NCBI GenBank assembly: GCA_023953695.1
Contig: JAMLJG010000003.1
Location: 106,885-170,884, forward strand
Direction of reading: 5' to 3'
DNA: 64,000 nt
DNA from: Kiritimatiellia bacterium
GTDB lineage: Bacteria > Verrucomicrobiota > Kiritimatiellia > CAIVKH01
A model generated the notes under the pieces. The model saw only the letters and a program-made list of their open reading frames with translations. It did no database searches and was not told the DNA's origin. Positions 1-64,000 of this stretch are shown here, piece by piece (position 1 is the stretch's first letter; each line of letters starts with the position of its first letter). The position numbers and the translations under genes are program-made.

Positions 1-729
1 ACGCCCCTGCCCCTCGAGTGGAACAGGCCTCAAATCCGGCGGCAACGGAATGGTTCCTGCAGTCTTGGTTGCCAATGGCGCATCGAGCGCGACGGGCGCT
101 ACAGGCTGGGCCGGCGGCAATTCGCTCTGAGGCAGCGCGACCGTCGGGGGCGCCGGTTCGGCGGGCGGCAACATGGGCAATTGACTTGCAGCGGCTGCGC
201 CGAGCGGAGTGGCGGGGGCGACAGGCTCACGCGTGGCTGAAGTTGGCGCAGAAACGACGGGAATCGGCGCTCCGACTGCGGCCACGGGAGAAACGAGGTC
301 CACAAAAGGACGGCTGACCCAAAGCGTCGCATGGGTGGGTGCAACTTTAAGCCACTCGCCGAACTGACCTCGAACCGGGACGGCCTGGCCGCGATCAATA
401 GAGCCGACGACGGAGTAGTTGATTCCGGGGCCCGCCCGCAGATTCAGCTTGTTGGCTGCGCTGAGCCCATCTTTTACAAAATCAACGTGCGCCCACACAT
501 CCACGCTATCGGGTGGCACAATTTCAACCCACTCGTCCTGCGAGCTGACAACCGAAAGGCGGTCTTCCGCATTCGCTTGCGCGACCACTTCGGACGAGGT
601 GTCCGGCTTTGCGCGAAGATTCACCCGGTCCGTCTTAACGCGCGCAACAAGCTCCGCTGCGCCCGAACTTAAGGTCAGCGCGCCGGTAAATAGTGCGATC
701 AATCGCCATGACGAATTGCATCTCTTCAT
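1..729 (-). CDS. Secreted protein with tandem bacterial SH3 (SH3b)-like domains and a Pro/Ala-rich C-terminal region. Partial: the start codon is at 729 and the ORF runs off the window start
   Basis: Hand translation of the minus strand from ATG 727-729: MKRCNSSWRLIALFTGALTLSSG (signal peptide), then two repeats of the type ...VNLRAKPDTSSEVV.../...LNLRAGPGINYSVVGSI...GEWLKV. Not in the ORF track because it has no in-window stop. Confidence 0.5.
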   Translation of the reverse strand, partial: MKRCNSSWRLIALFTGALTLSSGAAELVARVKTDRVNLRAKPDTSSEVVAQANAEDRLSVVSSQDEWVEIVPPDSVDVWAHVDFVKDGLSAANKLNLRAGPGINYSVVGSIDRGQAVPVRGQFGEWLKVAPTHATLWVSRPFVDLVSPVAAVGAPIPVVSAPTSATREPVAPATPLGAAAASQLPMLPPAEPAPPTVALPQSELPPAQPVAPVALDAPLATKTAGTIPLPPDLRPVPLEGQGR

Positions 730-787
730 AAAAGCGATACTATTCACAAACGTTGAGAGAGCGAAGTGTTTTAATAGCAATTTCTGC

Positions 788-2857
788 ATGTTGAACGAAT
801 TGTATCCCAGTAGGCCTTGGCAGCCCGGCGCGCTCATCCTCCCTCCATGGAAAGCCGAGGGTGGGACGCATGTGGCTCCCTCTTGGCAACTCGGCGCGCA
901 GGCGGGCGTACTTTCCGTTCCGTTCGCGAAGTTTCACTGGAATCTCGAATGGGAAGCGAAGCACACAGTTCTCGTGTCGCCGCACGGGGTGTTCGAGCTG
1001 TCGGCCGATCCCCAAGAGCCGCTCCATTTTTGCGCCTTTTGCCCTGAACCGGGAATCCTCATCGGCGAGTCGAACGCCAGCCACACGCCCAACCTTCACA
1101 CCCCGGAAGGTCATGTGGTGGATCGCGAGGATGGCGAAGAATTGGAAACGGCCGATTCGCTGGTCCGACTCTATTGCCGCGAAAGCAATGGCCGCACATT
1201 CTTCGTCGTGGTCGTCCTGCACGATCAGGCTGGCGATCCCTCCGCGCTCCTCTCGCGCTATGCAGAGGTGGATCCGCTCGAATCACTGCGATCTGCGCTT
1301 GCCCCTTATCAATCTTTCGCTCAACGCCAAACGGGACTTGAGCACGATCAGGCGGACCGCCTCCAATCGCACGTCGCTGCGCTCATCTGCGGCCTGCGCA
1401 GCTCGCGTGATGGAGCCCGCCTCTTTGCGGCTCCCGATGAGTCGGGCAGATTTCAGACACGCCACCTCTACGAACTCGTTATCGCTTGGTCTGAAATCCG
1501 CATCGATTTTGCGCGCGCATTGCTGCACACGCTGCTCAATTTTCAACAGCCCGACGGCGCATTGCCGCGCGCGCTTGACGAACTGGGTTCTCCCGGAATC
1601 GAATCTTTGCACATCCCGCTTCTCGCACATTGTTTTGAGCAGGTTTGGCGGCAGGATCCCGATCGCGCGTGGTTTGATTATGCCGCACCTCGGGTGCAGC
1701 GGCACCTCGAGTTCATTGTCCAATCGTTGGATCCCGATCGAACCGGCCGCCCGCTCTGGCCTTCCCAACTCGACTCACTCGCGCCGGAACTTTTTGAGTC
1801 CGACCTCTACACCCCCGACCTCCCCGCCCTCCTCATCCACGAGATTTCAACGCTCGAAAAGATTGCCGATGCGATTGCCATCCGAAGCCTCAATTTGACC
1901 GATCTGCTGCAATACCGCGATTTGCTTTTGGCACAAATGCGGGAAGTCCTCTGGAGCGCCGAAAAGCAGAGCTTCACAGAGCGCTATGTGGATGATCGCC
2001 CACTGATGCGGCAGGCCATCAATACCCTTCTTCCGCTCATCTGCACAGAGTTGACTCACGACGAGGTCGGCGCGCTGACGAATCTCCTACTCAGCCGACA
2101 GCACTTCCTCGGGAGCACCGGCTTCATCGCGTGGATTCCGTGGGGCACCGTGGCCACTTTGCCTCCCGTTTGGCCGGTTCACCAACTCCTGCTTCTCGAA
2201 GCGCTCGAAGCGCGCCATGCCGTCACGGAAGTGGCAACCGTGCGCGGAATCCTCCTTGCCCATCCTCCAGCCGACACCGCCCTTGCTTGGGATGCACTGG
2301 CCATTCATCTCCTCGCCGTGCCATCCGGCAGCCGATTCAATGCGCGGATTATTTCGCCCGCTCTCCATTGGCTCAATCGCCATCGGCGCGCCACCTTCGC
2401 CACCGCCCTCGCCCTTTTTGCTCTCTTCAACGGCCTAGTCTTCCTCTACTCCTGCACCAAGACAACGCTAACCCCCCAGACGATCGAAACAACGGCAGGT
2501 TTGGCGCGACGCTACTACCAAGAGAAAAACTTTGAGGCATCAGAACAACTCCTGATGCGCATCATTGAAAGCAAGCAGCCCTACCCCACGGCCAACATGG
2601 AAATGGGCAACATCCAATATCGAATGGGGAATTTGACAGAGGCGGAACGCTTCTATCGGATCCCCTCCTCCACACCGCTGGTTCAGGCACAAATGCTCCA
2701 GAATCTCGCCGTCCTCCTCTACGAGCAAGGGCGTACAAATGAAGCCCTGGCCGCATGGAAACAAATTCGCGACGAGTTCTCAGTGCCCGCGCCCCAAGTG
2801 ACAGAACGAGCCAACACGGCGCTGAAACTGCTGGGGGAGATCGGTGCAGGCGAATGA
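788..2857 (+). CDS. Large protein with an N-terminal (alpha/alpha)6-toroid glycoside-hydrolase-like region, one predicted transmembrane helix and C-terminal TPR repeats
   Basis: The ORF track frame spans 419..2857. The likely start is ATG 788 (MLNELYPS...), which follows an AT-rich promoter-like stretch. A hydrophobic segment ATFATALALFALFNGLVFLY sits before the TPR-like C-terminus (YYQEKNFEASEQLL...EALAAWKQI). Confidence 0.45.
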   Translation: MLNELYPSRPWQPGALILPPWKAEGGTHVAPSWQLGAQAGVLSVPFAKFHWNLEWEAKHTVLVSPHGVFELSADPQEPLHFCAFCPEPGILIGESNASHTPNLHTPEGHVVDREDGEELETADSLVRLYCRESNGRTFFVVVVLHDQAGDPSALLSRYAEVDPLESLRSALAPYQSFAQRQTGLEHDQADRLQSHVAALICGLRSSRDGARLFAAPDESGRFQTRHLYELVIAWSEIRIDFARALLHTLLNFQQPDGALPRALDELGSPGIESLHIPLLAHCFEQVWRQDPDRAWFDYAAPRVQRHLEFIVQSLDPDRTGRPLWPSQLDSLAPELFESDLYTPDLPALLIHEISTLEKIADAIAIRSLNLTDLLQYRDLLLAQMREVLWSAEKQSFTERYVDDRPLMRQAINTLLPLICTELTHDEVGALTNLLLSRQHFLGSTGFIAWIPWGTVATLPPVWPVHQLLLLEALEARHAVTEVATVRGILLAHPPADTALAWDALAIHLLAVPSGSRFNARIISPALHWLNRHRRATFATALALFALFNGLVFLYSCTKTTLTPQTIETTAGLARRYYQEKNFEASEQLLMRIIESKQPYPTANMEMGNIQYRMGNLTEAERFYRIPSSTPLVQAQMLQNLAVLLYEQGRTNEALAAWKQIRDEFSVPAPQVTERANTALKLLGEIGAGE

Positions 2858-3103
2858 TCGCGGGACGCCCCAAAAAAAAGAGGGCGCGACGCGCCAAGGA
2901 GGTTGGGGTGAGAGGCCCCAATTGGATAACGCATCAACGCCCTCAAAAATGAATAACGGAACTACGCTACGCTTTATTTTGAACAATTCAAATTAATTTG
3001 CGCTCTCAATGAAAAGAATCGTCATTTTAGGAAACGTTGACGCCAAATCCTTGAAGTCTTACGGTGCACCCCGATTCTGATATTCACTACAAAAGGCCCC
3101 TCT

Positions 3104-3436
3104 ATGATTCGACACTACCTCCTTGTTGCCGCATCGCTGCTCGCCCTGCTCGGGACCAGTGCCTGCTTTCGACACGACAACCGGGTGATCCATGTGAACG
3201 TCCCGCAAATGACCTCGCCCGAATGCTATACGCTTATCCAGAACAAGCTCAAAGAGGTTGAAGGCATCACGAGTTCCAACCCCAATTTCGAAGATCACAC
3301 CATCGCCGTGGCCTACAACGCGCTGAAACTCGGCATCAAGAATGTCGAGTTCACCATTGCATCGGCTGGCTTTGATGCCAATGACACACCGGCCTCTGCC
3401 GAAGCGCGCGCTAAACTTCCCGAAGGCTGCCGGTAA
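3104..3436 (+). CDS. Small lipoprotein with a degenerate heavy-metal-associated (HMA)-like fold
   Basis: Signal peptide with lipobox LLGTSAC. The motif VNVPQMTSPECYTLIQNKLKEVEGI resembles an HMA betaalphabeta pattern, but only a single Cys is present. Confidence 0.35.
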   Translation: MIRHYLLVAASLLALLGTSACFRHDNRVIHVNVPQMTSPECYTLIQNKLKEVEGITSSNPNFEDHTIAVAYNALKLGIKNVEFTIASAGFDANDTPASAEARAKLPEGCR

Positions 3437-3444
3437 TCAAAATC

Positions 3445-4938
3445 ATGAAAATCATCAAGCTGAAGTCGGGCACACCCTTGCCGAAGGATGCCGCCCTGGC
3501 CATTCCCCTGTGGTCCGACGAACCATCGGCACGAAACACCCTGTTCTCCACCCTTCCCGACGGCCTTTGGAATGAAGTGGAGGGATGGATCAAACAGATT
3601 CGCTTCAAAGCGACAGAAGGCTCGTTTTCTCATGGGCGCGTTCTCCTGAAGGAACGCCTCTACGATGTCTTCCTGTTCGGCTGCGGTCCCGGCCATCAAG
3701 CACATGCGGGTATTCTGCGCCGAGCGGGCGGGCGTGCAGCAGTCGAGGCGCAGCGACTGGGCGTGTCCACCGTTGCTCCAGTTTTCCCAGAGCGTACCCT
3801 CACCACCTTTCCGAACAAATGGGTGCGCGCTTTCGCCATTGGTTTCTACGAGGGCACCTATCAACTTCGCCCGTCAAAAGATTCCACCTCCAAACCGCTC
3901 CAACTGGCGTTGCAAAGTAGCGCTCCAGCCGCTCTCTCTGAAGACCTCAAGTGGGGCATTTCCATCGGCAGTGCGATCAACAAAATACGCGATATCGCCA
4001 ACCAGCCCGGAAACCAGGCTCCCCCGCGCGTCATCGCGAATCACGCCCAGGCACTTGCGAAGGAACTCGGCATCTCCTGCTCAATCTGGGATCGAGCAGA
4101 GCTGAAAAAACAGCGCTGCCACGCCATTCTCGCAGTCGGCCAGGGTAGCTCAGAAGAGCCTCGTCTCATCCGCTTGACCTATCCCGGTCGCAAGAAAAAT
4201 CTCCGGCCTCTCGTCGTGGTCGGAAAAACAATCACGTTCGACACAGGCGGCATTTCCCTCAAACCCTCCAAGAACATGGAGTGGATGAAGTTCGATAAAT
4301 GCGGGGGCATGACCGTCCTCGCCTTCATGGCAATAGTCGCATCGGTCATCAAACCCGATCGCCCGGTGATCGGAATCCTCACCTCGGCGGAAAATATGCC
4401 GAGCGGAACCGCAACCCGCCCCGGCGATATCATTCAAAGTCGCAGCGGGAAGACCATCGAGGTCCTCAACACGGATGCGGAAGGACGCCTCGTCCTGGCT
4501 GATGCCCTGGACATTGCATCGGAACTCAAACCTCATTGCATCATTGATTTGGCCACTCTGACTGGTGCGGCATCGGTCGCATTGGGTCGGCCAGCCTCGC
4601 CCATCATGGCGAATGACAACAACCTTCTCAAGAGCCTCCAAGAGGCCGGCGATGCCGTTGGCGATCGCGTGTGGCCTTTGCCGCTCTTTCCCGACTATGA
4701 GCGCATGCTCAACTCGCCCTTCGCCGATCTGAAAAACATCGGCGACGGCAGTGCGGGCACCATCATCGGCGGCACCTTCCTCAAGTTCTTCGTACGCCCA
4801 GATATTCCCTGGGCTCACATTGACCTCACCTCCGCATGGGAAGAACGAGCCACCTCGCATGGACCCGCTGGTGCAACACTCTTTGGCGCAGCGCTCCTTG
4901 CTCAATGGCTCGAATCCATCACCACCAAGACACCATGA
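3445..4938 (+). CDS. pepA: Leucyl aminopeptidase (M17 family)
   Basis: Carries the M17 signature NTDAEGRLVLADAL and is 497 aa. Confidence 0.9.
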   Translation: MKIIKLKSGTPLPKDAALAIPLWSDEPSARNTLFSTLPDGLWNEVEGWIKQIRFKATEGSFSHGRVLLKERLYDVFLFGCGPGHQAHAGILRRAGGRAAVEAQRLGVSTVAPVFPERTLTTFPNKWVRAFAIGFYEGTYQLRPSKDSTSKPLQLALQSSAPAALSEDLKWGISIGSAINKIRDIANQPGNQAPPRVIANHAQALAKELGISCSIWDRAELKKQRCHAILAVGQGSSEEPRLIRLTYPGRKKNLRPLVVVGKTITFDTGGISLKPSKNMEWMKFDKCGGMTVLAFMAIVASVIKPDRPVIGILTSAENMPSGTATRPGDIIQSRSGKTIEVLNTDAEGRLVLADALDIASELKPHCIIDLATLTGAASVALGRPASPIMANDNNLLKSLQEAGDAVGDRVWPLPLFPDYERMLNSPFADLKNIGDGSAGTIIGGTFLKFFVRPDIPWAHIDLTSAWEERATSHGPAGATLFGAALLAQWLESITTKTP

Positions 4939-5837
4939 GCGCCCTGCCACCCGTCCTCACAAGCATCGAACTCCCCGGCGTGCCACACCTCTATAGCGGC
5001 AAGGTCCGCGAGGTCTTCGACGCAGGCGAACACCTTCTGTTTGTCGCAACCGATCGGATTTCCGCATTCGACTGCATCCTGCCCACCGGCGTGCCCGCCA
5101 AAGGCCACGTCCTCAATCAGCTCTCCGCCTGGTGGTTCAATCACCTCCGCAACGAAGGCCCCAATCACGTCGTCTCAACCGACATCCGCGATTACCCCGC
5201 CGACCTGCGCCGACATGAAGCCGTCCTCCGCGGCCGTTCCATGCTCGTTCGGAAGGCCACCGTGATCCCCGTCGAGTGCATTGCGCGCGGCTACCTCATC
5301 GGCTCCGGTTGGAAAGACTACACCCGCACAGGCTCTGTCGGCGGAAACACGCTCCGACCCGGATACCAACTGGCGGATCAGTTGGACGAAGCGATCTTCA
5401 CCCCCGCCCACAAAGCCACAACCGGGCACGATGAAAACATCTCCTTCGACGAAATGGTCGAGCGCATAGGCCGCCCGCAGGCCGAAGCGCTTCGCGAATG
5501 GACCTTGCGCCTGTACCGACGAGGCGCCGCTCACGCGGCATCGCGCGGCTTGATCCTTGCGGACACGAAGTTTGAATTCGGGCTGTATAAGGGCGCGCTC
5601 ATTCTCCTCGACGAAGCCCTGACGCCCGACAGCTCACGCTACTGGCCTGCCGACTCGTATGCCCCCGGCTCCTCACCGCCCTCGTTCGACAAACAGTACG
5701 TCCGCGACTACTTGGAATCCCTCGATTGGGACAAGCGCCCTCCCGCGCCCATCCTCCCGTCTGAAGTCGCCGAACGAACCAGCGCAAAATATCTCGAAGC
5801 CTTTGAGCGATTGACCGGATCCACCCTCGCGATCTAG
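4935..5837 (+). CDS. purC: Phosphoribosylaminoimidazole-succinocarboxamide (SAICAR) synthase
   Basis: The start is the internal ATG at 4935 (MSALPPVLTS...), giving an ATGA overlap with pepA. Motifs GKVREVFD and LLFVATDRISAFD match PurC. Confidence 0.9.
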   Translation: MSALPPVLTSIELPGVPHLYSGKVREVFDAGEHLLFVATDRISAFDCILPTGVPAKGHVLNQLSAWWFNHLRNEGPNHVVSTDIRDYPADLRRHEAVLRGRSMLVRKATVIPVECIARGYLIGSGWKDYTRTGSVGGNTLRPGYQLADQLDEAIFTPAHKATTGHDENISFDEMVERIGRPQAEALREWTLRLYRRGAAHAASRGLILADTKFEFGLYKGALILLDEALTPDSSRYWPADSYAPGSSPPSFDKQYVRDYLESLDWDKRPPAPILPSEVAERTSAKYLEAFERLTGSTLAI

Positions 5838-5842
5838 GAAGC

Positions 5843-6730
5843 ATGCAGGTTCTGCTCGACCAGTTTCTCGACTACATCACCCTTGAAAAAGGGCTCACCT
5901 CAAACACCCGTTCCGCCTATGCCTCGGATCTCGTGCGGTTCCTCGCCTTTATTCAGCGCGCGGGCGTGGCCTTGCTCAACAAACTAACGCGACGCCACAT
6001 TCTCGACTATCTGATGTGGGAAAAGGAGCAAGGACTTGCCGCGCCATCTCTTTCGCGCCGCCTCGTTGCGATTCGTGTCTTCCTTCGCTATTTGCAACAA
6101 GAAGGCATGCTCAGCGCCAATGTCACCGAGACCATGGATTCGCCCAAGCTCTGGAAGCTCCTGCCCGCCACGCTGACTACCGCCGAAGTCGAGCGGCTTC
6201 TGCAAACACCACGCCTCGATAAACCCCTCGGCCTCCGCAACCGCGCCCTACTTGAAACGCTCTACGGAACTGGCCTCCGCGTCTCAGAACTCGCCTCCCT
6301 GAAATTGGAAGATATCCAGTTCGATGCCGGCTATCTGCGCTGCCTCGGCAAGGGGCGAAAGGAGCGCGTTGTCCCACTCGGCGGAGCCGCAGCAACCTAT
6401 CTAAAGAAGTATTTGAATGAAGCGCGCGCTCAACTCGATCGCGTCAAGCAATCCGAGTTTGTTTTTCTTTCCACGCGCGGCCAAGCGCTGAGCCGCAAAA
6501 CCATCTGGCAACTCATCCGCCGATGCACGCGAGAAGCCGGAATCACGAAGAATGTGTCACCGCACACCCTTCGCCACTCCTTCGCCAGCCACCTGCTTGC
6601 GAACAATGCGCCGCTCCGCGTCATTCAGGAAATGCTCGGCCATGCCGACATCGCCACCACGCAAATCTACACCCATGTGGACGCCCCTCGTCTTCAGCAA
6701 ATCCACCGCCAATACCATCCCCGCGCATGA
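5843..6730 (+). CDS. Tyrosine site-specific recombinase, XerC/XerD family
   Basis: N-terminal SAM-like domain (TLEKGLTSNTRSAYASDL) and a C-terminal catalytic region (LRHSFASHLL...LGHADIATTQIYTHV). Confidence 0.85.
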   Translation: MQVLLDQFLDYITLEKGLTSNTRSAYASDLVRFLAFIQRAGVALLNKLTRRHILDYLMWEKEQGLAAPSLSRRLVAIRVFLRYLQQEGMLSANVTETMDSPKLWKLLPATLTTAEVERLLQTPRLDKPLGLRNRALLETLYGTGLRVSELASLKLEDIQFDAGYLRCLGKGRKERVVPLGGAAATYLKKYLNEARAQLDRVKQSEFVFLSTRGQALSRKTIWQLIRRCTREAGITKNVSPHTLRHSFASHLLANNAPLRVIQEMLGHADIATTQIYTHVDAPRLQQIHRQYHPRA

Positions 6731-7428
6731 TCCTCCGCAGTCCATATCGAGCGCTTGAAACAGCGCTGGGCTACAAATTCCGCCGCCGCCACTGGCTCGA
6801 ACAAGCCCTCACCCACCCCTCCTACTCCCACGAACACGCCGACGATATCCCCGACAACCAGCGCCTCGAGTTCCTGGGCGATGCCGCGCTCGGGCTCGTC
6901 ACCGCCGCCGTCCTCTACGAGGCGAACCCCGACCTCGCAGAAGGCGAGCTCACCAAAATGCGCAGCCTGCTGAGCAGCACCAAAGCTCTCGCACAAATGG
7001 CGCAGGAAGTCGGACTCGGTCCCTTCTTGCGGCTCGGTCACGGCGAAGAAATCAGCGGCGGCCGCGAACGCGCCTCGATCCTGGCCGATGCTCTCGAAGC
7101 CGTAATCGGAGCGGCCTATCAAGATGGCGCCCTGAAAGCGGTCTCTCGAATCTTCAAGAAGGTCTTCGTCCCTCACATTCCCACCGCCGAAGAAGGCGCA
7201 ACCATGGAGAATCCCAAGGGCCTCTTGCAAGAACATGCCCAGCGATCCGGCAATGGCATACCTCGTTACATTATTACAAAAGAAGAAGGCCCCGCCCATC
7301 AGAAGACCTTCACCATCGAAGTCTATATTAAAGACGAACTCTTAGGTGTCGGCACCGGAAGCACAAAGCGCGAGGCTCAAGTGCAAGCCGCCCTTCATGC
7401 GCTAAAGAAGTTTACAGAGCGCCAATAA
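6727..7428 (+). CDS. rnc: Ribonuclease III
   Basis: Starts at ATG 6727, overlapping the xer stop as ATGA. Has the ERLEFLGDA RNase III signature and a C-terminal dsRBD (STKREAQVQAALHALKKF). Confidence 0.9.
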   Translation: MILRSPYRALETALGYKFRRRHWLEQALTHPSYSHEHADDIPDNQRLEFLGDAALGLVTAAVLYEANPDLAEGELTKMRSLLSSTKALAQMAQEVGLGPFLRLGHGEEISGGRERASILADALEAVIGAAYQDGALKAVSRIFKKVFVPHIPTAEEGATMENPKGLLQEHAQRSGNGIPRYIITKEEGPAHQKTFTIEVYIKDELLGVGTGSTKREAQVQAALHALKKFTERQ

Positions 7429-7542
7429 TTATATTGGCAACATCCCCATCTTCCAGAAGGCCTGAAATCAAATCCTATTGCGCACCCGCAAGAGAACAGT
7501 AGACTCATCTCACTGTTCTTAAGAACATGGAAAAGGAGAACT

Positions 7543-7950
7543 ATGCCAAAGAATAAGTCAAATCTAACTCTCGCAGAACTACTCAACGCGCTGAATCGTC
7601 ATCGCAAGAAGCTTCCCGCCCTTCACAAAAAGGCGGACGCACTTCGCAAGAAACTGGCGGCAGTCGAAGCGGAAATCGCGGCCCTCGGCGGCATCCCTTC
7701 CTCCGGCGCGAAACGCCGCGCGCCAGCCGGATCGAGACGCCCACGCAACAAAACCAATCTGGGCGACGCCATCGTAGCGGTCCTCTCCAAAGACAAGCCG
7801 CTCTCCATTGCGGAGATCATTGCTGCCGTCAAAATGAATGGCTACTCGACCACCTCGGATAACTTCAGCACCATCGTCTACCAAGCCATCGCGCGCGAGA
7901 AGAGGCGCATCGCGAAGGCCAGCCGCGGACTTTATGTCCTCAAAAGCTGA
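7543..7950 (+). CDS. Hypothetical small basic protein, coiled-coil N-terminus plus putative winged-helix C-terminal domain (possible DNA-binding protein)
   Basis: Strong RBS GGAAAAGGAGAACT-ATG. Lys/Arg-rich sequence with a heptad-like N-terminus and an LGDAIVAVL...IAEIIAAV...YQAIARE segment. Confidence 0.5.
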   Translation: MPKNKSNLTLAELLNALNRHRKKLPALHKKADALRKKLAAVEAEIAALGGIPSSGAKRRAPAGSRRPRNKTNLGDAIVAVLSKDKPLSIAEIIAAVKMNGYSTTSDNFSTIVYQAIAREKRRIAKASRGLYVLKS

Positions 7951-8014
7951 AAAATTGATCGCGTTCTCTTGACTTACCGGAGGGGTTGGTTATCTTCGCC
8001 CCTGCCTTAAAGGT

Positions 8015-8089
8015 TCCGGCGTAGCTCAATGGTAGAGCAGGGCGCTGTTAACGCCAAGGTTGTAGGTTCGAGCCCTACCGCCGGAGCCA
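8015..8089 (+). tRNA. tRNA-Asn (anticodon GTT)
   Basis: Cloverleaf by hand. Acceptor TCCGGCG/CGCCGGA, D-arm GCTCAATGGTAGAGC, anticodon loop CTGTTAA, T-arm GTAGGTTCGAGCCCTAC and a 3' GCCA end. Confidence 0.85.
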
Positions 8090-8275
8090 TTTCCTTGGGC
8101 ATCCCCTTCCCCTTCTCGTCAATTGCCCCGCACTCCGCCCTGCATGCGGATGGCTCCATTCCGCCGGAGATGGGGAGAAAATCATGCCGGGCCGCATGAT
8201 CCTCTGCGCTAACCGATTGACCCGATCCACGCATCGCGCTACTCTCCGCCTCTTTCCGCTTAAAGGATAACCGAC

Positions 8276-10042
8276 ATGACGATGTTGATTTCAAAGTTCC
8301 ACAAGCTGATCCAGTCAAAGCTGTTGTGGGCCGCATTTTTGGTGGTGGTCATTTTCTCTTTCGTGATCTGGGGCACTGCGGTCCCCAACAGCGACAAGAA
8401 TGAATATGGAAACTCGCCCGGCATCCTCGATGGGAAGCCGGTTCCGTTCGAGGAGTTTCATCGCGCCTATTCCAGCACCCTTCTCTCGATAGAAATGTCT
8501 CTTGGCCGCGCCATCAATGTGACGCCCGAAATCGAGACGCAGCTTCGCGCCGCTGCCTGGCAGCGCGTTGCCACCCTGCGCTCGGCAGCGCGCATGGGCA
8601 TCGCGGCCAGCGATGACGAAGTGATCGGCGCGATCCAACATCACGAGGCCTTCCGCTATGAGGGCCAGTTCAACCGAATCGTCTATAAATCATTCGTCCA
8701 GAACTACCTCGGCCGCTACGGCTTTAGCGAACGCCACTTTGAAGAGCACGTGCGCGACGAAATTGTCATCCAGAAGGTACGCTCGATCGTGGAGCGCACT
8801 CAGCTCATCACACCCTTGGAGCTTCAGCGCGCGTTCAATCTCACTACCGACCGTTTCACAGCGGACTACGCGCTGCTCGAACCTGCCCTCGTAGAATCGT
8901 CCGTTAAGCTATCAGACGCGGATGTGCGCGCGTTTTTTGACAAGGACCCAGCGGCCTTCACTCTCCCAGAGCAGCTCCAGGTGGATTTTGTCCGAGTTGC
9001 CACGCAGCCCTTCCTTGCCAGCGCCGAAATCACCGATGACGAGGTGCAGGCCTATTACGATGAAAATCTGCGCGATTTCATTGATCACAGCTCCACCACC
9101 AACGCCGCTCAAGACGCGACCAATTTGCTCGAGAACCTCACGCGCTATCGCCCTCTTGAAGATGTAAAAGAGGAAATCTCCACGATTCTTCGCACAGGCA
9201 AGGCGCTCGAAAGCGCACAGGATGCGGCGATGAACTTGGTCGTCGCGCTGACGCCCGACCGCGACGGCAACGCCCCGACCTTCGAAGCCGCAGCGAAGGA
9301 GGCCAAGCTCGCTATTGAGTCCCTTCCCCCATTCTCGGCAACCAGTGACTTGCCCGGCATCCAGGAACCTGCCGCATTCAAGTTCACTGCGTTCGAACTC
9401 GGCGAAGGACCGGAATCCTATTTCAGCAATCCCGTTCGCGGAACGAACGAGGTCTATGTGATTGCGCTGCGCAAACGCATCGAATCGCGCGTTCCCGAGT
9501 TTGCCGAGGTGGAACCGGCCGTCAAAGAGGCAGCCCTCGCGCAAGCTCAGCACGACGCGCTCAAGGAAAAGGCGGAGCAGATCAAGAGCGAGGCCGAGAA
9601 AGCGCTGGGCGAGAATATCTCCTTCGCCGACACCCTCGCCTTCTATGGCCTCAAAGTGAAGACCACGGAACCCTTCTCTGCCACAACCGGCATGCTGGAC
9701 ACCAACGCTCCTTCACGCGCGATCTTCGCCGCCGTCTCCACCCTCAACGCCAACGAAGTGGCCGACCCGCTTCTGCTGGAAGACGGATATCTGCTTGTTC
9801 ACCTCAAGAACCGCGAGCCGGCAGAGTCCACCACCCTCGCCTCCATCCGGCCGCAACTGCTCGAAACCATTCGCCGCCAATCCGGGCGCCTCAGTTTCGA
9901 TAGCTGGCAGAGCGACCAATTGAAGCAGGCCCACTTCAAAGATCTGCGCCCAGCCACCAGCAGCGAGGACTACGACGAAGTCGAAGAAGAGAGCGGCGAG
10001 ACCCAGGACGACGCACCCGTCGAAAATCCAAGCGCCAGCTAA
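8276..10042 (+). CDS. Periplasmic folding chaperone, PpiD-like (N-terminal membrane anchor, SurA-N-like domain)
   Basis: An N-terminal TM helix (LLWAAFLVVVIFSFVIWG) followed by a large periplasmic domain with the PpiD/SurA-type organisation. Confidence 0.55.
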   Translation: MTMLISKFHKLIQSKLLWAAFLVVVIFSFVIWGTAVPNSDKNEYGNSPGILDGKPVPFEEFHRAYSSTLLSIEMSLGRAINVTPEIETQLRAAAWQRVATLRSAARMGIAASDDEVIGAIQHHEAFRYEGQFNRIVYKSFVQNYLGRYGFSERHFEEHVRDEIVIQKVRSIVERTQLITPLELQRAFNLTTDRFTADYALLEPALVESSVKLSDADVRAFFDKDPAAFTLPEQLQVDFVRVATQPFLASAEITDDEVQAYYDENLRDFIDHSSTTNAAQDATNLLENLTRYRPLEDVKEEISTILRTGKALESAQDAAMNLVVALTPDRDGNAPTFEAAAKEAKLAIESLPPFSATSDLPGIQEPAAFKFTAFELGEGPESYFSNPVRGTNEVYVIALRKRIESRVPEFAEVEPAVKEAALAQAQHDALKEKAEQIKSEAEKALGENISFADTLAFYGLKVKTTEPFSATTGMLDTNAPSRAIFAAVSTLNANEVADPLLLEDGYLLVHLKNREPAESTTLASIRPQLLETIRRQSGRLSFDSWQSDQLKQAHFKDLRPATSSEDYDEVEEESGETQDDAPVENPSAS

Positions 10043-10067
10043 TTTTTGCGACTCTTGCCCGCCTTTT

Positions 10068-10106
10068 CAGCGCGCCCACCCCGGTTGGCGCGCTGAATTG
10101 TTTAAT
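10068..10106 (+). terminator. Candidate rho-independent terminator after the ppiD-like gene
   Basis: Nine-bp GC-rich stem CAGCGCGCC/GGCGCGCTG with a 10-nt loop, followed by the T-rich tract AATTGTTTAATCTT. Confidence 0.45.
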
Positions 10107-10107
10107 C

Positions 10108-10154
10108 TTCCAATCCTTGGAAGCCCCAACCCACTCGTTTTCCAATCCTTGGAA
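10108..10154. promoter_or_regulatory. Two copies of the perfect palindrome TTCCAATCCTTGGAA (10108-10122 and 10140-10154), 32 bp centre-to-centre, upstream of the BMC operon
   Basis: Read directly from the sequence. The same dyad (TTCCAATCGTTGGAA) recurs twice with identical spacing at 19524-19570. Confidence 0.5.
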
Positions 10155-10383
10155 GTTGCCGCTGGCGAATCGTCCGATCGCACGGCGCAGCCTCTCAGTT
10201 CTGCGCCCATTGGCGGACCGGAGGGAGAAATGCCGACTTCGCGACTGAAACCGCCCCATTCTCAAAGCGCAAAAACAGGCTGGAATAGACAATTTTCACC
10301 GCAATGCGGTTCTCTTTAAGGAAAATAGTTGCAACGCGGCAATGCACCGTGCAGACTGATTGCGGATTTGTGCGCAACTCAGA

Positions 10384-11640
10384 ATGAAGCATCCTTTGAA
10401 AATAGCGATCGGCTCCGACCACGGCGGATTCGAACTCAAACAGCAACTTATTCCTTATCTCACGAGCCTTGGCCACGCCGTCACGGACGTGGGAACCAAC
10501 AGCAAGGACGCCGTTGATTATCCCCGTTTTGCATACGCCGTGGCGTCCAGCGTGTCGAGCGGCAGAGCCGATGTAGGAATTGTGATTGATGGCGCGGGGA
10601 TTGGATCGGCCATGACGGCCAACAAGGTTCCCGGCGTTCTAGCTGCCGCCTGCTACAACGAAGCGCTGGCCAGGAACTCGCGCGAGCACAACAACGCCAA
10701 CGTCTTGACTTTGGGCAGCGGTCAAATTGACCTTGCCGCTGCGAAACAGATTGCTTACATTTTCTTAACGACCGAGTGCACGGCGGACCGCCACTTGGCG
10801 CGCGTTAAGCTGATAAAGGAAGTAGAAGGCCGATCTATGTCTGGAAATGATTTGTCGCCGGAAGATGTGCAACGGGTAGCAGAGCGAGTGAAGCAGCTCT
10901 TGGGAGGGAAAAGCGGCTCCAGCGCCGCCATAGCGCGCCCCCTTTCGGCTGAACAAGTGGCAAAAATGATTGACCACACCCTGTTGAAGGCCGAAGCGAC
11001 GCCTGCCGATGTGGAAAAGCTCTGTGCGGAGGCCAGGAAACACGGATTTTGGTCGGTCTGCGTCAACTCCGCCTATGTCAAACAGGCCAAGGCGCTGCTC
11101 CGCGACTCCCGCACCAAGGTTTGCGCCGTTGTGGGCTTCCCTCTCGGCGCCATGGAGCCGCAGATCAAATCCCTCGAAACACGCAAGGCGCTGCGCGACG
11201 GCGCGAACGAGATTGACATGGTCATCAACATCGGCGCGCTCAAAGCGCGGGATGATGCCACGGTGCTGCGCGATATTCGCGGCGTAGTGGAAAACTGCAA
11301 GGACAGCCGCGCGATTTGCAAAGTGATTTTGGAGACCTCCCTCCTGAACGACGAAGAAAAGACCCGCGCCTGCCAGTTGAGCATGAAGGCGGGCGCCGAT
11401 TTTGTGAAGACCTCGACGGGATTTTCGACGGGCGGCGCCACGGCGGAAGACATTGCGCTGATGGCGCGCACGGTTGCTTCCCGCAAGTTGGGCGTGAAGG
11501 CTTCTGGGGGCGTTCGGACATACGCGGATATTGTGAAGATGGTCAATGCGGGCGCCACGCGCGTCGGGTGTTCGAATAGTGTGAAAATCATGGAAGAGAT
11601 CAGCACCGGCGTCGCACAGTCCGGTGGCAAGGGATATTGA
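10384..11640 (+). CDS. Fusion protein: ribose-5-phosphate isomerase B (RpiB/LacAB family) joined to deoxyribose-5-phosphate aldolase (DeoC)
   Basis: The N-terminal half matches RpiB ([19 protein letters not shown]...). The C-terminal half matches DeoC ([11 protein letters not shown]...VCVNSAYV...[11 protein letters not shown]...VKTSTGF...[10 protein letters not shown]). The track start at 10360 is TTG; the ATG at 10384 fits the RpiB N-terminus. Confidence 0.85.
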
Positions 11641-11669
11641 ACAGTTCGGGTTAACTGAAGGAGAAGGTC

Positions 11670-12305
11670 ATGGCGGAACTACGGTGCTATGCGTTTATTG
11701 ATAGCTTGCAGCCACAATTTGCCTCGTTTTTGGGAACGGTGGCACAGGGGTTTCTCCCCACAACTCACCAGGCGGCGCTTTTTGTTGAAATCGCGCCCGG
11801 TATGGAGATCAACCGCGTAACGGATGTGGCGCTGAAGGCCACCAATGTGACGCCGGGCATGATGATCGTCGAGCGCTTGTACGGCATGCTCGAGATCCAC
11901 TCGCACTCGCAAGCGGACGTCCGTCAGGCGGGCCAGGCGATTCTCGACGCGCTTGAACTCAAAGAGGATGATCGCATTAAGCCCAAACTGCTGACGAGTC
12001 AGGTGATCCGAAACGTGTCGGACTATCACACGCAGCTCGTCAACCGCATGCGCCATGGCAATATGTTGCTGCCGGGCCACTCGCTCTATGTGATGGAGTG
12101 TGCGCCTGCGGGCTATGCCGCGATTGCCGCCAATGAGGCGGAAAAGGCGGCCAACATCAACATTCTCGAAGTTCGAGCCGTCGGCAGCTTCGGGCGCATT
12201 TATCTCGGTGGCGAAGAGCGCGACGTTGATGTCGGGTATCGCGCAGCCGAAAAGGCCTTGGAGGTCATTTCGGGTCGCGAGGAAAAATCGGGCCGAGGCG
12301 GTTAA
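11670..12305 (+). CDS. BMC shell protein, tandem BMC-domain type (BMC-T), divergent
   Basis: Two BMC-domain-like halves: VTDVALKATNVTPGMMIVERLYGMLEIHSHSQADVRQAGQA and AAIAANEAEKAANINILEVRAVGSFGRIYLGGEERDVDVGYRAAEKA. The RBS is GAAGGAGAAGG. Confidence 0.7.
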   Translation: MAELRCYAFIDSLQPQFASFLGTVAQGFLPTTHQAALFVEIAPGMEINRVTDVALKATNVTPGMMIVERLYGMLEIHSHSQADVRQAGQAILDALELKEDDRIKPKLLTSQVIRNVSDYHTQLVNRMRHGNMLLPGHSLYVMECAPAGYAAIAANEAEKAANINILEVRAVGSFGRIYLGGEERDVDVGYRAAEKALEVISGREEKSGRGG

Positions 12306-12347
12306 TCAACAACAACTCGTTAGCGAACAGAAAAGGGAGATACGCAC

Positions 12348-12647
12348 ATGGCAGAAGCACTAGGCATGATTGAGACGCGGTCATTTCCGGCCGTGGTGGA
12401 AGCGGCGGATGCGGCGGTAAAGGCCGCCAAGGTCGAGCTGGTTTCGTTCGAAAAGACCGGCGGCGGCTACGTCTCCGTTATTATTCGCGGTGATGTCGCA
12501 GCGGTAAAAGCGGCTTGTGACGCAGCGCAAGTTGCCGGCGGTCGCGTCGGTGAAGTTGTGGCTGTCCACGTCATTGCCCGCCCCCACAGCAATGTGGATG
12601 CGGTCTTGCCGTTGGGTCGCCAGGGCGAATCGAAAGCGAAGAAATAA
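12348..12647 (+). CDS. BMC shell hexamer protein (BMC-H, PduA/CcmK/EutM-like)
   Basis: [29 protein letters not shown]...[23 protein letters not shown] is the canonical Pfam00936-type sequence. The RBS is AAGGGAG. Confidence 0.92.
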
Positions 12648-12663
12648 GGCAATTGCGCGATCC

Positions 12664-12688
12664 AATTGCCAGTCGCGCACTGGCAATT
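12664..12688 (+). other. Perfect 10-bp inverted repeat hairpin (AATTGCCAGT-cgcgc-ACTGGCAATT) in the BMC-H/BMC-P intergenic space
   Basis: Read directly. It lies 17 nt after the BMC-H stop codon and 24 nt before the BMC-P start. Confidence 0.6.
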
Positions 12689-12711
12689 TCATCTAGCAAT
12701 TAGCAGATTTC

Positions 12712-13026
12712 ATGCAGCTCGCCCGCATAGTTGGATCGGTCGTCGCCACACGAAAAGAGCCCACGCTGAATGGGCTCCGATTGATGCTGGTTCGACCCTT
12801 GGACGACGCGGGCCGCGAGACGGGATCTGTGCTTGTCGCCGCCGATGCGGTTGGAGCCGGTGTGGAGGAAGTTGTCCTCATCGCCTCCGGCAGCTCGGCG
12901 CGGCAGACGCAGCAGACTGACAAGCGGCCGGTGGACGCCGTGATCATGGCCATCGTGGATTCCTGGGACGTGAACGGCGAAGAGAAATATCGAAAAAGTA
13001 AAGAAGTGAAGGTCGCGGAAGAATAG
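12712..13026 (+). CDS. BMC vertex pentamer protein (BMC-P, EutN/CcmL/PduN family), copy 1
   Basis: [30 protein letters not shown]...[11 protein letters not shown] is a typical EutN/PduN N-terminus. Confidence 0.85.
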
Positions 13027-13114
13027 TGATGTCGAATTGCACGCGATGCACGCGAATCAGCGTGCGCTCGTGTTGAACGATCATCCCCCGCGGCCTTCGA
13101 GTGGAGGCTAGTAC

Positions 13115-14557
13115 ATGGCACGTCTCACGGATGCCGATATTGACGCGATCGCGCGCAGAATTGTCGCGGATTTGGATCAGCGCCCTCTCGAGAGCGTCCC
13201 CGCTCCCGCCGCTGTTGCATCGGCGGACCGCGAGTTGGGCATCTTCCCCACGGTGGATGAAGCCGTCAAAGCGGCGCGCGAGGCACAGCCTGTTTTTGTG
13301 GCGCTTCCGCTCAAGAAGCGAGCGCAGATCATTGCCGCGATTCGATCGGTCATGCTGGAGAACGCGGCGATCCTCGCGAAGGCCGCTCACGAGGAGACCG
13401 GGCTGGGTCGCTTCGAAGACAAGATCACAAAGAATATTCTCGTCACCGAGAAGACGCCCGGCATTGAACACCTGACTCCGGAAGCCATCACGGGTGATCA
13501 CGGGTTGACGCTCATTGAACCCGCCCCCTTTGGCGTCATTGGCGCGATTACGCCCACCACAAACCCGACATCAACGATCATTTGCAACACGATTGGAATG
13601 ATTGCCGCAGGCAACACAGTTGTCTTCAACGTACATCCGGGCGCAAAGAATTGCTCCATGCAGACCGTGGCCTTGATCAACAAGACTATTGTTGCCAGTG
13701 GCGGGCCGCGGAACGTGGTCACATGTATTTCCAACCCCACCATCGAAAGCGCGGGGGCCTTGATGCACCACGCTCATATTCGCCTCGTGGTGGTCACCGG
13801 TGGCGGTGGCGTCGTGAAGGCGGCGATGAAGAGCGGGAAGCGTGCCATTTGTGCAGGCCCCGGCAACCCGCCCGTCGTGGTGGATGAAACCGCCGACATC
13901 GCCAAGGCGGGTCGCGATATCGTGCTCGGCGCCTCGACAGACAACAACATTATTTGCGCTGATGAAAAGCAGGTCTTCGTCGTGGATAAAGTCGCGGATG
14001 ATCTGCTGAAGTCCATGCAGCAAAACAATGCGGTGCTGGTGGATCGCAGCAAGCTGGCGGCTTTGGAAAAGGTCATCTTCACCGAGATGCACGGGCCGCG
14101 GCAGGAGGCGCACATCAATCGCGACCTGATCGGAAAGAATGCCGAGGTGATCCTGAGCAAGATCGGGATCAATGTGCCGAGTTCCTGTCGGTTGGGAATC
14201 GTCGAAGTGGATGAAAACCATCCCCTGCTATGGACGGAGCAAATGATGCCCATTCTCCCCGTCTGCCGCGTCTCGAGCTGCGATTATGCAATTGATCTCG
14301 CGCTCAAGACCGAAGGTGGCAATCGGCACACAGCGGTAATGCACTCCAAGAACCTTGATAAACTCCATCGCATGGCGAAGGAGTCGAACTGCAGTATTTT
14401 TGTAAAGAACGGGCGCTCGCAAGCGGGCTTGGGCTTGGATGGTGAAGGCTATGTCTCCTTCACAATCGCCAGTCCTACCGGTGAGGGGCTGACAGGCCCG
14501 CGCACATTTTCACGCTGGCGGCGATGCGTGCTCGTTGATCACTTTAGGATCACGTGA
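13115..14557 (+). CDS. CoA-acylating aldehyde dehydrogenase (PduP/EutE-like BMC signature enzyme)
   Basis: FGVIGAITPTTNPTSTIICNTIGMIAAGN...ICAGPGNPPVVVD matches the catalytic-Cys region of acylating AldDH. The N-terminal segment MARLTDADIDAIARRIVADL is an amphipathic helix followed by a Pro/Ala linker, which is encapsulation-peptide-like. Confidence 0.9.
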   Translation: MARLTDADIDAIARRIVADLDQRPLESVPAPAAVASADRELGIFPTVDEAVKAAREAQPVFVALPLKKRAQIIAAIRSVMLENAAILAKAAHEETGLGRFEDKITKNILVTEKTPGIEHLTPEAITGDHGLTLIEPAPFGVIGAITPTTNPTSTIICNTIGMIAAGNTVVFNVHPGAKNCSMQTVALINKTIVASGGPRNVVTCISNPTIESAGALMHHAHIRLVVVTGGGGVVKAAMKSGKRAICAGPGNPPVVVDETADIAKAGRDIVLGASTDNNIICADEKQVFVVDKVADDLLKSMQQNNAVLVDRSKLAALEKVIFTEMHGPRQEAHINRDLIGKNAEVILSKIGINVPSSCRLGIVEVDENHPLLWTEQMMPILPVCRVSSCDYAIDLALKTEGGNRHTAVMHSKNLDKLHRMAKESNCSIFVKNGRSQAGLGLDGEGYVSFTIASPTGEGLTGPRTFSRWRRCVLVDHFRIT

Positions 14558-15168
14558 TGAAGAAATACCCGGCCATGGCCGTGGTTGAATTTGGGGAAAT
14601 CGGGAAGGGAATGTTCGCCACGGATAAGATGTTGAAGAAAGCGCCCATCGCTTTCATCCGTTGCGGGACGATCAGTCGCGGCCGCTATCTCACGGCCATC
14701 GGCGGCAGCACGGCGTCCGTTGGAGAGTCGTTTGATGAAGGTCTCTTTTGGGGTGGAGATGCAGTGCTGGACTCGGTCCTCCTCGCTGACGTGCACCCGC
14801 AAGTTCACGATGCAATTCTCGGGCAACATCGCCCGCAAGGGCGCGGTGCGCTGGCAATCGTAGAAACGCAAACTGTCGCGTGCAATGTGCGCGCCGCTGA
14901 GTTGGCGCTGAAAGGGACGCCGGTCAATCTCATGGAACTGCGATTGGCCGATGCCGGCTTGTCCGGGAAGGGCCTCAGCATCTATGAAGGTGAATTGTAC
15001 GACATCGAAGCCGCGATGGACATTGTCAGCGGGTTCTTGGAGGCGGCGGGGAAGGAGTTGAATTATCAAATCATCTCCTCGCCTCACGAAGCATTGGACA
15101 CGCGGATCACCTCGCACAGTCTTTTCGGTACGGCTCGCATGATCGAACTGGAAGGAGAATCCGGCTAA
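14557..15168 (+). CDS. BMC shell protein, tandem-domain BMC-T, PduT-like
   Basis: Aligns by eye along its full length with PduT (…GKGMFATDKMLKKAPIAFIR-C-GTISRGRYLTAIGG… / …LDSVLLADVHPQVHDAI… / …ALAIVETQTVACNVRAAELALKGTPVNL…). A Cys lies near the PduT Fe-S ligand position. The start ATG 14557 overlaps the AldDH stop as TGATG. Confidence 0.85.
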   Translation: MKKYPAMAVVEFGEIGKGMFATDKMLKKAPIAFIRCGTISRGRYLTAIGGSTASVGESFDEGLFWGGDAVLDSVLLADVHPQVHDAILGQHRPQGRGALAIVETQTVACNVRAAELALKGTPVNLMELRLADAGLSGKGLSIYEGELYDIEAAMDIVSGFLEAAGKELNYQIISSPHEALDTRITSHSLFGTARMIELEGESG

Positions 15169-15443
15169 TGCTACTCGGTCGCGTCACAGGCACGGTGGTC
15201 GCTACGATTGTGTACGAAGGCATGAGCGGTGTCCCCCTGCTCCTCGTTCAGCCACTCGACAAAACTGGGCAGCCCAAAGGCAAGGTCCTGGTTGCGGCTG
15301 ACGCCACGCGCATGGCAGGTGTGGGCGAGCTGATCTACTACGAAGGCGGTCGGGAAGCCGCGATGGCGCTCGATCCTTGGTTTGTTCCCGTGGATCACGC
15401 CATCATCGGAATCGTGGATAATTTGAACACTCAGGAATCGTAA
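15168..15443 (+). CDS. BMC vertex pentamer protein (BMC-P), copy 2
   Basis: MLLGRVTGTVVATIVYEGMSGVPLLLVQPL...VLVAADATRMAGVGE. TAATG overlap with the upstream gene. Confidence 0.85.
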   Translation: MLLGRVTGTVVATIVYEGMSGVPLLLVQPLDKTGQPKGKVLVAADATRMAGVGELIYYEGGREAAMALDPWFVPVDHAIIGIVDNLNTQES

Positions 15444-15445
15444 GC

Positions 15446-15727
15446 ATGTTCACCGGACGCGTCATCGGCCATATAGATTCGACCATCAACCATCCGTGGT
15501 ATGACGCGAAGAAGCTGCTCGTCGTCGAAAAAACAGATGCATCTGGAAAAGCAGCCTCCGACTACGTGATTGCAGTGGACACGGTTGGCGCAGGCGTAGG
15601 CGAGCCCGTGCTGGTCCTCGATGAAGGAAATGGCGCACGCCAAATTGTTGCCTCAAGTGACGCGCCCGTTCGCTCCGTAATCGTCGGGATCATAGACGAA
15701 ATTCATTGCCCGAATTCGGGTTCCTGA
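15446..15727 (+). CDS. BMC vertex pentamer protein (BMC-P), copy 3
   Basis: MFTGRVIGHIDSTINHPWYDAKKLLVVEKTD...VIAVDTVGAGVGE. Confidence 0.85.
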   Translation: MFTGRVIGHIDSTINHPWYDAKKLLVVEKTDASGKAASDYVIAVDTVGAGVGEPVLVLDEGNGARQIVASSDAPVRSVIVGIIDEIHCPNSGS

Positions 15728-15740
15728 CTAGACTCGCTTT

Positions 15741-16916
15741 ATGCGTGTATTCCTTATCGTCCTTGATTCCGTCGGGATAGGACACGCGCCAGATGCCGCT
15801 GATTACGGCGACGAAGGTGCGGCCACCCTACCCCACATCGCAGAGGCCGTCGGTGGTTTGCACCTGCCGACTTTTCAGAAACTGGGACTGGGCAATATCC
15901 CGCCCGTAACGCCGCGCCCGTTTCCCATTGATGGCGTTGCTCCCGCCGAAAAACCCTTGGCAAGCTATGGCGCCATGCGCGAGATGTCACAGGGCAAAGA
16001 CACGGTCACCGGACACTGGGAAATAGCGGGCTTGTTGTTGCAGCCGGGGTTTCACTTGTTCCCTCCGGGTCCGCCGTCATTTCCGCCCGAGGTGGTTGCT
16101 GCATTTGAGAAGGAAACCGGTCGCAAGATATTGGGTAACAAGGCCGCCAGCGGCGTTCCGATCATGGAGGAACTCGGCGAGCAGTCTTCGCGCGAGGGCA
16201 AGTGGATCGTCTACACGAGCGCGGACTCCGTCTTTCAGATCGCGGCCAACATTGATTTGATTCCTCTGGAGGAACTCTATCGCGCGTGCGAAGTGGCGCG
16301 AAGGCTGTGCGATCCGCTTCGAGTGGGCCGAGTCATTGCGCGACCCTTCCGAGGATCGGCCGGCGCCTATCAGCGCACAGAAGATCGCCGCGACTACGCA
16401 TTTCAACCGGATGAGCCGACAATTCTCGAGCGCCTCCATTCATCGGGCGTTCCCGTGTATGCCGTCGGCAAGATCGAGGACATCTTCGCGCATCGCGGAA
16501 TTACGAAAACCGATCACACAGGCAATAACCACACTTCGCAAAAAGCGGTCGAACGCTTCGCAGCCGAGATGAAGCGGGGCTTCCTGTTCGCGAACTTCAT
16601 TGATTTCGACATGCTCTACGGTCACCGGCGCGACCCCAAGGGCTATGCAGAGTCTTTGGTTCAAACCGATCAGTGGCTGGCCTCATTTTTGCCAACGCTG
16701 AAGTCGAGCGATACGCTCATCATTACCGCCGATCACGGCAACGATCCCACTTACAAGGGAACGGATCATACCCGCGAGGTGGTCCCCCTGCTGGTTTATC
16801 AACCCGGACAAGTGGCACAGAATCTGGGGTTGCGAGAGGGTTACTACGACATCGCACAATCGGTCGCCTCGCAATTCGGAATAGATTCACTCCCGCGAGG
16901 TCAATCTTTTCTCTAA
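15741..16916 (+). CDS. deoB: Phosphopentomutase
   Basis: Collinear with E. coli DeoB: VLDSVGIGHAPDAADYGDEGAATLPHIAE...TGHWEIAGL...YTSADSVFQIAA...GRVIARPF...ITADHGNDPT..GTDHTRE. Confidence 0.9.
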   Translation: MRVFLIVLDSVGIGHAPDAADYGDEGAATLPHIAEAVGGLHLPTFQKLGLGNIPPVTPRPFPIDGVAPAEKPLASYGAMREMSQGKDTVTGHWEIAGLLLQPGFHLFPPGPPSFPPEVVAAFEKETGRKILGNKAASGVPIMEELGEQSSREGKWIVYTSADSVFQIAANIDLIPLEELYRACEVARRLCDPLRVGRVIARPFRGSAGAYQRTEDRRDYAFQPDEPTILERLHSSGVPVYAVGKIEDIFAHRGITKTDHTGNNHTSQKAVERFAAEMKRGFLFANFIDFDMLYGHRRDPKGYAESLVQTDQWLASFLPTLKSSDTLIITADHGNDPTYKGTDHTREVVPLLVYQPGQVAQNLGLREGYYDIAQSVASQFGIDSLPRGQSFL

Positions 16917-16940
16917 ACGCTAATAGAAAGAGGTGTCCAG

Positions 16941-18263
16941 ATGCTTCCTCAATGGATAATCGAAAAGAAACGCGATGGGCAAACGCTTACGGAAGAGGAG
17001 ATTCGCTTCTTCATTGACGCCTACGCGAAAGAAAAGTTGCCCGATTATCAGATGGCGGCTATGGCCATGGCGATCTTCATTCGCGGCATGAATCCGAAGG
17101 AAATTGCGATTCTTACCGATGCCATGATGCGGTCGGGCGACCTGATCAATACCTCCTCCATCAAGAAACCCAAGGTGGACAAGCACTCGACCGGCGGGAT
17201 TGGCGACAAGGTCTCGCTCATTCTGGCCCCCCTTGTTGCCGCGTGCGGGTTGGCGGTGCCGATGATTTCCGGGCGCGGCCTCGGCATCACCGGCGGCACG
17301 TTGGACAAACTCGAGTCCATTCCCGGCTATCGCACCAATTTGAGTGATGCGGAGCTGATCCGGGTAATCAAGAAAATCGGCTGTTCCATCATCGGTCAGA
17401 CCAAACAACTCGCACCGGCCGATAAGAAACTCTACGCGCTCCGCGATGTCACGGGGACCGTCGCTTCTATTCCCCTGATCACGGCCAGCATCATGTGCAA
17501 GAAGCTCGCAGAAGGCCTTGATGGACTGCTTCTCGATGTGAAGTGCGGCAAGGGTGCGTTCATGCGCACGCAAAAAGATGCGCGCGCACTCGCGCTGACC
17601 ATGGTGCGTGTGGGAAATGCCATGGGCAAGCGCATGGCTGCGGTAATAACCGATATGAACCAAACATTGGGCAACACAGCGGGCAACGTCCTTGAAGTCG
17701 TGGAGTCCATTGAAACCCTGCAAAACCGGGGACCGAAGGATCTCACGGAACTCACCCTCGTTTCCGCTGAAGAAATGCTGATCCTGGGGCGAATCACCAA
17801 GTCGCGCGCCACCGCGCGCGCCATGGCAGAAAAGGCGCTCGCAGACGGATCGGCATTCAGGATATTCCGCAAAATGGTGGAGCTGCAAGGGGGCGACGTC
17901 CGCACCATTGACGATCCCTCGCGCTTGGCACAGGCCAAATTCAAAGTTCCGATGCCCGCTCCAGCATCCGGGTTTGTCTCGCTCGCGGATGCGGAATCCG
18001 TCGGCAAAGCTTGCGTAGTCTTGGGCGCTGGGCGCACACGCACGGACGAAGCAGTAGATCCTGCCGTAGGTATATCGCATATCCTGCACATCGGCGATGC
18101 CGTCACCAAAGGCGCTCCGCTCTTGGTGATTCATGCGAACGACAAGAAGCGATTGGCGGCTGCTCAAGAACTCTTGAAAGGCGCCTTCAAGATAGCGAAG
18201 TCCAAGCCGAAGACACCGAAGCTGATTTTGGAACGTATCAACGGCGAAACGATTGGGAAATAA
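16941..18263 (+). CDS. deoA: Thymidine/pyrimidine-nucleoside phosphorylase
   Basis: The KHSTGGIGDKVSL signature, with the N-terminal helical domain and alpha/beta domain typical of DeoA/Pdp. Confidence 0.9.
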   Translation: MLPQWIIEKKRDGQTLTEEEIRFFIDAYAKEKLPDYQMAAMAMAIFIRGMNPKEIAILTDAMMRSGDLINTSSIKKPKVDKHSTGGIGDKVSLILAPLVAACGLAVPMISGRGLGITGGTLDKLESIPGYRTNLSDAELIRVIKKIGCSIIGQTKQLAPADKKLYALRDVTGTVASIPLITASIMCKKLAEGLDGLLLDVKCGKGAFMRTQKDARALALTMVRVGNAMGKRMAAVITDMNQTLGNTAGNVLEVVESIETLQNRGPKDLTELTLVSAEEMLILGRITKSRATARAMAEKALADGSAFRIFRKMVELQGGDVRTIDDPSRLAQAKFKVPMPAPASGFVSLADAESVGKACVVLGAGRTRTDEAVDPAVGISHILHIGDAVTKGAPLLVIHANDKKRLAAAQELLKGAFKIAKSKPKTPKLILERINGETIGK

Positions 18264-18265
18264 TC

Positions 18266-19102
18266 ATGATAGACCGCACAATTCTCGACCAGGCGCTCTC
18301 CCACGTTCGCGGAAAGTGGCCCCATGCCCGCCCACGCCTTGGCATGATTCTCGGTTCCGGATGGAGCGAGGTCATTGGCTCTTTCAACGTCAAGGACGCG
18401 ATTTCCTACGAGGATATTCCGGGCCTGGGCAAGACCGGAGTCGTGGGTCACGCAGGTCGCCTCGTACTCGCGGAATCGGCTGGATTGGAGTTGCTCGTCT
18501 TTCAGGGGCGACGCCACTTCTACGAAGGCGTGGGTTGGACTCCCATTGCGCTCCCGATCTTTCTTCTTAAATCGCTCGGCGCCAAGACACTCCTCGTGAC
18601 CAATGCCGCAGGCGGGGTTAGGAAAGACCTCGTTCCGGGGACACTGATGATCATTTCCGATCACATCAACTTTCTCGGAGCCAACCCGCTGGTCGGCGCA
18701 CACGACAGTTTTTGGGGGCCGCGATTCCCGGATCAGAGCGAAGTGTACAACGCGTCGCTTCGCAAATTGATTGTCCAAGCAGGACAGAACGCGGGCGAGA
18801 CGCTTGCCGAAGGCGTCTATCTGGCGGACTCGGGGCCGACCTACGAATCGCCCGCTGAAATACGCGCGTTTGCCGCGCTTGGAGCTGACGCCGTTGGAAT
18901 GTCCACCGTTCCCGAAGCCCTGCTGGCCAATGCTGCGGGCTTGCGCGTGGCAGGACTCTCCTGCATCACGAATAGCGCGGCTGGCATTAGCGAGAATCCG
19001 CTCAGTCACGAGGAAGTGACCGAGACCACTCGTCTTGCAATGGAGCGCATGAAGAAGGTGCTTCTCAACTTTGTCGAGGAGGTGGCTCGTGAGCGCCGCT
19101 AA
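18266..19102 (+). CDS. Purine nucleoside phosphorylase (PNP/MTAP family, PunA-type)
   Basis: The start is the internal ATG 18266 (MIDRTILDQ...). Family motifs: GSGWSE, TNAAGG, GADAVGMSTVPE. Confidence 0.85.
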   Translation: MIDRTILDQALSHVRGKWPHARPRLGMILGSGWSEVIGSFNVKDAISYEDIPGLGKTGVVGHAGRLVLAESAGLELLVFQGRRHFYEGVGWTPIALPIFLLKSLGAKTLLVTNAAGGVRKDLVPGTLMIISDHINFLGANPLVGAHDSFWGPRFPDQSEVYNASLRKLIVQAGQNAGETLAEGVYLADSGPTYESPAEIRAFAALGADAVGMSTVPEALLANAAGLRVAGLSCITNSAAGISENPLSHEEVTETTRLAMERMKKVLLNFVEEVARERR

Positions 19103-19508
19103 ATCCGCTCTCCCGCGCAGTCAGGCGTTGAAACTTCTCCGCGCCGCCGCCCAGGTATCGCGCAACGCACACGCGCCCTACTCTGCGTTTCAGGTGGGTG
19201 CGGCCCTGTTGACGGATACGGGCGCAGTCATCTCGGGTTGCAATGTCGAGAATGCCTCATACGGACTCACCATTTGCGCCGAGCGCAACGCGATTTTTCA
19301 TGCGGTCGCTGTGAAGAAGCGAAAGTTCAAGGCGGTGGCCATCGTTGCGAGCGGAAAGCAAATGCCTTTCCCGTGCGGCGCCTGCCGTCAGGTCCTCGCC
19401 GAATTCGGATCGCCGGAGATGGTGGTCCTCGTCGCGCCGCGCGCAAAGTTGGCCGATTATATGGAGCTAACGCTCGGCGAACTCCTGCCCCATTCCTTCA
19501 AGTTTTGA
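19071..19508 (+). CDS. cdd: Cytidine deaminase
   Basis: CAERNAI...PCGACRQ zinc-ligand motifs. The start is either ATG 19071 (overlapping the PNP 3' end) or GTG 19089. Confidence 0.85.
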   Translation: MSRRWLVSAAKSALPRSQALKLLRAAAQVSRNAHAPYSAFQVGAALLTDTGAVISGCNVENASYGLTICAERNAIFHAVAVKKRKFKAVAIVASGKQMPFPCGACRQVLAEFGSPEMVVLVAPRAKLADYMELTLGELLPHSFKF

Positions 19509-19523
19509 TCCCGCGCAGGCAAC

Positions 19524-19570
19524 TTCCAATCGTTGGAAAGCCCTCGCGATAGAACTTCCAATCGTTGGAA
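19524..19570. promoter_or_regulatory. Two copies of the perfect palindrome TTCCAATCGTTGGAA (19524-19538 and 19556-19570), 32 bp apart, in the convergent gap between cdd and gspF
   Basis: Read directly. Same dyad arms and same 32-bp spacing as the pair at 10108-10154. Confidence 0.5.
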
Positions 19571-19571
19571 A

Positions 19572-20768
19572 TTAGCGGGCGAGTTGGTTGAGCGAGAGGA
19601 TGGGCTGCAGAATGGCGAGGGCCACGAGAAGCACTACGGCGCCGACTGCGACAATTAGAATGGGCTCGACGAGTCGAATAAAGCGCTGGAGAAGTGTCTC
19701 CCATTGTTCTTGGAACCGACGCGCCGCCTGATCGAGAAGCCCCGTCAAATCGCCACTCGCCTCGCCCGCTCGGTACCACGCGGGTAGCCGGGTTCCGATC
19801 CACGGACTCTCCGCCAAGACATCCGGAACAGAGCGCCCTTGGCGAACGGCTTCGCTGCCTTGCTGCATCTGGCTGGCGAGCCACTCGCTCCCACTCGCGC
19901 GTGCGGCGAGCGGCAAGGCTTCCACGAGTGCAATCCCGCCGCGCAGCAGCATGACAAGCGTGCGCACAAACCGAATGGTCACCACGAGGCAATAGCCGCG
20001 GCGAAAGAGAGGTATCCGATTGAAATGTCGCTCCCAATATGCGCGTCGGGTGGATCGCCTCAAACGAAACGCGACCCACACGCAAAAAAGGATCATGAAT
20101 GCAATCGCGAGGCTGGCTGGCAAACGCCCTGCCCCGCCGAACCAGATGAGCACTTTTGTGGTCGTGGGCAGTGCCACGCCCGATTCTGCAAAGAGTCCGG
20201 CCAATCGCGGCAAAATCGCAGTGACCATAATAACTGCAACGATAAAGGCCAGCGCGATGACCAATAGTGGATAGAGAAGCGCTGAGAGAATCCCTTCGCG
20301 AAGGCGCGTCTCTTCTTCCAAATAGCTCGCCATCTGATTGAACATTTCGCCCAGTTGCCCCGTGCGCTGACCGCCCTGCAGAAGCGCCACCTCGAATGGG
20401 CTGGTTTCTGGGGCGAGCTGTGGCAACGCTTCGGCAACGCTCTCACCCTCCCGAATTCGATCGCGCAGGCCGGCAAGGATTCCGTTGAGCTGCGAATCGG
20501 GGTGCGCCTCCAACAAGAGATCCAGAGCGGCTACGGCAGGGACTCCCGCGCGCAGCAACGCGCCGAGTTCGCGATAGAGCGCGGCTCTTCTTTCTGTTGA
20601 AAAGCGGCGGCGAACCAAGCTGCTCCGGTCCGATGCGGCGACAACGTCTTCGGCCAAAATGCCGCGCGCAGCAAGTTTCTCTCTCGCTTCTTTTGGATGA
20701 AGGGCCTCGACCATACCCCGGGCGCGCCCGCCCAATTTGTCAAACCCTCGATACGCAAAGGTCTTCAT
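19572..20768 (-). CDS. gspF: Type II secretion system inner-membrane platform protein GspF (PilC family)
   Basis: GspF/PilC-family repeats, 398 aa, with TM segments (LLYPLLVIALAFIVAVIMV). Confidence 0.85.
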   Translation of the reverse strand: MKTFAYRGFDKLGGRARGMVEALHPKEAREKLAARGILAEDVVAASDRSSLVRRRFSTERRAALYRELGALLRAGVPAVAALDLLLEAHPDSQLNGILAGLRDRIREGESVAEALPQLAPETSPFEVALLQGGQRTGQLGEMFNQMASYLEEETRLREGILSALLYPLLVIALAFIVAVIMVTAILPRLAGLFAESGVALPTTTKVLIWFGGAGRLPASLAIAFMILFCVWVAFRLRRSTRRAYWERHFNRIPLFRRGYCLVVTIRFVRTLVMLLRGGIALVEALPLAARASGSEWLASQMQQGSEAVRQGRSVPDVLAESPWIGTRLPAWYRAGEASGDLTGLLDQAARRFQEQWETLLQRFIRLVEPILIVAVGAVVLLVALAILQPILSLNQLAR

Positions 20769-22462
20769 GTTGATGTCGGTTGAGGGGCGCTTCCCACCAC
20801 GCGCAATATCTCTTCGAGTGAGGTCAGTCCTTTCCGGACTTTGTCGAGACCATCATCCAAGAGCGATGCGACGTTCAACTCCTGCACACGCTTGCGCAAT
20901 GCCGAGCCATCGCTATCCGCGCGAAGCGTCGCTTCCCAGTCCGGACCCAAATGCAGCCACTCATAAACACCGACTCGCTCGCAATAGCCCCCCATGCACT
21001 CGGAGCAGCCGACGGGACGCCAGATGATCTTTCCATCCATCTCTCTCGCGCGAGATCCCAACGCGCGCAGCTCGTGCTGCGTTGGGATGGACGCCTTCCG
21101 ACATTTCGTGCAGAGCTGACGCACGAGGCGCTGGGCCAGGCAACCGCGAAGTGCGGAGGCCAATAGATACGCCGGAATACCCATGTCCAGGAGGCGAACA
21201 ACAGCGGAAAGCGCATCGTTGGTGTGCAGCGTACTGAAAACGAGATGGCCCGTGAGCGATGCGCGGATAGCGATTTCTGCGGTTTCGGCATCGCGGATCT
21301 CGCCGACAAGAATCACGTCGGGGTCTTGCCGCAAGATGTGGCGCAAGCCTTGGGCAAAGGTGAGGCCGATTTTGGGCTTCACCTGTATTTGGGCGATGCC
21401 GGGCAACTGATATTCAATGGGGTCCTCGATCGTCATCACATTCAGGTGTTCGGTATCGAGACCCTGAAGGGCGGCGTAGAGTGTGGTTGTCTTTCCGCTT
21501 CCTGTCGGGCCTGTGACGAGGATGACCCCATTCGGTTCAGAGAGAACTCGGCGAAAATCCGCCTCAACGGGCCCCGACATTCCCAGAGCGCTCAGCGGTC
21601 GGACGAGACTCTCCTGGTTGAGAAGTCGAAGGACCACGCGCTCCCCTTCGGCCACCGGCACGGTGGATACGCGGATATCAAACTCGCGTGCGCCGATCCG
21701 CACCTTTGCCATGCCGTCTTGGGGAAGACGCCGCTCGGCAATATCGAGCCGCGCCATCACCTTCAGGCGGGAAATCAGGGCGAGTTCCAATGACTTCGGA
21801 GGCGGCGGCTGGGCATAGAGAAAGCCATCCACCCGAAACCGGACCTGCAGCTTGGACTCAAATGGCTCAACGTGGATATCCGAAGCCCTGCGACGAACTG
21901 CATCGAGGAGCAATCCACTGACATACTGGGCGACCGGCGCTTCATCGCCTGAGCGCAGGAGGTCCTCCGTTTGCGTGAGGGGTATTTCTTCGCTCGGCTT
22001 TCCCGCCCGTGCCGCATTGGCCCACTGAGGCGCCTGGCGTTGCGAATAGCACGTGTCAATCGCGCGCTGCAATTCTTCTGCCGTGGTGAGCAATGGATAG
22101 AGATCGCTGCCGAGCAGGAGGGAGAGTTCATCGAGGCGGGACACGGCATCAGGATTCGACGTGAGGGCAAACAGGCCGCTCTCGCGCTCGACGGGAAGAA
22201 GCGAATGCGTTCGAGCCCAATCCACCGGCAGCTTTTCAATCAGGCGCGGCTGAAGCCACGCCGGGTCAAATTCTGAGACAAAGGGCAAATCGTAGGCGGC
22301 GGACAGCGCTTCCAACCACTGTGCGGCACTGAGGTGTTGATGTCGCAACAGCCATTCTCCAAGGGCTGTAGGCGATGCCTGCGCGCCGATTTCACGATGG
22401 GCCTGCTCTACCTGCGTCTTGTCGCAAAGGCCTTTCTGCAGCAATACCTGATCTAGTTTCAC
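20765..22462 (-). CDS. gspE: Type II secretion system ATPase GspE
   Basis: Walker [18 protein letters not shown], a C-terminal tetra-Cys region (CTKC...CSEC) and an N-terminal GspE-N domain. Confidence 0.9.
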   Translation of the reverse strand: MKLDQVLLQKGLCDKTQVEQAHREIGAQASPTALGEWLLRHQHLSAAQWLEALSAAYDLPFVSEFDPAWLQPRLIEKLPVDWARTHSLLPVERESGLFALTSNPDAVSRLDELSLLLGSDLYPLLTTAEELQRAIDTCYSQRQAPQWANAARAGKPSEEIPLTQTEDLLRSGDEAPVAQYVSGLLLDAVRRRASDIHVEPFESKLQVRFRVDGFLYAQPPPPKSLELALISRLKVMARLDIAERRLPQDGMAKVRIGAREFDIRVSTVPVAEGERVVLRLLNQESLVRPLSALGMSGPVEADFRRVLSEPNGVILVTGPTGSGKTTTLYAALQGLDTEHLNVMTIEDPIEYQLPGIAQIQVKPKIGLTFAQGLRHILRQDPDVILVGEIRDAETAEIAIRASLTGHLVFSTLHTNDALSAVVRLLDMGIPAYLLASALRGCLAQRLVRQLCTKCRKASIPTQHELRALGSRAREMDGKIIWRPVGCSECMGGYCERVGVYEWLHLGPDWEATLRADSDGSALRKRVQELNVASLLDDGLDKVRKGLTSLEEILRVVGSAPQPTST

Positions 22463-22466
22463 CGGA

Positions 22467-24389
22467 TCACCTCCGGGGCACAGGCGTATTCAAATCCAAC
22501 GCGCTGTCAGTGAGACGTGTTTGTGCCTGCAGCTTCTCTTTGAGGTCCTGTGCCATCTTGATATCGGTCACGATGTGCGGGGTCACAAAAATCAGCAAAT
22601 TGGTCCGCTGAGTTTGATCGCGCTTGCTGCGGAAAAGGAAACCGATCAGCGGGATATCGCCGAGAATGGGCACTTTATTGACGACCTGGATGCGATCCTC
22701 GCGAATGAGGCCACTGATCACTACGGTTGCCTTGTTCGGGACGGTGATTGTGGTGCTAACCTCGCGCTTGGCAATGGTGGGGGCGAATTGAGTCCCGCTC
22801 GGCCCCTGATCAGTAATGGCTTCGATGCTGGGATTGAGGTTCAACGTGACCTCGCCATCTGGATTGACGTGTGGAGTGAGCTTGAGCTTTATGCCAACAT
22901 CCAGCCGGTCAATATTCTGAATTACATCTCTCGCGGTGCCTGAGCCGCCCTCAATAGTGGAGCGCAGAATCGGGATATTATCCACCACGCTCACCACGGC
23001 TTCCGAGTTGTTTTGGGCCCAGAGCGGAACATTCGAAAGAATCTTCACATCTCGATTCTGAGCCAAGGCTTCGACCAAAATCGGCAGATTGGGGACAATA
23101 CTTCCCGAAATCGGGTCGGTATAGGTTCCATGGGCAACCCCAAACGCTAAACCTTGCGGAAAGGCCCCCGATTTAATGAAGTCTGCCACCGAATCCGACG
23201 CGCCGGGTCGGCTGGTTCCGAGAGCCGTTGTGGATCCATCTTTAGGTTGATCCACCGTTTGCAGACGGACCCCGAGATCAATCGCTCGCCCCACTGCTAC
23301 CTCAGCCAGCAGGACTTCAACCATCACCTGCTGGGGGATTTGATCGAGCTGCTCCACCAACTTCCGGAGATATTCAAAATCCTGCTGTGTGGCATCAACG
23401 ATCAGCGCATTATTGGCCGTGTTATGCTCGATCGCAATGGGTGAGCGCTTTTCTTTATCCGATTTTGCCAACAGCGCATTCAGACTCTTGGCCGCGTCCT
23501 CTGCCGATAGATAACGCAAGAATATCGCATTCAAACGGCCATATCCCGTTGGGGACTCCACATCCATGCGGGCGATGATGTCTCGCATTTCGTTGAGCTG
23601 AACTGGGGTGCCCACCAAAATGATGCTATTGGCGCGCGGCGATGGAACGACGACGACTTCGGAAGGTAACGAGGACAGACCATCGCCCACCTGCTGCAGA
23701 TGACGAGACACCTTATCACCGGACGTTTCCGATCCACGCATCGCAGCAACAAGCTGGCGAGCCAAATCATCCGGCGAGGCGTGTTTGAGAGGAACGACAT
23801 CAACCAGGCGCGCAGCGCCGGGTTTGTCCAACTCCGCGATAATGCGCTCCAGATTGCGAACACTTTCCGCGGTATCGGTAACGATCAGATGATTCGTCGG
23901 CGGGAAGGCGGCCAATGCGCCGGACTTTCCACCCCGAACGAGCGGCTCCAACAGGCGCCTCAATTCGGCCACATTCACGTGGTTCACATGAATCAACCGG
24001 GTGACCAAGCCCACGGATTCTTTCGACGCCTCGACCGACGTCACGACAGCGGCGCCTGCCACAGCTCGCTCTGGCAGGAGGATCACCTGGCTCACCCCAC
24101 CCTGCTCCACCACGGTGATCCCACGCGATTCAAGGATGGACAACAGCAAGGGATAGGCTTCCTTCACGGGGATGCGCTGCGGGGTGACCACGGTAACGCG
24201 CCCCACAATATCGTCGCCAACAACAAACCGGCGGCCGGTCATTTCGCCGACGAGTTTGATCAGAACCGGGATCTCAACCTGATCAAAATTGAAGTTCACA
24301 GAGGCATCACTGGGCGCTACCGCTCGAGCGCCGAACGAAGGGCCGAGCGCCAAGGCCGCAATCAATATCCAGTGACCGATTTTGCTCAC
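22467..24389 (-). CDS. gspD: Type II secretion system secretin GspD
   Basis: Signal peptide, N0-N3 domains (VVTDTAESVRNLERIIAELD) and a C-terminal secretin domain (VVISGLIRED...IPLIGFLFRSK...LLIFVTPHIV). Confidence 0.85.
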   Translation of the reverse strand: MSKIGHWILIAALALGPSFGARAVAPSDASVNFNFDQVEIPVLIKLVGEMTGRRFVVGDDIVGRVTVVTPQRIPVKEAYPLLLSILESRGITVVEQGGVSQVILLPERAVAGAAVVTSVEASKESVGLVTRLIHVNHVNVAELRRLLEPLVRGGKSGALAAFPPTNHLIVTDTAESVRNLERIIAELDKPGAARLVDVVPLKHASPDDLARQLVAAMRGSETSGDKVSRHLQQVGDGLSSLPSEVVVVPSPRANSIILVGTPVQLNEMRDIIARMDVESPTGYGRLNAIFLRYLSAEDAAKSLNALLAKSDKEKRSPIAIEHNTANNALIVDATQQDFEYLRKLVEQLDQIPQQVMVEVLLAEVAVGRAIDLGVRLQTVDQPKDGSTTALGTSRPGASDSVADFIKSGAFPQGLAFGVAHGTYTDPISGSIVPNLPILVEALAQNRDVKILSNVPLWAQNNSEAVVSVVDNIPILRSTIEGGSGTARDVIQNIDRLDVGIKLKLTPHVNPDGEVTLNLNPSIEAITDQGPSGTQFAPTIAKREVSTTITVPNKATVVISGLIREDRIQVVNKVPILGDIPLIGFLFRSKRDQTQRTNLLIFVTPHIVTDIKMAQDLKEKLQAQTRLTDSALDLNTPVPRR

Positions 24390-25159
24390 TTAACAATTCC
24401 GCGTTCGGACGATCGAATGAAGCGCACCAAGTGTTGCACTTCAGACGTTTGAGGGACTTCCGCCTCAATTCGCGCGAGTGCATCGCGCGTTCCCAACTCA
24501 CTGCGATAGAGCAGCCGGTGTGCGAGCTTGAGAGCCTTTTGCGATTCTTCCGAGACGCCCGCCCGCGTCAGGCCCACTGAATTGAGGCCGGGGACGCGCA
24601 GAGGGTTTCCATCTGCCATTACGAAGGGCGGAACATCCTGGACGACTTTCGCGCATCCACCGATGATACAATTCCGCCCAAGACGCACAAACTGATGCAC
24701 CGCACTCAATCCGCCGAGAATGACCCGATCCTCAACCGTCACGTGCCCCGCAAGCGTTCCCACATTGGCAATAATTACATGATTGCCCACTACACAATCG
24801 TGAGCGATGTGCGCATAGGCCATGATGTGGCAATGGGAGCCGACACGCGTGACATCTCCATCGGCGGTTGCCGCATTGATGGTGACGGATTCGCGAATCG
24901 TTGTGTTGTCGCCAATGGAAACACCCGGGCGCCCCCCCTTATACTTGAGGTCCTGCGTTTGCAGACCCACGCTCGCAAAGGGAAACACCGTGCATCCCGC
25001 TCCGAGCTGTGTGAAGCCGTCAACGACAACGTGAGAGATGAGACGGGTCTTATCCCCAAGTGTTACATCGGGGCCAACGAAACAGAACGGGCCGATAACA
25101 ACTTGATCTCCGAGTTTGGCATTCGGCGAAACGATTGCAGTTGGATGGATTTCAGACAT
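24386..25159 (-). CDS. lpxA: Acyl-ACP--UDP-N-acetylglucosamine O-acyltransferase
   Basis: Left-handed beta-helix hexapeptide repeats with the LpxA N-terminus MSEIHPTAIVSPNAKLG and a C-terminal helical domain. Confidence 0.9.
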   Translation of the reverse strand: MSEIHPTAIVSPNAKLGDQVVIGPFCFVGPDVTLGDKTRLISHVVVDGFTQLGAGCTVFPFASVGLQTQDLKYKGGRPGVSIGDNTTIRESVTINAATADGDVTRVGSHCHIMAYAHIAHDCVVGNHVIIANVGTLAGHVTVEDRVILGGLSAVHQFVRLGRNCIIGGCAKVVQDVPPFVMADGNPLRVPGLNSVGLTRAGVSEESQKALKLAHRLLYRSELGTRDALARIEAEVPQTSEVQHLVRFIRSSERGIVK

Positions 25160-25162
25160 GGA

Positions 25163-25597
25163 TCAAGTATCCCCGTAACCGAACATGATGTCGGCTTCGC
25201 ATGCCAATTCATCACCGACATAGACTTTCCCGCTCATCTTGGACATTCCGAGGCGGGCGCGCTGGAATTCCACCTCGATCCTGAGTTGGTCGCCCGGACG
25301 AACGATGCGGCGGAATCGTGCTCTATCTACGGCCAGGAAATAGGCGATTCGGCCTTCGCCGCCAAATGCCTTGTTTGCCAATATCCCACCGACCTGCGCA
25401 ATCGCTTCCAATTGAAGAACGCCTGGGAAAACCGGATCGCCGGGAAAGTGCCCCTGAAAACAGGGCTCCGCAATCGTGAGGTTCTTGATTCCCACAATTC
25501 GCTGCTTCATATCGCACTCAATCACGCGATCCACCAATAGCATGGGATAGCGGTGCGGAAGAATCTGTAGAATCTCTTTGCTCGAAATCTCCGACAT
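25163..25597 (-). CDS. fabZ: 3-hydroxyacyl-ACP dehydratase
   Basis: ILPHRYPMLLVDRV...GHFPGDPVFPGVL hot-dog fold motifs. The likely start is at 25597 (MSEISSKE), with GGAGG 9 nt upstream. Confidence 0.9.
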   Translation of the reverse strand: MSEISSKEILQILPHRYPMLLVDRVIECDMKQRIVGIKNLTIAEPCFQGHFPGDPVFPGVLQLEAIAQVGGILANKAFGGEGRIAYFLAVDRARFRRIVRPGDQLRIEVEFQRARLGMSKMSGKVYVGDELACEADIMFGYGDT

Positions 25598-25669
25598 GAA
25601 GTCAAACCTCCGGTTACAACAGCCCGACATTGTGGAGGAAGAGGGCTTTGCTGTCAGCCAAAAACCGGG

Positions 25670-26305
25670 CTACATTGTGGTAATCAGAACCCCTTGCGGA
25701 GTGAACCGGAGCAGCTCTCGCGAGTCAAAAATTTCCACCCCCAACTCCGCCCTTCCAAGGAAGGTAAGTCGCTGCGCCACCTTGAATACTTGGAAACTGT
25801 TGTCGCGCACAACCAGCACAACTCGCTGATTCTCGACATCCATCTTATTGAGCAGGCGGACCATATAGTTGTCGGTAGCGAAGGTTGAGCGCTCTTCCAA
25901 TTCAAATCCTCGCGCCGTGGCATCAGCGCGCGGCTTCAGAACGAGCTGTCCCAGCATATAGTACGACAGATCCACTTCATAATAGTCATTCGTCACACGC
26001 AACGTTGAGAGAGCCTGCATCATCTGTATCTGGTCGGTGTTCTGCTGGCTGATATTCATCATCTGAATACGGGCTTGGCGGCCCAATTCTGCGGGCTCCA
26101 AGGGAAAGAGCAGATTGTCGCGACACTCGAGATAGATGGGCTGCTTTGTGCTTTGTCGCTCAATGGGAGTCGGAATCAGCACTTTGGTTTGCGCCGCATC
26201 AATCCCTGTCGCGATGATCACGAGCATCAGGATGCCCTGAAGACAGGTCAAGACGTCCAAAAAGGAGTCGAGATTGATTGCACCTGTAGCGTCTTTCTTT
26301 CCCAT
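25670..26305 (-). CDS. ExbD/TolR-family protein (longer than usual, 211 aa)
   Basis: N-terminal ExbD motif INLDSFLDVLTCLQGILMLVII. Confidence 0.55.
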   Translation of the reverse strand: MGKKDATGAINLDSFLDVLTCLQGILMLVIIATGIDAAQTKVLIPTPIERQSTKQPIYLECRDNLLFPLEPAELGRQARIQMMNISQQNTDQIQMMQALSTLRVTNDYYEVDLSYYMLGQLVLKPRADATARGFELEERSTFATDNYMVRLLNKMDVENQRVVLVVRDNSFQVFKVAQRLTFLGRAELGVEIFDSRELLRFTPQGVLITTM

Positions 26306-26317
26306 CGAAGTTGCGCC

Positions 26318-26836
26318 CTATTGATTCTCGCGTTCCGCTGCTCGCTCCTGAGCCTCATTGATATTGCGCAGCAGGACGGTATCACCTGCATTAAGAAGAT
26401 CCATCCCGATATCAATCTTTCGATCCCGGATCACCTTCTTGAGCTTGCGCGCCACAGATGCCCCGTTTTCTCGGACCAGCAACACAATGTATTGACTTGA
26501 GCTGCGCGCTTCCACGCGATCCAAGAACTGTTCGAACTTGTTATTCTTGTCCTCCAAGTCGTGCACGGCGACTTCCTCTTCACCAGGATGGATAATCATG
26601 CGGTCGCGGTAGACCTCCAAATACCACGGGCTCTTAAGCACATTGCCCTTGGGGTCCACAACCTCTTTGTCTAGGGCCGGATCCATTCCCTGCGGGATGA
26701 TGGACGTGATCTGCACGTTTTCCGGGTTGGCAGAGATCACGATAATATTGCTGATCATGATGGTCACCAAGCAACCCGTGAGCATCAAGATGACGCACAT
26801 GAAGGACGAAAAGTCTGTTTTTGTCTCCGTTGCCAC
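26318..26836 (-). CDS. ExbD/TolR-family protein
   Basis: A single N-terminal TM segment (DFSSFMCVILMLTGCLVTIMI) with a periplasmic ExbD-like C-terminal domain. Confidence 0.5.
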   Translation of the reverse strand: MATETKTDFSSFMCVILMLTGCLVTIMISNIIVISANPENVQITSIIPQGMDPALDKEVVDPKGNVLKSPWYLEVYRDRMIIHPGEEEVAVHDLEDKNNKFEQFLDRVEARSSSQYIVLLVRENGASVARKLKKVIRDRKIDIGMDLLNAGDTVLLRNINEAQERAAERENQ

Positions 26837-26856
26837 AGCGGCTCGCTTTTTGGCTT

Positions 26857-28347
26857 CTATTCTTCGCGCAGCGTAATTACGCGCGGCTTGCTTAGCCGTG
26901 CGCAGAAATCCGTCGTCGTAGTTAGATGCTTACGCAAATCATCGAGCGTGGCGCGGAATTGTTCCGATCCCGCCACAGCGCTCATGTTCTGATCGATAGA
27001 TTGGCTGACCTTGAGCAAGTTTTCGATATTGGCCGCTAGTTTGGAGACTTCCTGCATGCGCGCCGCGAGGTCGCGGGCTGCACTCAGGGTGTTTTCAGCC
27101 ACTTGCTGCGTATTTGTTTGGATCGCCTCCGCCCCCTCTTTATAGGACCTGGCGATTCGCTCTGTTGTCGCATTGATATCCGTGACGACTTCCTTGAAGC
27201 GATTGACCTCTTCCATGCCGGCTTTGTGACGCGCTTCGAGCGTCAGATCATCCTGTTTGCGGATCTCATCCGCGATTCCGCGCAAACTCTGTTCAACGGA
27301 CGCCCCCGCTCCCTGCAGATTTTCGGCCAGTCGCTGGCTCAAGTCGCGCAGGGTCGTTTCATAGCGCGTTGAGAGTCCGCCAAAGCGCTCCTCGACAGCC
27401 GACGCGGCTTTGTCAATTGAGCGAGTGAAAACTTCATCATACCGGTCCGGATCGGGGATATAGCGGCGAAACGCGGATTCAATTGAATCTTCGAGATTCT
27501 CAATAACGATCGGCTTCTGCTCGGGGGATGGGAGTCGCGCCAAAAGGACGTCGTCCAGATAATTATCAAGCTCGCCGAAGAGATTTTCTTCGCGTCGCTG
27601 GAAGGATGTGAGAGGGAACATGAGAAGGGTTGTCAGCACCAACGCAAGCAGCGTCGTGTCGAATGCGACACCGAGACCGACCGTCACTTGTCCGATGGCT
27701 TCCTTAATCGCGCCCACATCCGCAGAGCCACCCAAGACGCCGAAGCCCGCTACGGCGACGCCCAGTCCTTGCACCGTGCCGATAAACCCGAGAATTGGAA
27801 TGGCCCACATGAGCACGCGAGAGAGTGCGTACGAGGAGTCTGAATTACCCTGGTCGCGTGCGGATTCAGACTGCAAGTATGTAGAAACACGAGAGACGTC
27901 TTTGCTGGCAAGCCATAGCGCCAATGCGCGGTCCATGCGATTCAGCAGGATGCTCCACGAGAACTCCTCGTGCTGAGGCAACGTGTCGCGAAACGCTTGA
28001 AGCGCCTGGTCATCGTTCAAATCCATTTCGGGAGGGATTGGATTAGCCGCTATAACGCGCGCGTTTCGATTCACGATGCGGCTCTTGAGAAAAATCTGCG
28101 CGCAAACCATGAACGCCATGAACAGCTCCAAGTACTGCACAGGGCCTCGGGCATTAACGATGCCATAGAGGTAGTCCGCTTTGGTGCCTTTCAGGGGAAT
28201 TACCGCGACGGAAATGAGAACCGTGCCGACAATACCGGCGAGGAGCTGAATAAATACGTTCGCATCGGTGCCAGGCCTCGCGCCTCGAAGTGATTGATAG
28301 TCCTCGGTCTGAACGTCCATTACCAGTTCAGTATTCTCGTCTTCCAT
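26857..28347 (-). CDS. MotA/TolQ/ExbB-family proton channel protein with a roughly 230-aa C-terminal coiled-coil extension
   Basis: Channel core MWAIPILGFIGTVQGL...TTLLALVLTTLLMFP. A long, E/R/Q-rich, heptad-like C-terminus. Confidence 0.65.
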   Translation of the reverse strand: MEDENTELVMDVQTEDYQSLRGARPGTDANVFIQLLAGIVGTVLISVAVIPLKGTKADYLYGIVNARGPVQYLELFMAFMVCAQIFLKSRIVNRNARVIAANPIPPEMDLNDDQALQAFRDTLPQHEEFSWSILLNRMDRALALWLASKDVSRVSTYLQSESARDQGNSDSSYALSRVLMWAIPILGFIGTVQGLGVAVAGFGVLGGSADVGAIKEAIGQVTVGLGVAFDTTLLALVLTTLLMFPLTSFQRREENLFGELDNYLDDVLLARLPSPEQKPIVIENLEDSIESAFRRYIPDPDRYDEVFTRSIDKAASAVEERFGGLSTRYETTLRDLSQRLAENLQGAGASVEQSLRGIADEIRKQDDLTLEARHKAGMEEVNRFKEVVTDINATTERIARSYKEGAEAIQTNTQQVAENTLSAARDLAARMQEVSKLAANIENLLKVSQSIDQNMSAVAGSEQFRATLDDLRKHLTTTTDFCARLSKPRVITLREE

Positions 28348-28476
28348 GGGACCCCCTGAGTGCGTAACAACACATGTACTTTTGCAGCGCGTTTGCTTGA
28401 ACGCACCTGCGATATTGAATAATCGTTGGCGGAGGTCGGGAAGTCAATATCTCTCTACAAGAAACGAGTGGATTCG

Positions 28477-29439
28477 ATGAAGTTCGATATTTTTTTCTAC
28501 GAAGCATTCGAAGAAGAGCAGGTCGCGCTCAGACGGATTTTGCCCGGCGACATCCGAGCCGGGTATTCCGCTGAGACCATTCAGCGCTCCGGCCACAACG
28601 CTCCCCCCGCTTCCCTTCTCAGCATCCGAACGCAATCTGATTTACCTATTGACTGGCATCCAGCAGTTCATGGGGTTCTCGCTCGCTCCACAGGCTACGA
28701 CCATCTCCTTCCGATCCGAGAGCGAGTGCATGCCCCGCTCCTGGCGAGCTTACCTGAATACTGCAGCAGAGCGGTCGCCGAACAAGCTGCGCTTCTCTGG
28801 ATGGCGCTTCTGCGGAAACTTCCAGCTCAGCAGCGCCAGTGGGCTCACTTCAATCGCGACAATTTGACGGGCGGCGAAAATGAGGGGCGCACGCTACTGG
28901 TCGCTGGTGTGGGGCGAATCGGACATGAAGTGGCTCGGATTGGGCGCGGTCTGGGCATGCGTGTGCGCGGGGTGGACATCACACCGCGCCATAAAGACAT
29001 TGACTATGTTTCTTTGGAAGAAGGCATTGCGGATGCAGACGTCGTCGTCTCCTCCATGAATCTCACTCCGGACAATCGAGGCATATTTGCCTATTCGCTG
29101 CTGCGTCACGCCAAACGAGGCTGTATTTTTGTCAATGTAGCGCGGGGCGAACTGGCCATCATCTCCGATCTGGCGCGCCTCCTCGCTGAGGGAATATTGG
29201 GCGGCGTTGGCTTGGATGTCTTTAATGATGAGATTCACGTAGCGGACGCACTTCGACAGGACTCACCCCACCCCGAGGCAGAGCGACTGCGCTCGCTCGC
29301 GCTCAACCCGAATGTGATTCTCACCCCCCACAATGCCTTCAATACCACCGAAGCGGTATGGCGAAAGGCTGACCTCAGCTCGAGTCAAGTCCTCCACTTC
29401 CTGCAGCATGGCGTTTTTGCGTGGCCGCTCCCGGGCTAA
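28477..29439 (+). CDS. D-isomer-specific 2-hydroxyacid dehydrogenase family protein
   Basis: Rossmann motif LVAGVGRIGHEVARIG and catalytic region VARGELAI...GLDVF..E...PNVILTPH. The track start at 28426 is TTG; the first ATG is at 28477. Confidence 0.8.
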   Translation: MKFDIFFYEAFEEEQVALRRILPGDIRAGYSAETIQRSGHNAPPASLLSIRTQSDLPIDWHPAVHGVLARSTGYDHLLPIRERVHAPLLASLPEYCSRAVAEQAALLWMALLRKLPAQQRQWAHFNRDNLTGGENEGRTLLVAGVGRIGHEVARIGRGLGMRVRGVDITPRHKDIDYVSLEEGIADADVVVSSMNLTPDNRGIFAYSLLRHAKRGCIFVNVARGELAIISDLARLLAEGILGGVGLDVFNDEIHVADALRQDSPHPEAERLRSLALNPNVILTPHNAFNTTEAVWRKADLSSSQVLHFLQHGVFAWPLPG

Positions 29440-29514
29440 AACTCCCTTTACAGCGCATTTGACAGGTGCCTCCTCGTCCTGCACCATCCCCCTCCTAACT
29501 AAGAAAGGCCCTCC

Positions 29515-30567
29515 ATGTCCTCCTCTCATCTGATCACACTTTCAACGGCCGCCCTCCTGGCGCTCTCCACGGTGGGTTGCAAACAGGAATCTATAGCCCC
29601 GCAACGACCCACAACAGGTGAAAACCAGATGTCTTCAATTTTTGAAAAACCCGTCCCCTCTGCCCCATCACACCTTCCGACAACGGGTGTGGTCGCTACG
29701 GTCAATGGAGTGGAAATTTCGGCAGAAGCGGTCGCTAAAGAAGTAAATACCGCTCTGGCACGCATGCAGCGTCAACTTCCCCCTGAACAACTGGCGCAGA
29801 TGGCGCCCCGCATTCAGCAGGAAGTTCGCGACCAATTGATTGCTCGCCAACTTCTTCTCCAAGAAGCCGACCGCCAGCAGATCGCTTTGAGCGACGAAGA
29901 ATTCGGTGCAGCGCGGGCTAAGCTGGAAGCCTCCCTCCCTCCCGGCATGACACTGGCCCATATCCTTGAGCAGCGCGGTCTTTCGGAAGAACAGTTCAAG
30001 AAGGATTTCGGCGATGAAATGCGTATTAGCCAGTTGATCGAAGCGGCCACATCAAACAAGGTTCAGGTGTCCGATGAAGAAGTGAATGCGTTCTACAAAG
30101 AAAACGCTGACAAATTTGAACAGCCAGAGACCGCAACAGCCCGCCACATTCTTATCGCGGTCCAAGACGGCGATAACAAAGACGAGAAGAAGGCCAAAGC
30201 CGAGGGCATTCGCGAGCGTCTGCTCGCCGGTGAAGATTTCGCAACGGTTGCCGCTGCTGAAACCGATGATCCGGGCAGCAAGGCAACAGGCGGCGAATAT
30301 ACCTTCCCGCGCGGCCGCATGGTCCCCGCCTTCGAAGAAGCCGCATTTACGCAAGACATCGGCGCTGTGGGCCCGCTCGTCGAAACACAATTTGGCTATC
30401 ACATCATCAAGGTGGAGAAACGCGAAGATGCGCGCGTGATTCCTCTCGAGGAAGCACACAGCAATATCGCGCAATTTCTTCGCTCCCGCAAAATGCCCGC
30501 GCTCGTGCAGGAATATATCTCCTCCCTTCGTTCGAACGCAGACGTATCGGTTGTCGGCGAGGATTAA
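29515..30567 (+). CDS. Parvulin-type peptidyl-prolyl cis-trans isomerase lipoprotein (PrsA/SurA-like)
   Basis: Lipobox LSTVGC and a SurA-N-like helical region, plus the parvulin domain RHILIAV...FGYHIIKVE. Confidence 0.75.
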   Translation: MSSSHLITLSTAALLALSTVGCKQESIAPQRPTTGENQMSSIFEKPVPSAPSHLPTTGVVATVNGVEISAEAVAKEVNTALARMQRQLPPEQLAQMAPRIQQEVRDQLIARQLLLQEADRQQIALSDEEFGAARAKLEASLPPGMTLAHILEQRGLSEEQFKKDFGDEMRISQLIEAATSNKVQVSDEEVNAFYKENADKFEQPETATARHILIAVQDGDNKDEKKAKAEGIRERLLAGEDFATVAAAETDDPGSKATGGEYTFPRGRMVPAFEEAAFTQDIGAVGPLVETQFGYHIIKVEKREDARVIPLEEAHSNIAQFLRSRKMPALVQEYISSLRSNADVSVVGED

Positions 30568-30593
30568 TCGCCCAAGCACTCGCGGAGCCATGC

Positions 30594-31376
30594 ATGAATC
30601 TCGGACTTGAAGGTCGGCATGCATGGCTCGGCGCCGCGAGCGATGGCCTTGGCTACGCTTGCGCTCACGCCCTCGTTGAGGAAGGCTGCCACGCCACCCT
30701 TGTGGCACGGCGACTCGATCAACTGGATCGCGCGCGCAATCAACTAGCCGCTGCCGAAAGGGTCCGCACCCTCTCTCTGGACTTGGGCACGATGGAGGGC
30801 CAAGTTGCGGCATGCGCAGACATCGAGCGAACCGAGCCGGATATTCTATTGCTCAATACGGGTGGGCCCCCGCCCGGCGGGACCACAGAACACAGCGAAG
30901 AAGCGTGGGAGCATGCCCAGCAGTTGATTCTGGCATCGGCCCGCAAACTCACTGCTGCGGCGTTGCCAGCGATGCGAAGAAGGCGCTGGGGCCGCATCAT
31001 TGCCATCGCCTCCTTCACTGTAATTGAACCTGCTGAGCGCTTGGCGCTCAGCAACGTCTTTCGAACCGCGCTAGTCGCTTACCTCAAAACGCTGTCGCGC
31101 GAAGTGGCGGCAGAGGGCATCACGGTGAATTGCGTTTTGCCGGGCAATTTTCTCACCAGCCGCCTACGGCAACTGATTGCAGATCGCGCAAAGCGCGAGG
31201 GAAAATCGGACAACGAAATTGAGGATGCCATGCGGGCCGCATTGCCGCAGCGCAGATTCCAAGACACCGCCGACCTCGCAGCCCTCGTCGCCCTTCTCTC
31301 CTCGGAGCGCGGCGCGTCCATCACGGGCACGGCTATTCCCGTTGATGGCGGAATGTCCCGATTCCTGTTGGGCTAA
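30594..31376 (+). CDS. Short-chain dehydrogenase/reductase (SDR) family oxidoreductase
   Basis: Gly-rich NAD(P)-binding N-terminus GAASDGLG and an SDR C-terminal pattern. Confidence 0.75.
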   Translation: MNLGLEGRHAWLGAASDGLGYACAHALVEEGCHATLVARRLDQLDRARNQLAAAERVRTLSLDLGTMEGQVAACADIERTEPDILLLNTGGPPPGGTTEHSEEAWEHAQQLILASARKLTAAALPAMRRRRWGRIIAIASFTVIEPAERLALSNVFRTALVAYLKTLSREVAAEGITVNCVLPGNFLTSRLRQLIADRAKREGKSDNEIEDAMRAALPQRRFQDTADLAALVALLSSERGASITGTAIPVDGGMSRFLLG

Positions 31377-31387
31377 CCCAACTGCAG

Positions 31388-33889
31388 CTAACTCGTTCCG
31401 GCGAGCTGACTGAACTTCAGGCGATCGCCATCGGCCGTCACTTCAATCGTTTCCACGTTCGACAAGTTGCCGCGCAGAATCTCCTCTGCCAGCGGGTCCT
31501 CAAGATGGCGCTCCACTGCGCGACGCAGCGGGCGCGCTCCGTACGCCGTGTCGAATCCTTTGGAAAGGAGGAACTCGCGTGCAGAATCCGCCAAGTGGAG
31601 TTCCACCTTGCGAGCCGCCAGACGCGACTTCACCTTCTTGACCTCAAAATCGAGGATGCGCATGACATCTTCCCGCACCAACTGGCGAAAAACGATGATG
31701 TCGTCAATTCGGTTCAACAACTCCGGCTTGAACGAGCGCTTGGCCTCTTCCAGCATCTGTGTCTTGAGGCGCTCATAATCGGCAGCTGCCGTCACCTCGC
31801 CGAAGCCCAGGCCACTCCCCTTCCGAATCAATTCTGCCCCGATGTTGGAGGTCATAATGACCACTGTATTGCGGAAATCTACGGTTCGCCCAAGGCTATC
31901 GGTCAGCTTACCTTCTTCCAAAATCTGCAGAAGAATGTGCATGACATCGGGATGCGCCTTTTCGATTTCGTCGAAGAGGACAACGGAATAAGGACGGCGG
32001 CGGACTTTCTCGGTGAGTTGTCCGCCTTCGTCATAACCCACATAACCCGGGGGAGAACCGACCAATCGCGAGACCGCAAACTTCTCCATGTATTCCGACA
32101 TGTCTATTTGAATCAGCGCATCGGAATCGTTGAACATGAACTCCGCCAGCGCCTTCGCCAGCAAGGTCTTTCCAACACCAGTGGGACCCAGGAAGACAAA
32201 GGAGCCGATGGGGCGCTTCGGATCCCGCAGATCCGCTCGCGAACGTCGCAAGGCTTTTGAAATGGAACTGACGGCGGCGGGCTGACCGATCACTGTTTTC
32301 TGGAGTTCGTCCTCCATGAGGAGCAAGCGCGCGGTCTCCGCCTCCTCCATGCGGGCGAGGGGAATGCCCGTCCACTTGGAAATAATCGTCATGATATCTT
32401 CCGCGCCGACCGTCACGACGGTTTCATCACGCGATTTGCGCCAATCGGCTAGCAATTTCTCAACTTCCTCAGTGGCCTTGCGCTCTTGATCTCGAAAAGC
32501 GGCGGCCTCTTCAAACTGTTGTGACCGACTGGCGTCTTCCTTTCTCTTGCGGATATCTTCGATCTGGGCTTCCTTTTCTTTGATGTCCGGTGGCCGGGTC
32601 ATCGCAGAAATTCGCGCGCGCGCGCCAGCCTCATCCATCACGTCAATGGCCTTGTCCGGAAGAAAGCGATCATTCAGGTATCGAGCAGATAGCTCAACCG
32701 CCGTTGTCAGCGCCTCATCCGAAATCTTCGCGTGGTGGTGCGCCTCATAGCGCGGGCGCAATCCGCGCAGGATTTCGATCGCCTCTTGGATCGTCGGCTC
32801 CTTGACCATAACGGATTGGAATCGCCGCTCCAACGCCGCATCCTTTTCAATGAATTTGCGATACTCTGTCATCGTCGTTGCACCGATGCACTGCATCTCG
32901 CCGCGCGAGAGCGCGGGCTTGATGATGTTCGACGCATCCATGGCGCCTTCGGCAGAGCCCGCGCCGACAATGGTGTGAAGCTCGTCAATGAAGAGGATGA
33001 TGTTCTTGGCTCGCTTGATTTCATCCATTACCGCTTTGATTCTCTCCTCAAACTGACCGCGGTATTTTGTCCCCGCCACCATCAAGGCCAGGTCCAAGGT
33101 CACCACGCGCTTGCCGCGCAACAACTCCGGCACATCGCCGCGCGCGACTTGCTGCGCCAATCCTTCGACAATCGCGGTCTTTCCGACGCCCGCTTCGCCC
33201 AACAAGACCGGATTGTTTTTGCTGCGGCGACACAGAATCTGGACCACGCGTTCGATTTCATTCGCACGGCCGATAACCGGGTCCAACTCTCCCTTGCCTG
33301 CCAGCTCCGTCAGATCGCGACCAAATGCGCTCAGCGCCGGAGTCTTCGGGTCTTTCGATTGCGCGCTGGCAGGGCCACTCGAAGAAGAACTCGATCCTTC
33401 ACCCGCGCCTTCATCCGGCGCCTCTTCCGCCCCTTGACTCGGGTTGCCTTCGTAGTTCGGGTCCAACTCTTTCATGATCTCAACGCGCGTTTTTTCTAAA
33501 TCGAGGCCGAGATTTCGCAAGACCCGCGAGGCAACTCCTTCGCCTTCGCGCAGGAGACCGAGCAAGATGTGTTCGGTTCCCACGTAGGCGTGATTTAGCG
33601 CGTGGGCCTCGCTCCCGGCTAACGTCAAAACTTTCTTCACGCGAGGCGTGAACGGCAAATTTCCCATGGCGATGGTTTGCGGTCCCGTTCCAACTGCCTT
33701 CTCAACTTCAAGGCGAACCGCTTCCAAGTTCACTCCCATTCGCTGTAGGACGTTAACGGCAACGCCCTGGCCGAGAACGATGATTCCCAACAAGAGGTGC
33801 TCGGTGCCGACATAAGCATGGTTGAACCGATCCGCCTCTTTGCGAGCGAGCTGCAAGACCTGTTGAGCGCGTGGAGTAAAATTATTCAT
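31388..33889 (-). CDS. clpC: ATP-dependent Clp protease ATP-binding subunit ClpC (class I Clp/Hsp100)
   Basis: Two Clp_N repeats, two AAA+ modules ([15 protein letters not shown] and [15 protein letters not shown]) and a UVR-like linker. Confidence 0.9.
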
Positions 33890-34946
33890 TCGCTGTCCGA
33901 CTCCCGCGTCGCTTCGGGGGTGCGCTTAGCTTTTCTCTAACCAAGCGAGCCCTGTGGCGATCGCGTTCTTTCGGTTTTAATGCCTTATCTTCAATTTGTT
34001 GGAGATGTCCGGGCTGAGTCAATAGCAACAGCTCGTCCACGACCCGGCCACTCACTGAGGTCAATATACCCAAATCAATCCCCAAACGCAAACCCGACAG
34101 GAGGTCCATGGCCTCTTTCGATGTCAAAACATGTGCGTTCGCAAGGATTCCAAATGCCCGACCTACATGATCACGCAAGATGGTCTCGCGGCGCTCCAGG
34201 AGTCGCTCGCGCGCGTTCCGCTCATGATCAATCAACTCGAGAACAATCTGATCAATGACGGTCAAAATCTGTTCTTCGGAATCGCCGAGGGTCATTTGGT
34301 TCGAGATCTGGAACATATTGCCCGCTGCCTCGGTCCCCTCGCCCCACAGGCCGCGAACAGCCAGGCCAATCTTGCCCATGCCCTTGATCACGGGGCCGAT
34401 CTCATTCATCAGCACCATGCCCGGCAAATGCAGCATAACACTCGCGCGCATTCCTGTTCCCACATTGGTCGGACACGCAGTCAAATAGCCAAGTTTGGGG
34501 GAAAACGCATAGCGCAACTGCTCTTCCACCTCATTATCGAGCTGGTTCACTTCTTCCCAAATGGCCCGGAGGCTCAAACCTGGACGCATTCCTTGCAGAC
34601 GAAGATGATCCTCTTCGTTAACCATGGCGGAGAGTGTTTCATCGCCGCGAAAAACGAGGCCACTGCCCTTCTTCTTTTCCGCGTGCTCCCGACTGATCAA
34701 ATGACGCTCAAACAGAATCTGCTTCTGAAGTTCATCCAACGACTCCATCGCGAGACTGAAGGATGGTTTCAGGCAAGGCAACGATTCCACGATCGGCTGG
34801 ATACCCTTCCAGAGACGGTCGCATTCCTCTTCGCCGGCCCACCCCGGAAACGCAGTGTCGCGGACATTGCGCGCGAGACGAATGCGGCTACTGACCACAG
34901 GTCCTTCACCTCCGCCCACTGCCAGCCAAGCGCTCGGTTGCTTCAT
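33882..34946 (-). CDS. mcsB: Protein-arginine kinase McsB (ATP:guanido phosphotransferase family)
   Basis: SRIRLARNV...CPTNVGTGMRASVMLHLPG phosphagen-kinase active-site motifs. The likely start is at 34946 (MKQPSAWLA); the track ORF extends to 35012. Confidence 0.8.
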   Translation of the reverse strand: MKQPSAWLAVGGGEGPVVSSRIRLARNVRDTAFPGWAGEEECDRLWKGIQPIVESLPCLKPSFSLAMESLDELQKQILFERHLISREHAEKKKGSGLVFRGDETLSAMVNEEDHLRLQGMRPGLSLRAIWEEVNQLDNEVEEQLRYAFSPKLGYLTACPTNVGTGMRASVMLHLPGMVLMNEIGPVIKGMGKIGLAVRGLWGEGTEAAGNMFQISNQMTLGDSEEQILTVIDQIVLELIDHERNARERLLERRETILRDHVGRAFGILANAHVLTSKEAMDLLSGLRLGIDLGILTSVSGRVVDELLLLTQPGHLQQIEDKALKPKERDRHRARLVREKLSAPPKRRGSRTANE

Positions 34947-34960
34947 CAAGTCGGTGATCG

Positions 34961-35485
34961 TCACGACTTCCCTCGCGATTCGGATTCGGCATCCTCCAAA
35001 CGCTTCCGGCACTCGTTGATGCGGTCGCGAAGGGTGGCTGCCTCCTCGAACTTCTCAGCTGCAATAGCCTTATCCATTTTTCTCTGCAACGCAGATAGCT
35101 CCGCGCCCACTGTCACACGCGCGCCCTCGCGCTTGGGAATCTTGCCCGTATGCTGATCCGAGCGATGCATGGCCTTCAGCAAGGGCGGAAGCTCTTCTGC
35201 AAAGGCCTCGTAGCATGAGGCGCAGCCGAATCGTCCGGTCTTCTTAAAATCCGTCCTCCGCATGTGGCAACGCGGGCAGGCCCGTTCCACTTCTGGCTCC
35301 TCTTTCGATTTGCCCATGCCCATGCCCAACAAAAGGTCGGTCATGGAGAGCGGTTCCTTCGCATCAAAGCCTTGTTTCGCGGCACAGCCCTCGCACAGGT
35401 GCAGTTTTTTCACTGCACCATCAGCCACCTGGGTGAGGTGGACCGTCGCTTCACGCTCCTTGCAGGACTCGCACAACATGGCCAC
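34961..35485 (-). CDS. mcsA: McsA-like protein (Cys4 zinc-finger pairs plus UVR motif)
   Basis: CESC...CEGC and CPRC...CASC pairs, then a UVR-like EEAATLRDRI. Sits immediately upstream of mcsB. Confidence 0.65.
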   Translation of the reverse strand: MAMLCESCKEREATVHLTQVADGAVKKLHLCEGCAAKQGFDAKEPLSMTDLLLGMGMGKSKEEPEVERACPRCHMRRTDFKKTGRFGCASCYEAFAEELPPLLKAMHRSDQHTGKIPKREGARVTVGAELSALQRKMDKAIAAEKFEEAATLRDRINECRKRLEDAESESRGKS

Positions 35486-35488
35486 TAC

Positions 35489-36358
35489 TCACTTGATGGG
35501 CGCTCCGCTGCTGCGCGCAAAGGCCTTGAAGGCCTCCGCGAGCTCGCGCGTCTTCGCGCCGGGTTTGCCGTCGCCGATAGGGCGGCGATCTGCGTTCACC
35601 ACGCTGATGATTTCCGCCGCAGTGCCGGTCAAGAAGACTTCGTCTGCCGTGTACACATCGTAGCGCGTCAGAACCTCTTCGCGAACATCCATTCCGCGCT
35701 CGGCAGCGAGTTCCATCACCACGGCGCGCGTGATGCCTTCGAGCGAGCCGCACCATGGCGGCGGCGTCAAGAGGGTGTCTCCACGGATGACAAACACGTT
35801 ATCTCCTGAGGCCTCGGCGATATAGCCTTGGGGATTGAGCATCAAACACTCCATCACCCCGGCATTGATCGCTTCGATCTTCGCCAACACGTTGTTCAGA
35901 TAGTTCAGGCTCTTGATGCGCGGATTCACCGCCTCCACGTGGTTGCGGATCGTGCCGACCGTGATCACGGACAAACCCGTCTCATACAACTTGCGGGGAT
36001 ATAGCTGAATGGCCGCCGCGATGATGATTACCTGCGGCGTTTTGCAGAGATAGGGATTCAAGCCGAGGCTCCCCACTCCGCGCGTCACCACGAGGCGGAT
36101 ATAGCCATCCTTGATCTTGTTGGCCGCACAGGTCTTCACAACGGCCCGCGCCATTTCAGCCTTGGTCATGGGAATGTCCAAGGCGATCGCGCGCGCAGAG
36201 CGATAGAGGCGCTCGATATGCTCATCCAGCATGAACACGCGCCCGTTGTAGGCGCGAATCCCCTCGAACACCCCGTCGCCATACAGCAAGCCGTGGTCAA
36301 AGACAGAAACCGTTGCAGCCTTTTCAGGCACCAATTTCCCGTTCAAATAGATCTTCAT
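35489..36358 (-). CDS. ilvE: Branched-chain amino acid aminotransferase (class IV)
   Basis: FDHGLLYGDGVFEGIRAY...ECLMLNPQGYIAEASGDNVFV. The likely start is at 36358 (MKIYLNG) with GAGGAAG upstream. Confidence 0.85.
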   Translation of the reverse strand: MKIYLNGKLVPEKAATVSVFDHGLLYGDGVFEGIRAYNGRVFMLDEHIERLYRSARAIALDIPMTKAEMARAVVKTCAANKIKDGYIRLVVTRGVGSLGLNPYLCKTPQVIIIAAAIQLYPRKLYETGLSVITVGTIRNHVEAVNPRIKSLNYLNNVLAKIEAINAGVMECLMLNPQGYIAEASGDNVFVIRGDTLLTPPPWCGSLEGITRAVVMELAAERGMDVREEVLTRYDVYTADEVFLTGTAAEIISVVNADRRPIGDGKPGAKTRELAEAFKAFARSSGAPIK

Positions 36359-36404
36359 AGTTCTTCCTCGGTTCGTTGACCAAATCATTCAATGGGGGCC
36401 CATT

Positions 36405-37089
<685 letters not shown>

Positions 37090-37097
<8 letters not shown>

Positions 37098-38316
37098 ATC
37101 GCAGTGCCCGCACAGGATCCAAACGCGCCGCTCGATACGCGGGAATGACACCCGCCAGCGTGCAAATGACCATCGCAGATAGCGCAACGATCACAATGTC
37201 TGCGACAGACACGGTCGCCGGGATTTCGCTCAGGTGATAGAGCTCTTTGGGAAACAGCTCCATATTGAAACGGTAGGACAACAGGCGCAGCAGGTCGTTC
37301 CGAAAATGGAGAATCAAGAGCCCCGACCCCACGCCCAAGAGCGTGCCCAATGTCCCTTCGATCCAGCCTTGCCAAATAAAGACACCCATCACGCTCCGAT
37401 TCGAAAATCCCAAGGCCTTGAGGAGCCCAATCTCTCGCGTTTTTTGAACGGCCACGGTAATCAGCGTGTTGGTGATTCCAAACGCGGCCACAATCGTGAT
37501 GATGATCAGGAGAAAGAACATCATGTTCTTCTCAACGCGCAGCGTCGCAAACAACTGGCGATTCTGCTCCATCCACGTTGTGATGTGATAATGCGGAGGC
37601 AGTTCCTCCTGGAGGCGTTGCTTCACCTCTTCGACCCGAAAAGGATCGTCCGTCATCACTTGAATCCCGTGCACGCCCTCCTCGAGTTTGTAGAGGTCGC
37701 GCGCCTTGTCGAGAGAGGTCAAAACAAATCCCGCGTCAAACTCCCACATGCCGAGATCATAGAGGCCCGAGACGGTGAACTCTTCCGGCAAATACACCTC
37801 ATCGCCCGAGGCAAAGCTCTGCGGGGAATAGACCAGAATCTTGTCGCCCACGGTGGCGCCAAGCTGCATCGCAAGGTCGCGCCCCATCACCAAGTGATCG
37901 TCCTCCACATCAAAGGATCCGAGGACCATGTGCTCGGGAATGCGGCTGACTTTCTTTTCATGCTCGGGATCAATGCCCCGGGCGATAGGCGTCTGCACGC
38001 GCTCGCCCTTCTGGAGGAAGACCAGCCCCTGGACGAGTGGCGCGGCGCCCTTGACGCCGGGTGTCTTCTCGATGATTTCGATGAGTCCATCCACATCGTC
38101 AATCACCTCATAGCCCGCCACGGTGATGTGAGCGTTGAAGCTGAGGATTTTATCGCGCCACATGTCATCAAATCCGCTCATCACCGAGAGAACGATCACG
38201 AGCACGGCCACGCCCAGCAAGACGCCCAACACGGAAATAATCGTAATGATGGACTGAAACGTGCGCTTGGGGCGCATGTACTTCAATGCCAAGAATAGTG
38301 AAAACGGCAGTTGCAT
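37090..38316 (-). CDS. Lipoprotein-releasing system permease (LolC/LolE, FtsX-like family)
   Basis: Four TM helices and a large periplasmic loop. N-terminus LFLALKYMRPKR. The start is uncertain: 38316 or 38373. Confidence 0.7.
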
Positions 38317-38430
38317 ACAGCCGCCTGTTATACGGGGAAGCATCCCCGTGAGCAAATAGCGAAAGAGCCGCACGGCGAAAAAAGAGCGGAACCTTCTCTC
38401 CGAGAAGCTCAGAGCGCCCGCACGAGCGAC

Positions 38431-41400
38431 TCAAGGGGTTAGGGAAACCCTGATTTGATAGGCCCTATATGTGGCCCCGTTTGTATCAACAATGGTCAGG
38501 GGTCCACTGCCCGTTAATCCAGCAAAAGGCGGCAGGGCGGAAAAGGCCGAGCTGCTGGGCAGATTTGAGGAGTAGAAGACTTGGTAGTAGCGGCCGGAAA
38601 CCGCATTCCAAGTGACACGAATGCCACCCGTCGGATCCCATGCATGCGCCGTGAGGGCAAAATAGTCCTCGGGATCAACCGGTCGCGTCCCAGCCACATA
38701 TTCGCTCCCATTCGCGACCCAATCTCCATCCAAATCGCTCGACGCATCTCCCGAAGCAAGTGGATTCAGTCCGTAGGCCAGTTCCCAAGCATCGTCCATT
38801 CCATCTCCATCGCTATCCACCATCGAAGCGAAGTCCACCCGATAGACGCGCGTGGACTCATTGAAACGGAACGTGTACGCGCCGGCGAGGAGATTGGAAA
38901 TGACGATATTGGGGGCATTCGGAGTATCGCCAATCTGTGCGAGTGGAACGCTAAACACGGTTTGCGTGTTGATCCCCCAGTTAGCGGCGCTCCAGGAATT
39001 ATTGGCCACAAACTTGAACTCGAACGTTGATGCGGCTTTGAGCGGCAGAACGCATGCCCACTGGGATGTCGCGACAAGACGCATATTTTGCGCCGCTTCA
39101 TTCCAGAGGTTGAAGAGCCCGGCAACCGCCATGCTAGTGTAGGCTGATGGGAAGGACGACGGCAGCGGGAAATCGCCATTCGCCGTCAGCTCCAGCATGC
39201 GCAGCGTTCCGGAATCAGCAATCTTGATCGTCGCAATCCGCGTGGCCGTGTCATACGCCCACCCTTCGCCCAGATAGTTCGTCAGATCGCTTCGGCTTGC
39301 GCGCCGCGCAAGGGCGTTGCCATTGGCCTTCACCTCAACAACGTTTGACATCGCGTGCGCCACCACGAAGAAGTCGCGCGAGCCGGGATTGTAGGAGCCG
39401 CTTCTCGGATGTATGGTGAACGTCAGCGAAGTGGCGCTTCCCGAAACGGAGAGCGGCGTGCGGGCAACCACACCCGCGAGATAGTTCGTGGTCAACCCAT
39501 CATCTTCAATCAGCGCGAATTGATTATTCGCGCCCGGCCAGACATGAATGTCCAATTCATGCGGCTGAAACTCGTTCGCATAGTTCATCGCGGGCCCCAT
39601 TGGAATGATGGCCCCTGCGCGCGCAAAGAGCGGCAGATGCGAGAGGGATGCGGGCACGGTCGCGGTCAAGCCGCCTGGATAGACTTGATCGGTATCCCAG
39701 TGAAACCACACAGAGCCCGCAGGCAAATAGACAGAGCGCGCGGTCGCCCCTGACTCTACCACCGGCGCGGCCAATAAGTGAGTGCCCGCCATCAAGTCAT
39801 ATTCGTTTTGCAACCAGGTGTTCGTGTCACTCGTGAAGAAGAACGCGGTGGGCACATTCATCGGAAGTCCGTTAGTCGCTGCGTTGTGCGCGAGGCTATA
39901 GAGATACGGCATGATGCGATATCGAAATTGGATCCAATGTCGATTGAACGCAGTTTCTGCGTCCCCAAAGGCCCAGGGCTCCTGATTCGTCGTTCCGAGC
40001 GCTTGGTGGTTTCGATAGAACGGGGCGAGAACGCCGGCCTGCAGCCAGCGCGTGAGAAGAGGTCCATTGGCGTCGTCAACAAACCCGCCTATGTCATTCC
40101 CAAAGTGCGCCTGCCCCGAGATCATCACGCTGAGCGCAAGGCGGCTGTTGTAGCGCAAATGGTCATAAGAAGAGCCGTTGTCGCCGCTCCATCCAATCGC
40201 ATATTGCTGAACTCCCGGCCAGCCCGACCGCGTCAGCACAAAGGGACGAAGGGACGGATTTTGCACTTTCAACGCATCGCGAGTGACGCGCCCCTGCCAC
40301 ACGTTGTAGGTATTCCGATTGAGAGCCGTCCACTTGCGTGTGTCATTGGTTGAATAGAGCCCACCATAGCGCCCATCGAGATACCAAATTGTGTCCAACG
40401 GGAGACCATTTTCATTGGGCTCCGTCAAATCGTTCCAAATCCCTTTGAAGCCATTGGTCGCCAAGTAATTCGTCAGCAAACCTTGCCACCATCCACGCGT
40501 CGCCTCGATGGACCAATCGAGCCACGAAACCCCGCCGAGAAAGTTCGTTCCAATGTGGTTCGCCAAAGAACGGTCTTTGATAAAGAAAAGGTTCGATGCG
40601 GCCACGGAGTGGAGCGGGTCATTGGTGGTTAAGAGCGGCTCGACAATCGGAATCAATTGCACACCATTACTCACGGCGAATGAGACCAAGGCCGCAGGAT
40701 TGCTGAAGCCTGACGCGAATGAGAGCTGGTGCGGCTGGCCATCATTCTTTTGATGGCCGATATCCAGATAGACCGCATCGCAAGGGATGTCGAGCCTGCG
40801 AAAGGTGCTGATCAAATTGGTTACTTCCACGGCAGTGAAATAGCTGTGCCGAGACTGCTGGTAGCCATACCCCCACTTCGGAAGGAGCATCGGCCGCCCT
40901 GTCAGCTCCGAGAACCGATCAATGATCGCGGACATGGAGTTGGAGGAGCCGCCGCCAAAGAAGAAATAATCAATCTGATCATCTCCCGCTTCAAATGTGT
41001 AGGTTCCATTGGTGAGAGACAAATCCACCACCGGTCGCGCAGGGTTATTGAAAAATATCCCATAGGCAAAGGTCGCCCGACTTGTTGTCGCGGGCTGAAC
41101 GCCATACCAAAATGGGAACGCCGTATATTTGGGATTCAGATATTCCCCAAAATTGTACGTGTCCTGAGTCCAGAACTGGAAATAGCGGCCGCGCCGATTC
41201 AGAGGACCCGCTTCGTCGCCCAGCCCAAAAAAGCCCGCGCCAGCGGGCATCTCTTTCACCGCTCGCACCTTGAAACCAGTCGGATGGTTTGTGGCGGATC
41301 CGTCCGGATAGTTCTTGGCATAGCCGACTGTGTCGCCCAGCATGGAGTAGTCGCTGTCCCATTCCAGGCGGCGATCGCGGAGCAGGTCGCGGCCCGCAGA

Positions 41401-41832
41401 ATCTTTGAAATTCACAAGGAAGCGATTGCTGAACACCACCTGAATGCGAAGTTGATCCGTTTGGATCAGATAATTTGTCGGACTCACTGCCGTGAACGTC
41501 GAGAGGAACGACGGCCACTCCGCCAGAGGTTTGGCGATCGAGACTTCCTCGCGATCCGCGAAGTTTGTTGTGCCGAGAAAATGAAAACGCACACGCACGA
41601 CATCGGGTGCAAAGGGAGTGATCTCCGCAATTCCGTTTGTTGCCAGGTTCAGAAAAAGACTCTTGTGCCCGGCTTCATTAGTTCGAACCGTCCACGCCTG
41701 AACCGAGCCATTCGTCCGAACGGCCGCGTAAGCGCCGTTGGATGGCGCCAGTAGCGATGCCACTACAAAAGCAATGATGGCGATGAACTTGCACATTCTG
41801 AGCAATGGCCCCAAAGGGGCGAATATATCCAC
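38431..41832 (-). CDS. Secreted glycoside hydrolase family 31 protein (alpha-glucosidase/alpha-xylosidase-like) with a C-terminal extension carrying Asp-rich calcium-binding-like repeats
   Basis: Signal peptide. GH31 motifs GFKGIWNDLTEP (catalytic nucleophile region) and GNDIGGF. C-terminal DSDGDGMDDAWE repeat. Confidence 0.8.
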   Translation of the reverse strand: MDIFAPLGPLLRMCKFIAIIAFVVASLLAPSNGAYAAVRTNGSVQAWTVRTNEAGHKSLFLNLATNGIAEITPFAPDVVRVRFHFLGTTNFADREEVSIAKPLAEWPSFLSTFTAVSPTNYLIQTDQLRIQVVFSNRFLVNFKDSAGRDLLRDRRLEWDSDYSMLGDTVGYAKNYPDGSATNHPTGFKVRAVKEMPAGAGFFGLGDEAGPLNRRGRYFQFWTQDTYNFGEYLNPKYTAFPFWYGVQPATTSRATFAYGIFFNNPARPVVDLSLTNGTYTFEAGDDQIDYFFFGGGSSNSMSAIIDRFSELTGRPMLLPKWGYGYQQSRHSYFTAVEVTNLISTFRRLDIPCDAVYLDIGHQKNDGQPHQLSFASGFSNPAALVSFAVSNGVQLIPIVEPLLTTNDPLHSVAASNLFFIKDRSLANHIGTNFLGGVSWLDWSIEATRGWWQGLLTNYLATNGFKGIWNDLTEPNENGLPLDTIWYLDGRYGGLYSTNDTRKWTALNRNTYNVWQGRVTRDALKVQNPSLRPFVLTRSGWPGVQQYAIGWSGDNGSSYDHLRYNSRLALSVMISGQAHFGNDIGGFVDDANGPLLTRWLQAGVLAPFYRNHQALGTTNQEPWAFGDAETAFNRHWIQFRYRIMPYLYSLAHNAATNGLPMNVPTAFFFTSDTNTWLQNEYDLMAGTHLLAAPVVESGATARSVYLPAGSVWFHWDTDQVYPGGLTATVPASLSHLPLFARAGAIIPMGPAMNYANEFQPHELDIHVWPGANNQFALIEDDGLTTNYLAGVVARTPLSVSGSATSLTFTIHPRSGSYNPGSRDFFVVAHAMSNVVEVKANGNALARRASRSDLTNYLGEGWAYDTATRIATIKIADSGTLRMLELTANGDFPLPSSFPSAYTSMAVAGLFNLWNEAAQNMRLVATSQWACVLPLKAASTFEFKFVANNSWSAANWGINTQTVFSVPLAQIGDTPNAPNIVISNLLAGAYTFRFNESTRVYRVDFASMVDSDGDGMDDAWELAYGLNPLASGDASSDLDGDWVANGSEYVAGTRPVDPEDYFALTAHAWDPTGGIRVTWNAVSGRYYQVFYSSNLPSSSAFSALPPFAGLTGSGPLTIVDTNGATYRAYQIRVSLTP

Positions 41833-41897
41833 TTCTGCACCTCGTGGATAGGAAACATCGCAACCTCAACCCGACAGAATGAGGAAGCACCCAACGA

Positions 41898-42395
41898 TCA
41901 GAGGGGTTTGGGCGCAAGCGCCGCGATTACCGTTTGCGCCTGTGCATGGCAAATAGCGATGGCGAGGGCATCGGCGGAGTCCTCCTGAGGCGTTTCAGAG
42001 AGCCCTAAGAGACGAATCACCATGAGAGCCACCTGCTCCTTGCTGGCCTCCCCGTGTCCCACCAGCGCCTGCTTCACACGGCGTGGCGGATATTCGAAAA
42101 CAGGCAGCCCGGCCCTCGCACATGCCGCGATGGCCACCCCTCTCGCTTGACCCAATGTCACCGCTGTCTTGACGTTCTTACAATAGAAGATTCCTTCCAC
42201 CGCCGCGGTCTCAGGACTGTACGTCCCAATTAGGTTCGCCAGCTCTCGGTCAATGCGCCGTAGACATTCCGATACGGGTCGCCCTGCGGGAATCGTCAGT
42301 GTGACAGCCTCCACCAATCGAATCTTTGATCCCGAGACCTCGATGATTCCCACCCCGGTGGAACGCAGCGATGTGTCTATGCCCAGGATGCGCAC
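41898..42395 (-). CDS. ruvC: Holliday junction resolvase RuvC
   Basis: MRILGIDTSLRSTGVGIIE, with the RuvC catalytic D/E pattern. Confidence 0.9.
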   Translation of the reverse strand: MRILGIDTSLRSTGVGIIEVSGSKIRLVEAVTLTIPAGRPVSECLRRIDRELANLIGTYSPETAAVEGIFYCKNVKTAVTLGQARGVAIAACARAGLPVFEYPPRRVKQALVGHGEASKEQVALMVIRLLGLSETPQEDSADALAIAICHAQAQTVIAALAPKPL

Positions 42396-42417
42396 AAAGG
42401 AAACAATCTCGCTGGCA

Positions 42418-43170
42418 TCAGGCCTGTGCCTTGGCCATTACCTCGTCGGAAATATCGAAGTTGGTGTACACGTTCTGCACGTCATCCAAATCCTCAAGCG
42501 CCTCAATGAATCCGATCAACTGCTTGGCCTTATCCGCATCGGTCACCGGAACCGTCGAATCGGGCAGCATCGTCAACTCCGAGGTTCCCGGGGTCAGAGA
42601 AGCTGCCGCCAACGCGTCACTGACAGCGCCATACTGAGAAGGTTCACAGATGACTTCGAACAGGCTCCCATCGCGCTGAACATCTTCCGCGCCAGCCTCC
42701 AAGGCAATATCGAGCAGGCGATCCTCCTCGACCAATTCTGCAGAAATCGCGAAATAGCCACGGCGTCGAAAATTGCGCAGCACACTCCCTGCTCCCGCCA
42801 GGTTTCCGCCGTGCTTGGAAAATGCGTGGCGTACCTCGGCAGCCGTGCGGTTTTTATTGTCGGATAGCGTCTGGACAATGACCGAGACTCCGCCTGGCGC
42901 ATACCCCTCATAGAGAATCTCTTCAAAAACGAGACCATCAACCTCGCCCGTGCCGCGCTTGATCGCGCGCTCAATGTTGTCGGACGGCATATTTACGCCA
43001 CGCGCCTTTTGGACCAAGGCGCGCAGGCTGATATTTGCGGCGGGATCGCCTCCGCCAATACGTGCCGCCACCATGATCTCCTTAGCGATCTTGCTGAAGA
43101 CCTTGCCTTTGACAGCGTCCGCAGCCGCTTTCTTATGCTTGATGTTTGCCCATTTACTATGTCCAGCCAT
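42418..43170 (-). CDS. yebC: YebC/PmpR family DNA-binding transcriptional regulator
   Basis: Hallmark N-terminus MAGHSKWANIKHKK. Confidence 0.9.
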   Translation of the reverse strand: MAGHSKWANIKHKKAAADAVKGKVFSKIAKEIMVAARIGGGDPAANISLRALVQKARGVNMPSDNIERAIKRGTGEVDGLVFEEILYEGYAPGGVSVIVQTLSDNKNRTAAEVRHAFSKHGGNLAGAGSVLRNFRRRGYFAISAELVEEDRLLDIALEAGAEDVQRDGSLFEVICEPSQYGAVSDALAAASLTPGTSELTMLPDSTVPVTDADKAKQLIGFIEALEDLDDVQNVYTNFDISDEVMAKAQA

Positions 43171-43258
43171 GCGTTTTCGGGGGGTTGTGGGTTATCGTGC
43201 TAGTTACTCAACGGATTTCACCTCCAAGATGAACCTGTTCGGCGCGGAAAACCTCGCT

Positions 43259-43816
43259 CTAGTGTTCAGCGAGCAAGGCGTCCAAATCCGATTTCAGTTC
43301 ATCCACGGGTAAATCGCCTGGGTACTGCTTGCGCACGGCCCCACGGTCATCCAACAGCAAGACAGTTGGGAGTGCGCGAACTTTCGCCACTTCGCTCACA
43401 TAGTCGGGGACAGCAACCGCTAAGGGAAATGAGACGGAGACATCCTTCACGACAAGGGTCGGTTCTTCGCCATTCGCAAAGGCGGTCAAAAGTCCGACAA
43501 CCGCAAGGCCCTTCGTCGCCCACTCCCTGTTGATAGAATCAAGCTCGCGCAATTGCTCCTCCCAATAGGGAGTTCCAACGCCCTGAATTGAAATCAGCAA
43601 AGGTTTCCCATTGAAGGAATCCAAGGCGAAATCGCCGTCCTGCCCGACGATATAATGTGGCGACGGAATCTCGGGTCGCGCAGCTTCCTGTGGAGCCGCC
43701 GGCTTGGTCTCCGAAGGCCGCACCCGACATCCCGACGAAAACACGCTACCGAGCGCTGCGAACACACTCGCCACAATGGCAATGCGCCTCAAAAGCTGAA
43801 GATGCTTGTTATTCAC
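43259..43816 (-). CDS. Hypothetical lipoprotein, possibly a thioredoxin/redoxin-like fold without a CxxC motif
   Basis: Lipobox FSSGC. The region ISIQGVGTPYW sits where redoxins carry WCxPC, but no Cys pair is present. Confidence 0.3.
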   Translation of the reverse strand: MNNKHLQLLRRIAIVASVFAALGSVFSSGCRVRPSETKPAAPQEAARPEIPSPHYIVGQDGDFALDSFNGKPLLISIQGVGTPYWEEQLRELDSINREWATKGLAVVGLLTAFANGEEPTLVVKDVSVSFPLAVAVPDYVSEVAKVRALPTVLLLDDRGAVRKQYPGDLPVDELKSDLDALLAEH

Positions 43817-43873
43817 GCAAATATTTCACAGTATGGGCTGAATTGCAGCCGATGTTGTCGCGAATGGACCGTT

Positions 43874-44791
43874 ATGAGCAAGAATAAAACTTGGACACCT
43901 TCACGTTGGCCCTGGGAGATGGATGTGCTCACCCTGCTCTTTGTGATCGCTGCACTCGTCATCCCCTACTACTACTTCAGCGAGGGCACGGGAAACGATG
44001 TCGCATGGACGCTCAAAGAACAGCAACACGTCCTCTGGGCAATTGGCATCGTGGTTTTGTTTGTTATGCACCTAGCGGTGGCCGGCGCAACACTGGAGAT
44101 GATTTCGACGCCAATTTTGCACCTGCTGAGTCCCACAATCTTCGCCCTTCTCGCCTACTTTCGGATTCACACTGCCATTCAAGAGGCTCAGCAACCGTCC
44201 ATCCTCACCGGGTCGCTTCTTCAGTATTTACTGGTAGCCGTAAGCGTCTTTACTCTGACGCTTGTAATGGCCCGGATTCGCATGGCGCGCCATCTTCTTC
44301 GCTATCGTCATATTCAGTGGGATATTGCCTGCAAATCGCCCTACGACAGCACCTATTTCCAACTGATGACGCAGCTCAAACCTCTAATTTACCCGCCTCA
44401 TCTCATTCGCGCCTGCTCAGAGGGCGTTTTGCTCGAAGGCTGGTTCTACCTAATGCCCCTCCCTTTTGAAATGTTCCAGGGCATCGCGGCCGTTCACCAT
44501 ATGCCGTATAGTACGAGCGGGCGCTTCTTTGCCTCCTCTACAAAATCTCTCGTCCGCATTGAACTACTCGATGCCTCAAGACCCGTGTTCGTCTCGCCGG
44601 AGAACCGCCCCGAATTCGTCTCCTACTGCGTTCAGCACCTCACCGCCTTGCGCGGCCCAAGCGCGGGCAGAACATCTGCGGGAACCCGCGCTGGAGGCAC
44701 CGCGCGAGGCACACGATCAAACCACCCCGCGAACCGAACATCCAACGGCACCGCGCACGGATCCTTCTACTCTAACTCCGAGGGCCCTTGA
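43874..44791 (+). CDS. Hypothetical integral membrane protein
   Basis: Multiple hydrophobic helices. The first ATG of the track ORF that avoids overlap with the opposing gene is at 43874. Confidence 0.45.
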   Translation: MSKNKTWTPSRWPWEMDVLTLLFVIAALVIPYYYFSEGTGNDVAWTLKEQQHVLWAIGIVVLFVMHLAVAGATLEMISTPILHLLSPTIFALLAYFRIHTAIQEAQQPSILTGSLLQYLLVAVSVFTLTLVMARIRMARHLLRYRHIQWDIACKSPYDSTYFQLMTQLKPLIYPPHLIRACSEGVLLEGWFYLMPLPFEMFQGIAAVHHMPYSTSGRFFASSTKSLVRIELLDASRPVFVSPENRPEFVSYCVQHLTALRGPSAGRTSAGTRAGGTARGTRSNHPANRTSNGTAHGSFYSNSEGP

Positions 44792-46216
44792 TTGTCCCTT
44801 GCCCCAATCTCGGCTGCGACTTTTGATCCGCGTGCAACCCGCATTGCACAACGTCTGCAAGAGGCCGGATTCCAAACCGTCTTCGCCGGTGGCTGTGTTC
44901 GCGACGCACTTCTGGGTCGGCCGCCTCAAGACATAGATATCGCGACCAGCGCCAAACCCGAAGAAGCAGCCACGCTCTTTCCCAAAGCTCGCTTCATCGG
45001 CAAGGCATTCGGCGTCACCCTGATTTCACAGGAAGGTGCGCATTTCGAAGTTGCCACTTTCCGTCGCGATGTCGGCTCTCGCGACGGACGCCGACCGGAA
45101 CGCATTGAATATGCCCCCGCCGAGCAAGATGCCCGACGGCGCGATTTCACCATTAACGGAATCTTCTTCGACCCCATACACGAGAAGGTCTTGGATTTCG
45201 TCGAAGGCATCAGCGACTTGCAGCAGCGGATCATCCGCGCAATCGGCGATCCCCTCTCCCGCTTCGAAGAAGACCACCTCCGCTTGCTTCGTGCCGTCCG
45301 CTTCGCCGCCACGCTGCAATTTAAGATTGATCCCCAGACGCTCGCCGCCATGCGCACTTCGGCGCCACAAATTCAGCGCATCAGCGCCGAGCGCATTCTT
45401 CAGGAACTCACTCGCATCTGGACAGAATCCGTCCCGCCAGGAACGGGACTTCGCCTCTTGCAGAGCAGCGGTTTGCTTCGCGAAATCCTGCCCGAAATCG
45501 AGGCGATGGTGGGTGTTGTCCAACCCCCGGAATACCACCCCGAAGGCGATGTCTTTATCCACACGGCGCTCGCACTCGATCAGTTGCACGAACCCGACCC
45601 TGCCCTCGCCTGGGCCACTCTCCTCCATGATGTCGGAAAGCCGCCGACCTATCGCGAAGTGCAGGAAGATGGCAAATTGCGCATCCGCTTTGACAGGCAC
45701 GCCGCAGTAGGAGCCGAAATTGCCGATGCCCTATTGCGCCGTCTCCGCGCATCTAACGAACTGCGCGAAGCTGTAGTTCATGCCGTTCGCCAACACATGC
45801 GATTCTTGGATTGGCCCAATATGAAGGTGAGCACGCGGCGAAAGATTGTGGCGCACCCGCTCTTTTTGCTCGATCTGGGTCTGCATCGCGCGGATTGCCT
45901 CGCCAGCAACGGGTTTTTGGACACGCATGAAAAGGCAAAGCGCGAATATGAGCAACTGTGTGCCGAACGACCCTTACCAGTTCCCTGGATCAACGGAAAC
46001 GACATCATGCAACGCGGTATCCCGCCGGGCCCCCGCGTTGGATATTGGAGACAACGCGCGTTCGATGCCCAACTGGAAGGCCAGTTCGCCAGTCGCGAGG
46101 AGTTGCTCGATTGGCTAACCGAAACAATCAAGCAGAATCCAGACATGAATCCGGCGGCTGACGAAGCATCACCCAACCCGCCACGCCCAACGCCAAAATC
46201 AGATTCATCAGCATGA
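44792..46216 (+). CDS. CCA tRNA nucleotidyltransferase / poly(A) polymerase family enzyme with HD domain
   Basis: GGCVRDALLGRPPQDIDIAT...RRDFTINGIF head domain and an HD region (HDVGK). No in-frame ATG near the N-terminus, so a TTG start at 44792. Confidence 0.75.
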   Translation: MSLAPISAATFDPRATRIAQRLQEAGFQTVFAGGCVRDALLGRPPQDIDIATSAKPEEAATLFPKARFIGKAFGVTLISQEGAHFEVATFRRDVGSRDGRRPERIEYAPAEQDARRRDFTINGIFFDPIHEKVLDFVEGISDLQQRIIRAIGDPLSRFEEDHLRLLRAVRFAATLQFKIDPQTLAAMRTSAPQIQRISAERILQELTRIWTESVPPGTGLRLLQSSGLLREILPEIEAMVGVVQPPEYHPEGDVFIHTALALDQLHEPDPALAWATLLHDVGKPPTYREVQEDGKLRIRFDRHAAVGAEIADALLRRLRASNELREAVVHAVRQHMRFLDWPNMKVSTRRKIVAHPLFLLDLGLHRADCLASNGFLDTHEKAKREYEQLCAERPLPVPWINGNDIMQRGIPPGPRVGYWRQRAFDAQLEGQFASREELLDWLTETIKQNPDMNPAADEASPNPPRPTPKSDSSA

Positions 46217-47381
46217 ATATCTCTCCGTCCCCGAAGTTATATTCTACCAACCCGTTGAGATGCAGCGTGAGGAATGCGACCAAGAGCCCCAACGCGGGGC
46301 CGCGATAGCTCGGCCACTGCCTTTCCGCACACCTCCACGCGCGCGTCAAATAGACAAATCCGACTCCCATCCAGAGGAGCCACGAGACCTCGCCCAGCCA
46401 GCCCAACTCCAAGCGCACTTGCATGGCATTGTTGTGCAGATGATTGAGCTTCTTCTGCACCGGAACCCTGTGCTTCGCCATGTCCTCATGAAGAACCGAA
46501 CGCCACCCCATCCCCAGTGGATACTCCTCAAATAGCGCGGGGGCCACATGGGTCCATAAAGAATAGCGGCCACCGCTGCGCACAGAAAACTCATCTCGCA
46601 ACTGCCCCACACGCGCCCGCACGGATGGGACAAATGACGCAGCAATGCCCAGGGCTAAGAGAAGAACCACCACGCGACGCCGATTCGTCAACAAGCTCAG
46701 CACCAGCACCGCGGCAACAGCAGAAAACCATGCGCCACGCTTGAAATGTAAGAGCAAGGCCAAAGCCGCAACGGCGAGCACGGCCAAAAGGAAAAGCGGG
46801 CGAAAACCCGGCGCGCGAACCAGCCAGAGGGCCAAAGCCAAGGCAATCGCAATGGCATAAAACTGCGGGTCTCGCATATTTCCCGCATCGAAAAGACTCG
46901 GGGGCACGTCAGATGTCGTCAGCGCTCCAGCCGACAACCCCGCATGATACGCGCGCAACTCCAAGAGATGACTAACGGGAATCCGAACACAATCGTAGGC
47001 CGCTTTGCTCGCGCAGCCGATGAGGAAGAGGAGGATCAACTTCCTCAGCAACACTTCTGAGGTCGTCGCGTCGCGCTTTCCCAAAAGGAGCGGAAAGACG
47101 AGCGGCACAGCAAGGAGAAGCAACCGATCCGTCTTGTGCAACCCCAGCGAGGGACGCACGCCAACAAATAGGCTGGCGAAAACCGCTACGGCGAACAAGG
47201 CAAGAACTGTAAACAGCGGCGCCCGAGTCACCGAGCCAAGCGATCCTCTCCCGCAGCCGATGATTGCGATCAGGGCGAACAGATAGGCCCAAATCTGGCC
47301 TGCCGCAATCGAGATGGGCAGCAGCGCTGCATGAATAAGCAGCAAAATCTCCAGGCTTCGGCTCTCCCAAGCTCGCTTCAC
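46128..47381 (-). CDS. O-antigen ligase/polymerase (Wzy_C)-like polytopic membrane protein
   Basis: Around 10 predicted TM helices with a periplasmic loop region. Overlaps the CCA gene 3' end by 89 nt, convergently. Confidence 0.5.
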   Translation of the reverse strand: MKRAWESRSLEILLLIHAALLPISIAAGQIWAYLFALIAIIGCGRGSLGSVTRAPLFTVLALFAVAVFASLFVGVRPSLGLHKTDRLLLLAVPLVFPLLLGKRDATTSEVLLRKLILLFLIGCASKAAYDCVRIPVSHLLELRAYHAGLSAGALTTSDVPPSLFDAGNMRDPQFYAIAIALALALWLVRAPGFRPLFLLAVLAVAALALLLHFKRGAWFSAVAAVLVLSLLTNRRRVVVLLLALGIAASFVPSVRARVGQLRDEFSVRSGGRYSLWTHVAPALFEEYPLGMGWRSVLHEDMAKHRVPVQKKLNHLHNNAMQVRLELGWLGEVSWLLWMGVGFVYLTRAWRCAERQWPSYRGPALGLLVAFLTLHLNGLVEYNFGDGEIFMLMNLILALGVAGWVMLRQPPDSCLDSA

Positions 47382-48979
47382 GGCGACTCCAAAAGCGCAT
47401 CCGCATACAAAGGCGAATGTTTCTTCACATAGGTCAAAACTGCTGTCCGCGTGTCCAGATCGAGAAGCTTAGTCCGTGTTTCCGGTCTCTCTGCAATTTC
47501 TCTCAACTTCTTGTATCGGCCCCCACCCGAGGCAAGCGCGTAGGAATTAATGGCCACTTTCAAGCGCTGGCGAGGATGGGGAATCTTCCCGTCCTTCAGC
47601 GTCAAATTGACGGGTTTGCGCGCGCCACCGTCCACAGTCTTCCACTGATACCGCGCACCGAAGAGGCCCATAAACGACATGGGTGAACGGACCGCGCCAT
47701 TTTCTTCGAGAATCTCCAACAACTCGCCGGGCGTCACCTGCAGAATGGCAACGCGATTTTCATACGGAACAATCCGCCAAATATCGGCCATCGAAAGATC
47801 GCCCGACGGCAGATCGTGCTCATCTAGCACGCCATGCAGCACCAAATCAGCGCCACTCGCCACAGCGAGCGCCCGAGCGATGAGCGACTGTATGGGCGAA
47901 CTCCCATACTCATCCGTCTTCCAAGCAATCCGCCCCTTCGCAGTGCCCACGCGCTGCGCCAGATAGGACTCCGCCCGCTTCAGATCCGATGAAAACTCGG
48001 CCTCCATCTCGGCATCGCGCGGCACCGCTTCATCAATCGCATGCAACTGGGCCGATTTGCGCGTTACGCGTTTGGCGACTGTGTCATAAACCAAATCCAA
48101 CTGACCCAACCACGCGCCATAATATCCCGCTTGGGTGTAGAGAACCCGATCCTCAAGCCAGATTTCCGGAATCGGCTGATGGGTATGCCCCCCAATAATA
48201 ACATCGAACTCGGGAAACGCTCGGGCAACGGCATTGATCTCGTTGGCGTGATCATCGCCACGGCGTTTGCATCCTTGGTGGGCAGCCAACAACAAAACGT
48301 CGGGCCTTTCAGCGCGAACGGCCGGCATCACACGCTTCAAAGCATCAATGGAGCGTTCAAACATCGCATCGCCGAGCAAATCGGGTGTGGACCATGTGGG
48401 AACACCGGGTGTAATCAGGCCCACAATTGCAACTTTGATTCCGTCCACCTCGCGAATCAAAAACGGCTGTACGCGAGGAAATGGATGGGGCCGACCCGGC
48501 CTCGAAACGATGTTGGCCGCCAGCATCGGGGTGCTCGATGCATGGAGCAGACGCTGCATCTTTTCCAACCCCCAGTCAAACTCATGATTGCCCAGAATCC
48601 ACGCGTCGTAGCGCAACCAATCCAGCGCGCGAATCATGATGCGCCCTTGTGTCAAATAGCTCTCGGCTCCCCCCTGGTAGAGATCGCCACAGTCGAGGAG
48701 CAAGGTGTTGGGGCGCGTGTCTCGGAGTTGGCGAATTTGCGTAGAGGCGCGCAACAATCCGCCCACGTTTTCACGCCCATCATAGTCCGTTGTGGGCAAG
48801 ATGTGCCCATGCAGATCCGTCGTGTGTAAAATCGTCAGCTCGACCTGGCGAGCATTACTGGCAAATGAGCACGCGCCGAAAATGCAGATCGTCGCAACGC
48901 GAAGAGCGAAACGCCAACGACTATGCAATCTTGAGGTGATCGTCTGGAATACCCAAGGCATGGCGATGTGCAGCCACAA
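47378..48979 (-). CDS. Secreted bifunctional metallophosphatase/5'-nucleotidase (UshA-like)
   Basis: Signal peptide. Metallophosphatase motifs [13 protein letters not shown] and GNHEFD. The C-terminal 5'-nucleotidase domain is present. Confidence 0.8.
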
Positions 48980-50180
48980 CAGACTTGGTGATGCGAAACT
49001 CTTTCAAATCCCCCTTCAGGGGCGCTTCATACATCACATCCAGCATGATGTGTTCAAGAATCGCCCGGAGGCCGCGCGCGCCTGTCCCCTTCAGAAGGGC
49101 AATTCGCGCAAGTTCCTTCAAGGCGGTGTCCGTAAAGCTAAGCTCCACGCCCTCCATTTGAAGCAACTTTGCATATTGCTTGGTCATCGCATTCTTCGGT
49201 TCTGTGAGAATGCGGATCAAATCTGCCTCGTCCAACGCATTGAGCATCGCCACAACCGGCAAGCGTCCGATGAACTCGGGAATCAGGCCAAATTCAACGA
49301 GGTCCTCCGGCTCAATGCGAACCTGCGATTGGTTGCTGGCAGCAGTCGAAGCTGACACCTCCGTCCCAAAGCCCAACGCCCCGCGCCCCGCGCGTCGTTT
49401 CAGAATTTGCTCCATGCCTATGAACGCTCCGCCGCAAATGAATAGGATATTCTGCGTATTCAGCTTTAGGTATTCCTGTTGAGGGTGTTTGCGGCCGCCC
49501 TGCGGAGGAATGCTGGCGATTGTCCCTTCCAACACCTTCAACAGCGCCTGCTGAACGCCCTCACCCGACACATCGCGTGTAATGGAAACATTCGCGCCTT
49601 TCTTGGCGATCTTATCAATTTCATCAATGTAGATGATGCCCATCTCGGCGCGAGCCAAGTCGTAGTCCGCGGCCTGCACCAGGCGAAGGAGAATGTTTTC
49701 CACATCCTCGCCCACGTACCCGGCCTCCGTCAGAGTCGTCGCGTCAGACATGCTAAACGGGACATCCAGCGCTTTGGCCAACGTCTTTGCCAAAAGCGTC
49801 TTCCCGCTGCCCGTGGGCCCGATCAGGAGAATGTTGCTCTTCTCGATTTCCACATCGGCAAGGGGGCCTGATAGGTTGCCGCGATTGGCACGCGCGGAAA
49901 TTCGCTTGTAATGATTGTGAACGGCAACAGAGAGAACTTTCTTGGCAAGGTCCTGGCCAATTACGTGCTCGTCCAAAGTCGCTTTGATTTCGTGCGGCTT
50001 GGGGACAGCGAGCTTGGGGCTCCGAGCCTGTTCCGGGAGAGGTTCGCGAGTGATCAGCGAATGGCAAAGCTCAACGCACTGATTGCAAATATGAACGCCA
50101 GGACCGGCAATGAGGCGCATCACCTCCGATTGCGATTTCCCGCAAAACGAACATTTCGCTGTTTCCTGACGCGGCGGCAT
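48921..50180 (-). CDS. clpX: ATP-dependent Clp protease ATP-binding subunit ClpX
   Basis: N-terminal zinc-binding C4 motif (CSFCGK...CNQC) and AAA+ GPTGSGKT. Confidence 0.9.
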
Positions 50181-50184
50181 ATTG

Positions 50185-50802
50185 CTACTTCCCCTTGGTT
50201 GGAGCCTTGCGGCTTCCGGTCACATCATCCACGAGACCATACACGCGCGCTTCCTCCGCGGACATAAAGAAATCGCGATCGGTATCCCGAGCGATCGCTT
50301 CAACGGTCTTGCCCGTGTGGTGGGCGAGGATTTCATTCAGCCGGTCGCGCAGGCGCAAAATTTCTTTTGCCTGAATACTGATGTCGCTCGCCTGTCCCTG
50401 TGCGCCACCCCATGGCTGGTGAATCATGATTCGCGCGTTGGGCAAGGCATGGCGCTTTCCAGCGGCTCCGGCGGCCAAAAGAACGGCCCCCATGCTGGCC
50501 GCCTGTCCGACACAATACGTCGCCACATCGCATTTGAGGTATTGAATCGTGTCGTAGATTGCCAGTCCTGCCGTCACCGATCCACCCGGGGAATTGATGT
50601 AGAGACTAATGTCCTTTTCCGCGTCCTCGCCTTGGAGAAACAACATCTGCGCAATAATCAGATTGGAGACATCATCGTTGATCCCTGTCCCCAAGAAAAT
50701 GATCCGCTCCTTCAAAAGGCGCGAATAAATGTCAAAAGCCCGCTCGCCGCGGCCCGTTTGCTCAATCACCATCGGAACCAGGATTTGAGAGAATTCACTC
50801 AT
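50185..50802 (-). CDS. clpP: ATP-dependent Clp protease proteolytic subunit
   Basis: Catalytic-Ser region GQAASMGA (Ser-His-Asp triad context) and IIAQMLFLQ. Confidence 0.95.
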
Positions 50803-52118
50803 GTTGCCGCCACTTCCTTCTCAGAGACCGCGGCGTTCGCCAAGACGTGAGAAATCACCTTCTTGGTCAACACCTCTTCGCGGATCCGCTTGATCGCGTC
50901 GTTCTTTTCCAAATCGGCGCGTAGCTTGTCGAAAGGCATTCCATAGGCCATGGCCAAAGCGCGAATGCGGTTGCTCACATCCTGCTCTGTGACCGACACC
51001 TTCTCTTCGGCCGCAATACGCTGCACAATGAAGCGAAGTTTCACTCGTTCTGTGGCCGAACGTGTAGCCGTTTCAAACAACTCCTCTTTTCGCCCCTCAA
51101 TTTCCTCTGCGCTCACACCGCGATTTTGCGTGCGCTGAACCAGGCTATACACCTCCTGGCGAGTCTCTTCTTCGAGAAGCGACTGCGGCGCATCGAATGT
51201 CGCGGCGTCCAATAGCTGGCGCACAATCACTTGCTCCAGACGCTGGTCTTCAGAAATCTTGCGCATTTCGCCCATTTCACTCCGGATCCGCTCGCGAAGC
51301 GCTTCTAGCGAATCCACGCCGACACCCTCAAGAAATGCTGCATCAATTTCCGGCAGCACTTTCTTGCGAATGGCTTTCACCGTGGCCGTATAGCTCGCCG
51401 TCTTTCCTGCGAGCGCGTCCTCAGAGAAATTAGCGCGAAACGTCGAAGAAATCTGGCGCGTCTCGCCAATGGATGCCCCCGTCAAGCCTTCCGAAAAACC
51501 GGGCATGAACTCATTTTGAGCATCCGCCAAGAGCCAGAAATTCTCGCCCTTTCCGAGGCCCTTGGCATTGGGGAACAGCGTCTCGATAGACTGTCCTTCG
51601 AAGGTCCCTTCGTAGTCAATCTGGACAACGTCCCCAATTTGCACCGGACGATCCGTGACTTCGGCATAGGAAACCTGCTGTTCGCGCACTTCGAGCAAGG
51701 CCGAATCAATATCGGATTCCGTCACCGGATGAATCTCGCGAGTCAAGGAAATCCCTTTATAGCCAGGGAGTTCAAAATCGGGCGCGACATCCACAATCAC
51801 GGAGAACGCAAAGGGCTGACCTTCCTCCAACTTCTCCTCGCGCACATCGAGCACGGCGATGGTCGAAAGTTTCTCTTGCTTCACGGCAGCCTGGTAGCCC
51901 TCCGGCACCAAGCGCTCCTTCACGTCGTCCACAATTTCCTTCTGATAACGGCGACGGATCATGTCGCGCGGCGCGCGTCCCGGGCGAAACCCCGGAACCC
52001 GCGCGGCATTCATATAGGACGCCGTGACTTCGGCAAAAGCAGACTGCACGCGCTCGGCCGGCATTTCCACGTGGACTTCGCGGCGGCACGGACCGGACGA
52101 TTCAATACGGATGTTCAT
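50799..52118 (-). CDS. tig: Trigger factor
   Basis: Ribosome-binding N-domain, FKBP-like middle domain and C-terminal arm domain. Sits at the head of the tig-clpP-clpX operon. Confidence 0.9.
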
Positions 52119-52178
52119 TCAGCTAATCTCCCAGAAAAGAAACGGTCTACAATAAATATCCATCCGGCGCTCGTCAAT

Positions 52179-53927
52179 CTACCAACGCGGAAGGCTTTCA
52201 CTATATCCATAGGGAACAGTCAACCCATAGCGAGCAGCCGTGGACCGTATAACGGGTATCAGGGCCGCATCGCCGGTGCGTGTGTGCTCGCCAATCAAAT
52301 AGTAGATCCGATGCCACGCCCAGCGTTTCCGCAGGTCCTCATCACCCGGTGTCGCGCGGGACAAATCGAGCGGGAAAATGAGATCGCGCGTTTCGCCCCC
52401 ACTCTGCCCGACCACTTGGAAGGCAATCTCGGCCTGCGGATTCTCCGCGCGACCATAGAGCAAGAGCGGCCGGTCGAGGAAAAGAGGAGTCAAGGCGCGC
52501 GGATAAATGTCCTGTTCGCTCAGACCGGCAAACCGATAGCGCAAATCAGTGAGGACTGGACGATGCGTCTCTTGAGCCCATCGATCCATCGCCGAAGGCA
52601 AGAGAGAGTCATCGGCAACCACGAGCGAATCGCCGCGATTCCGATAGCTGAGCAGGTCCAAGAGGAACCGATTGGCGCGGCGTCCTGCCCCAACGGAAAA
52701 CACCGACTGGCGCCCTGCGCTTTCGGCAGAAAAGCGATCGATGATGTCCGGACTGCCCGTCACACCCGTGGTCGGGCGTCCATCGGTGATCAGAACAATT
52801 AGAAAGGGGCGAGCCGGATCCTTTGGCAGCGCCGCCGCCGATGCCAGAGAGCCATAAACATCCGTGTTGCCCACGGCGCGCAGCGAATCAATGAAGTGCA
52901 ACGCCTGTTGACGCGTCTCGCCGTTCAGCGGCTGCCAAGCATCGTCAAAACAACGCTGAGTCCGATCGCTAAATCCAATGATCTGGAAGCGATCCTCAGG
53001 TCCGATCCAATCGAGCCAGCGCCGAAGACCCCGCTTGCACTCAGCCAATTTTGCCGGCGTAATGCTTTCCGAACAGTCCTGCAACAAGAGAATATCCTTG
53101 GGAATCACCGGCAACGCATCTTCGCCATACCGCATAATCTGGATGCGAAAATAGACGGCTCCTTCTTCATCTGCGGCCTTAAACGACTGTACGTCAAGCG
53201 CCAGATATTGCTCTGTGGCTGGCAGCACAACCCGCTCAGGATCCAGATGATTCGCGAACGAAGTCGCTTCGGGCAGAAAATCGGTCTGGGGCTCCAGCGC
53301 GCCCATGAGATTGGCGCCCCACCCCTCCGGCCACTCAACCTCGCGACTCAGCGCCTCCACCCCCTGCGCGCCCGCGCCACTGACCACCGATGAAAAATAG
53401 GCGGCATCTTCGCGCGGCAATGTCACATCCGGCACGCGAACGGTTCTCGCTATCGCTTCCGTGTAGCGGCGCGGCAATACACTCGCCTGCTCATCGGCAG
53501 ATTTCCGCTCAATCTGAATGATCTCTTCGCGCGGATCCCAAATCGCACGCGGTTCCGGAGCCGCCGGTTCCGCCAACGCCTGTGCTTCACCCTGAATTAT
53601 GCCAAGCGACACCTCGGGCGCAGAGGGCACCGGTATATCGAATCCCGACTTCAACGCCTGTGCTTCGCTGGCATCCAACGCATTGAGAACCTCCTTCGGG
53701 TTCTCCGGCCGAAAGCGAGCGGGTGGATGCTCAACCGGAGGCGGCTCCACCTGCACAGCGCCCAGCGCTAACGAGGGATAGTCAACCCAGCGCGAATGAT
53801 CAACCGGTCGGCCCAACGCCATCGGCGGCAGGCTTTCCAACAACGCAGCATGAAAGAGGAGTGAGAGTGCGGCGGCAATCGCTGCCCACAAAATTCGCCC
53901 TCCTCGCTTCATTGTCTGCACAGCCAT
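52179..53927 (-). CDS. von Willebrand factor type A (VWA) domain protein with N-terminal membrane anchor/signal
   Basis: VWA/MIDAS region DCSESI...ITDGRPTTG in the C-terminal half. Confidence 0.55.
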   Translation of the reverse strand: MAVQTMKRGGRILWAAIAAALSLLFHAALLESLPPMALGRPVDHSRWVDYPSLALGAVQVEPPPVEHPPARFRPENPKEVLNALDASEAQALKSGFDIPVPSAPEVSLGIIQGEAQALAEPAAPEPRAIWDPREEIIQIERKSADEQASVLPRRYTEAIARTVRVPDVTLPREDAAYFSSVVSGAGAQGVEALSREVEWPEGWGANLMGALEPQTDFLPEATSFANHLDPERVVLPATEQYLALDVQSFKAADEEGAVYFRIQIMRYGEDALPVIPKDILLLQDCSESITPAKLAECKRGLRRWLDWIGPEDRFQIIGFSDRTQRCFDDAWQPLNGETRQQALHFIDSLRAVGNTDVYGSLASAAALPKDPARPFLIVLITDGRPTTGVTGSPDIIDRFSAESAGRQSVFSVGAGRRANRFLLDLLSYRNRGDSLVVADDSLLPSAMDRWAQETHRPVLTDLRYRFAGLSEQDIYPRALTPLFLDRPLLLYGRAENPQAEIAFQVVGQSGGETRDLIFPLDLSRATPGDEDLRKRWAWHRIYYLIGEHTRTGDAALIPVIRSTAARYGLTVPYGYSESLPRW

Positions 53928-53954
53928 ATCCGCGCTGTGTCCTTTCTCGTGCGG

Positions 53955-55472
53955 CTAACCCTGCAAGGTCATCAAGAACTCGGCATTGCTCTTGGTCTTC
54001 TTCAGGCGATTCACAATCAGCTCCATCGCCTCAACCGCAGGCACGCCATTCAAAGCCTTGCGCAGAATCCATATCTTGGCCAGCTCGTCGGGATGGAGCA
54101 AGAGCTCTTCCTTACGCGTGCCCGATTTTTCCACATTGATTGCGGGGAATATCCGTTTATCAACCAAGTGGCGGTCCAGCGCCAACTCCATGTTGCCCGT
54201 GCCTTTGAATTCTTCGAAAATGACTTCGTCCATGCGACTGCCCGTATCCACGAGCGCCGTCGCAACAATCGTCAGACTGCCGCCGCCCTCGATATTGCGC
54301 GCTGCGCCAAAAAAGCGTTTCGGCTTGTGAAGCGCATTGGCGTCCACGCCGCCTGACAGGATCTTCCCGCTGTGAGGCGCAATGGTGTTGTAGGCGCGGG
54401 CCAAGCGGGTGATGCTGTCCAAAAGGATGATCACATCGCGGCCGCACTCCACCATGCGCTTCGCCACTTCGATAACGATCTCAGCGACCTGAACATGGCG
54501 CTCCGGTGGCTCATCGAAAGTTGAGCTCAACACCTGCGCCTTCGTGTTTCGCTCCATGTCCGTCACTTCTTCAGGTCGCTCATCAATCAGCAGGACGATC
54601 AGATGCGCGTCGGGATGATTGGCTGAAATGCTGTTGGCAATTTTCTGCAAAAGCACCGTCTTTCCCGTGCGCGGTGGCGCCACAATCAAACCGCGCTGGC
54701 CAAATCCGATCGGCGTCAAAATATCCATCACGCGCATGGAAACTTCATCCTGCTTCGTTTCAAGATTGATGCGGCGATCCGGGAACAGCGGAGTCAGGTT
54801 TTCGAACGGAACTTTGGACCGCTGTTTTTCAGGAGGGGCGCCGTTGATATGATCCACCTTCTGCAGGGCAAAGAAGCGCTCCTTCTCCTTCGGCGAACGA
54901 ATCTCCCCCTCGACATAGTCGCCCGTCCGAAGCGCAAAACGGCGAATTTGCGACGGCGAGACATAGAGATCTTCGGGACACGGCAGATAGTTGTTCAGCG
55001 GCGAGCGGAGAAAGCCAAACCCATCGGGAAGAATCTCGAGCACGCCTCGGCCGAACATCTGCCCGCCCAATCGTGCGTTGGCTCGGAGGATCTCGAAAAT
55101 CAATTCATGCTTGCGCAGTGCGCCCAGCTCAACCAGCCCATAACTATCCGCCACCGTCTTGATTTCAGGCACGGAAAGCGTCTGCAACTCGAACAGCTTG
55201 AGGAGTCGCGCCTCACCCTGCGGCCGGGGCGCTGGCGGCAATTCACCCACATTGCCATCCGCATTCGGATTCATCTCGGGCAAAGCACCCGGCGCGCCTG
55301 CGACATTTCCCGACTCGCCAGTCGGCTGTTCGTCGAAATCAGCGCCAGCGGGCGGCGACCAGGAATCCTGCTGCATATTCGGGCCATTGCGGCGCCCGCC
55401 ATGATGCCGATGGTGACGTCCCGAACGGCGTCCGCGACGATGCCTCATATTATTCTGTTGTTCATCCGCCAT
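53955..55472 (-). CDS. rho: Transcription termination factor Rho with an Arg/Gly/His-rich N-terminal extension
   Basis: Rho N-terminal and CSD-like regions, then the RecA-type ATPase ([14 protein letters not shown]) and canonical C-terminus. About 100 extra N-terminal residues of low complexity. Confidence 0.9.
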
Positions 55473-56076
55473 GATCTCTGCTCCTTTTCACAAATTGATT
55501 CCAACTCTCCAAGACTGTCGCTCGCAGGGCCTCGCGCGATCCGTCATTTTGAATCACCACATCAGCCCGCTTCACCTTTTCTTTCAACGACCACTGTGCG
55601 CGACGACGCTGTTCAATATGCTCCGAACTCCAGCCGCGTTCCCGAAGGCGCTCATTCACAACCTCATCCGATGCCGCCACACACCAAATAGAGTCCCACC
55701 CCTCCGCTAACCCCGCCTCATAGAGCAGAGGGATCAGCGCAGCGCTGGGCCCGGACGACCTCTTCTCCTCGCGCCAATCGCAAATGACGCTCCAGATTCG
55801 CGGGTGCAAAATGGCTTCCAGCGCCACCCTCATTTTCTCATCGGCGAAAACATGCGCCGCAATCCTTTTGCGATCCAAGTCGCCCTGGCTGTTCACAACG
55901 CCAGCGCCAAACAGGCTCAACACCGCGTTGCGCGCATCGCCATCGCACTTCAAGAGATCATGCGACACCGCGTCTGCATCAAGAATTTCCACACCCAACT
56001 CTGCCAAGATGCGCCCTACCTCACTCTTTCCACAGCCCACTCCACCCGTCACCGCAAGTGCTGGAAACCTGTTCAC
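55462..56076 (-). CDS. coaE: Dephospho-CoA kinase
   Basis: Walker [15 protein letters not shown] and the CoaE fold. Confidence 0.85.
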
Positions 56077-58100
56077 CGCAGCGCGCGCTCCCCTTGAAAT
56101 CCCTCGGCCTGGAGTGTTCCCGCCACCCGCAATATCTCCACGGCCCGCGGCTGACGCGGAAAAGACTCCAACGCCGCGGCCGCAAATTGTGAAGCCGCCT
56201 TCAAATCGCCGCGCTCCAACGCCGCTTCCGCCCGCTTCACATCCTGGCCCGCCCTCACTTCATCGGCCGGCGAGATAATTCGATACGCCGAATATTTCAT
56301 ATTGCGCCAGAGCGGAACAAACCAAGTGGTGTCATCGGGATGAAACTCAAACCCTCGAGCCGCTGCATGGTCTGGGGGATTCAGCGCATTCACAAAATAG
56401 CGCATCTGGAGCTCGGGATGAACCGAGGAGAACTCCCCAAACGCATAAACATAATAGCGCGCCCCATGGGCAACCGCCCAATCGCGAAATGACTTCTCGT
56501 CCTTCAAGAACAACTCTTCTCCATATTCCTTCACGCGCTGTCGAAGCGCGGTATTTTCAAACTTGGGATGCAGAACAATCGCGCACTTCCCGTATGCAGC
56601 GATGGACGCGCTAGTCCCGAAATTTGCCAGCACCGCCTCCGGCGCCACATGGCGACTGAGCCAAGCTGTCAGTTCACTGATTTCCTTAAAATACACATTA
56701 ACGCGGCCCCACTGCTCTGGCCGGCGCAAGGTGTGCACACCCTCAACCAAAAGCCCTGCTCCCAACGCGAGCCCAACCAGAATCTTCATCCCGCGCCGCG
56801 GCGACGGGAGGAGAGACCAGCCCACACCGATCAACATGCAACTAAAGAGAGAAAGATAAACGTGGAAGCGCGTAAAGAGCCAGAAGGCTGCCACGGAGAC
56901 CGCCCACGCGAACAACAGCTCGCCGATTCGAAAGTCGAATCCTCTCCTTGCGTGAACCAACGCTAGGAGAACTGCGGGAATTGTCAATAGCAATAGCGTA
57001 GGAAAAAGCATCGCAGCCAATCGCCAGTCCGTGGAGTTCAAAGCCGGAACCCATAAAATCCGTTGTGCAAAAGTCAGGCGCGCAGGATCGGCGGGTTTCA
57101 TGTTGAAATAGCGCAACTTCGCCCACAACAGCTCGGCAAAATGCCCATAGGCGCCCGACGCAGGGAGGAGAAAGTGAGCACCCCAAACAGCAAGAAATCC
57201 GAAGACCACAATCCCGAGGCGCACGCGGACCCCATTCCACCCCCCCCCCGGTTTATCGAGCCAACACCGAGCTATTCTCAGCAAAACAATCGCGTGGGCC
57301 AACCCCATGGTCGGTGAAAGCAGCCATCCTTGTTCGCGATGATAGGGATTGAACAGCCCCACGGCGATCAAGGCTGCGTATTCTAACCACCACCCTTCTC
57401 GGATCAGCGATGGGCGAACCGAAGCGCGTACCTCGCGCCACACCCGAAGGAGAAGGCGGAGCGCGATGTAAAACTGAACCATATCCCATGAACAAAGAGC
57501 CCACCCCAAAAGCAGCGCTGCGAGAGATTGCCCCCCCACGCGAAGCCACCTCGATCGAACCTCAGGACTCCAGACGAGGAGAGCCCAGTGCCCAATGAGA
57601 AACGGCAGTGCAAAATTCTCGTGCGAAAGCTCCTGCCCAGTTGAACGAATCACGCTCGATAGCGAGATCGCGTAAAAGAGGGATCCCCACACCGCTGCGC
57701 CAAGATTTCTGCGCCATCCATAGAGGCCCAGTGCGAGAAACGGAATCCCCAGCGAAAACCACCCCGCCTCCAGAATGCGAACTCGCGTTGGAACCGGAAT
57801 ATGCGACGGAAAATACTTCGCTAAAGCCGCATAAAAATACTCCGCACCGAGTGTATAGGTCGTTCGAGGGTCAATCCCTTCCGGAAACTGCACCATCGCG
57901 TCGTGCGCCTGAATGCGTCCCGTGTCATAGACCATTTTCACCCGCCGATAATGGAGCGCGCTTTCAAGGGTGAACGGCAACTCGTCGCCAAAACGCTTAT
58001 ATTGAGCCTCCAAAATTGCCATCCGCGCCCCCATCGCGAGGGTGAACAGAAATAGGAGGCCGAGAGCCAATAGGACGATGCGTTGAACGGTCGAGCTCAT
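56073..58100 (-). CDS. Polytopic membrane protein, possibly a GT-C-fold glycosyltransferase, with a C-terminal soluble domain
   Basis: More than 10 hydrophobic helices and an early DE-containing periplasmic loop (GDELPFTLESALHYRR). The assignment is weak. Confidence 0.35.
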   Translation of the reverse strand: MSSTVQRIVLLALGLLFLFTLAMGARMAILEAQYKRFGDELPFTLESALHYRRVKMVYDTGRIQAHDAMVQFPEGIDPRTTYTLGAEYFYAALAKYFPSHIPVPTRVRILEAGWFSLGIPFLALGLYGWRRNLGAAVWGSLFYAISLSSVIRSTGQELSHENFALPFLIGHWALLVWSPEVRSRWLRVGGQSLAALLLGWALCSWDMVQFYIALRLLLRVWREVRASVRPSLIREGWWLEYAALIAVGLFNPYHREQGWLLSPTMGLAHAIVLLRIARCWLDKPGGGWNGVRVRLGIVVFGFLAVWGAHFLLPASGAYGHFAELLWAKLRYFNMKPADPARLTFAQRILWVPALNSTDWRLAAMLFPTLLLLTIPAVLLALVHARRGFDFRIGELLFAWAVSVAAFWLFTRFHVYLSLFSCMLIGVGWSLLPSPRRGMKILVGLALGAGLLVEGVHTLRRPEQWGRVNVYFKEISELTAWLSRHVAPEAVLANFGTSASIAAYGKCAIVLHPKFENTALRQRVKEYGEELFLKDEKSFRDWAVAHGARYYVYAFGEFSSVHPELQMRYFVNALNPPDHAAARGFEFHPDDTTWFVPLWRNMKYSAYRIISPADEVRAGQDVKRAEAALERGDLKAASQFAAAALESFPRQPRAVEILRVAGTLQAEGFQGERALR
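57240..57249. repeat. Homopolymeric tract: 10 consecutive C on the + strand, which is G10 on the coding strand of the 56073..58100 gene (encodes PGGGW)
   Basis: Counted directly from the sequence (ccac + ccccccccc + g). Confidence 0.9.
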
Positions 58101-58130
58101 TGAAGTCTAATCCAAGGAATGCACTCTTCT

Positions 58131-59012
58131 TTACAAAAGCTCCATCTGTGTGGGCGCGACGGCCTCCGGCACTAAAGATGACATTCCGAGGGGAACCAAC
58201 AATGCGCGAAGCTCCGCTATGCGCGGAGGGCGAACGACCAGGTCGCTTAGCTCAGGCATGGGTGTTACAGCCGTATCCAGTGTCGTCATCGCAAGATTGC
58301 GCGCCACAATATCGCGATGCGCCAGCAATGATTCACGGAGTTTATCGCTCTTCACTTCATTCAAATGGCTCCACATATCCTCAAGCGATCCAAATTGCTG
58401 CAGCAGTTTGGACGCTGTCTTGGGACCGATGCCAGGCACACCCGGGATATTGTCCACAGTATCACCTGTCAATGCCAGCCATGCAGGGATCAATCTCGGT
58501 GGAACACCTGTCTTTTCCTCAATCGCGACTTCATCCAGAGCGGGCGCATCTTTCACAGGCGCCACGAGGTGAATCGCTGGATCAACGAGTTGGAAAAGGT
58601 CTTTGTCATTCGTCGCAATGACAGCGGAGAGTCCGCGCTCCGACGCCTTCTTGGCTAACGTCGCAAGGACATCGTCCGCCTCCTGCCCCGCCACCCGAAT
58701 TCGGGGAATTGATGACGCATCAAGATAGGCATCCAAGAGGGGAAGCTGTTTTGCAAGCTCCTCGGGCATTTCCGCGCGCTGAGCCTTGTATTCCGGAAGG
58801 AGATTCAATCGTGTTGCAGGCAAGCCGCCGTCAAAAACCACGGCGATGTGCGATGGCGCGAAGCGATCAACCATGTGCCGCTGTGATTTCATGAAGCCCA
58901 TCAGCGCATTTGTCGGCGTCCCATCTTTCGACGAGAGCGGTGGAATGGCATGAAAAGCGCGATAAGCCAGCGACATCGCGTCAATAAGAAGGAGGCATGG
59001 AGTGTGAGACAT
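58131..59012 (-). CDS. 5'-3' exonuclease / flap endonuclease (Pol I N-terminal-domain-like)
   Basis: MSHTPCLLLIDAMSLAYRAFHA (PIN-like 5' nuclease N-terminus), a GIPGVPGIGPKTA helix-hairpin-helix motif and no polymerase domain. Confidence 0.85.
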   Translation of the reverse strand: MSHTPCLLLIDAMSLAYRAFHAIPPLSSKDGTPTNALMGFMKSQRHMVDRFAPSHIAVVFDGGLPATRLNLLPEYKAQRAEMPEELAKQLPLLDAYLDASSIPRIRVAGQEADDVLATLAKKASERGLSAVIATNDKDLFQLVDPAIHLVAPVKDAPALDEVAIEEKTGVPPRLIPAWLALTGDTVDNIPGVPGIGPKTASKLLQQFGSLEDMWSHLNEVKSDKLRESLLAHRDIVARNLAMTTLDTAVTPMPELSDLVVRPPRIAELRALLVPLGMSSLVPEAVAPTQMELL

Positions 59013-59184
59013 GAATTATGATTGCCCGGCAAACGAGCTATACTCAACTCCGCGCGCCGAGCATGAGGGCACCATCCCTCAGTGCTGTTCTCGTCCGAGC
59101 AATGTGATCTGACGAGCCAAAACGCCTTGACCCCATGCACAACGTGAAGCGAGCGGTCGCTCGCTCCGCGTTGCAGAGACTGGA

Positions 59185-62100
59185 CTAAGGCGCTGCTGTA
59201 GCTGTGGCTTCGGCCGCAGTCAGGGCCTCGCCGCGATTGAGCGGCTTGCCCGCCGGATCCACCAAACGCGCGGTCACGAAAATCAATAGATTCTTCTTCT
59301 TGCTGTATTCGCCTTCCGAACGGAAGAGCCGTCCGATCAGCGGAATATCGCCCAGCCCGGGAATCTTGTCCTTGACCTTGATCAAGTCCTCACGAATGAG
59401 GCCGCCCATGACGACGGTCTGGCCATCCCAGATCACAATACTGGTCGTCACGTTGCGACTGGCGAAGACGGGCTGCGGGATGTTGAATGTGAAGGTCTGA
59501 TCCGGAGTAAAGAGCTCATCAATCGCACCCGTGCTGCGCGGAATCGTGATGGTTGAACCATACTGAATCCAATCCACCAACTCTGACACTTCCGGAGCCA
59601 TCACGAGGTCAATCGTGTAGCCATCAGGTCCGACTGTAGGCGTCACGTTGAGGATAACCCCCGTCTCACGCTTTTCAAAGGTACCCGGCGTCACTACGGG
59701 TGGCGTCGTGATTCGGCCCGTATCATTAAATTGAGGCTGGGTCGTATCAAACTCGGTGGGATAGATGATCTCGCGGACCACTTGAATCTGCGCATTCACA
59801 CCGCTGCGCGTGGTCACGCGCGGAGCCGATAGGAGGTCTGTGCCACCATGTTGCGAGAGCGCCTGAACAACAATCGTCACCTCGGGATTCGTTAGGACGC
59901 TCGCAAAGGTCGCAATACCACCCAATGGGGTGATATTGGAGCCGAATTGTTGGCGCGTCGCCGGCTCGAGCACACCCGTCGTCGTATTGCGCCCAAAGAA
60001 CCGGAGGCCCTTTGTCATACCCTCGCTGTCGGCATTCATTTGCACGCGTTCGGCGCTTCCCGCTCCGAACGGGCCTGTTCGCTGTGCGATTTCCCAATTG
60101 TCCGTTAGAAGCCACTGGAAGCCCAACTCTTCCAGATCATCCTGCGAAATCTCAACAAAGCGCGCCTCGATTTCAACCTGGTTGGGAATGACGTTGAGAC
60201 GCGCAAGAATCTTCTCAAAGGTTTCGAGATTTTCGGGTGTGTTCGCGACGATCAATTGGCTGATCGCGGAATTATAGGCAATTGAGGTCCCCGCAGGGAA
60301 TGGAACACCTGCTTTCTCAAAGAAGTCTTTCACATCGCTCTTCTTGAACGAGGCGGATTTGGCGCCAAGCTCAACAAAGCCAGCCTGCTGGGGAGCCTCC
60401 TCCTTCTCGACTATGACATCAAGAATTGACGGCTGCACAGGGTAGAGGCGCGTGAGAACGCGACCCGAAACGACGCCCTCAGGCGTGATCATCACCGCAT
60501 TTTCTTCCAAGCGATACTTCAGGCGCGCAACCTCCGTGATGTATTTGATGGCATCAAGAAGAGAAATGCGGCGAAGGTTGAGTGTAATGGTAGGGATAGA
60601 AGAATCTACGGACGGAGCCGAAAAGGACTGCGCTGGCGGCGCAGAGAAATCGGAGCCGAAGTCGCCGAATCCGAAGTCTGCGGCGGGAGCAGCAGCCGGT
60701 TGCGCAGCAGGAGCCGATACGGCCGAGCCGCCCGGCACATTGAGGTTGAGGATGATATTGACACCGCTCTTCTCCGGATCGCCGGCGATGCTTGCCTCAA
60801 CCAAGAAATTCACGACATCCGTGATATTTGCCTGTCGGAACTCAATTGATGGAATGATGATCTTCTCCATCTTCTCCTGTAACTTTTGCGCGGATGACTG
60901 CGTCTCAACTGCACCGCGATTGACGACGGCCTGGGGTGCGGTGGCATCGCTGCGAACCGGACTGTTCCACCCATCGCGAACTTTCTGAATCAGCTCAGCC
61001 GCCGTCGCCTCGCGCTCCTGCGAGCGGATTTTGTAGCGCACTTCGTCAATTCGGCGAAGGAAGCGCATCGCCTCGACATTGTACTCATCCTGTAGAAGGA
61101 CCCGCTCGAAAATGGCTTCCGCCGAGTTGTAATCGCGCACGTCAAAGAACTGACGCCCTTCGCGAATCAATTCAGCGATGGATTTTTGCTGCGCAACAAT
61201 TTCGGGTCGCTTGGCAACGGGAACGGGTCGAGATTTGAGGTCGGCCTCGCGCTTTTCTGCTGCGGTGAGCTTTTTCTCGAACTGGCGGACATCTGCTCCG
61301 GCAGCTTGTGCACGGACAAATGACTCTCTAGCGCCCTTCAACTCATTGCGTGAAAGTTGCTGCTCTGCGCGGCCCAAATAGGATTGCCCCAGCGCTGCAG
61401 AAATCTCATCAAGACGGGCCTTGTTCGCGGGACGCGCAGGCAATTTCTCTTGCGCGCTGAGCAACGCCGGAATGGCTACATCAAAATTGCCAGCATGTGC
61501 AGCCGCCACGCCCTTGTCGGCGGCGGCCTTGGCTTCGACCTCGCTCGCCTGCCGGCGAACTTCTTCCTGCTGGGCAACCAGTGCGGGACTCAAGCCGGAC
61601 GCATTGGGATCCAGCGGAGCCACAGCGCCAGTTGCTTCCTCGACCGGAACCGCCTCAGGCTCGATTTCGGACTCGGAGTCGGGAGTGGCAGAAACACTCG
61701 ATTCGTCCGTCGCGTCACCGAAATCGCCAAAGATATCTAATGCGTTCGTGACATTGGCGTCGATGGAAACATCGCCCGTCTCCGCCTGTACCTCTGGTTC
61801 GGGAGCGGGCTGCTGTTCCGAAGCAACCGGCTCGGAATCGCCAAAGAAATCATCAGATGCTGTGTCCTCAATTGGGCTCGGCGCAGGCACTTCATCAGAG
61901 GCGGGAGCCACAGACTCTTCGGGCGCGGGTGTAACCTGTTCAGCACCTTCGCTTGCCTGTGCATCGTCTGGGCCTGGGTCCAGACCAAAATCATCCGTGG
62001 CCACCGAGACAACGTCGGTGGTTGAATCAGATTCCTGCGCCTCTGGCTGATTCGGCTCCACAATTGAGTCCGAGGCAGCATCGACAGATTCAGCGATCGC

Positions 62101-62322
62101 CTCTACGCCCGAATCAACTGAGTCAGCAGCTTCTTCCACAGCATCGGTAGCAGCCTCTGCCACAGGTTCCACCGCCGCACCTGCCTCCGTGACCAGCGTC
62201 GTTGGAGACGGAAGTGACAAGTCGTCAAGCAACGAGTCAAAGTCTTGTCCTCGCGCAACGGTAAACGCCACTAAGCTAACGGCGACCAGCAATCCTGTAT
62301 AGCGGCTCTTGATGACGCTCAT
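59185..62322 (-). CDS. Secretin-family outer-membrane channel protein (PilQ/GspD-like, 1045 aa) with a long acidic low-complexity N-terminal region and a TPR-like segment
   Basis: C-terminal secretin domain (VVMGGLIREDLIKVKDKIPGLGDIPLIGRLFRSEG...LLIFVTARLV). The N-terminal roughly 250 aa are D/E/S/A/P-rich. The RBS is AAGGAG. Confidence 0.75.
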   Translation of the reverse strand: MSVIKSRYTGLLVAVSLVAFTVARGQDFDSLLDDLSLPSPTTLVTEAGAAVEPVAEAATDAVEEAADSVDSGVEAIAESVDAASDSIVEPNQPEAQESDSTTDVVSVATDDFGLDPGPDDAQASEGAEQVTPAPEESVAPASDEVPAPSPIEDTASDDFFGDSEPVASEQQPAPEPEVQAETGDVSIDANVTNALDIFGDFGDATDESSVSATPDSESEIEPEAVPVEEATGAVAPLDPNASGLSPALVAQQEEVRRQASEVEAKAAADKGVAAAHAGNFDVAIPALLSAQEKLPARPANKARLDEISAALGQSYLGRAEQQLSRNELKGARESFVRAQAAGADVRQFEKKLTAAEKREADLKSRPVPVAKRPEIVAQQKSIAELIREGRQFFDVRDYNSAEAIFERVLLQDEYNVEAMRFLRRIDEVRYKIRSQEREATAAELIQKVRDGWNSPVRSDATAPQAVVNRGAVETQSSAQKLQEKMEKIIIPSIEFRQANITDVVNFLVEASIAGDPEKSGVNIILNLNVPGGSAVSAPAAQPAAAPAADFGFGDFGSDFSAPPAQSFSAPSVDSSIPTITLNLRRISLLDAIKYITEVARLKYRLEENAVMITPEGVVSGRVLTRLYPVQPSILDVIVEKEEAPQQAGFVELGAKSASFKKSDVKDFFEKAGVPFPAGTSIAYNSAISQLIVANTPENLETFEKILARLNVIPNQVEIEARFVEISQDDLEELGFQWLLTDNWEIAQRTGPFGAGSAERVQMNADSEGMTKGLRFFGRNTTTGVLEPATRQQFGSNITPLGGIATFASVLTNPEVTIVVQALSQHGGTDLLSAPRVTTRSGVNAQIQVVREIIYPTEFDTTQPQFNDTGRITTPPVVTPGTFEKRETGVILNVTPTVGPDGYTIDLVMAPEVSELVDWIQYGSTITIPRSTGAIDELFTPDQTFTFNIPQPVFASRNVTTSIVIWDGQTVVMGGLIREDLIKVKDKIPGLGDIPLIGRLFRSEGEYSKKKNLLIFVTARLVDPAGKPLNRGEALTAAEATATAAP

Positions 62323-62409
62323 AAAGTCACTCCTTCACAATATCCTGCAACTTGAAACCAGCCTAATTCCCTCAATCCAAACAAAACCAATACACACCGT
62401 CTATTTCCC

Positions 62410-63459
62410 TCAAGGAAAGGACGGAGCGACCGGCTCCGGGGTCGCCGAAGAGCCACCCTGCAGCGCAGTCCGTTCCGCTGTCGTAAGCAGCCCAACGCTC
62501 GTTTGCTTACCCGTTTGCTGTTCGCGTATTACGACACGATCCTCCCTGATGTCAACGACTTTATACACGAGATCCTTTAGGCGAACATCGTCGCGGATCT
62601 GAACTCTAAACCGGCTGCCGTCTACGAGGAAAATGAGTAGCGCCGTGCGCGCATCCTGATCAATGACTCGACCCTGGATCAAACGAATGACACTGCCGTC
62701 TTTCTCCAGCGTGAGCGTGGGGCCTTCCGTCGCCTTATCGTCGTACGAAAGCACATTGAAGCCATCCACAACTTCTCCGACACGAGCAAAATAGGTTCTT
62801 TCGAGCGTCCGAAGGTTGAGCTGATATCGGTCGCCATCGGGCAACCGCGATATGCCGAGGAAACGAAGTTTGAAGGGATTGACAACCGTCCTCACAAGGC
62901 GAAGCTTTGCCGCGGGCGGCGGGAAGGATGCGGGATCGCGGGGGTCCGTGCCCGCTTGATATTCTTCCAAGTTTGAATAGCCATCGCCATCCAAATCCGC
63001 GCGCGCATCTGTAGGATCGGCCGGATTCAAGCCTATTTGCGTTTCGGCTTTGTCGGGAATGCCATCGCCATCACTATCAGGATCATAATCCACAGATGGC
63101 TGCTCTGTTCCGCTGAATGGATCCACAGTAGCCTTGAACGGAATTGGGGCACCACTGGGAATGCTTGCGACCCGTTCCTCGCCCACCATAAAGCTCCGGT
63201 TGACCAATTGGACCTGGAAGGGATTGGATAAGCGAGAAAGCAAATTACTTACCAGCGATACATCCAGCGGCTTGGCGGTAGCACCCTCCATAGAGGTTTC
63301 CTGGCTGTAACGCGCATCAAACTCTTTGCGCTCCCCTCCTATCTTGAGGACCAAAAGCAAAGCGGAAAGCAGCAAAACTACGAGTATGACCACGAGAGCA
63401 AGCTTGTCGTAGTTCTGCTCGAACCAAGAACCGCCGGGTCTCTTTGCACTGCCCATCAC
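62410..63459 (-). CDS. Hypothetical membrane-anchored protein with thrombospondin-type-3-like calcium-binding repeats (DxDGDG); possible secretin/pilus assembly partner
   Basis: N-terminal TM (LALVVILVVLLLSALLLVL) and repeats DPDSDGDGIPDKAE / DLDGDGYSNLEEY. Lies immediately upstream of the secretin gene. Confidence 0.4.
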   Translation of the reverse strand: MMGSAKRPGGSWFEQNYDKLALVVILVVLLLSALLLVLKIGGERKEFDARYSQETSMEGATAKPLDVSLVSNLLSRLSNPFQVQLVNRSFMVGEERVASIPSGAPIPFKATVDPFSGTEQPSVDYDPDSDGDGIPDKAETQIGLNPADPTDARADLDGDGYSNLEEYQAGTDPRDPASFPPPAAKLRLVRTVVNPFKLRFLGISRLPDGDRYQLNLRTLERTYFARVGEVVDGFNVLSYDDKATEGPTLTLEKDGSVIRLIQGRVIDQDARTALLIFLVDGSRFRVQIRDDVRLKDLVYKVVDIREDRVVIREQQTGKQTSVGLLTTAERTALQGGSSATPEPVAPSFP

Positions 63460-63974
63460 GGCGAGTCCTCCTTGATTTCGCGTACAAGGCGATATACATC
63501 AAGCACCAAAGTCACCTGAACCAACTCGCGACCCGCGATCACGCGCTCTTCATGCGAGGGGTAGCGTGCGGGTAATACCAGTGCACCCGGCGGCGCTGCG
63601 GAAGCCCGCTCGCCGCCTATGGGTGTCAATGGCGTGGCGCGGCCGATCTTGTCTGCGGCTGTGTTCTGAAGCTGAACATCCGAAACCGAAACCAACAATT
63701 GTGAGCGAGCAAGCTGATTGAGGGCCTCCCAGACATTCATGTCGCGCGCTTGAAACACAACGCGAAAGCGCTCCACCTCGTAGAGGGTATTGCTGGCGGG
63801 CATGGGGATCGCCGTCAAGGCAACGGTGGGCTGCGATTCCTGAACCAATTGGCGACGGCGCAGCATGGGCTGCTCTTCAGCCGAGGATGTGCCGCCAGAC
63901 TCAAACTCTTGCCGCTCAATGCTGACGATGGATGAAATATGTGATTGGAGCAAAATCTGGCCGATGGCTTCCAT
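63456..63974 (-). CDS. Hypothetical protein, possible PilO/PilN-like assembly component (may extend beyond the window)
   Basis: Assigned from gene order (upstream of a PilP-like gene and the secretin) and a coiled-coil/mixed alpha-beta composition only. Weak. Confidence 0.3.
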   Translation of the reverse strand: MEAIGQILLQSHISSIVSIERQEFESGGTSSAEEQPMLRRRQLVQESQPTVALTAIPMPASNTLYEVERFRVVFQARDMNVWEALNQLARSQLLVSVSDVQLQNTAADKIGRATPLTPIGGERASAAPPGALVLPARYPSHEERVIAGRELVQVTLVLDVYRLVREIKEDSP

Positions 63975-64000
63975 GGTCTTGAGCTGAATAACCAGTCGCG

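Follow-up and report, generated by a model that had tools for sequence, protein, structure and literature searches.

Does a run of ten G residues within the coding sequence of a polytopic membrane protein act as a phase-variation switch, does it reflect an error of sequencing or assembly, or is it an incidental feature of the nucleotide sequence? This question is raised by a 64-kb stretch of DNA from an uncultured environmental Kiritimatiellia genome (the window, hereafter), in which the run is the longest homopolymer and is located in a predicted glycosyltransferase gene.

Position of the G10 run and consequences of slippage

The run corresponds to nucleotides 852-861 of an open reading frame of 675 codons, and it reads CCCCCCCCCC on the plus strand of the window, that is, G10 on the coding (minus) strand:

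57240..57249, minus strand: G10 homopolymer (C10 on the plus strand), identical in five further assemblies (L001-L005)
56073..58100, minus strand: 675-aa DPY19/STT3-like GT-C membrane glycosyltransferase, assigned by Pfam, profile search, alignment, AF2, and Foldseek

The codons across the run (GAT AAA CCG GGG GGG GGG TGG AAT) encode D282, K283, P284, G285, G286, G287, and W288, and so on; the third base of P284 (CCG) and the codons of G285-G287 form the run, and W288 (TGG) follows it. Both the location and coding strand of the run and the Pro-Gly-Gly-Gly-Trp peptide proposed in the original prediction are thus confirmed. A change of tract length by one nucleotide leads to an early stop in either direction, with a product of 333 aa for G9 (-1) and 419 aa for G11 (+1) instead of the full-length 675 aa. 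The loss of the C-terminal half in both slipped products is what a contingency locus would be expected to produce. The frame given by G10 is collinear from end to end with homologs of 650-690 aa, and most of the invariant residues of the glycosyltransferase are encoded downstream of the run.

Length of the run across assemblies

Exactly ten G residues, in frame, are found in five further assemblies, which were generated from other datasets with other pipelines (NCBI MAGs, JGI, and Logan) and were obtained by exact-protein look-up, a procedure that favors in-frame copies. The datasets carrying this allele include SRR13860396, SRR29758277, JGI 3300010051, GCA_024102575.1, and GCA_046128175.1. 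One of the five sequences, L003, is a JGI contig with the G10 allele that was recovered via the protein look-up. Together with the window, the six sequences represent four haplotypes (the window; L001/L004; L003; L002/L005), all of them G10 and ON, and there is no tract-length polymorphism among these consensus assemblies, in which minority length variants are invisible. The products predicted for G7, G8, G9, G11, G12, and G13 have no match in a collection of 15 billion proteins, and the same is true for four candidate C-terminal open reading frames; both off-frame tails have no match in 5.8 billion protein clusters. The 90% identity cluster of the glycosyltransferase has only four members, none of which is changed at the run. 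Scans for the allele at the DNA level, with a variable-length gap or with a fixed flank plus G6, returned nothing from the metagenome_contigs and genome_contigs collections, which evidently lack the lineage.

These data bear on the possibility that the true run is of another length or is interrupted and that the open frame is accidental. Several sequencing platforms are prone to errors in homopolymers, and in the related MAG L016 (GCA_023953735.1) a 1-nt deletion splits the gene at another G run. However, this deletion coincides exactly with a site that differs between lineages (G7C vs. G5TTC) and lies at the junction of a mosaic consensus, which points to strain mixing and does not involve the G10 run; for the same reason, we rejected natural slippage as the origin of the split gene. 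Moreover, the identical run recurs in five further assemblies from other datasets, and the G10 frame maintains collinearity with more than 100 homologs, including their highly conserved C-terminal half. An artifact is therefore largely refuted and, in our assessment, barely credible. The ten-G run is real, its assembled length and reading frame are correct, and the gene is ON; the concern of the original prediction that an indel error may affect the frame is not borne out.

A DPY19/STT3-like glycosyltransferase encoded in a conserved gene order

The membrane glycosyltransferase assignment proposed from the sequence is corroborated by several searches. The Pfam Dpy19 family (PF10034) matches residues 438-606 only, with 29.5 bits vs. 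a cutoff of 27.2, and nearly all listed homologs carry a precomputed PF10034 assignment. NCBIfam has no family for this protein. The alignment profile matches the sequence of the C. elegans DPY-19 structure (7zlg_A, E = 7e-9). The AF2 model (pLDDT 87.4, pTM 0.87) has its best Foldseek match in 7zlh_A (E = 3e-14, TM 0.71/0.73), with STT3 close behind. The protein is predicted to span the membrane with 13 TM helices; its C-terminal domain is predicted to be periplasmic, and its C-terminal tail is TPR-like. In the HMM alignment, the invariant residues R152 and R411 correspond to Arg211 and Arg471 of CeDPY19, which contact Dol-P-Man at the donor phosphate (PMC10154233), and the bacterial enzyme presumably uses a polyprenyl-phosphate-sugar donor. 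The invariant residues E46 (in the FTLES motif) and D67 fall in the predicted EL1 and are only candidates for the position of the catalytic Glu71 of CeDPY19.

With DPY19 (C. elegans DPY-19, PDB 7ZLG-7ZLJ; PF10034; GT-C superfamily), the bacterial enzyme thus shares a Pfam score above the gathering threshold, the aligned donor-contacting arginines, the best fold match, and, in the AF2 model, the 13-TM topology, in which a long EL5 follows TM9 and the C-terminal domain is external. Unlike the tryptophan C-mannosyltransferases of this family, it is bacterial, with an identity of only 13-14%, and it carries the additional TPR-like tail; furthermore, the STT3/AglB oligosaccharyltransferases fit its fold almost equally well. 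DPY19 carries out Trp C-mannosylation in WxxW/C sequons, and the bacterial enzyme is likened to it by sequence and predicted fold. No bacterial DPY19 homolog is described in PMC10154233 or PMC12990085, and we found no characterized bacterial counterpart of the enzyme in this DPY19 literature.

The following genes flank the glycosyltransferase gene:

59185..62322, minus strand: 1045-aa secretin-domain protein, upstream, in conserved order (gene calls)
58131..59012, minus strand: 5'-3' exonuclease, immediately upstream (gene calls, conserved order)
55462..56076, minus strand: coaE, dephospho-CoA kinase (gene calls, Pfam)
53955..55472, minus strand: rho, transcription termination factor with an N-terminal extension, next downstream (gene calls, conserved order)

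The order secretin - 5'-3' exonuclease - glycosyltransferase - coaE - rho is retained in 80 out of 80 species-level relatives, at 38-72% protein identity, and coaE adjoins the gene downstream wherever the sequence of a relative extends far enough. Translation of coaE from a GTG at the first candidate codon (56076-56074) would overlap the TGA of the glycosyltransferase gene by 4 nt; some gene callers place the coaE start downstream of this codon. The universal presence with identical neighbors suggests that the glycosyltransferase is a core gene. Since it lies syntenically upstream of coaE and rho, with which it may be co-transcribed, an OFF state may be costly, which would argue against a contingency locus. 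The mismatch-repair genes mutS and mutL, which bear on likely slippage rates, are not among the ten large open reading frames of the window that were checked.

Divergence of the TM8-TM9 linker

The run encodes part of the linker between TM8 and TM9, which is hypervariable in both sequence and length (alignment columns 301-330). In the AF2 model, residues 282-287 form a coil between helices 263-281 and 288-311, with a mean pLDDT of 64 for residues 281-290. Hydrophobic segments flank a K/R-rich loop at the linker, and the six linker residues (282-287) are likely on the cytoplasmic side. The linker sequence appears weakly constrained, and for this reason Pro-Gly-Gly-Gly is probably tolerated there.

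A sister lineage, represented by 12 assemblies and having 96.1-96.6% nucleotide identity with the window lineage over the 6-8 kb compared, carries TCGGAGGGTGTG at the site of the run, with the codons GAT AGA TCG GAG GGT GTG TGG. No indels separate the two alleles, whose codons align one to one, and we therefore rejected a compensated double frameshift as the origin of the divergent patch. The lineages differ at both G-run sites of the gene, with GGGGGGG in the window vs. GGGGGTT in the sister at one of them, and GGGGGGGGGG vs. GAGGGTGTG at the other:

57229..57253, minus strand: patch of dense divergence (25 nt) encoding the TM8-TM9 linker, with 8 substitutions vs. the sister lineage (locus positions 3848-3872)
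57531..57537, minus strand: second lineage-specific G run (G7; gene nucleotides 564-570), GGGGGTT in the sister lineage

The patch accounts for six amino acid changes within residues 283-291, so that 6 of the 29 amino acid differences from the sister protein are concentrated in nine residues (simulated P about 9e-5). The spectrum of substitutions separating the two lineages is symmetrical and their GC content is equal; we therefore rejected a general bias toward G-run extension in the window lineage, as only the two runs in the glycosyltransferase gene differ in this way. Outgroups (at most 72% identity), compared to infer the ancestral state of the site, are unalignable and of different length in the TM8-TM9 loop.

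Gly-Gly-Gly is present at the run position in none of the 33 aligned homologs, and no G/C run of at least 8 is found in the TM8-TM9 linker of the 80 species-level loci; the nearest such run in the relatives is located about 30 residues downstream of the linker, in L032. Sixteen species of another ortholog clade share the conserved peptide KWMGGG but have drifting Gly codons for it, and 4 of these 16 species have G9-G10 at this site with all reading frames intact. Judging from the codons, these runs come and go by synonymous drift.

The original prediction named two observations that would speak against a switch, namely a single length in all reads and an interrupted tract in relatives, and the latter is what we find in the closest relatives, which carry TCGGAGGGTGTG. 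However, 56% of the phase-variable homology groups analyzed with PhasomeIt include non-variable homologs, some of them with interrupted tracts (PMC6321876), and therefore the interrupted sister tract alone does not exclude phase variation.

G/C runs expected by chance

G10 is the only G/C tract of at least 8 in the window. The next-longest G/C runs are two of 7, one of which is in the same glycosyltransferase gene, so that two of the three G/C runs of at least 7 fall in this 2-kb gene. In 100 dinucleotide-preserving shuffles of the window, G10/C10 runs occur with a mean of 0.14 per shuffle and at least once in 13 of them; the iid expectation is about 0.4 runs. Among the 80 related loci, 1.29 Mb in total, there are seven G/C runs of at least 10, i.e., about 5 per Mb or 0.3 per 64 kb; one of these seven is a C50, which we take to be an artifact. 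One G10 per 64 kb is within the chance expectation; with regard to a phasome, a genome-wide excess of long tracts that usually lie in surface-structure genes, this count covers the 64-kb window.

The codon usage of the run is unusual. All three codons of G285-G287 are GGG, which accounts for just 19% of the Gly codons in the window, and the other seven Gly-Gly-Gly tripeptides in the window have mixed codons, which indicates that the run is a nucleotide-level feature. In the 80 species-level relatives, the ortholog is about two-fold enriched for G/C runs of at least 8 (11 of 41, P = 0.017, uncorrected). Four of these 11 runs are at one conserved site, leaving eight distinct sites, and we treat the enrichment as unproven.

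Origin of the run and alternative explanations

We propose that the G10 run is very probably an incidental, lineage-specific homopolymer in a weakly constrained linker of a core glycosyltransferase. The run and the interrupted sequence of the sister lineage differ by point substitutions only, and the nucleotides would dictate the linker peptide rather than the reverse. As with G10 tracts in general, slippage should be more frequent here than in ordinary sequence, and the run is probably slippage-prone. Slipped alleles would be null, with the loss of EL5, TM10-13, the conserved Arg411, and the periplasmic domain, and could be polar on coaE and rho. Such OFF alleles would presumably be removed by purifying selection and not used as a reversible switch.

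One competing explanation, and the claim of the original prediction, is a genuine contingency locus, where G10 slips to G9 or G11 frequently and reversibly toggles the DPY19-like glycosyltransferase, yielding subpopulations with different envelope or protein glycosylation, e.g., to evade phages or grazers. With ten G residues, the tract falls among the lengths accepted for poly-G phase variation and exceeds the cutoff of PhasomeIt, which calls phase-variable genes at G/C tracts of 7 or more (PMC6321876). The truncated off-frame products, the all-GGG codon choice, the second run of G7, the mild enrichment of G/C runs in orthologs, and the membership of membrane glycosyltransferases in a gene class typical of phase-variable loci are also in line with a switch. 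However, the invariance of length and ON state among the six allele sequences, the failure of off-frame products to appear in the protein collections searched, the interruption of the tract in the sister lineage and its lack in the other homologs examined, its location in a hypervariable linker, the universal and syntenic presence of the gene directly ahead of coaE (with a possible stop-start overlap) and of rho, and the lack of any other G/C tract of at least 8 in the window all argue against it. Our literature search retrieved no report of phase variation in Kiritimatiellae. Thus, we regard a contingency locus as unlikely, and the switch reading as unsupported rather than strictly refuted. 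The full form of this scenario, with a working poly-G switch in a free-living Kiritimatiellia that toggles a bacterial DPY19-like enzyme glycosylating proteins or glycans and encoded ahead of coaE and rho, is very unlikely; if true, OFF variants of such a core-gene switch would also modulate the downstream essential genes.

A further possibility is that selection has shaped the loop, either as diversifying selection on the TM8-TM9 linker or through an ancestral long tract that G-to-T and G-to-A interruptions stabilized in the sister lineage. The density of change is consistent with this possibility, with 8 substitutions in 25 nt and 6 amino acid changes in 9 residues despite the 96.6% identity of the two lineages elsewhere, and so are the G/T changes of the sister at both G-run sites of the gene. 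However, the outgroups, unalignable in the loop, give no direction of change, the overall substitution spectrum is symmetrical, and the family-wide variation in length and sequence of the linker fits relaxed constraint; we consider selection on the loop highly improbable.

The incidental homopolymer thus remains our preferred explanation: the run is physically real and gives no sign of a functional element, and annotation as a phase-variable locus, a frameshift, or a pseudogene site would be unwarranted. Caution is advisable in similar cases, as GC-rich environmental genomes carry G/C runs of at least 10 at about 5 per Mb. Because runs appear and disappear by drift, tract length alone poorly predicts phase variation outside the host-adapted genera used for calibration. 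The carrier gene is more interesting than the run, being a clade-universal DPY19/STT3-like GT-C enzyme in a locked gene order.

Comparison with known systems

The locus resembles the poly-G/C contingency loci of Campylobacter, Helicobacter, Neisseria, and Haemophilus in having a G run of at least 9 inside the reading frame of a membrane glycosyltransferase, where a slip of +1 or -1 leads by frameshift to a truncated product. Unlike these loci, it shows no tract-length polymorphism among assemblies, its tract is not shared by the closest relatives, and long tracts are not in excess within the 64 kb examined. Moreover, the contingency loci of these genera include accessory genes for LOS, capsule, and flagellin modification, whereas here the run is in a gene of conserved synteny and probable core function, adjacent to coaE and rho, and in an uncultured environmental Kiritimatiellia MAG. 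A second comparison is provided by incidental runs in the Gly-rich motifs encoded by GC-rich genomes, where they may arise from synonymous drift, such as the G9-G10 runs in 4 of the 16 KWMGGG orthologs; runs of this kind occur in related genomes at the frequency of about 5 per Mb given above. Unlike these runs of synonymous drift, the Gly-Gly-Gly peptide of the present gene is unconserved, and its run would have arisen by non-synonymous changes in a variable linker.

Position, Frame, and Frequency of the G10 Run

The homopolymer at window positions 57240–57249 reads CCCCCCCCCC on the forward strand and constitutes, on the minus strand, a run of ten G (G10) within the 675-aa ORF 56073..58100, which encodes a membrane glycosyltransferase of the GT-C type. 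The run occupies nucleotides 852–861 of the gene (codons GAT AAA CCG GGG GGG GGG TGG AAT) and specifies the peptide D282 K283 P284 G285 G286 G287 W288; the coordinates, strand, and peptide given in the original prediction, which had regarded the run as a candidate phase-variation switch, were all correct upon re-reading of the sequence. With ten G the ORF is full length, and more than 100 homologues, most of them of 650–690 aa, are collinear with it; the majority of the family-invariant residues in the alignment lie downstream of the run. Therefore the assembled G10 is the in-frame length, which settles the frame that had been flagged for verification. A change of 1 nt in either direction causes an early stop: the predicted products of the shortened (G9) and lengthened (G11) tracts comprise 333 and 419 aa, respectively, instead of 675 aa, end in an off-frame tail, and lack the second half of the protein.

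The G10 run is the longest homopolymer of the window, where two C7 runs, at 24932 and 57531, are the only other G/C runs of at least 7 nt. The one at 57531 is inside the GT-C gene, and this 2-kb gene holds two of the three such runs in 64 kb. Dinucleotide-preserving shuffles of the window contain on average 0.14 G10/C10 runs, with at least one in 13 of 100 shuffles, and the iid model gives an expected count of ~0.4. Across 80 related loci (1.29 Mb in total) we found seven G/C runs of at least 10 nt, i.e., ~5 per Mb or ~0.3 per 64 kb; one of the seven is a C50 homopolymer close to the end of a related contig (L084, position 12877), which probably arose as an error of assembly or sequencing. The G10 run in the window is in no excess over chance.

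Features of the window in and around the GT-C gene
57531–57537, minus strand (gene nucleotides 564–570): second lineage-specific G run, G7 (GTG GGG GGG CAA); GGGGGTT in the sister lineage
53955–62322, minus strand: conserved cluster of secretin (1045 aa), exonuclease, GT-C gene, coaE, and rho
53955–55472, minus strand: rho, with a ~100-residue Arg/His/Gly-rich low-complexity N-terminal extension
62410–63459, minus strand: 349-aa ORF just upstream of secretin, with a bacterial TSP3 repeat (Pfam PF18884, E=3e-10)

Identity of the GT-C Protein and Location of the Run

The GT-C protein (MCO5044247.1/MCO6400340.1, labelled 'Verrucomicrobia bacterium' or 'Kiritimatiellia bacterium' depending on the source) matches the Pfam family Dpy19 (PF10034) at residues 438–606 with 29.5 bits (cutoff 27.2), and has a weak TPR match at its C-terminus; a search of NCBIfam returned no family. 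A profile of 33 homologues matches the sequence of the Caenorhabditis elegans DPY-19 cryo-EM structure 7zlg (E=7e-9). The top PDB match of the AlphaFold2 model, built on the family alignment (mean pLDDT 87.4, pTM 0.87), is CeDPY19 7zlh (E=3e-14, TM 0.71/0.73), closely followed by the STT3 and AglB oligosaccharyltransferases. From these Pfam, profile, and fold matches, the protein is identified as a DPY19/STT3-like GT-C membrane glycosyltransferase, which upholds its earlier label 'glycosyltransferase-like'. The invariant residues E46 (in FTLES) and D67, both in EL1, are candidate catalytic acids.

In the model, residues 282–287 (DKPGGG) are the sole non-helical residues between helices 263–281 and 288–311, and the mean pLDDT of residues 281–290 (64) is well under that of the adjoining blocks. 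Helix 288–311 is followed by a long loop with short helices (312–368). In CeDPY19, EL5 joins TM9 to TM10 (PMC10154233); taking the long loop as the EL5 equivalent, the two helices correspond to TM8 and TM9. The loop encoded by the G10 run would then be the TM8–TM9 linker, and we infer a cytoplasmic orientation, with which the K/R-rich loop flanked by hydrophobic segments in the hydropathy scan is consistent. No other stretch of the family alignment varies as much in length and sequence as this loop, and Gly-Gly-Gly at the linker position is absent from all other homologues in the 33-homologue alignment. Outgroups are unalignable here, therefore neither the window allele nor that of the sister lineage can be assigned as ancestral.

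Conserved Gene Neighbourhood

The same-strand order secretin – 5′-3′ exonuclease – GT-C gene – coaE – rho is found, where the contig reaches, in all 80 species-level relatives (38–72% protein identity; Kiritimatiellia, Lentisphaerae, or Verrucomicrobia by label). The coaE gene adjoins the GT-C gene in 77 of these loci, rho is at most 2.5 kb away in 75, and the exonuclease is directly upstream in all 65 loci whose contigs extend far enough in that direction. In the window there is a 4-nt overlap between the TGA stop of the GT-C gene and the first candidate GTG start of coaE, although some gene callers set this start further downstream; the rho start also differs between callers (473 vs. 505 aa by record). 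By its conserved order, the GT-C gene looks like a core member of a conserved cluster rather than like an accessory contingency gene. Early termination ~1 kb before coaE and rho could have polar effects on both. Such linkage of a membrane glycosyltransferase to housekeeping genes is unusually rigid. The TSP3 (thrombospondin type 3) repeat encoded upstream of secretin differs from the thrombospondin type 1 repeats that are the substrates of animal DPY19.

Tract Length in Related Strains and Search for Length Variants

Contigs with the window allele were retrieved by exact-protein look-up, which favours in-frame copies. All five further contigs (two NCBI MAGs, one JGI metagenome, and two Logan assemblies) carry an identical G10, and together with the window they represent four haplotypes (window, L001/L004, L003, and L002/L005) that are 4–43 substitutions apart over 8 kb. 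L002/L005 differ from the window by 43 substitutions, 35 of them in the first ~1 kb of the aligned part of the secretin gene (36 within the first 1230 nt, positions 5–1230, the secretin N-terminal part at window ~59870–61100); this cluster points to either recombination in this patch or hypervariability of the acidic N-terminal region of the secretin. In the sister lineage (12 assemblies, 96.1–96.6% nucleotide identity across the 6–8 kb compared), the site reads GAT AGA TCG GAG GGT GTG TGG AGT GGG ACC (D-R-S-E-G-V-W), i.e., the tract is interrupted without any indel relative to the window. This is the comparison of tract length in related strains that the original prediction had called for. 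The linker is a divergence hotspot, since the 25 nt around the run contain eight inter-lineage substitutions, and residues 283–291 account for 6 of the 29 inter-lineage amino-acid differences (simulated P ~9e-5).

Because the exact-protein look-up favours in-frame copies, frameshifted (OFF) copies were searched for directly. Neither the predicted G7, G8, G9, G11, G12, and G13 products nor four candidate C-terminal ORFs occur in a collection of 15 billion proteins, and the two off-frame tails, joined into one query, matched no protein in a homology search of 5.8 billion clusters. None of the four members of the 90% cluster of the GT-C protein is altered at the run. In the JGI metagenome and GTDB genome collections, DNA scans detected no copy of the allele, and so add nothing on tract length. 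The survey of tract length covers assemblies, whose consensus sequences would not show minority variants within a sample.

Among the relatives, 11 G/C runs of at least 8 nt are inside the orthologue and 30 outside, an apparent ~2-fold enrichment (uncorrected P=0.017), but 4 of the 11 runs share one common site. All the orthologue ORFs with such runs are intact. At the shared site, the peptide KWMGGG is kept in 16 species of another clade, whereas the codons for its Gly residues are free to drift (GGC GGG GGC, GGG GGA GGG, GGC GGC GGC, and others), reaching G9 or G10 in four species (L057 4846, L065 1068, L068 10315, and L081 1377). Given this drift and the intact ORFs, long G runs come and go incidentally in this gene family and are tolerated in frame. 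In a related MAG, L016 (GCA_023953735.1, JAMLJF010000003.1, ~2384–4410), a 1-nt deletion breaks the orthologue into ORFs of 231 + 469 aa; it lies at the G7/G5TT site rather than at G10. This contig alternates window-like and sister-like blocks, and the deletion is exactly at a junction between them, a pattern suggestive less of biological slippage than of a consensus made chimeric by co-occurring strains; a recombinant is the alternative.

Phase-Variation Switch or Incidental Homopolymer

A run such as G10 probably slips more readily than sequence does on average. It exceeds the threshold for calling poly-G phase variation (at least 7; PhasomeIt, PMC6321876), and the interrupted sister allele alone does not refute a switch, since 56% of phase-variable homology groups also contain non-variable homologues, some with interrupted tracts (PMC6321876). 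The codon usage is likewise suggestive, as G285–G287 are all GGG, a codon used for only 19% of Gly in the window, and the seven other Gly-Gly-Gly tripeptides have mixed codons; in addition, the same gene carries a second lineage-specific run, G7. However, these hints are outweighed by the lack of length polymorphism among assemblies and protein collections, the lack of tract conservation in relatives, the location of the run within a linker, and the core-gene setting, and we consider the proposed switch improbable. The ten-G homopolymer itself is real and correctly assembled: the suspected indel, and with it an assembly artefact, is very unlikely, as ten G keep the ORF in frame and the same length recurs in five further contigs. 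Thus, we propose that the G10 run is most likely incidental, a homopolymer specific to this lineage in an unconstrained, presumably cytoplasmic, linker of a core DPY19-like GT-C glycosyltransferase.

Comparison with DPY19 Enzymes

The universally syntenic bacterial DPY19/STT3-like enzyme is a more interesting lead than the G10 run. Its homologues are labelled by NCBI/GTDB as Kiritimatiellia, Kiritimatiellae, Lentisphaerae, or Verrucomicrobia MAGs, and we found no description of a bacterial DPY19 homologue in the DPY19 papers searched for mention of bacteria. In the profile alignment, the family-invariant R152 and R411 align with Arg211 and Arg471 of C. elegans DPY-19, which contact the donor phosph(on)ate (Bloch et al., PMC10154233). 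The bacterial protein thus appears to keep the equivalents of the donor-phosphate arginines of CeDPY19, and has a TPR-like C-terminal tail.
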